This document shows, in pieces, positions 1-64,000 of a stretch of 64,000 nt of DNA. The DNA lies in assembly GCF_902652985.1 (NCBI RefSeq), contig NC_047015.1:28520001-28584000 (forward strand), written 5' to 3'. Source of the stretch: Pecten maximus (lineage: Eukaryota). Under the pieces are notes generated by a model that was not told the origin of the DNA, ran no database searches, and saw nothing but the letters and a program-made list of their open reading frames with translations. Positions within the stretch are counted from its first letter, which is position 1; every line of letters starts with the position of its first letter. Position numbers and translations under genes: made by a program.

Positions 1-597
1 CTGTAACAATTTATGTTTCTTAACCTGTAACAATTCATGTTTCTTTACCTGTAACAATTCATGTTTCTTTACCTGTAACAATTTGTTTCTTTACCTGTAA
101 CAATGCATGTGTCTTTACCTGTAACAATGCATGTTTCTTTACTTGTAACAATTTATGTTTCTATACCTGTAACAATTCATGTTTCTTTACCTGTAACAAT
201 GCATGTGTCTTTACCTGTAACAATTCATGTGTCTTTACCTGTAACATTCATGTTTCTTTACCTGTAACAATGCATGTTTCTTTACCTGTAACAATTTATG
301 TGTCTTTACCTGTAACATTTATGTGTCTTTACCTGTAACAATTCATGTGTCTTAACCTGTAACAATTCACGTTTCTTTACCTGTAACAATTCATGTTTCT
401 TTACCTGTAACATTCATGTGTCTTTACCTGTAACAATTCATGTGTCTTTACCTGTAACATTCATGTGTCTTTACCTGTAACAATTCACGTTTCTTTACCT
501 GTAACAATTCATGTTTCTTTACCTGTAACATTTATGTGTCTTTACCTGTAACATTCATGTGTCTTTACCTGTAACAATGCATGTTTCTTTACCTGTT
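1..597. repeat. 24-bp minisatellite (TTACCTGTAACAATTCATGTTTCT)n starting at the CEP131 splice donor
   Basis: Period 24 (CTGTAAC at 1, 25, 49...), some 23-nt units, about 25 copies; truncated by the window edge. Confidence 0.97.
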
Positions 598-3500
598 CTA
601 CAGCACTGATTCTGTCAGCGACCTGTACTTCATCAAGGAAGGACATGATACTTTTGAGCTTGTCATCACTGAGGTAACCACTGGCAGCACCTCCGTCTCT
701 CGGTCTGTTCAACTCCTGGAGTTTATCAGCAGTCAAATAGGCAACATCCTTCTCACTGGACTGGGCTACTTTCTCCAAGTCATCCACTAAAGAAACAAAT
801 ATTAATTTATCAGTACAATGAATCTACATTTTCCATGAACAGCACATGAAATTTGATACAACTGAAATCAGAACAAGTTGGAACAGTTTAATGTGTATGG
901 TCATTACTGTAGAAACAGCTATCATGGTTTATATGTATGATCATTACTGTAGAAACAGCTATGATGGTTTATATGTATGGTCATTACTGTAGAAACAGCT
1001 ATGATGGTTTATATGTATGATCATTACCGTAGAAACAGCTATCATGGTTTATATGTATGGTCATTACCGTAGAAACAGCTATGATGGTTTATATGTATGA
1101 TCATTACTGTAGAAACAGCTATCATGGTTTATATGTATGATCATTACTGTAGAACAGCTATCATGGTTTATATGTATGATCATTACCGTAGAAACAGCTA
1201 TGATGGTTTATATGTATGGTCATTACTGTAGAAACAGCTATCATGGTTTATATGTATGATAATTACTGTAGAAACAGCTATGATGGTTTATATGTATGGT
1301 CATTACTGTAGAAACAGCTATCATGGTTTATATGTATGATCATTACCGTAGAAACAGCTATTATGGTTTATATGTATGATCATTACTGTAGAAAGAGCTA
1401 TGGTTGTTTATATGTATGATCATTACGGTAGAAACAGCTATGATGGTTTATATGTATGATAATTACTGTAGAAACAGCTATCATGATTTATATGTATGAT
1501 CATTACCGTAGAAACAGCTATCATGGTTTATATGTAAGATAATTACCGTAGAAACAGCTATGATGGTTTATATGTATGATCATTACCGTAGAAACAGCTA
1601 TCATGGTTTATATGTATGGTCATTACTGTAGGAACAGCTATCATTATTTATATGAATGATCATTACTGTAGAAACAGCTATGATGGTTTATATGTATGGT
1701 CATTACTGTAGAAACAGCTATCATGGTTTATATGTATGATCATTACTGTAGAAACAGCTACCATGGTTTATATGTATGATCATTACCGTAGAAACAGCTA
1801 TCATGGTTTATATGTATGGTCATTACTGTAGGAACAGCTATCATTATTTATATGAATGATCATTACTGTAGAAACAGCTATCATGGTTTATATGTATGAT
1901 AATTACTGTAGAAACAGCTATGATGGTTTATATGTATGGTCATTACTGTAGAAACAGCTATCATGGTTTATATGTATGATCATTACTGTAGAAACGCCAT
2001 CATGGTTTAGTTTAATGTGTTGTCTACTCATTTGAAAATTAATAATGCTGAGGATGAAAATCTTTTTATAATATCTTGCGATCAATTACTCATTTTTAAG
2101 GAATCTGAAAAAGCATGTTTACAGCAAGTAAGCACGAATATTAGCATTTTTCAAGCACTTGTGAGCGAATTCCAGCACTTTTCCAGGACTAACCCCTAAT
2201 TCCAGTACTTTTCATCATATGTACAAACAATGAATCAAATACATGTATTTCATAGTTGAAAGAAAACTTTTGTGATACATGTGTTTAACCAATCTGGAGC
2301 CTACACTGTAATATATTATTACACTTACACCAGGCATTCTTCTTCTCTGGCTTAGGTGTGACCAAATGTTCCTCTTCCTCAAGCTTCTTCAGCGTCTCTA
2401 ACAGGTCATTGAGTGTGGACTTGTTAGTGACCTCGCTATCAGGCCCTTTATACCCCTGACTCCGCTCAGTCAAGGTGTGGGTATCACTGTTACGGCTGCT
2501 GTCCATCTGGTTAACACTACTTGCAGACTACAAAAGAGAATATATCTAGTCATACAACTTACAAGGACAAAAATACATTGATCATTATTCTCCGTTGAAG
2601 TTTTAACATTGATACTGAAAACATCCAATGAAGTCCTTCTCTCTCTACTGTTGTAAAATAGAAGTGTTCAGCATTTAATTTGTCAACTTTTTAAATTCTT
2701 ATATTGTATAGCATTCTATTAACAGCTATTATCAATTAATGATGGCTTTGTCAGTGTATAGTATACCTGCAGTTCTAACTATTGACATAATATTGGTTCC
2801 CTTGTGTTGATTTAACCTATATATTTAGTGTAAAGATACCAGTGTTTGCATCATATTTTCCTTATTTTACTCATTAAAGGATTCTCAGGGCAAGATATGG
2901 CGGAAGATAACAAGAGATCCCAGAGGGATCTTGGCGCCCACCATTGAATGATCTTTTATAGGTTCCATGTCAGATTGATCTTTTCTCTACTTTTCCCTTC
3001 TTCTAAGTCTTACTAATCTGTGTAAATTCAGAAACAGCCCTCTAGATCTAGTACTTTTCAAACAAGGGGAACCTATATATAAAATTTAAGATTTAGCGAT
3101 AACGGCTGTCTGTCGGCCATGTTGTTTTCCGATTGGTCCCAAAATGCAATACCAGGGACCAAGGGGAACCTACATATGAAATTTGAGAAAGATCCCTTCA
3201 GTACCTTCTGTACAATAGAGATAACAAACTTCAATTTTCAAAATACAAGATGGCTGCCTGTCAGCCAGGTTGTTTTCTGACTGGTCTCAAAATCCAATAT
3301 GTATAACTAGACACAGAGGGCAACCTACAAATGAAATTCAGAAAGATCCTTTCAGCAATTTCTGATAAATAGCGATAACAATCTTCAATTGTCAAAATCC
3401 AAGATGGCTGCCTGTCGGCCATGTTGTTTTTCGATTGGTCTCAAAATGCAATATGCATAACTACGCACTGAGGGAAACCTACATATGAAATTTGAGAAAG

Positions 3501-6500
3501 ATCCCTTCAGTACTTTCTGAGAAATAGCGATAACAAACTTCAATTGTCAAAATCCAAGATGGCTGCCTGTCGGCCATGTTGTTTTCTGACTGGTCTCAAA
3601 ATCCAATATGTATAACTAGACACAGAGGGCAACCTACAAATGAAATTCAGAAAGAACCTTTCAGCAATTTCTGATAAATAGCGATAACAATCTTCAATTG
3701 TCAAAATCCAAGATGGCTGCCTGTCGGCCATGTTGTTTTTCGATTGGTCTCAAAATGCAATATGCATAACTACGCACTGAGGGAAACCTACATATGAAAT
3801 TTGAGAAAGATCCCTTCAGTACTTTCTGAGAAATAGCGATAACAAACTTCAATTGTCAAAATCCAAGATGACTGCCTGTCGGCCATGTTGTTTTCCGAAT
3901 AGTCTCAAAATGCAATATGCATAACTAAGCACAGAGGGGAACCTACATATGAAATTTCGGAAAGATCCCTTCAGTACTTTCTGAGAAATAGCGATAACAA
4001 ACTTCAATTGTCAAAATCCAAGATGGCTGCCTGTCGGCCATGTTGTTTTCTGATTGGTCTCAAAATGCAATATGCATAACTAGGCACCGAGGGAAACCTA
4101 CATATGAAATTTGAGAAAGATCCCTTCATAAGTATCTGAGAAATAGCGATAACAAACTTCAATTGTCAAAATCCAAGATGGCTGCCTGTCGGCCATGTTG
4201 TTTTCCAATTGGTCTCAAAACGCAATATGCATAACTAGGCACCAAGGGGAACCTTTATATGAAATTTCAGAAAGATCCCTTCATAAGTTTCTGAGAAATA
4301 GCAATAACAAACTTCAATTGTCAAAATCCAAGATGGCTGCCTGTCGGCCATGTTGTTGTCCGATTGGTCTCAAAATGCAATATGCATAACTAGGCACCAA
4401 GGGGAATCTACATATGAAATTTTAGAAAGATCCCTTCAGTACTTTCTCAGAAATAGCGATAACAAACTTCAATTGTCAAAATCCAAGATGGCTGCCTGTC
4501 GGCCATGTTGTTTTCCGATTGGTCTCAAAATGCAATATGCATAACTAGGCACCAAGGGGAATCTACATATGAAATTTGAGAAAGATCCCTTCAGTACTTT
4601 CTCAGAAATAGCGATAACAAACTTCAATTGTCAAAATCCAAGATGGCTGCCTGTCGGCCATGTTGTTTTCCGATTGGTCTCAAAATGCAATATGCATATT
4701 TAGGCACCAAGGGGAACCTACATATGAAATTTGAGAAAGATCCCTTCAGTACTTTCTCAGAAATAGCGATAACAAACTTCAATTATCAAAATCCAAGATG
4801 GCTGCCTGTCGGCCATGTTGTTTTCCGATTGGTCTCAAAATGCAATATGCATAACTAGGCACCAGGGGGAGTCTACATATGAAATTTGAGAAAGATCCCT
4901 TCAGTACTTTCTCAGAAATAGCGATAACAAACTTCAATTATCAAAATCCAAGATGGCTGCCTGTTGGCCATGTTGTTTTCTGATTGGTCTCAAAATGCAA
5001 TATGCATAACTAGGCACCAAGGGAAGCCCACATATGAAATTTGAGAAAGATCCCTTCAGTACTTTCTCAGAAATAGCGATAACAAACTTCAATTATCAAA
5101 ATCCAAGATGGCTGCCTGTCGGCCATGTTGTTTTCCGATTGGTCTCAAAATGCAATATGCATAACTAGGCACCAAGGGAAGCCTACATATGAAATTTGAG
5201 AAAGATCCCTTCAGTACTTTCTCAGAAATAGCGATAACAAACTTCAATTGTCAAAATCCAAGATGGCTGCCTGTCGGCCATGTTGTTTTCCGATTGGTCT
5301 CAAAATGCAATATGCATAACTAGGCACCAAGGGGAACCCACATATGAAATTTGGGAAAGATCCCTTCAGTACTCTCTGAGGATTAGCGATAACAAGAATT
5401 GTTTACGGACGGACGGACGGACCACGGACCACGGACGCAGGGCGATTTGAATAGCCCACCATCTGATGATGGTGGGCTAACAAAACAAAACAATTTTTCC
5501 TCGTTTAACATTAAATTTTTTTTTTCTTATAATTTTTTTTTATTTTCCAAACATATATATCATCATCAACAATCAATAATTGTAATATATCATCCTTCAC
5601 ACTACCATCACCATTTAACAATCATCATTATTAGATATTTTTTTAATAAAACATACATAACCAGAGGGATCTTGGCGCCCACCATTGAATGATCTTCATA
5701 GGTTCCATGTCAGATTGATCTTTTCTCTACTTTTCCCTTCATTTTACTAATCTGTGCAAATTGAGACATCCCTCCAGTACTTTTCAAACAAGGGAATCCT
5801 AGCTATATAAGAAATTTGAGATTTAACGATAATGGCTGTTTGTTTGCCAGGTTGTTTTCAGGACAGACTGGTCCAAAAATGCAATACAAGGGACCAAGGG
5901 GAACCTACTTATGAAATTTGAGAAAGATCCATTCAGTACTTTGAGAAATAGAGATAACAAACTTCAATTGTTAAAATCCAAGATGGCGGTCTGTCGGCCA
6001 TGTTGTTTTCTGATTGGTCTCAAAACGCAATATGCATAACTAGGCACCAAGGGCAACCTACGTATGAAATTTCAGAAAGATCCATTCAGTACTTTCTCAG
6101 AAATAGTGATAACAAACTTAAATTGTCAAAATCCATGATGGCTGCCTGTCGGCCATGTTGTTATCCGATTGGTCTCAAAACGCAATATGCATAACTAGGC
6201 ACCAAGGGAAACTTACATATGCAATTTGAGAAAGATCCATTCAGTACATTCTCAGAAATAGCGATAACAAACTTCAATTGTCAAAATCCAAGATGGCTGC
6301 CTGTCGGCCATGTTGTTTTCGGATTGGTCTCAAAACGCAATATGCATAACTAGGCACCAAGGGAAACCTACATATGAAATTTCAGAAAGATCCATTCAGT
6401 ACTTTCTCAGAAATAGTAGTAACAAACTTCAATTGTCAAAATCCAAGATGGCTGCCTGTCGGCCTTGTTGTTTTCCGATTGGTCTCAAATCGCAATATGC

Positions 6501-9500
6501 ATAACTAGGCACCAAGGGGAACCTACATATGAAATTTGAGAAAGATCCCTTCAGTACTTTCTCAGAAATAGCGATAACAATCTTCAATTGTCAAAATCCA
6601 AGATGGCTGCCTGTCGGCCATTTTGTTTTCCGATTGGTCTCAAATCGCAATATGCATAACTAGGCACCAAGGGGAACCTACATATGAAATTTGAGAAAGA
6701 TCCCTTCAGTACTTTCTCAGAAATAGCGATAACAAACTTCAATTGTCAAAATCCAAGATGGCTGCCTGTCGGCCATGTTGTTATCCGATAGGTCTCAAAA
6801 CGCAATATGCATAACTAGGCACCAAGGGGAACCTTCATATGAAATTTGAGAAAGATCCATTCAGTACTTTCTCAGAAATAGCGATAACAAACTTCAATTG
6901 TCAAAATCCAGGATGGCTGCCTGTCGGCCATGTTGTTATCCGATTGGTCTCAAAACGCAATATGCATAACTAGGCACCAAGGGGAACCTTCATATTAAAT
7001 TTGAGAAAGATCCCTTCAGTACTTTCTCAGAAATAGCGATAACAAACTTCAATTGTCAAAATCCAAGATGGCTGCCTGTCGGCCATGTTGTTATCCGATT
7101 GGTCTCAAAACGCAATATGCATAACTAAGTACCAAGGGGAACCTTCATGTGAAATTTGAGAAAAATCCCTTCAGTACTTTCTCAGAAATAGCGATAACAA
7201 ACTTCAATTGTCAAAATCCAAGATGGCAGCCTGTCGGCCATTTTGTTTTCTGATTGGTCTCAAAACGCAATATGCATAACTAGGCACCAAGGGGAACCTA
7301 CATATGAAATTTGAGAAAGATCCCTTCAGTACTTTCTGAGAAATAGCGATAACAAGAATTGTTTACGGACGGAGGGACGGAGGGACGGACGGACGGAGGG
7401 ACGGACGGACGGACGGACCACGGACCACGGACGCAGGGCGATTTGAACAGCCCACCATCTGATGATGGTGGGCTAAAAATACTAACTATGCTTTATACTT
7501 AAGATTCAGGAGCAGATTCTATCAGTCAATATGATACTTAATGTTTATGTCAGCTATAAGTTTCATTGGCATCAATTCAAAATAGTTAATAATATCGTTC
7601 TGACATGAAATTTTAACCAAGGGCAATTCCTCTGTAAATATGGGGTTTTGAGCCCTATATCAAGTATGCTGTACATTGTCTTAGCGTAACTGATATCCAC
7701 AGCAAGTTTCGTGATCCTTTCTTAACTGTGAGCAAAGTTATGCTTCAGACACGCAACAAAGGGCAATAAATCTGTGAACAAGCATACTGAGTACTGCTTT
7801 ACCATATCTATCCCCTACCATGCTAGCTATAACGGTTATTTACAAGGGTGTGAAATTTGATGAAATTCGTTAAAGAAATGAAGCAGCTACAGTGGTGACA
7901 CTGAATATTCCAAATTAAGTAAGTGACCTTAACCTTCAATAAACAACCTTGAAACTCAAGCTTGTCCGAGATATTGCCTGTGTGAAGTTTGATCAAAACC
8001 CCTGAAGGAATGAAGACGCTAAAGCACCGAAAAGGATTTGATCGTGACCTTGACCCAACAAACCTGAAACTTGATCTTGTCTTAGATATCATGGTCCTTT
8101 ATAATTGTGTGAAGTTTGATAAAAAAAAATGCATCAAAGAATGAAGCCGCTAGGGTGCTGACAAAGCATTTTCTAAAACTAGTAACATGACCTTGACCTT
8201 GCAACCCTGAAATTAAACTTCTCTAGAGAAATTATGGTTCTTTAAAACTGTGTAAGTTTGATCAAAATCTCTCAAGGAATGAAGCTGCTAGAGTGTTGAC
8301 AAACTTTGATGTTACATACATTGTACAAGAGGGACCAAGAGGAAAACTGTAGCCACTGGTAGGGGACTAACAAGGGCTTACAGGCCATGAATTTGGTACA
8401 CTTCACATTATCTTATAATGACCAATGTATACACAAAATTACATTATCCTAGTTTAAATGCAATAAATGTTATGCTCCAGAAACTCAATTTTAACAAATG
8501 GCAATAATTCTGTAAATAAGGGGATGTAGGTCTTGAATCTAGTACATCGCCTTTGTGTAACTAATGTACACACCAAGTTCAATGATCTTGTTCAAATGTG
8601 GGGAAAGTTATGCTTCAGACATGAAAACGACAGAAGTAAAGACTGATGGATTGACAAAGCACCAACTATATGCTCCCACAAACATTTTCAAGAAGCAAAG
8701 TAATAACAAACACAAACTACTGAAAAAAAAGAAACTTACAATGATTATAACTATCCTATACTTGTCACATACCTCAATAAATTCTTCACTCCCTTCTTGA
8801 GAGCGTGCTGACATAGTTTTCACATCTGATATTGCAGACCTTGCAGACTTTCCATTTGCCTGTGCATCTCGATCTACATTATTGTCTTTCAGTGTATTAC
8901 CAAAACTTTTTGTAGGAGATTTCTTTCTTCCAATATTGGCCTTTGCAGGTGTCTTTGTAATTTTGCCACTTGCTTGTAAATATGATATTTCTGCCTCTGC
9001 TTTCTGTTTCACTTCATCTCTCTTTTCTTCCCTCTTCTTTTGTAATTCCTAAACAAACAATTTAGAATCATAGTTCTAGTATTAATATTCCAACGATCAT
9101 CATGTTTACCAAAAGACTTTCAGTTACACTACATAAACTGTGGCAGAGCTTTAAAATTCACCTAAGACATACAATAATTGTAGAAACAAGCAGTACAAAC
9201 CAGGACAACAATACCTAATCATTTTAACATTTTACCTGAATTGCCTGCTGCCGTGCCTGTTTTGCTTTGTCATCCCTAATCTTCCTTCTTTCCTCAATTT
9301 TCCTATCTTCTTCATCCAGAAAGTCCAGATCTAATTTGTGTTCTTCAATGTCTTTTTTCTTCTTCCCTAAAAGTCTTTTGATCGCTGCTTCTCCCGCCAT
9401 TTGCACAGCCTCATTCCTTTTCCTCCTTACACAAATTTTGCGGTACCACCTTTGTATTTTGATTGCTGCAGATGTCAATGTTTGTACATACTCCTCTGTT

Positions 9501-12500
9501 GAACTTACAAATCTATGATTGGCTAAGCCTTCCTTAACCTGATTCACTGGTGTTTTGTGCTTTATGTTCTGATAGGAATTCTCTATACTTGACAAAGAAG
9601 CTTTTGTCCTTGGTGATTTCACAGATGTAACCATATTGTTTGCTATACCATTTACTCCATTCATATGATTGACAGCAGAATCAGTGGTATTCACACGAGA
9701 TGGTCTTGTTTTCTCCTTAGGCTTTTTGTTCTTAAAACTATCAGATTTTGCTGCATGAGACTTACGCTGAAGTGACTGTATTTTATTCAGACTTGATGAC
9801 AGTATACCGCCATCATCTGAGTCTGAGCTACTGTGAATACTACTCGGCTGAAAGAAGTTCTGTTGCATGGTAGGTGACAAGAGACCACTGCCACCATTGT
9901 TGACCCTCTGGGTGGAGTTGGTACTTCTCTGGCTATCTAGCTCACCCTTATGAGGCTATACAAAACAAAAAATAAAATGGTATTATAATCAGGGCTTTTT
10001 CTCACTGGTTTGGGATGTGGCCTTTTTGTCTCATGTTGGGAAGAAAATTGGTGAATTGGAACGATTTCTTCAGTAAACTGCAAATTTTGGGCATTTGGCT
10101 TTAAAATGAAATAATTCCAATTGGGAATGGGGCCCATTAATGGCCCCAAGAAGCCCTCAGAAAAAGCCCTGATTCCATATTTGTTGCCATTGAAAATGGC
10201 ATGAATATAAATACACAGTGAATATTTATACATACAAATAGAATTGTTTACAGCCGAATATTTATATACAAGGCATGTGTGCACGATATTTAGGTCTGAG
10301 TGGTACTAACCAGGAAATATTAAACCAGTGAAAATTTACAACTATAAGGTACTTTTAAATGTTGCTATAACAGAATGCTGCACTATGACATAAGAGCTCT
10401 TGGCCAGGTGAGCTTCTCTATCTGTAAATCAATTAAGTGTCTTCATCTTACTATAATGTCTCTTTTGTAAATATGAAACTTACTGCTTCTTGCCAGAGAA
10501 CTTTGACTGCATTTGGTGAAGGCTGCTTTTGCTTTGATGCTGATTTTATCTTGGGCTGCATGGATGTCTCAAACAGAGCCAAGAAATCCTCCCTTGAAAA
10601 AGTTAAAGAAGGGAAAGTGTGAAATACATGATTGAGAGTGTAAAAATATCAACAAAATTTAAATAACAAGAGGCCAAGAGGGACAACTATCATCTGGACA
10701 TTTAACCAATCATTACAGAAGAGTATTGTCAAAAGTAATATTGCAAGATTTACTTTAAGGGTGTGATAACTAATCCTGATAGCATGACAATAAATATACA
10801 AAATAAATGTACATGGTTACTGTATAGCACAAGTCTAAATTTTAACCTAAAGACAAGTTCTAATCTAATGGATTACATGTATCATCATCATTCATGAGTA
10901 TCTATCTCTTTATATTTTGTATATCTATCCATACAGGTTGAGGATCTCGGCCATTTATGTGTTATGACCCATAGATACATGTATTAATTCTCTTCATCAT
11001 TATACACTTATTGGAGAACCGAGATCCCAACAATTTCCGTGTTATTACCCAGGGACCAAGTTCCTGAGAGTTGAGGAGAAGCGAGAGATCTCTCCTGATG
11101 TACATCCCTATTTGTACCTTACTACCACACAATTCTAAGGCTGTAATCATATACTGGATTTAATCTACAGGGTTAAGATCAGAACCAAGACAAAAGTATG
11201 ATTGTACTCATATCTTCATGGCCAGCATCTGTGACTATGAACTGTGATAAAAAGTATGCAAATAATTATTGAGACAAGATCTCAAAACTTTTACAATGGT
11301 CATTCTGGTCCTTGTACAGTAGTAGTGATTATGACAGTATTAACTCTTTTACGAAAACGGAAACATGTTTTCAACATAAATCACTATATTCATGTCTAAT
11401 TCAATCCAGAAGACATACCCTGGTGACTTGCCCTTCTTGCTGCTGGCTCTACTCACTGCAGACACAGCACTCTTTTGACTTCTGTCACTCAAGTTGGGTG
11501 CTGCAATAAATGTGAAAAGAATGCACACCTTATACTAAATATAAAGTATAAGAATTTTGAGTTTACAGACTTTTTCTCCAATTCTATCATAAACAAGAGA
11601 TCCCAGAGTGATCTTGGCACCCACCCTTGAATGATCTTTTTCAATCGGATGAAAGACTGATCTTTTCTCTACTTTTTTCTTCTTTCCCCCTCCTTGATCA
11701 TATGGGAAACCTGCATATGAAGTCTTAGAAAGATCTAAAACAAACTTTCATGTATGCCTTATGGAAAGAGATATAACATTCAGAACACTATTTTAGGAGG
11801 AAACAAAAAGAATATCTGATGAGTAGGTTTAGTCATATATATATATTTTATGAGGACCTGCAAGCATTTTGCGTACGGCAAGAATGACATGTGTCACATT
11901 AAGCGTCGTTCGAGTTATCACCCCTTATAATCAGAAGACATGGCGGCTCAGGTAAAAAGTCTATTGTCAAACTATGGCAACCGTCCGCAATAATGTTTTG
12001 GAAATGGTCCTAAAATAAAGTATGCACAACTAGGGACCAAGGGGAAGCTATAAATGTTATTTCAGAAAGATCCCTTTAGTACATTCTGAAAAATGTTGTT
12101 AACAAACTTCAAGTGTCAATATTCAAGATGGTTGCCTGCCGGCAAAGTTGTTTTATTTTTCCCCAAATAGAATGTGCACAATTAGGGATCACCGGGAACC
12201 TACAGATGAAATTTTAGAAAGATTTTTCTATTTCTGAGAAATAGCAATAATAAACTACAAATGTCGAAATCCATGATGGCTGTCGGTCAACCATATTGTT
12301 TTTTTATCAGACCCAAAATAGAATATGCACAACTACGGACCAAGGGGAACATGCATAATGAATTCCAGAAAGATTCTTTCATTGTTTTTTGAGAAATAGT
12401 GGTTAAAATCTTCAATTGTCAAAATCCAAGATGGCTGCCTGTTAGCCATGTTGCTTTTCAATCGTTTCCAAAATGGAATATGAACAGCTAGGTACCAAAG

Positions 12501-15500
12501 GGAACCTATATAAAAAAAATTCAGAAAGATTCCTTCAGCACTTTCTGATAAATAGCAGTAACAATCTTCAATTGTCAAAATCCAAGAAGGCCACCTTTCG
12601 GCCATGTTGCTTTTCAATCGTTTTCAGAATGGTATAAGTGTGACATGCGACTATGGGGAACATATGTATCAAATTTCAGAAAGATTGGCAATTTTCAGTA
12701 CTTACTGAGAAATAGCTATAGGAGCAACAAACTTCAAATGTCAAAATTCAAGCTGGCCACCTGTCAGCCATGTTATTTTCTGATTAGTCATGAAATGCAG
12801 GGCCCGGCAAAAGCACTCGTCCGCTCGTCCTGACGAGTGGATTTTCCCGACGAACGAGTGGTTTTAATTGCCAACTAGTCCGTCGGACGAGTAGAATTTT
12901 TCTATGTTATTTCAGCTGTCGTTAATAAAATTGCTTAAAATTTGATGCATTGTTAGTTATGTATTCTTTATTGTGCCATTATTACGAAAAATAGTAAAAT
13001 TTCTGCATGATAGCAGGTAAGTAGGCCTATCTTCGTCTGTAGATCGGAAGTCATGTACGATGACCGATAACCTCTGAGTGTTCCGGGTGACATGTAAGTA
13101 TAATGAGTGTTGTCCGAGGATGTCTGCATAAAAATGGCTCAGCGAAAATTGGATTGTTATTTTTATTGTCAGTCAACGTAAAAAAAACAGGATGACAGTT
13201 GTGTTGAGACGACCCATTCAAATGTAAACGGTAACCATTATGATCTCTAACAAATAATTGATGAAGTCATTGCTATATTTTATACTGGTTCATCGAAAAC
13301 TTTCTCACAATTTCTCGCGTAATGTGACCTATTTTCCCGATGTTTACATTAGCTACATTCCTGTATTAGTTGAATCATCGGTCTTTCAATCGATGGATTA
13401 AAACTTTACTAACGTAATGAACATTATAAGATCAAGCGTAAACGTATTGAATACAATTAGTAAACAGCCATGTGAAAAATGAGAATGTTGTATAGCAGAT
13501 AATTCTGAAATTTTCTGGACAAGTGAATTCTTTGTTCGGAAGAGTACTTTTATTCAGGCCACTAGTCCGATGGACGAGTGCTTTTGAAAGTTTTTCCTGG
13601 GCCCTGAAATGAAATATGCACACCTAGAGATCAGGAGGAACCTACAGATGAAATTTCAGATAGATCCCATGAAGTTTTTCCAGAGATATAGCAATAATAA
13701 TCTTCAAATGTCAAAATCCAAGATGGTCACCTGTCAGCCATGTTGATTTCTGATCAGTCCCATAATGGAATATGCAAACTAAGGACCAAGGGGAACACAC
13801 ATAAGAAATTTCAGAAAGATCCCTTTATCACTTTCTGATAGAGCTGTCATTTATATGAGTTTGGTGTATCGATATCATATATCAAAAGAAAAATATCGCG
13901 ATATATCGATACAAGTAGAAACATTGATGGTGTTGAGACGAGAATGTCCAATAAACTTTATCATTCAAGAAAAAGGCTTTCTAGTTGTTTTTGACAAATT
14001 AACATACTACCAATGTAAAGTAATTCACCTATAACAGTACACTGTTATCAAGTTTCCTCAAACTAAACCATGCATGGTGCAAACTGCAAAAGTTTCCTTC
14101 CGCCATGCTTATTTTATTGATAATGTGTTTTTGAGACTACAGGGGAATAATAACTGTTATATGTTTGTAAGATTGTTTTTATTCATTGTTGGCCTATGTT
14201 TGCAAGATTGAATCATTTTTTACAGCAGTTAAGAAGCCTAACAATGTGAAAATAAATGAAAGGGATTCTTTTAGAAATCCAGAGAGTGATTGTTTTGTGT
14301 ATTACATAATACAGTCGTAGGCAAAATGGCTGCCCTCAACTATCGAGACCAGGCAAGAGCAGGAAGACAATCCAGTAAAATAACAATTTTATCATCATAT
14401 ACTGTACCAGTTTTTGCAACAGTTGTCTACCTTTATATCAATTCTCTGAAAAAAGAATCTATATCGTATCAGAAGATGAGAATCAACAATACATTGATAT
14501 CGTTTGTAAAGATGACAGCTCTACTTTCTGAGAAATAGCGATAGAAAGAATTGTTTACAGTGGGATGGACACCGGAATATGGACGCAAGGCGATTTGAAT
14601 AGCCAATCATCTGATGATAGTGGGCTAAAAACTACTTACTTATTGTAAGTAAGCAAACATGATAATATAATGACTCCACGGTAGCAGACCACAGAAAGAT
14701 TGCCTAGCTATGGGTGATTTTTTTGTTAAGCAAATAACTCCTGTATTATGATTTGCATAAAAAAGGGGGGAAATTTTTACACTATAATTGCTAAATTCAT
14801 TATGAAGTAGTACATACAGGCTTCACATTTGTTAAAACTAAAATAAATAAATTTTCCGGATTTTTCCGAAAGTGTGTTTACACATGGAAATATAGTTTTG
14901 CCTACAGCTAAAAATGATTGCTCATAATCAGGGTAAGATTGCGGGAAAACTTAATGTACAACATATGTCAAAACAAGATTAAGTTTGTCTTTTGGATAGA
15001 GATATTTAACTTCTAAAAGGTATCAGAAAAAAAACTGTGTAGAGAATTGTGTCATGTTGGGTCAAATATCATGATATTTTGCAATTTTTAAGTTGTCACC
15101 ATGGTATTCACAGGTCAGAAAAACATAGAAAAATAAGTTTACTTATCCTTCAGAGCTGTATTAAAATTACAAATTTTGTATAGATTACAAATATATATAC
15201 TTTATTATAGGTAATATGTAGGGTTAACCAGGAATGTTTACATATCTAAAACATGTGCCTTATATATATTATATGTATGAAATATTTACCATCTCCAGAA
15301 TTTTTCTTCGGATGTGTACTACTCCGTGATGTCTCCTGGAAGACAAAAACATTTGTTTTAAAATGGTTTATATTCCTTGAAAACTTAAAATATCAATATA
15401 AAATTACCAGGTAAACATCTTAAACACAGCACATAATTAAATATTAAAAACTCCAGCATGGTGATAAATTGGCACACCCACATTATTTGCCAAATAAGCA

Positions 15501-16151
15501 GCATATGCATTGTTTAAGCTTTGCCTTATGCAGCAAGTGATGCCCGATCCTTTCATATTCGCAATAAAATTTTCAGAAATTAAATTATATGGAAGCTGAT
15601 CAGCAAAATCATAATTTAGCACAATGCTTCTAGTGCAAAAAAGTGCTCTGCTAAAATAGTATGAATGTTTAGGGTACTGAATCCCCTTTTATTGATCACC
15701 TGGTGATTAAGTTCATCAACTTAATTTCTTGCACCAAAACTCATTTGTCATAAATTTTCCTTCAGCCCATTTTGCGTTTTTTGGGTCTCCTCCCTTTTTA
15801 TCATCACTGACGAGTCCTAGAAGCATTAAACAGCTGTATGGTGCAGTTTACTCAATCTTGGCTCTATTGTATCTATCTCTCATTTTATTTCACAGGTGCT
15901 AACATCTTGTGTGTTTTTGTACAACCCATAATACATGTACTTTAAAACTCCAAAACACAAATTAGGAAGATGTACTGGCATGAGAATATGCATATTTCTT
16001 AACATACCTTGTTTGGTCCCTTTTTATCACCAGGAAGATTGGACTGCCTGCTAGATGAGGACTTTCTGATGGAGGATATTTGTGAGCCAGTGAGGCTAAG
16101 ATTCACATCTTCTCCACGAGCCTTACTTCTACTACTGCTCCGTGCAGACAT
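593..16151 (-). CDS. CEP131: Centrosomal protein 131 (AZI1), 5' part; gene continues past the left edge
   Basis: Phase-consistent GT-AG exons: 16151-16008 (ATG; MSARSSSRSKARGEDVNLSLTG), 15335-15290, 11500-11419, 10592-10484 (EDFLALFE), 9955-9236 (IQ motif AAIKIQRWYR; KARQQAIQ), 9048-8773 (ELQKKREE), 2527-2329 (TLNDLLETLKKLEEEE...AW), 786-593 (LTADKL...LSDDKLKSIMSFLDEV). These match remembered human CEP131 motifs in order (VDLSLTG, DFLMLFE, ARRAAIQELQQKR, TLDELLDTLKLLEEE, KLQSIMSFLDEM). The two small exons rest on phase only. Confidence 0.88.
890..2008. repeat. 40-bp minisatellite (TCATTACTGTAGAAACAGCTATCATGGTTTATATGTATGA)n, about 28 copies, CEP131 intron
   Basis: Direct inspection. Confidence 0.97.
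2909..5480 (-). mobile_element. Non-autonomous Helentron-type element (HINE/DINE-1/pearl-like) with about 14-15 internal 155-bp tandem units
   Basis: One end has a perfect 12-bp hairpin TAGCCCACCATC-TGAT-GATGGTGGGCTA plus a (GACG)n microsatellite; the other has AGATCCC-AGA-GGGATCT plus subterminal GCCCACCAT; inserted in an A/T run with no TSD. Confidence 0.88.
5661..7478 (-). mobile_element. Second copy of the same HINE family, about 9-10 155-bp units
   Basis: Same terminal hairpins, (GGAC/GGGAC)n microsatellite and core unit as 2909-5480; left terminus slightly truncated. Confidence 0.88.
7600..8720. repeat. Mosaic of degenerate HINE-like repeat fragments
   Basis: Three diverged copies of GTGAAGTTTGATCAAAA...GAATGAAG.CGCTA with TGACCTTGACC motifs; repeated AAGGGCAATAA.TCTGTAAA and GTTATGCTTCAGAC motifs. 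Confidence 0.5.
9990..10171. mobile_element. Short hAT-like MITE
   Basis: TIR CAGGGCTTTTTCT...AGAAAAAGCCCTG; TSD not intact. Confidence 0.7.
12798..13606. mobile_element. hAT-like MITE with 5-bp TSD (hAT5-type), nested in HINE
   Basis: CAGGGCCC...GGGCCCTG ends, subterminal AAAAGCACTCGTCC/GGACGAGTGCTTTT inverted motifs; AAATG at 12793-12797 and 13607-13611; the HINE unit resumes after it. Confidence 0.8.
13839..14523. mobile_element. hAT MITE with 8-bp TSD, nested in HINE
   Basis: TIR TAGAGCTGTCAT...ATGACAGCTCTA; TSD CTTTCTGA at 13831-13838 and 14524-14531. Confidence 0.9.
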
Positions 16152-16159
16152 TTTTATCT

Positions 16160-17664
16160 AGTGTAATGAAAAATTTGAAAACTTGTTTAACTGCAATGAA
16201 AAATAAACCATATATAATTAAAAGCTTACATTACATTAACAGTAGTACCTGTGCTAAAGAATTATAACCAATAAGCCTTCTTTAAGTTCAGTACGTGATT
16301 AAAGCCATCCTTACTTTAACTTGTAGTTTACTTGTTGACCGCTGGGTTAATCGCAGGATAAATACCTAAGGTAGAGTAAATGGTAGAGAAAAATATCATT
16401 CTAGTTTGAGGATGGATGTAAAGAGAACCAGGCAAATATAGTACAAAACTAATGAATTCTATTCCATGTGATAAGACAATTACTTGATATAAAGTGAATA
16501 ATCTTTTGCATTCTTGGTCAAAGATTAAAATGTGTAAAACTCTTTTCTACCTTATTGTAATATTGAAGATGACCATGTATATATATTGCAATAAAACCAC
16601 TTTTGCAGCTTCCAATCTCAACTCCCTTTTTAAAAGTATGAATTGTGTCTTCTTTTTATATACCAGGTAATTGTAAACATTTATTTACAACTTTTTTTCT
16701 GTGTTCAACAAGCCTAATCTCTTAAATGTTAAGAAATGCATTCTTGCATGTACCCCGAGAGGAATCGTTCCCAGTCACAGCTCTGCCATACAGACCCAAC
16801 GCAGAATGATCTATCATAACACTAATGTTACAGTGCAGTAATGTTCAATCCTTTTTTTCCACATTTTACAGGGGCATTTCATTCATGTCCAGTCTACTAA
16901 AATTCTATCCGTGTTAACGTACTCCTCATGAGCGAAATATGTATAGTTTCCCTCGAGTGTAATGTACGAGACAGGGTATGATTATTTGTTTTATCATAAT
17001 CGGCCTTACAGTTACACAGCCTACAGTAAGTTTTACATGACATGGGGAAAGAGTACTAACGTTGGAATCTGGTGACAGGACATGCTGAGTATCATGAATA
17101 TGCGAAGAGCGTGCATTAAGATAATATTCGCACGCGATCAATGCCAAATTACCTTTCAAATTCTATTGAAAAGACATATATAACACACAACTACACATTA
17201 TGTCAGTCATCCAAAGGAATCTTGTCAAGTTTGTCGGAAATAGGTCTACTTGTTGTAAACAACACATGCGTAAACCATACTTATCCCAGGATACATTGTA
17301 ATAAAACTTCCATAAGTAGTTCTGGAGAAATTATTGAGCAACAGTATAAATAGATTATAAAAATATAATAAAAGTTACATCATTCATTTCAAAATAAGAA
17401 AACCTTTTTGCGATTTTTCACATCAGCTATTTGCTTAACACGATTCGATAAACGTTATCATTAGGTCAAAGTGATGCGAACTACTTTTTACGCGTACTCA
17501 TATAATTCGAGGTGGTACATGGAACGACGAGGGAAGCCATTTTGGATTTGAGACTGAATAGAAAGATAAATTAAAACAATTTTTGGGTACCATAAAAGCG
17601 ATAGCCTGGTACCATTTGAGCATTAGAGCATGCGTCTATCATTCACATACGAATATTCATAGCT
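16160..17664. promoter_or_regulatory. Probable bidirectional promoter region between CEP131 and CNOT3
   Basis: Divergent ATGs 1.5 kb apart; local CpG enrichment at about 16.9-17.8 kb; YY1-type GCCATTTT at about 17535. The CEP131 ATG exon has an acceptor at 16158-16159, so a non-coding first exon should lie in this interval. Confidence 0.7.
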
Positions 17665-37533
<19,869 letters not shown>

Positions 37534-39603
37534 ATGAAGTGTGACAATGGAATTCTTAGAGTTCTATTTCATGAATGATTCAGTTTCCGTGGATCTGCTA
37601 CAACTGCCAATCATGAGTGATCTGACGGGACGAGTGAGAGGATGAAGTGTGAATGGTGCTAAGTGAAGAGTTCATTTGTTGATTTCAACCTTCATGTATG
37701 TTCAACTGTAGTGATCTATCAATATGAAAGTGTTGTTTGCCCATTACCTCCCAAAGTGACAGATGACATGCAGTAGCATGTTGCAGGACATGATGACAAC
37801 AGCCATGTAGGCTGTTAGTCTTGGCAGCATATTGTGATACACTGTATATTGTACTTTATGAGGCAGGAACCTCTTAGTCTACCTGATCTCGCTTACTTCT
37901 AGGGAGGGTAAAATGCAATCTTATCATACTCGATTATTGTGGTCATTTTTGATAGTTGATGGAATGTTGAAATCTTCACATCACATTTATCTAGAGTGTT
38001 TGTAATAATTTGTTTCCTAGTTTGAGACTGTGTAGGTGATTGAGTCTAAATGACTTTGTGCTCCATTTGGCTGTTAATGTTTTTATCATTTCAATCGTTG
38101 TTTGAGATATGTGGCAGCTTCGAAAAGAATCTCATATTGCATTACAACCTGGATTAATTACAAAAACTATTCTACAGCTTCTCAAACCTTGCTTTGATAC
38201 TAAATTATTTTATATAATTGAATATCAGAACTTCTATATACGACTATTTCAAAGCTAATATTTCAGTATTTTTATTTTATTACCCTCATTTGTATGGTAC
38301 TGCAGACAACATGGTAATTTTGACATCACAATCTTGATGTTTTATTTACTAAATTGTCCAAACCAAAGTGCACTTGCCTGTCATATTTGTACAGTTGATG
38401 GCTTGTTCCTGACCTGACATCCGTTATGTCCTTGTTTGTCAGGTTTGGACCAACACCACCATGGTAGTTGTAACGATACTCATCCTTTACTGATATTTAT
38501 TGACATTGGAAGCCTCTGTAAGATATGTGCCAAACCTTGATTGCCGAGAATCCTGTCTGTAAGTAGAAATCTAGTCATGACAGATAATCTGCTACACATA
38601 TCAAAACAGAATTCCTGGGCCTACTACTATACTGTAGTATACATCCCACCTGATATCACAGTATTCACATGTACTATGTACATAGCATTACATGTATTGG
38701 ACACCTAATCAATACGTTTGTGCACTGTTTGTTTCATTCAATATGCCATTTCGTTATTTAAAGATTTGCTGCTGTTGACCTGTGATCTAATAAGATTCAG
38801 AAGTGATTGATATCTGTAGCCTTAAGATGTGTATTCCAACTCCTGGTTCATATTTCAAACAGAACTTTAGTCTTTAATTAACAACAGAAAATAAGTGATA
38901 GGATTTAATTGCAGTATTGCTGTTGTTTTTATGTTAAATATCACAATCTTTCAAATTTCAACTATCCAAGTTCAATCATCAAAATTTGAAGAAGAAAAAA
39001 AGAAAAGGGACAAACATTGGGGATATGTTTCTGTGAAGAAAAACAACTTTGATTGCTTACAACTGCATGGAAATTAGACTTAAATGCACAATGCCATCAT
39101 TGCTTTTGCATATTGGAGTTGTAATAAGAGTTGGTGATACAATCAGCATTGTCAGATATACTGGAGTCCTTTGGTATGTTGCCTTTGTGCGTGATGTTAT
39201 AGAATCAGGGCTGTATGAATGTGATATATGTATCACAGACTAGCCTGGGTCCCTGTCTAGTGACTATTTACAATCCAGAGCCTCTTGTGTGGTACTTAGG
39301 TGGTATTCATTGATCGGCTGTGATGTACTGAAATATGGTTGATAGCACTGAGATTATTTTCAGTTGTTAAACAGATTTTGTTTTGTCTCAGAAGTGCTGC
39401 AATATTAAATCTGTTGTGTTAAATATTTTAGAACTGTCACATTCATTTACTTCATAGATGTATAGAACAATTATATTGTGGACCAATGGTCTTTCCCTGT
39501 AGATACAGGCCTGTGTGTAAGAATTTTTATGTTGTTTGTGTGAGACTGTAACTTTTTTGTGTCTGTGCGAGTGAAGACTTATGTAGGTGCAATCCATAAT
39601 AAA
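37534..39603 (+). other. Probable long CNOT3 3' UTR with candidate AATAAA at 39598-39603
   Basis: Repeat-free T/G-rich sequence after the TAA; AATAAA followed by GT/T-rich sequence. The true end is uncertain. Confidence 0.45.
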
Positions 39604-41099
39604 AGCAATTTTTAAAGTATAAGTGAGAGTGTATGTAGAATTTTTATCGGTTTTACTTGTGGGCGTCCTTAAGTCTGTATGTATCTATCAGAAGATAAAC
39701 AATCATATTGTGAAATTTGTTACATATTGTAAGTAATCTTTTTACATCTGTCATAAGTTTTGGATAATATTCTTTAGGGCTAAGGAAACAAGACACTACA
39801 TACAATTTGAATATGGGTCTATTAGAAAAGAAGAAATGCATGCAAATTCTCTCAAGATTTCCAAAGTGTTAATTATTCAACTGAGTATTTGTTAAGTATT
39901 CGAGTGAGTATAGATGATGAAGTGAATGAGACAATTTTGTGTTCAGAATTATAATTCAATCAATCATAAACATTTATTTTTACATTTGAGGTGTAATATT
40001 TGAAATAGTCAAGTATTAGTCTAAAAAAAACTCATTTTTCTTCCAACAGTTTTTTTTTTTTTTCTCTCTATTTAAAGTTTAAAAACATAATTATAATTCT
40101 GTATTTAATACTACACATTTTTGGATACAAAATATTAATTAAATTCAAACAATCACTGCGGATGTCTGTTGATGTGTGCCATAAATTGATTGTGACTGAA
40201 TACAATAATAAGTCGGTTTAGTCACATGTTGGTTGTACAGCCTCGAATGACTTGGTACAGATAAGATAAGCCTGGAGCACAATTTCATGTGTGAATGGTG
40301 TCCTTAAATCAACATTGTTTTGTGCATAAAGAGAAAGAGAGGGAGAGAGAAGGTGTGAAGATGGGCAGTTTTACATCATGTTTGGAAGGTAGTCTGACCA
40401 ATCAGGGAAGCTGATTCTCTCGTCATGTGATAGACATAGTCATGGTGGACGGTGTGAACTGACTGAGCTGGCTTTCGATCAAGACATTGGTTTTATTTGA
40501 GTGCATAACACTCTGTATACATGTCTTATTTTTGTACAGATGTAAAGTGCTCTACCTGTGCTTGTCATTGACATTGGTCACTAGGTATGGTCCAGGCATT
40601 TGTCCGGCCTGGTCTGAGACTAGTGACTGATGTAGATAGATATGACAGTGTAGGCAAGGGCAGGTAAAACTATGGTGGAAAAAAAAGATAAAAAATTAAA
40701 AAAATGACAAAATGATTTTGTCAGTGACTGATTATCTGCCTTATCTTATTTGTCTCGCTTATCTGCCTTATCTTATTTGTCTCGCTGCCAAAAGGTTTCC
40801 CCTTAAATACTACCGGTATTACATCTATGTTTACAGCATTCTTTACTGAAACAAGTACAAAATGTTTGCATACTAACTTGCTGACCTCAGTATCTAATAT
40901 ATCTTTGTGTGTGCCATGAGGTCTTTAGACACACATTTTAAATGACCCATAGTACAAACATATTTTACATCAAGGGAAGTTTTAGTTTTGAACTCCAGAT
41001 AAAATTTTAAAACATTTGGTACAGCAGGTCCAGGGCTATGGTTACAGTTTTGTACGTGACTGGAGGGTTTATTGGTATTGGTGGGTATATAATGAAACT

Positions 41100-41280
41100 A
41101 CCTTGGGTGTCTTAGGTAGTGTGTTTCAGTGAGGCAGCACTATGAAGTTGTCATCAGTTTTGCGCTCTAACAAGGAAATATACCACAGCCTCCCAAAACA
41201 CACACTTGCTTCACACAGGAGGCCATCCTTAAATGACCTTAGCTGTTGATGGGCTTAATATTACCAAAGCAAACCAACAT
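41100..41280 (+). mobile_element. 5'-truncated SINE-like fragment with a different body but the same 3' tail as the other SINEs
   Basis: CCTTAAATGACCTTAGCTGTT...AAACCAAC versus CCTTAAATTACCCTGGCTGTT at about 32700. Confidence 0.55.
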
Positions 41281-43744
41281 CGTGTATAATGTCCCAACTT
41301 TGTTTTATCGGTGTACATTAACTACTGCTACTGCTGTGCAAGTAAAGTTTACCAAAAGTAAGTCATGTTGAGTGCCAAGATGTCTGAATCATTATTCTTC
41401 CACTTCTAAGAAACCTACTTTTTTCCTTAATCAATTTTGTTTCACTTCGAAGAATTGTACCATTTTCCTGAAAAAAAAATTCTGCACTTTCTTGGAAACG
41501 AATTGTACCATTTTTCTGTACCTTCTTGGAAACATCCCTTTTTTTTTCTTTTTTTTTTTCTGTTTTCCTAAAAATCGATTGTCTAATTTCTGAGAATCCT
41601 GCACTTCAATGTGGTCAATTTATGTACATATAGAATACATAATCAGTGTATTAAAATATAAAAGCTTTATTTTGGAGAGACATTTTAAATGGTATCAAAA
41701 ATATCCAAAATATGTTCGCCTTTTAAATGTTGTTTCACTTAGAAGTAGGTCAGTTGAATTTCATCCATGTACGTTTAGGCTAGAACCCTCGTCAGACAAC
41801 AGTTATATTGACCTTTGCCCTATTATGAGATTGTCGTAAAATACTCAAAGACCACTTATTGATCATAATGTTATTCAATTCTAACATGTAACGAGGTTGT
41901 CCATCTTCGGATGGGCCATACAGATATATACAACGCATTCCTACCCACTGAAGTGAGAGGACTAGCCTCGGTACACCGCATGCAATGAACCATTTACCAT
42001 TAAACATTTTTTTTTTTTTATTAGATTGCATTGATATACAACCTACAAGAGAAAGTTTTTTACAACAGCAAAGGAAGTCTAAATTCTTTTCAAAGTCGTT
42101 GCATTCACAAAATTTCTAACTATCTAAAAGCTGTTGGTCTGTATAACCAGATTTGGGTAACAATCACCACTTTTTTTATTTTAAAATACGTGGGTGTACC
42201 ATTGTATATTCGTTTGCACATTTTTACTCACCATTTTCTGGCCCTAAATGACCTTTCATAGTATACAACTAAGTAACTAACAGGTTAACTTTGTCGAGAT
42301 ATACGATTCTGGTGTCGACCTATCTCGACTTGCTACTCAATTGATTCAATTATCTACTATTGATTCCGGCAATGTTCTGTTGTACCAAAACGTTGCGTGA
42401 ATCTAATGTTTAGCGGTTTACAAGTTTTTGTTATATTGTAAAGCAAATTACAAAAGCATATAAAAACTTGCCTACCCAATACGAATCTAGATCACTTAGC
42501 AGTGCAAGTAATTCCGCTAAAAATGTATAGTTAGACTATATTTATCTCCCCATTGTCTTCTCATGGATCGGACAGACACAGAAATGTACCATGTTAGCGT
42601 CGAAACTGCCGTGTGTCTTGCTGACGTCGAGGACGAATATCATTTCATATTTTAAATGTCCTTGTACAGTGTATATTAAGCCCTATTATCGACGAAATCC
42701 TTCCCTATTTAGATTTGTTATATTTCGATCCTCCATTCATTTTTTCAACGGAAACATATTCTGAAGAAATCATTTAGTAGATGAATAAATGTTGTACGAA
42801 TGAAATGACCCTGGAAGTATTTATTGTAATTTGATTTATGCCAATTTTGTATCTATAAACCATTAGTTTACGATAAAAAATACGAATAGCGCTCTCCACA
42901 CGGTTAGATCTGACCTCCATGACTGACACCCCAACCCCCCATCCCATTACTCAAATAATCTTAAAGTTTAAGCACGAACGTTTTCCGCTGAGCAAAGAGC
43001 AGGTAAGTCACTACCTTTTAACAGAATTCCATTGATCATTAAGTATAAAAAAAATGAGTTCATGTGGTTACAATGCTCTCTATAAAGATCGCAACCAAAA
43101 AATCAGTGTCGGATAACTTTTCAGACCAGTGTTGCGACGGCTGGATTAAGGCATAATTGTCGAGAAACTCGGAACTTGTTTCCTTGTAAAACAAATGGAT
43201 ACATTATTTGCTTTAGATGCCATACAAAATTTCAAGTTCTGTCAATATTTATTTCCCGAATACGGATTATAATTAGGTATTGTTTACACTTAGGAGAAGT
43301 GGGTAATGTTTAAACATAGGCGCGTCGTGTCAATAAAATTCTGCGCGCGACAATAATTCTTATAATTTGTTTTCAAATTGATAAATCATTTGTTTCACTC
43401 AGAACTTGTTAAGAAATTATTAGAAAACATGGAAGTTATAACTCGGGTATCGGTTCTTAGTCTAACTGGTCCAGTGTCGGGGATATATACATATGTCCCT
43501 TATCTAACGTAATAAAAAAAAAACACTAATTAGACAATTACAAATATGTTCTCGCGTTAATCGATCATCGATATGCCGTCAATCACCATTGTGTATGTTA
43601 CTGTCAATTATGTTGCAGGATCGAATTGATATAAGAACAGGTGAAACACACAAAAATATTCCACATGGTACTATTATATCGGCGCGATCGAACACTGGTA
43701 CATGTATAAGCTTACTGGTACCAAGACGAGTTTAAAAAACTATG

Positions 43745-46590
43745 GCAGGTATAGATATAACTAGACATCGGTCGTCTGGAAATACAATATAAGATCCAAG
43801 GTACCAGACTAACACTCGGTCGTCTGAAAATATCAAATAAGATCTTAGATACCAGGTATAGACTAACACTCGGTCGCCTGAAATATAATATAAGAACTTA
43901 GATACCAGGTATAGACTAACACTCGGTCGCCTGAAATATAATATAAGAACTTAGATACCAGGTATAGGCTAACACTCGGTCGTCTGGAAATATAATATAA
44001 GAACTTAGGTACCAGGTATAGACTGACACTCGGTCGTCTGAAATATAATATAAGGTCCTAGGCACCAGGTATAGACTAGCACTCGGTCGTCTGAAATATA
44101 ATATAAGATCTTAGGTACCAGGTATACACTAACACTCGGTCGTCTGAAATATATAATATAAGATCTTAGTTACCAGGTATAGACTAACATTCGGTCGTCT
44201 GAAAATATAATATAAGAACTTAGGTACCAGGTATAGACTAGCACTCGGTCGTCTGAAATATAAAATAAGATCTTAGGTACCAGGTATAGACTGACACTCG
44301 GTCGTCTGAAATATAATATAAGATCTTAGGTACCAGGTATAGACTGACACTCGGTCGTCTGGAAATATAATATAAGATCTTAGGTACCAGGTATAGACTG
44401 GCACTCGGTCGTCTGAAAATATAATATAAGAACTTAGGTACCAGGTATAGACTAGCACTCGGTCGTCTGAAATATAATATAAGATCTTAGGTACCAGGTA
44501 TAGACTAGCACTCGGTCGTCTGAAAATATAATATAAGAACTTAGGTACCGGGTATAGACTAACACTCGGTCGTCTGAAAATATAATATAAGATCCTAGGT
44601 ACCAGGTATAGACTAACACTCGGTCATCTGAAATATAATATAAGATCTTAGGTACCAGGTATAGACTAACACTCGGTCGTCTGAAATATAATATAAGATC
44701 TTAGGTACCAGGTATAGACTAACACTCGGTCGTCTGAAAATATAATATAAGATCTTAGGTACCAGGTATAGACTAACACTCGGTCGTCTGAAATATAATA
44801 TAAGATCTTAGGTACCAGGTATAGACTAACACTCGGTCGTCTGAAAATATGATGTAAGATCCTAGGTACCAGGTATAGACAAACACTCGGTCGTCTGAAA
44901 TATGATATAAGATCCTAGGTACCGGGTATAGACTAACACTCGGTCGTCTGAAATATATAATATAAGATCCTAGGTACCAGGTATAGACTAACACTCGGTC
45001 GTCTGAAATATAATATAAGATCTTAGGTACCAGGTATAGACAAACACTCGGTCGTCTGAAATATGATATAAGAACTTAGGTACCAGGTATAGACTAGCAC
45101 TCGGTCGTCTGAAATATAATATAAGATCCTAGGTACCGGGTATAGACTAACACTCGGTCGTCTGAAATATATAATATAAGATCCTAGGTACCGGGTATAG
45201 ACTAACACTCGGTCGTCTGAAATATAATATAAGATCCTAGGTACCGGGTATAGACTAACACTCGGTCGTCTGAAATATATAATATAAGATCCTAGGTACC
45301 AGGTATAGACAAACACTCGGTCGTCTGAAAATATAATATAATGTCCTAGATACCAGGTATAGACTAACACTCGGTCATCTGAAATATATAATATAAGATC
45401 CTAGGTACCAGGTATAGACTAACACTCGGTCATCTGAAATATAATATAAGATCTTAGGTACCAGGTATAGACTAACACTCGGTCATCTGAAATATATAAT
45501 ATAAGATCCTAGGTACCAGGTATAGACTAACACTCGGTCATCTGAAATATAATATAAGATCCTAGGTACCGGGTATAGACTAACACTCGGTCGTCTGAAA
45601 TATAATATAAGATCTTAGGTACCGGGTATAGACTAACACTCGGTCATCTGAAATATAATATAAGATCTTGGGTACCAGGTATAGACAAACACTCGGTCGT
45701 CTGAAATATAATATAATGTCCTAGATACCAGGTATAGACTAACACTCGGTCGTCTGAAAATATGATATAAGATCTTAGTTACCAGGTATAGACTAACACT
45801 CGGTCGTCTGAAAATATGATATAAGATCCTAGGTACCAGGTATAGACTAACACTCGGTCGTCTGAAAATATAATATAAGAACTTAGGTACCAGGTATAGA
45901 CTAACACTCGGTCGTCTAAAATATAATATAAGATCTTAGGTACCAGGTATAGACTAGCACTCGGTCGTCTGAAAATATAATATAAGATCCTAGGTACCGG
46001 GTATAGACAAACACTCGGTCGTCTGAAATATAATATAAGAACCTAGGTACCAGGTGTATATAGACAAACACTTTGTCGTCCGAAAATATAATATAAGATC
46101 CTAGGTACCAGGTATAGACAAACACTCTGTCGTCCGAAAATATAATATAAGATCCTAGGTACCAGGTATAGACAAACACTCGGTCGTCTGAAATATAATA
46201 TAAGATCCTAGGTACCAGGTATAGACTAACACTCGGTCGTCTGAAAAATATAATATAAGATCCTAAGTACCAGGTATAGACAAACACTCGGTCGTCTGAA
46301 ATATAATATAAGATCCTAGGTACCAGGTATAGACTAACACTCGGTCGTCTGAAAAATATAATATAAGATCCTAAGTACCAGGTATAGACAAACACTCTGT
46401 CGTCCGAAAATATAATATAAGATCCTAGGTACCAGGTATAGACAAACACTCGGTCGTCTGAAATATAATATAAGATCCTAGGTACCAGGTATAGACTAAC
46501 ACTCGGTCGTCTGAAAAATATAATATAAGATCCTAAGTACCAGGTATAGACTAGCACTCGGTCGTCTGAAAATATACGATCCTAGGACAT
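43745..46590. repeat. 53-55-bp minisatellite (GGTACCAGGTATAGACTAACACTCGGTCGTCTGAAATATAATATAAGATCTTA)n, about 52 copies
   Basis: Direct inspection; GGTACC at 44651, 44704, 44758. Confidence 0.97.
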
Positions 46591-46920
46591 TCCGTAGTAA
46601 AGTTACGGAGACGTGCAAAAAGTATTGAGAAATATAATATTTTACAACATACATTATATGTATTTTTTTGGGGGGGGGGGGGGGGGTTTGTTTTATCTTT
46701 CAACTATAATTTTACCTACCTTTTTTGTGTACACATTAAACCACCTTATCTGAAATGCAATATAGCTTCCTTGTCCTAGTATCTGATTGACCACGTGTGT
46801 TGGTCTACATAATAGTTCTAATTCTGCATTACTTGAGGTTTGTCTTAATCCTCTTGACTCTCTGCAAATGCTTACTGGTCTCCAAATACATGTAGTATCC
46901 GTATTAGTATAGAATGATGG

Positions 46921-47170
46921 CTACGTGGGATTAATAGTGTCGGAGCTGTCATGCTGGATCCAAACATTGTAATTCACATTGCTCGAGTGGATATGAGATC
47001 GTACAATATCCCGTGAGTGCCGATAAATCCAGATCTCGTAATCACCATCATCCCTGAAGAGTTCAATGATGTAGCCAGCTGCCAGTGATATTTGGTATGT
47101 GCCACAGGATTTTGTCCGAAGGTATTCCATGTCTAACTTCGGAAAGTCAAAATTATCCGAAGTTGCAAAT
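46921..47170 (-). pseudogene. Remnant of the C-terminal part of a DDE_Tnp_4/SWIM-type (PIF/Harbinger-ISL2EU group) transposase
   Basis: DFPKLDMEYLRTKSCGTYQISLAAGYIIE...GDYEI...YNVWIQ resembles from memory the FP.L...LR..T.G.YQ...A.SY..E...Y.VWI segment that precedes the SWIM finger in such proteins; not searched. Confidence 0.45.
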
Positions 47171-47235
47171 GTAACTTGGCCCTACTGGTAAGATCTCGCT
47201 CATCTTTCACATGCTAAGCTACGAAGGCTGATTGA

Positions 47236-47878
47236 TATGGGGCGCCGTTTTACTATTTATTCCCATTTGGTGATATCACCTATTCAATCCGTGATATCAC
47301 CTATTCGAATAGGTGATATCACCAATTCATTTTTCAAATAAGTGATATCACCTATTCGAATAGGTGATATCACTTAATGAAACGAATAGGTGATATCACT
47401 TATTCGAATAGGCGATATCACTCATTCGAATAGGTGATATCACCAATTCGAATAGGTGATATCACTTAAAAATATTCTAAAGTGATATCACCTATTCGAA
47501 TGAGTGATATCACCTATACGAATAGGTGATATCACTTATGAAATTTTATAAGTGATATCACCTATTCGAATGAGTGTTATCACTATGGGCCGTCGTTTTA
47601 CTATTTATTCCCATTTGGTGATATCACCCATTCATTATTCAAATAAGTGATATCACCTATTCGTTTCATTAAGTGATATCACCTATTCGAATGAGTGATA
47701 TCACCTATTCGAATTGGTGATATCACCTATTCGTTTCAATAAGTGATATCACCTATTCGAATGAGTGATATCACCTATTCGTTTCAATAAGTGATATCAC
47801 CAATTCGAATAGGTGATATCACTCATTTGAATGGGTGATATCACCAAATGGGAATAAATAGTAAAACGGCGCCCCATA
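47236..47878. mobile_element. IS3EU-like MITE with palindromic internal array
   Basis: Perfect 45-bp TIR TATGGGGCGCCGTTTTACTATTTATTCCCATTTGGTGATATCACC; 6-bp TSD GATTGA (47230-47235, 47879-47884); TAY..RTA termini with a 6-bp TSD fit IS3EU. Confidence 0.82.
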
Positions 47879-49813
47879 GATTGATATGTAATTGTGAGCC
47901 TTATATTGAAGGATATGAATTTTGCCGGACATATTGTATAACTTTTCAACATAATCCCCTTCAGTATCTATACTGTTTTTATACCACTTTTATAGAACTC
48001 ATTTCATTGGCTGTTCAGAAAGTCATTCCCTGTAGGTTAGGGTTAGAGTTAGGGTGCCTGAAATAGCCGTTTTCAGTTTTGGAAATAGATGCAAGTCTGA
48101 TGGAGCAAGATCAAGTGAATAAGGCGAATGCTCAATCAATTTAAGCCACAATCGTGAATGAAATGACAGACACTTTCACCCTTACTCTAACTCTAATTGA
48201 TTTTGTCCATTTTGCAAAAGCCGCTTGTCTTGTGTAAATTAACCAAATGAGACCAGTCCTTGGGTACACGGCCCAATATAGTCGGATAATAGTATAAAAG
48301 AACATCCTTGAGTACCTCCTTCAATACGAGGCTCTTATCCATCAGTCCTCGTAAGGTGTTGTGAATACAAAGACTTTTTCATTTTAGCAGCCAACTCCCT
48401 ATCCAATGCGTCTCGTTCTGATGTTAACATATGGGCCATCGGATTGCATTGAGACAGGCTGTTAATATTTTCCTCCTCCTCCTCCATCTTCTTAATTCTT
48501 CAAAGAAACAAAGATCACATATGACGTCTCCAATATGGATAGGTTCATTATCATCTATTTCTTGGTTGAAAATCTAATCAGGATTCAAATGTTTTGACCG
48601 TTGGTGCGGTAACCACGGCATCGGGAAGTGATTGTCAATCCGCTCGCTTAACGAATATTTACTAAGGTTCAGTCTGCTCTCCGTTTTATAATGTCATGGT
48701 ATACCCTCTTGTTCTTTTGTTTGTATTTTGTGTTAAAAATCTCTCTGTGATAACTTAATCATATCCTCCGTGTGTTAATTTATATACTTTGATAATATCT
48801 CCCCTAGCCTTAGATATGTTTCAGTGTAGGTAATTTAAGAACCTTCAGTCTATTTTTGTAGCTTAGATCCAACATTGCTGGTATTTGTTTCGTTGCTCTT
48901 CTTTGGACGTTTTCTTATTCATTTATAATACTGCAAATACGGGTTCCAAATACAAGCCCCATATTCAAATGAGGCCTTACAAGCTTCCTTTTCTTTATTG
49001 GGCTTCGCCCCTTGATGCGAAGTTTGATCCCCTTCCCCAAAGATCGAAGCTGCTGAACAAATTTGAATGACAGGATTTGGTCTACCTGTAGTTTGAACCA
49101 GTGTTCGCATGGAGAGGCAGCTCGAAAGAAGGAACATATTTGTTATTTAGTGAGCGATGCAGGCCACCTCATGTTGCAAAGTGGGACATTTATTTTTTAA
49201 GTTTTTAAGACATGTGAATGATCGCAGTTTTATTCCCAAATCGCTTGTAGGTGCCTATCACGTAATTCTGTAAGACGTAACTATACAGTTTAGATTATCC
49301 TACCCATTGAAAAAATAGAGTTATAAAAAGCACTAAAAGGTTGTAAAAATAAATACGTTGTAAAGGTATAAGGTGTCTCAATACTTTCAATTTCAATTTT
49401 CAATACGTTGCCTGTGTCTGTAGGCCTAGTCTATCTAGATAATTTGAGCTTTACTCAAAGTATATAGGGGCCTGTTCGTTTATGCGGACAAACCGGTTCT
49501 TCGGTTTAATAATAATAATAATAATAAAACTTTATTTCACGAGGGTTACATATTTAGTACAGTACTAATCTTACATATGGCCCTCACATAAAACATGAAG
49601 AAAACAAAAAACATTCATTTTGACAGCAATACAAACATCGTAACTATTTGTCAATATTTCCTTCACACATTCACTCACTCACACAAACACGTCTAATTAA
49701 AAATCAAAACATATTAACAATTATTTGTTAATCATTTACAAAAATACTAGAGCGACAGTAGCATGTGGAATGTTGAAAATATACCTAGTTTGATCATGTA
49801 AATAAATTAAAAA

Positions 49814-52800
49814 TCAATTTGTTAGATACATTGTTAAAAAGTGTTTTTTAACGTTCTTTTTGAAGACAAATAGTGATGTCACAGTTTTTAAACTAGTTGG
49901 TAAGTTGTTCCATAGCTTAACTCCATTATAATGAAGGGATTTTTTGAACAGCTCAGTGTGTGCTCTAGGTAAGATTAAGTTATTTTGTGTTGTTGATCTT
50001 AACCCATAATGATACATTTCATTGCAAGAAGTAAAACAAGTTTTCAAGTATTCTGGTGCCATATTATTTAATGACCTATACACTAGCACACATGTGTGGT
50101 ACATAATTCTATATTCAAAGGGAAGAGTATCGGTATCATTAAACAGCTCTTTGCTTGGAGTCATTGTTGCCTTTTTTTAAATAATCCTAAGTGCTCGTTT
50201 TTGAATTTTAGTAATTGCAGTGATTTGTTCCCGAGTTAGGCCATTCCCCCAAACAACAGCAGCATAGTCCATTATTGGGAGAATATATGCATTGTAGTAC
50301 ACTTTTTTGGCATCGGTATTTAAATATGTAGACATCCTACGAAGCAAAGCAACTGCCGAGGCTAGCTTTGATAACACTTGTTTTACCTGATCTACCCAAG
50401 TAAGGTTTTCATTTATATATACACCCAAAAGCTTTTGACAGGATGTAGAATGTATTTCTTCATCATCTGCATACAATACCATGGGATTATGACCACCCAA
50501 CTTTTGTTTACTGGCAATTAACATAGATTTAGTTTTTCGTTGATTTAGTTTCATGTTATTATTTGTACACCATTTCACAATTTGGTTCAAATTTTCTTGA
50601 AGTTGACAGGTAACACTAGTATAGTCATTGCCCTTTACATGCATGGTACTGTCATCTGCATACATATCTATTTGACAATTTTTCACATATAGCGGCATAT
50701 CATTAACATAAATTATAAACAATAAAGGACCAAGTATCGATCCTTGTGGAACTCCTGATTTTATGAATTCCGGTGTTGAGGAGATATTCCTAAACTGAAC
50801 TTTTTGAACTCTATCACATAAGTATGATGCAAGCCAACTAATACTTGATGAAGAAATATTTAAGCTTTTTAACTTGTGAAGAAGTATGTTATGATCTACC
50901 AAGTCAAAAGCCTTCCTAAAATCTATAAAGATTGCTCCTACCATTTCATTTTTATCTATGCAGTCAATCCATCTATCGATCAAATAGGCTAGGGCTGTCT
51001 GACATGAATGTTTTGCCCTGAACCCTGACTGTGCAGCATGTAAAAGTTTGTATTTTACCAGATATCTATAAAGATGAGTAATAACATGCTTTTCAAATAC
51101 TTTGAGAAAGTTGGTAATATAGATATAGGCCTATAATTGTCAAGATTGTCTTTTTCACCACCTTTATGCAATGGCGTCACTCTTGCTTCTTTAAGAAACG
51201 ATGGAAAACAAGATTTTGATATGCTTAAATTTATGATGTGACTTGAATAGGGGGAAATAACACGGTTACATAATTTTATAACCCTTGGACCTATTCCATC
51301 AATACCCGTTGATTTTGTTTCATCAAGCGTCCTTATATACGTTTCAACTTCCTCCAATTTTATGTAAGGAATACAGAACGGATTCTGAGTGGATATCAGC
51401 CTTGATGCATGTTCTTCCATTTTTATATGATCATTAGAATCAAATTCCTTCTTTTCAACTAGATTTGAGACATTTACAAATTCGGCATTTATTTTGTCAA
51501 TAATCTCTTGGTGATCAGAAATGATCACACCATTATCGCACTTCAGTTGATTTGGAATATGGTTATGCTTCTGACATTTAGACATATCTTTCAGATGATT
51601 CCACAATAATGCACTAGGCTTATTTTTAATGATTGCATTTTTAAACAGTTCTTTTTTGGATTTTAAAATCAGCGCACTAGTGCGGTTTCTCCAATATTCA
51701 TAACTCTCCCAGTTCTTTGCTTTATGATAACTATCCCTTAACCTTCGAGCTTTTGATATCTCTTCATTGTACCATTCAGGTTGTTTACTTCTTTTTACCC
51801 TCTTTGATTTAAATGGGGCATGTTTATCTAACAGATGTAACATTATTTCATAAAGGCAGGCTAGTGCCTCATCTGGATCAGTTTTGTTCAATATATTTAC
51901 TAAATAAGAGTTTTTAACATCCGATATGAAGTCTTCTTCTACAAACTTTTTAAAACATCTATATTTGATAAAATCATGTTGAGACTTACATTTTCTTTCT
52001 CCACCATTAGAATTCTGATGTACTGTTATACATACAGGATAATGATCACTTATGGTAATACATGGTACATGGACAGTAGAAATGAGATCAGTATTATTCA
52101 CATAAACATGATCAATAATGGTTGATGACGTACTAGTGACTCTTGTTGGTTTAGTAACTAATTGAGTTAAACACTGAGAGGCTATGAAATCAGACCATTT
52201 TGAGTTTGTATTTCCTCTTGATATGTCAATGTTAAAATCACCCATTAACATAATGTCAAGACTTTCATTCATCGCTTGTTCAACCATTTTTTCAAATGTC
52301 TCTATCCATGCAACATTGACACTAGGCGGTCGATATACAAAACAAACAAGGAATTTCTTTTGATGAGGTATATCCACCAAAATCCAAATGCATTCTATAT
52401 CTGTTACCTCTAAATCCGCCCTTCTCCTGTATAATAAAACGTTATTAATATAAACCAATACACCACCACCATTTTGATTAAATCTGTCTCTTCTTTCAAC
52501 ATTAAAACCATCAATTGCAACCAAATTATCGCTCACTTGCTCATTTAAGAAAGTTTCACATAAGCCAAGTATATTAAGAGTATTTTCTTGATTTAAAAGT
52601 AAAATTACTTCGTCTATTTTTGGTAACAGATGTTGAATGTTCCAGCTACCAATATGAAGACCTTTACTTGGAAGACAAAAATCAGAATTAATTGTTGGAG
52701 AAGACGAGATATTTGATTTTTCAAGTTTGGTGTTGATATAATCCGTTAATTTTTTCAGGTGTACAATATCATCATATAAATATTGCGATTTTTCTTTTTC

Positions 52801-53064
52801 TAATTGTTTGGAATAGCTATTTTTCTTCTCAAAAATTACATTATCCTTCCTTTGAGTTAAACAGAGGTTCGTATTTTCTGGACAAGAATTATTTTTAAAA
52901 GTGTGGTTACAATGATGGTTACCACAAGCTAATAGTTTACTAGTTTTATTACACCCACAATCACACAGTTTCTCTAAAACTTGGTAATAATTATAAAATG
53001 AGTTATTTAAAATATCAGAGTTTCTGAAAACGCCTTGCGTTTCGTTGCTACTGTCTGCTCTTCC
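49814..53064 (-). pseudogene. LINE ORF2 (APE endonuclease plus reverse transcriptase), two frameshifts
   Basis: GLHIGSWNIQHL, LGLCETFL, GGGVLVYI, YRPP, GDFNID, IIDHVY, SDHYPV (EN); NYRPISILP, QSGFR, DFRKAFDLVDH, GVPQGSILGPLLF, YADDS, KLLGV (RT). Single-base indels in A-runs near 51102 and 50175. Confidence 0.93.
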
Positions 53065-54782
53065 CTAGTAGTTGTGATTTCGGTGTCGGCGGTACATAGG
53101 TCCAGATCCCGCAGCCCTTTCATGACTTTGTCTCCATGGTGATCCAGCAGAGTGTTTTCTCCGAGGAGTGATTAACACTCTGTTTTTGTTTCCGTGACTC
53201 GGTGTGGAGTCTCTTTTTCTCGCGGATCCGCCAACATTGTTTACAGTGGGTTTGAGGTCGGTATCACTTTATGAATGCATTTTAAAAGTTGTGACGTACC
53301 TGCATTGGTTAAATGAACCTTATCCTTGTGTAGATACATTGTCACAATCTCTCCATTTCCGTCGTGGAAAGCTGCAGAACAGTCCACAAAATTACATCCT
53401 TTACGGACGGCCATTTCTTTTATAATTCTGTTATAGAATTCAGTATCTACATCTTTTCTAGGGCATAGACCACACACGGACACATTTTCTGATAAGACAC
53501 GCCTTGTTGTACTTATGAGCTCTTCATAGTTTTCTTGGAATTTAGAAATATTTTCTCCGTCAGCAGCATCGTTTCCACCAACAAACAGAACTACGTTAGA
53601 GTAATATTAGATCTTTAATTCTTGCCCCCCTGTTTGTATCAACATCACAATTGTTTATGCCTCTCGGGTTTATTCCTTTCAATATTGAACTTCCCAACAG
53701 CAGAGTTCTTTCTAGAAATTCTTGCGGAGGGTTGACGGGCAGTTCTGGTGCAGCTAGTAAAGATTCCTCGGGCGTGATGACATTTGACAATTTACATTTT
53801 TGTGGCGAATTGACATCCGTTTGTAATCTGGACTGTTGTTTTTTAACAACATCGGCTATCCTTTGGAGCCTATTTTCAAGCTTACTTGTGATACTTTGGA
53901 CATTGTCATTGATGTTGTTACTCATTTCTTCAACAGCGTCAGCCACATGCATCTCACTTACCTTTACATTTGATTTTATACTGCATATCTTATCTTTGAG
54001 TTGCTCAAACTGGCGATTTGTTTGTACAACATGATTATTTAATGAAATTTCAATTAATTTGACACATCTGAGAATGTCTTCAAGGAAACTTTTGATATCT
54101 GGATCATCTGTGATTGTAACGTCAGAATCTGTATCGTCAGACTCGAGGGCTGTCTTTACCGGAGAAACACTACTGATAACCTGATCCTCGGTCTCCGTTT
54201 GCAGTGTACTTTCCAACGGGTTGTCCTCATTACTTTGAGATGAAATTTTCTTTTTGGATACATGGGTCTCATTTGTGGATTCATTGCGGGAAGTTGCAGA
54301 TAGTAGATCTAGCGATTGCTTCAGGGAGTCGTTGATTTTCTCACAACTTAGGCTAGTCCTGTTTTACTTAGTCCAACCTCCATTTTATGTAGAATATTTT
54401 TGAAATCGACATTCATAAATCGCTCAACATCTTTGCCATTGATTAGACATCTACAGCTAGTATGGTATAAATTCAATGTGTACACGGCTTTATTACGGCC
54501 TTTCGTAATGCGGAAACGTGCCTCGATTTCATTTCCACTTTTGTCCGATATTAGCGTCAGTTTGCATTTGTAGTTCTCAAGTTCAGAAGTGAAATCATCA
54601 CCATCAAAATAATCCTTGATCGTATTTCTCATCACTTCATATGTACCCGTGTTTAGTGATATAACTACTCCTCCTTTGGTATTGTTTATACAAATGTCGG
54701 ACCTATTAGCGGCTTCAAGTTTCTTATCAAGGGACTTTTCCATGTTAATACTAAAATCACGGGAATCATTATCTATGTCCAA
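53065..54782 (-). pseudogene. LINE ORF1 (coiled-coil plus SGNH/GDSL esterase), frameshifted
   Basis: SGNH blocks LLLGSSILKG, RGARIKD, VVLFVGGND (alternate frame at about 53590), CGLCPR, DKVHLT; frame breaks near 54360, 53605 and 53258; basic tail ending ...YRRHRNHNY-TAG (53067-53065). Confidence 0.85.
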
Positions 54783-54929
54783 TTGATTATCTAATTTTTA
54801 AATGTAACATTTCAAACATATATATATCTTTACTGACCTGTGTATCTAAATACAGGCCTTGGAAGTCTTTGTCAAGGCTCGTCTGAAAACAATATAAAAT
54901 CACCATATCCTTCTTTATTTCATAAACGA

Positions 54930-55047
54930 ACAACACCGGTCCAACTGGTCCAACCGTTTGGACCAACGGCCCAGGACTGAGGCACTTTATAGTCGAACGC
55001 GCCCAACTACCTGTCAGATCCGGAACGTGTATGCGTGCGCACCGCTA
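54930..55047 (+). promoter_or_regulatory. CpG-rich putative promoter/5' leader of the pyrophosphatase gene
   Basis: CpG-dense patch just before exon 1; CCGGAA (ETS-like) at about 55020 and TGCGTGCGCA (NRF1-like, imperfect) at about 55032. Confidence 0.5.
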
Positions 55048-57585
55048 ATGCCATACCTTTCAATGCAACGTGTGCGAGCAGCGAATCGATTGGTGTCCGT
55101 CGTTCTTGGAGGTTGTGTGAAGTCAGCGACTCGCAGTGTGCTCGTGAACCGTCCAATAACTTGTTTATTAAAAAGACATATCCACACAACCAGACTGACC
55201 ATGTCGTATGCAACTGTCGAGAGGGGATGCCCATACACCATGGATTATCGCATGTTCTTCAGTAAGTTGGAATGAAATTTGGTATGCATGTACTGTTCAG
55301 TAGTCATGTACTAGTCTTGATTTATGAGTGAAGTACTGCAGTCGGAATAACCGATGTTAGAGAGGGAACGATAAGAATATTAATAGTGTGATTGCATTGA
55401 AATGTATCGGGCTTCTCCAATAAGTACAAACAGTCTAAAATCTGACTGACACATTTTAGAACGGGGCACAGAATAGAAGTAAACAAACACTTCTACTTCT
55501 ACATGGTACGGGCTAAATTCAACAACTTGAAAGAGAATTCGAATCGTAACCACCTCGTAAATAAATGGAAAAGTAGCTGATTAAATTGTTGAGTCTGGGA
55601 TAAGTTACAATAGTCCAAATTAGTGGTTAATCCAACCCTGAGGGCCCTATGTAGAGTTCACATGAATATTAATATTAAAGGACAACAGCCATTGAGGATG
55701 GAATTGATAACACAACACCTATCCCTCGGACTGCCTGCAGTATTGTAAATAGAGTGTTATGATGACAAAAATGCTGTTTGGCACCGGAATACACTTTTAT
55801 CACACCATGGAAGTGAACTGTTTGACATACTCTAACAGTCAATTCCAATCTTTTCTTGACATTTTTGAAAGGTTGCAAAAAAAAAAAGGTCTAGAAGCTA
55901 CACAATTAGTCTTCCAGTCGTCGGTACTTGGATGAAGTCTTTTCTTACACTATATTGACAATCTTGCCTCTGCAATTCAATCCTCAGTCAAGCTATTTTC
56001 GGATGACATATCTGAAAATTTCATAAGATCAGGATGCAAATTGTCTCTTATCAGATCTGAACAAAATTGGAAAAAGATTGGAGTGTGTCCTCCAAACAAA
56101 TGTAACATACTATCTGTAACTAGTAGTAGAACTCCAAAAATCAATTAATATGTACTTCACAGCCACACCCATAAGCATGTAATGTCTGCAAAATATTAAG
56201 GCATTAGATGAAGGGCTACCAAGTTTGTTCAATTTAATGACCATGACCTTCCCTCTTCAAAGTTCAAGGCTTGGTATAATAAAATCGCTAATTTTGCTTC
56301 TTCTCAATTACCAAAAGTCCCAGGGTCATTATATTGGGCCTGGCAGTAGCATGCTGGGATGAAAGGCTAATAATGTGTGTTCCAAAGAATGACCTTGACC
56401 TACCTTCAAGGTCACATGTTTGAGATGTGTTTAATGTTGGTTTAAAAGCAAAACAGCATCGATCAGTATACATATCAAAACTCGGGTGACCGTTTAGGCC
56501 CCTGGACCTTTTGTTCTACATTTGATCACTTTATTTAGATACTTATCTCATTAATAGTAATCATACAGTTCATTTCTTACCAATATTATTTATTTCAACA
56601 AGTTTTTAATGCACATTTTCTGCACTCACCAGTGTCAAAGCATTCAATGTGATGAATGACGACACAAAATTGGCAGAAGCAGAGCGGATGTGTTTTTAAC
56701 TTGCTTAAGTAAAGGTTTCAAATAAAAAAATTGCACCTTGTAATTTAATAAATGACTACTAAACTCCATGTCTAAACAATTAGAGATTTTTCTAGGACTT
56801 ACTGTCATCAATCACAAGGTCTTGGAAGGGAAAAAACGCTGAATTAATAAATATTATCAGTATACATGTGTTTCATATGCATAGCTATATTAAAAAATTA
56901 TATTCAGGAACGTCTTATTTAAATTTCTTGATGAATAAAACAATTTTACAGAGCAGCTAGACATATATTGGCTTATTACCAACTATTTTGTTACTAGATA
57001 AGACATAAGTTCTTAGAACCAGTGTATAGCTCAAGTGCCTTCTTATTTTCTAGGAATGCTGACTAAGTGTGTGTTAAATTCTTCCCTGTATGAGTAATCC
57101 GACTTATCAGTCGGGACAGAAAGCTGAGACATTGGCTGATGCAATGTTTTGTATTTTAAACTAATTAAAAAAAGATAGAACTAAGAAGACTCTTTATTGT
57201 GGAAACAGGGCCAAGCCACTCCCTAGGTGAAGAATGATGGGACCCAATAGGGAATTCAAGGTTTTTATAAACAGAGGGTCAGACCCCTAGGGAGCAGGAT
57301 GGCCCTTTCCAAAAACAGAATCTTTACACAATTACAGATTATTTCATCAAAGTACTTTGAAGGAAAACATGTATTTTGGAGAATAAAATTTTCACAAATT
57401 GCATTCATTCAGACTCACTTAAACATTACACTGTTTATTACTTGATTTTGTCTCTTTTTTTTCTAGCTAACACTGAAGGAAATGTGATTTCTCCATTCCA
57501 TGATATTCCTCTGTATGCTTCTGATGACCATTCCATCTGTAATATGATTGTAGAGATTCCTCGATGGTCAAATGCCAAAATGGAA
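55048..57585 (+). CDS. PPA1: Family I soluble inorganic pyrophosphatase (PPA1/PPA2, Nurf-38-like), exons 1-2; the rest lies beyond the right edge
   Basis: Exon 1 55048 (or 55201)-55261 ends TTC A|gtaagt; exon 2 57467-57585 (ttctag|...|gtaagt). Spliced: [60 protein letters not shown], matching the PPase N-terminus ([14 protein letters not shown](S/T)NAKME). PPA1 versus PPA2 orthology cannot be decided here. Confidence 0.92.
55950..56205 (+). pseudogene. Decayed CR1-type reverse transcriptase fragment in PPase intron 1
   Basis: [19 protein letters not shown]...[12 protein letters not shown]...NKCNILSVT...YVLH...AKY*G, with stops and frameshifts. Confidence 0.65.
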
Positions 57586-58869
57586 GTAAGTTTGAATTTA
57601 ATCTCACTTCTTAATAAACCTGCAATGAAAAATATCATGGTGTGTGGAAGCTGCAGAATATTGAAAAAATAAAGAATTATTTTAATAGGCTTATGCAAAG
57701 GATATACCAGTAGATACAAAGCCTGAGAAATTAAAGATAAAATGGGGCTGGATGAAACTACAAATGTACTAGCAAAAACTGAACATCTATGGCCTTGTAA
57801 AGTGAATATTATCCAAATCCCAAAAGTCCAAATGTAGCCTCAGTGAATCTTGACATGTTTATAATTTGAATCAATATTGTAGAAACTATGATATTTCCAC
57901 ATTTTAAGTTATCCGAGATCAAATGCATAATATGGCTAAACTGTACCATAATAAACTTGTTATGTCATTTTCAGAATTTGAGGTTTATGTGGGAAAAAAA
58001 AAGAAAAAAAAAATCCTATTCATACAGTGTGTATGTATGAAGTAAAGACACAAATGTCCAAGTTTCTGTGTTTTCAATGAACTTTTAAGGTCATGATCAG
58101 CATTTGCTTTACCAAAATTGTGAATTTCATGACCCTGGGGTCTCATGTTTGCCCCTGGGGAGGGTGTAAACTTAACTATAGTTTATATAGGGAAATTAAA
58201 TTTTTGACTATAATTTGTTTGATTTCTATTAGAATTCATTCTTACTTGATTAACATTATCAGCATGGGATGACAACTTAATTGCATGCACATGTTGGCCC
58301 TGACTGACCCCTTGGACTGATGGGTGGGGCCAAAAAGGATCAATTAAATCAACTGAAAAATTTTGAATCTCAGGTGACTGTTAAGGCCCATTTCTTCTGC
58401 TGTAAAAAATGTAAAACTGACCATAATCACAAACAAATTCTGGTTGGTCACCTTTTTATCTTCAGCTGTTTACAGCTGTTAAATACAGAGAAATGTCACT
58501 GAAACGAGACATTGATGATTGTGGAAGTTTTAATGTAAGGTGAAGTGTTTGTGACGTGTCAATAATCCCACTCACTTGTACCTTATCACAGCTTTACACA
58601 TAATGGACAAAGCATTGCATGAATAAACTGGAGTACAATATGTTGCATAAGCCGGTCATCCAAATACTGTAAGACTGGATGAAAACTTTCATTTGAAAAT
58701 AAAAGGTTATACATATACAGTATGTTCGGATTGCAGACTTGATCAATTTGTCTAGAAGTTCAAGGTGGACATTTTTCAGGGATGAATTCTGACAGGCTAG
58801 CAACAATGTAAAGTATTTAGGTTTTTGTGTTGCTTTTCAACATCTGCTATTTTTTTTACCATATTAGGA

Positions 58870-58975
58870 CAAATATAGATATTGAAACATTTTTACAATT
58901 AACCATAAATATTGAAACATTGTTACAATTAACCAGAAATATTGAAATATTGTTACAGTTAACCAGAAATAATGT
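58870..58975. repeat. 30-bp minisatellite, about 3.5 copies (AATATTGAAACATTGTTACAATTAACCAGA)
   Basis: Direct inspection. Confidence 0.8.
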
Positions 58976-60564
58976 TTTATTACTTGCCTGTAGTCTGTTA
59001 AACATGTTTAATGGAAAGAATCCACAATGGCAATGTCACTGAAGCTCAGTACAATATAAATCTTATTTACCAAAGATATTATCGATAACAATAAAATTTT
59101 GTTCTAGCATCTACCCCAGTCTCTAAGATACACAGTAGAAATAGTTTTTATGTTCTTGTTTCATTGATATACAGGAACATACTAGTTTGATTACAATATG
59201 ATATATATTATGGTATCCAAATTTCCAGCATAAGGTCCTGATTTGAGACATCTACAGGTTAATATCTGTTACACAGATAATAATTATGGCTAATTTGCAG
59301 GCACCTGATTCCCAAACATCCATTACTCCGGCATTAGTGTGGTATTCATGTCCAAACTTGAACAAATCTGTGGAGTACAGTCACCTGGCCACACTGTGTT
59401 GTCCGTGGTGTCAATATTTACATAGCTCACTAAGGATCTGCTGGAATCAATGTATACCAGTAATGGAAATGTAGTTCAAATGATTAACTTAGGACAGATT
59501 TCAAATAAATATGTGAAGTTAGATTTATACAACACTCACCTAAGAGTCATAAATTGGAGAGTTGTATATCTATTGTCATGTATAACATAATGAACTCCCT
59601 GTCGGTGTGATTAAAGGCTGTAGATGTTTATATAATGCATGATAAATTTAAAGGATTTTTTGTTTATTTTATATTTATATCAAACAATTAAAAGTTAAAA
59701 TGTTTCAATGTGTTTACAAATTTTGTCCGACCTTATTCTTGATGTATTATACCCAATAACAATACAGGCCTCTGGAGCACACCAGGCACTTTATGTAGTT
59801 GTTAACTTACTTGAAAGAAAGTGTAACATTTAGATTGAGTTGGGTAGTGAATAAGTACATTTAAATAAAATTAGTTAACAACTTCATTCTATTTTAGCCA
59901 CTTGAGAAAACCAAAACATTTACCGTCAGCTAATCTACAAGTTTTTAAAAATTAATACATGTACTACATTGCTAACATCTTACTCTCCAATTCCCACAAA
60001 CATTTTCACTTCTGTTATAATTTTCAGCATTTCATTTACCTTTGTGAAACAATGGCATATTTACCATAAATCAGTGTTGATAACCTGGATGTTAATTTAA
60101 ATTTTCAAAATTTTATGACTAAATGAACGACCCAGTAAGTCTGAAACACACTCTGATACACAACATCCCTCATTAAACATAGAAATCATTGAAATCCTGC
60201 CAAATTTACTGTAGATATGATAGATACAAGATTTCTTCATAGAAAATCCAGGTAAAATGCTTACCATATTGTGAAAAGTTTGAGCAGATAATGTGAATAC
60301 GATGGACAGAGTCTGTACAGATAGACTGAAAATTGATTAGTAAATTGATCTGTAAAGGTAAGCCACTGTCACAGATGGGCCATAACAAAATCACTGTCAG
60401 GTACATGGTGTTGTATAATTTACTGTACCAAGAGTATAGATTTAACAGGCCATCACTGTAGTGATGAGAAAACTATTCTGCCCATCAGGGAAATGTATTT
60501 AATTAACCCCCTCCCCATTAATTAAAGCTTAAGTTTAGTATTAAAGTTTGGTGAGTGCAAAAGT

Positions 60565-61190
60565 GGGGCCGCGGTGGCCGGGTGGTTTTGGTGTCCCGAC
60601 ACTTTATCACTACTAGCCCTTCACCTCTGGTGGGGCTGTGATGGCTGAGTGGTTAAGGTGTCCCGACACTTTATCACTACTAGCCCTTCACCTCTGGTGG
60701 GGCTGCGATGGCTGAGTGGTTAAGGTGTCCCGACACTTTATCACTACTAGCCCTTCACCTCTGGTGGGGCTGTGATGGCTGAGTGGTTAAGGTGTCCCCA
60801 CACTTTATCACTACTAGCCCTTCACCTCTGGTGGGGCTGCGATGGCTGAGTGGTTAAGGTGTCCCGACACTTTATCACTACTAGCCCTTCACCTCTGGTG
60901 GGGCTGTGATGGCTGAGTGGTTAAGGTGTCCCGACACTTTATCAGTACTAGCCCTTCACCTCTGGTGGGGCCGCAGTGGCTTAGTGGTTTTGGTGTCCCG
61001 ACACTTTATCACTACTAGCCCTTCACCTCTGGGTTGTGAGTTTGAAACCCACGTGGGGCAGTTGCCTGGTACTGACCGTAGGCTGGTGGTTTTTCTCCAG
61101 GTTCTCCAGCTTTCCTCCACCTCCAAAACGTGGCACATACTTAAATGACCCTGGCTGTTAAGAGGATGTTGCACAAAATAAACCCAAATC
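60565..61190 (+). mobile_element. tRNA-derived SINE (same family as 32536) with seven tandem 67-bp heads
   Basis: Heads at 60565, 60632, 60699, 60766, 60833, 60900, 60967, then one B box, core and tail; TSD TGCAAAAGT at 60556-60564 and 61191-61199. Confidence 0.92.
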
Positions 61191-61839
61191 TGCAAAAGTA
61201 AAGAAGGCAGCATTTGTGTATCGGGGCTTACTTGTGGATGAATAATCTCTTGTAAATTTTGTGTGTCACAATTTTCCCAATACAAGTTTGCAATTTGAAT
61301 ACTCATTAAAAGTATGAAACATATCTCTTTATGTTGATGAATATATCTTGCAAATAATATGGAATGCCAAAGTGTCAAATGATACATATAATGCTTGAGA
61401 GAAGCAGATTTTTTTACCTTAAGGGTAAAAATCCTTTTTGGCATTGTGGTTTTTTTTACCTTTGGTGTAGATAAATATGATCCCGTCTCATAATGGCAAA
61501 CAAATATTTACCTTGAAGTAAAAACATTTTTGCCATTATGTACATATTGGCAAGATTTTTTTACCTTAGAGTAAATAAATTGTACGTAATGGCAAGTAAA
61601 AGTATCTACATTAAGGGAAAAAATGTTTGCCATAATAAATAATGTTTTCTCATATACATGTACATGTATACCCAAAATGTTAATGTGACTGATGTTACTT
61701 TCTTACTTAATGGTAGAAGATTTGACCTTATGGGCAATTATTTTGCCATTATGGAAAAACAGCATTTTTATTGCCACTTAAGGTCAATTTATTTAACCAA
61801 AAGGGCAAAAGATTTGCCCTTAATGTTAAATCTTACAAT

Positions 61840-64000
61840 ACACATTTGGTTAACATTTGTACACACATTAATACACAGATATGGACAGTGTGTAAGTTAA
61901 CACTTTGTATACACATTAATACACAGATATGGACAGTGTGTTTAGTTAACATTTTGTATACACAGTAATACACAGATATGGACAGTGTGTTTAGTTAACA
62001 CTTTATATACACATTAATACATAGATATGGACAGTGTGTTTAGTTAACACTTTGTATACACAGTAATACACAGATATGGATAGTGTGTTTAGTTAACACT
62101 TTGTATATACATTAATACACAGATATGGACAGTGTGTTTAGTTAACACATCAATACACAGATATGGACAGTGTGTTTAGTTAACACTTTGTATATACAGT
62201 AATACACAGATATGGACAGTGTGTTTAGTTAACACTTTGTATACACAGTAATACACAGATATGGACAGTGTGTTTAGTTAACACTTTGTATATACATTAA
62301 TACACAGATATGGACAGTGTGTTTAGTTAACACATCAATACACAGATATGGACAGTGTGTTTAGTTCACACTTTGTATACACATTAATACACAGATATGG
62401 ACAGTGTGTTTAGTTCACACATTAATACACAGATATTGACAGTGTGTTTAGTTAACACTTTGTATACACATTAATACACAGATATGGACAGTGTGTTTAG
62501 TTAACACATTAATACACAGGTATTGACAGTGTGTTTAGTTAACGTTTTGTATGCACATTAATACACATATATGGACAGTGTGTTTAGTTAACACATCAAT
62601 ACACAGATATGGACAGTGTGTTTAGTTAACACTTTGTATACATATTAATACACAGATATGGACAGTGTGTTTAGTTAACACTTTGTATACACATTAATAC
62701 ACATATATGGACAGTGTGTTTAGTTAACATATTAATACACAGATATGGACAGTGTGTTTAGTTAACACTTTGTATACACATTAATACACAGATATGGATA
62801 GTGTGTTTAGTTCACACATTAATACACAGATATGGATAGTGTGTTTAGTTAACACATTAACACACAGATATGGACAGTGTGTTTAGTTAACACTTTGTAT
62901 ACACATTAATACATAGATATGGACAGTGTGTTTAGTTAACACTTTGTATACACATTAATACACAGATATGGACAGTGTGTTTAGTTAACACTTTGTATAC
63001 ACATCTTCATACACAGATATGGACATTGTGTTTAGTTAACACTTTGTGTACACAGTAATACACAGATATGGACAGTGTGTTTAGTTAACACTTTGTATAC
63101 ACATGTTCATACACAGATATGGACAGTGTGTTTAGTTAACACTTTGTGTACACAGTAATACACAGATATGGACAGTGTGTTTAGTTAACACTTTGTATAC
63201 ACATGTTCATACACAGATATGGACAGTGTGTTTAGTTAACACTTTGTGTACACATTAATACACAGATATGGGCAGTGTTTAGTTAACACTTTGTATATAC
63301 ATTATTACACAGATATGGACAGTGTGTTTAGTTAACACATTAACACACAGATATGGACAGTGTGTTTAGTTAACACTTTATATACACATTAATACACAGA
63401 TATGGACAGTGTGTTTAGTTAACACTTTATATACATATTAATACACAGATATGGACAGTGTGTTTAGTTAACACTTTATATACACATTACTACGCAGATA
63501 TGGACAGTGTGTTTAGTTAACACTTTGTATACACATGTTCATACACAGATATGGACAGTGTGTTTAGTTAACACTTTGTGTACACAGTAATACACAGATA
63601 TGGACAGTGTGTTTAGTTAACACTTTGTATACACATGTTCATACACAGATATGGACAGTGTGTTTAGTTAACACTTTGTGTACACATTAATACACAGATA
63701 TGGGCAGTGTTTAGTTAACACTTTGTATATACATTATTACACAGATATGGACAGTGTGTTTAGTTAACACATTAACACACAGATATGGACAGTGTGTTTA
63801 GTTAACATTTTGTATACACATTAATACACAGATATGGACAGTGTGTTTAGTTAACACTTTGTATACACAGTAATACACAGATATGGACAGTGTGTTTAGT
63901 TAACACTTTGTATACACAGTAATACACAGATATGGTCCGTGTGTTTAGTTAACACTTTGTATATACATTAATACACAGATATGGACAGTGTGTTTAGTTA
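61840..64000. repeat. 49/38-bp minisatellite (ACACAGATATGGACAGTGTGTTTAGTTAAC[ACTTTGTATAC]ACATTAAT)n in PPase intron 2
   Basis: Two unit lengths differing by an 11-bp indel; runs off the window. Confidence 0.97.

Follow-up and report, generated by a model that had tools for sequence, protein, structure and literature searches.

How does a LINE translate its second ORF when the frame leading into the endonuclease holds no AUG and is separated from ORF1 by a single in-frame TAG? The question is raised by a LINE copy on the minus strand of a 64,000-nucleotide stretch of the Pecten maximus genome (here called the window; NC_047015.1, positions 28,520,001 to 28,584,000), for which a preliminary description had proposed programmed readthrough of the gag-pol type.

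The LINE copy and the frame across its TAG

The LINE in the window is a broken copy with an esterase ORF1 (Table 1). It shows the features of the CR1 group and of L2-2, namely, an APE domain and a reverse transcriptase (RT) domain in ORF2, a Type IV (esterase) ORF1, and a 3' tail made of a short tandem repeat, (TTA)n at 49527-49507, rather than poly(A). We consider it likely to represent a young family of the CR1 group, of the L2-2 type, referred to here as family A. The L2-2 placement draws on a relative (P0056, 40% identity) that resembles, by eye, an entry labeled L2-2; the five looked-up entries having the RT motif all carry that label. The esterase also gave a profile match to PDB 4c1b, "ORF1-encoded protein" (E value, 3e-14). 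The 5' truncation falls in the first ORF1 codons, and there are several further lesions: a TAG at 54350-54348 in the N-terminal part of ORF1, 35 nt missing near 53604 and 1 nt missing near 53257 in the esterase region, and, in ORF2, which ends at 49816-49814, 1 nt missing near 51103 and a stop at 50179-50177. Copy L035 is longer at the 5' end and has the ORF1 ATG.

Table 1. Parts of the family A LINE copy (positions in the window)
Feature	Position	Strand	Basis or remark
LINE copy (family A)	49507..54792	-	BLAST against copy L035, 97.6% over 54792-49507
ORF1 N-terminal part	53716..54792	-	No Pfam match; matches ORF1-relative profile (tested on L035)
ORF1 SGNH esterase domain	53250..53715	-	Pfam PF13472, E 1e-12
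Basic ORF1 tail	53068..53257	-	Ends ...RRHRNHNY
ORF1 stop TAG, in ORF2 frame	53065..53067	-	4/4 copies and both sister loci
8-nt run common to families A and B	53050..53057	-	+8 to +15 from the stop in both
Small hairpin	53027..53043	-	Not significant; no counterpart in sister family
138-codon linker	52651..53064	-	Free of stops and of ATG
APE endonuclease domain	52042..52650	-	Pfam PF03372; contains first in-frame ATG (52287-52285)
Reverse transcriptase domain	50423..51115	-	Pfam PF00078
3' end	49507..49536	-	AATAAA, then (TTA)n

On the minus strand, one frame runs from 53268 through 67 codons to ...MYRRHRNHNY, meets the TAG, and then stays open for 669 codons. Its first ATG after the stop is codon 260, inside the Pfam endonuclease match (residues 139 to 341), and intact endonuclease motifs are encoded upstream of it. 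All ATGs around the stops of family A and its sister family B were inspected; from the stop to the start of the endonuclease (EN), none is in frame with ORF2. In the linker, as in relatives, an N-x-[FY]-x-x-L motif (52992-52975) precedes a Cys-rich stretch. The ORF2 frame of the linker has no stops, against 8 and 22 in the two remaining frames. None of 3000 dinucleotide shuffles was stop-free (mean, 10.3 stops); taken alone, the absence of ATG is a weak signal (P of about 0.09). The layout first described, with a single frame, one TAG, and the first ATG only inside the endonuclease, was thus confirmed, and the openness of the linker goes beyond chance. A 1-nt frameshift near 53258 had been suspected between esterase and tail. 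This caveat is resolved, since all three other copies have an extra base near 53257; with the 35 nt near 53604 that all three also have, esterase, tail, TAG, and ORF2 fall in one frame.

Conservation of the junction

The genome gave four matches to a 351-nt junction query, each spanning the whole query. The TAG is present in all four copies, the other three of which place the esterase in the same frame, and it is unaltered in DNA contigs of three studies (runs X1, X2, and X5). The stop is therefore a trait of the family and no private nonsense change, the possibility that the preliminary description had left standing. In the genome's other LINE families, a Met stands ahead of the EN motif at 32 of 33 loci, so that its absence here is unusual. 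Three other close families are 5'-truncated short of the junction. One L1-sized LINE of the same genome (L131) also has both ORFs in one frame, but with a further stop and a Met of its own.

Family B consists of two loci, L039 and L041, and allowed us to compare the junction between families within one genome. Families A and B share 52% (EN) and 51% (RT) amino acid identity, their four-fold sites are 23 to 43% identical (silent sites are near saturation), and tail and linker gave only short alignments, 21 to 24% identical. Family B likewise has Tyr-TAG, after which the frame continues; its first ATG, at codon 106, comes only after the initial EN strand. The TAG frame and the missing AUG, whose conservation had been named as a check, are thus kept in the sister family, and the linker has diverged. 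Both families have TAY-TAG-N7-CAGACAGT in common. The 8-nt identical run on the stop-anchored diagonal has a shuffle P of about 7e-4, and the 15/24 matches on that diagonal are reached by 6e-4 of 223,746 pairs of windows. Because A and B are sister lineages in a quick tree, the common frame counts as one inherited event, not two. In L039, one of the two B loci, another TAG follows in frame two codons further on, a state that may be ancestral or derived. A candidate third B copy, C1075, was dropped; it aligns to L039 at 70% and, because the flanks also align, was treated as an error-rich duplicate.

An ORF2 domain is absent from 149 of the best 150 esterase relatives in a profile search, so that ORF1 normally ends in a stop. 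The single exception is a partial gene model of low quality; P0135, in which the esterase occurs with parts of ORF2, is a model of that kind and was left uncounted. In another relative, P0279, the esterase C terminus runs stop-free into an intact ORF2; lacking the usual ORF1 tail, it may be a deletion product. In four clusters of relatives, the longest called ORF2 begins 12 residues ahead of the N-x-F motif, at the position that the stop occupies in family B; this hints at an ancestral ORF2 start site beside the stop.

Word-based protein searches with the esterase and tail gave no match, and the profile search did. A genome-wide search for the junction pattern returned 285 matches, mostly tandem repeats among the 100 listed; nine singleton pattern loci had no convincing ORF1 or ORF2 profile match (one was marginal; E value, 0.04). 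Among SGNH matches, of which 40 of 146 were fetched, those listed were other element types. Metagenome, viral, and prokaryote collections scanned for the junction yielded nothing or unrelated loci, and plasmid and phage searches yielded no match. In a bivalve LINE library (377,213 characters of 4.1 MB, its sequence lines cut at ca. 400 letters), there were five motif matches, none of them a junction by eye.

Stop context and RNA structure

The preliminary description had likened the stop to the gammaretroviral readthrough signal. The context is UAG-GGA-AGA in family A (UAG-AGA in one copy) and UAG-CAU-AAG in family B, i.e., the +4 base is G in three of four A copies, A in the fourth, and C in both sister loci. 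The hairpin that had been proposed is present, but it starts 21 nt past the stop in a region no more stable than its shuffles (z, -0.5 to +0.35). Neither a strong compact pseudoknot near +8 (the stems beginning at +1 to +16 in family A are all of 5 bp and hold no more than two G-C pairs) nor a GC-rich stem near the 8-nt spacer position was found, and the type I and II signals as classed in PMC3159437 (UAG-CAA-UYA and UGA-CGG/CUA) are absent from A and B. The gammaretrovirus-type signal was therefore not upheld: the +4 G, present in most A copies, is not kept in family B, no significant downstream structure was found, and what the families have in common is the 8-nt run. The likeness to gammaretroviral gag-pol (type III, PMC3159437) consists of an in-frame UAG that splits structural and polymerase genes and of UAG-G in three of four family A copies; unlike it, family A has no compact pseudoknot 8 nt downstream, and its sister family has no +4 G.

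Other known systems resemble the junction in part. As in mammalian LINE-1, with its bicistronic RNA, very low ORF2p, and ORF2 translatable without AUG (PMC4091050, PMC5972666, PMC5009743, and PMC11485995), the two ORFs lie in tandem, but in L1 a spacer of 63 nt lies between them and an AUG is present, whereas family A lacks both the spacer and any AUG ahead of the endonuclease. In SART1, ORF2 expression is also tied to the ORF1 stop, through UAAUG stop-start (PMC5972666 and PMC3708506); family A differs in that no AUG overlaps or adjoins the stop and no downstream structure is significant. Bivalve L2-2 elements (Crack/Daphne/L2A/L2B; PMC10294476) are similar in the APE and RT domains, the RT motif of five L2-2 entries, and the short-repeat tail; the main text of that paper names ORF1 once and ORF2 never and does not discuss the junction between them.

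Possible readthrough and the competing readings

Our best guess, held tentatively and by a small margin over AUG-independent reinitiation, is that the ORF2 enzyme would be made by occasional readthrough of the TAG, giving an ORF1-ORF2 fusion. Of the programmed readthrough first proposed, the family-wide stop, the AUG-less ORF2, and the sister layout stood, and the gammaretroviral signal did not. Most ribosomes would halt at the TAG and free ORF1p (about 595 amino acids), and a small fraction would insert an amino acid and go on to a fusion of ca. 1,680 residues. The ORF2p demand of a LINE is very low, so that a leak far below 1% might suffice and a strong viral-type stimulator would be unnecessary; human L1 yields about one ORF2p per RNA, versus up to about 240 ORF1p (PMC4091050). 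The common run would lie near the ribosomal mRNA entry channel during stop decoding and may tune the leak. We counted the stop-free frame of P0279 in favor of readthrough. Counted against it were the lack of a known leaky context in A or B and of significant structure, the second TAG in one of only two B loci, the single inherited origin of the A/B frame, the relatives' ORF2 starts near the stop site, AUG-independent translation of L1 ORF2, and L131, with one frame and yet its own Met. A more specific version, in which an L2-type sub-lineage lost the ORF2 AUG and acquired programmed UAG readthrough with CAGACAGU at +8 to +15 as its 3' signal, is rather doubtful; that signal would fall outside all three standard readthrough classes, and the product would be a Gag-Pol-like esterase-endonuclease-RT fusion.

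The strongest competitor, which may quite possibly be the true one, is AUG-less termination-reinitiation as in mammalian L1, where the ribosome would restart a few codons past the stop at a near-cognate or arbitrary codon (in A, ACG at codon 9; in B, ATA at 8 or ATT at 10) and release free ORF2p; the common frame and the 8-nt run would then be relics of a stop-start junction minus its AUG. The absence of both leaky context and structure agrees with a restart, to which the second TAG of L039 would be no bar. The called ORF2 starts of relatives cluster 12 to 18 residues ahead of the conserved motif, although an M called there is no proof of an AUG, since the collection also renders GTG and TTG starts as M. 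Reinitiation needs neither the same frame nor a frame open back to the stop, yet A and L041 have both. Natural L1s, as far as is known, keep their ORF2 AUG, which we also counted against it. On the other side, L1 ORF2 translation requires the upstream ORF and not its own AUG (PMC4091050, PMC11485995, and PMC5009743).

Two further readings fare worse. It is improbable that ORF2 comes from a spliced RNA, with an AUG exon joined to an acceptor at or after the stop, or from internal initiation deeper in the linker. The TAG matches YAG, and AG sites rich in pyrimidines occur some 40 nt downstream in A and some 57 nt downstream in B, but one of these candidate acceptors precedes the conserved motif and the other follows it. 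No joint appeared in contigs of four RNA or likely-RNA runs, none of which bridges the stop, and with all four genomic matches covering the whole junction query, there is no spliced copy; in L037, the one copy with an internal deletion, the break falls at a short microhomology rather than at GT-AG. RNA contigs of run X6 match the internally deleted copy and are uninformative on mechanism. That the junction is nonfunctional, the stop or the AUG loss having arisen by decay and been copied with the machinery of another element, is very unlikely and largely refuted. Every junction-bearing copy examined does have lesions elsewhere, and P0279 offers a stop-free frame in a relative. Against decay, the stop after ORF1 is the rule among esterase relatives, family A copies are 95 to 99% identical with ORF2 frames of up to 835 codons, the layout is common to family B, and a search of the genome for a closer AUG-bearing donor family found none.

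Readthrough in a LINE is not a new proposal, having been inferred from sequence for the Group 3 LINEs of Paramecium (Guerin et al. 2017, PMC5405496). Those elements are a clade confined to ciliates, and their ORF1 carries a zinc finger, whereas the present one is an animal LINE of the CR1 group whose ORF1 carries an esterase and ends at a TAG. The mode of LINE ORF2 translation is still termed unresolved in reviews that treat it. L1 studies deleted the AUG artificially; family A is naturally AUG-less, and its junction is short and defined, so that one reporter series could separate readthrough from reinitiation. If readthrough is true, this would be an animal LINE whose product is a fusion resembling Gag-Pol, and its stop context might amount to a new signal; if reinitiation is true, it would be a natural instance of the L1-type mechanism. 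Under either outcome, family A would show that ORF finders truncate AUG-less ORF2s.

Architecture of the ORF1-ORF2 junction

In the window copy, one frame on the minus strand runs for 67 codons from 53268 to a single TAG and then stays open for 669 codons through the APE endonuclease (EN) and reverse transcriptase (RT) of ORF2, as the preliminary description had stated; its observation that no in-frame ATG precedes the key EN motifs also held, the first being codon 260, within the endonuclease. The ORF2 frame spans 3,248 nt. The 138-codon linker between TAG and EN has no stops in the ORF2 frame, versus 8 and 22 in the remaining two, and is considered coding because none of 3,000 shuffles was stop free. 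Taken alone, the lack of ATG in the linker had a P value of about 0.09.

Features of the window and of related loci elsewhere in the genome
Feature	Position	Strand	Remarks
LINE copy (family A)	54792-49507	-	3' end, AATAAA + (TTA)n
SGNH esterase (ORF1)	upstream of TAG	-	Pfam
TAG	53067-53065	-	
APE endonuclease	residues 139-341 of post-TAG frame	-	Pfam
RT	further along same frame than EN	-	Pfam
N-x-[FY]-x-x-L	52992-52975	-	
Other stop-free frames	8608-10305, 45023-46581, 37063-37563, 60956-61507	-	120-243 codons, no Pfam match
L037 (family A)	G000:C6, about 40.92 Mb		2.3-kb internal deletion
L039 (family B)	G000:C716		inside Gypsy-like LTR element
L075	G000:C1, about 47.82 Mb		474-aa esterase ORF1

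The window copy is truncated at its 5' end and broken at several sites. Searching its own genome with the junction returned four matches including the window, all with the TAG. Relative to the window, the three other copies have 35 additional bases near 53604 and one near 53257, so that esterase, tail, TAG, and ORF2 share one frame; the 1-nt correction previously needed to join esterase and tail is supplied by the latter base. In one of these copies (L035), ORF1 measures 1,784 nt from ATG to TAG (about 595 codons). The TAG was unchanged in DNA contigs of three studies, one of which may be the assembly's own sample. The deletion in L037 puts the linker in frame with the ORF2 end, and its junctions were found in RNA contigs of run X6. 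In contigs of runs X7 and X9, from two studies, the linker was joined to identical foreign sequence at L035:3188 (about window 52913); the window copy has no acceptor AG before this joint, which may represent a 5'-truncated copy within a host transcript.

Among the best 150 esterase relatives in a profile search, 149 lacked an ORF2 domain (the sole exception was a low-quality partial gene model), and most had a basic tail or a zinc knuckle at the C terminus. Together with the TAG of all four copies, this indicates a two-ORF element and rules out a private nonsense mutation in a single-ORF one. CCHC knuckles follow the esterase in many ORF1s of invertebrate-type LINEs (P0121-P0270), in contrast to the restriction of esterase ORF1s to vertebrate L2 and CR1 subgroups described in PMC4120745. 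Locus L075, of the same clade as family A, has no ORF2 within 6 kb downstream and is possibly a solo ORF1.

Conservation in a sister family

Family B comprises two independent decayed loci, L039 and L041. Both families are probably L2 type, judging from an RT motif that relatives share with entries labeled L2-2 in PMC10294476 (5/5 looked up). Families A and B are 51 to 52% identical across EN and RT; at four-fold sites identity is only 23 to 43%. Tail and linker gave only short alignments (21 to 24%). ORF1 of family B terminates in Tyr-TAG, and the same frame runs on into linker and EN, with its first ATG at codon 106. Anchored at the stop, the families share TAY-TAG-N7-CAGACAGT; the 8-nt run on this diagonal was seen in 7e-4 of shuffles and the 15/24 matches were reached by 6e-4 of window pairs, both values being approximate since we chose the width of the comparison window. 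Caution is needed on two counts. The second codon after the stop is another TAG in L039 and AAG in L041. In addition, a quick tree joined A and B as sister families (support, 99), so the in-frame layout arose a single time and was then kept. The protease-, RT-, and RNase H-like frames of the LTR element around L039 were judged by eye.

Among more distant LINE families, 32 of 33 control loci, which are copies of fewer families and not independent, had a Met upstream of the EN motif. A shared frame alone is not diagnostic, given that in L131 (esterase bearing and L1 sized, among the matches listed) both ORFs lie in a single frame, and an additional stop and an own Met are present. L095, L128, L130, and L131 are LINEs with an L1-sized ORF2 downstream of ORFs of about 500 aa at Pfam SGNH matches.

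Translation of ORF2

Intact, conserved EN motifs precede the first AUG, from which we infer that these motifs must be translated; a non-functional junction appears very improbable. Our tentative preference, held at somewhat under even chances, is that ORF2 is made by readthrough of the TAG, where one assumption would explain why the frame is shared, why it is open all the way to the stop, and why an AUG is lacking. For human L1, the estimated requirement is about one ORF2p for each RNA, compared with as many as about 240 ORF1p (PMC4091050), so by analogy a small leak could suffice here. The gammaretroviral gag-pol type of signal proposed previously (UAG-G, purine-rich spacer, and structure downstream) was not supported. 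At +4, three family A copies carry G, one carries A, and family B carries C. The post-stop region showed no folding beyond that of shuffled sequence (z for A, -0.5 to +0.35; z for B, -0.7 to -0.05). The described hairpin does exist as a stem, but it begins 21 nt from the stop in this unexceptional region, and stems starting near the stop in A were weak 5-bp ones only. Type I and type II readthrough signals did not match either.

AUG-independent reinitiation after the ORF1 stop is a serious contender, if a little less probable to us. It requires no leaky stop context, tolerates the second TAG of L039, and is supported in L1 by PMC4091050, PMC5009743, PMC11485995, and PMC5972666. The ORF2 calls of relatives hint in the same direction. 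Among the matches listed (120 of 498), 95 had an extension ahead of EN (median, 73 aa) and 19 calls began at the EN motif or beyond it. Comparison of members within 21 clusters showed that longer ones frequently have Val or Leu at the position of the called first M, so start codons are unreadable from these proteins. In 4 of the 21 clusters (one with Lys for Asn), the longest ORF2 call begins 12 residues ahead of an N-x-[FY]-x-x-L motif, at the site of the family B stop; in 5 others it begins 7 to 18 residues ahead of the motif, and in 2 within it. These proteins hint at a start site adjoining the ORF1 stop, which would favor reinitiation as the ancestral design. Splicing or internal initiation seems unlikely; contigs of four RNA or likely-RNA runs, none of which bridges the stop, contained no joint.

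The motif itself, which often has a Cys-rich stretch after it, is overrepresented in these extensions (18/95 versus 6.75 in shuffles), although they do not otherwise align. It occurs in A and B and is possibly a binding motif. In P0279 (cluster of P0089), the esterase C terminus continues into a full ORF2 with no stop between; this arrangement could reflect a natural fusion, loss of the stop, or a deletion. A deletion may be the case, as P0279 is missing the usual ORF1 tail (30 aa or less in only 6/138 relatives), and the protein gives a slight indication that a fusion frame can exist.

The AUG-less in-frame junction is real and conserved in two diverged, probably L2-type families. For the Group 3 LINEs of Paramecium, readthrough has already been inferred from sequence (PMC5405496). 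The literature searched, where subscription journals and Repbase reports are poorly covered, contained no report of such a junction for CR1-group LINEs. Readthrough at this junction is directly testable.
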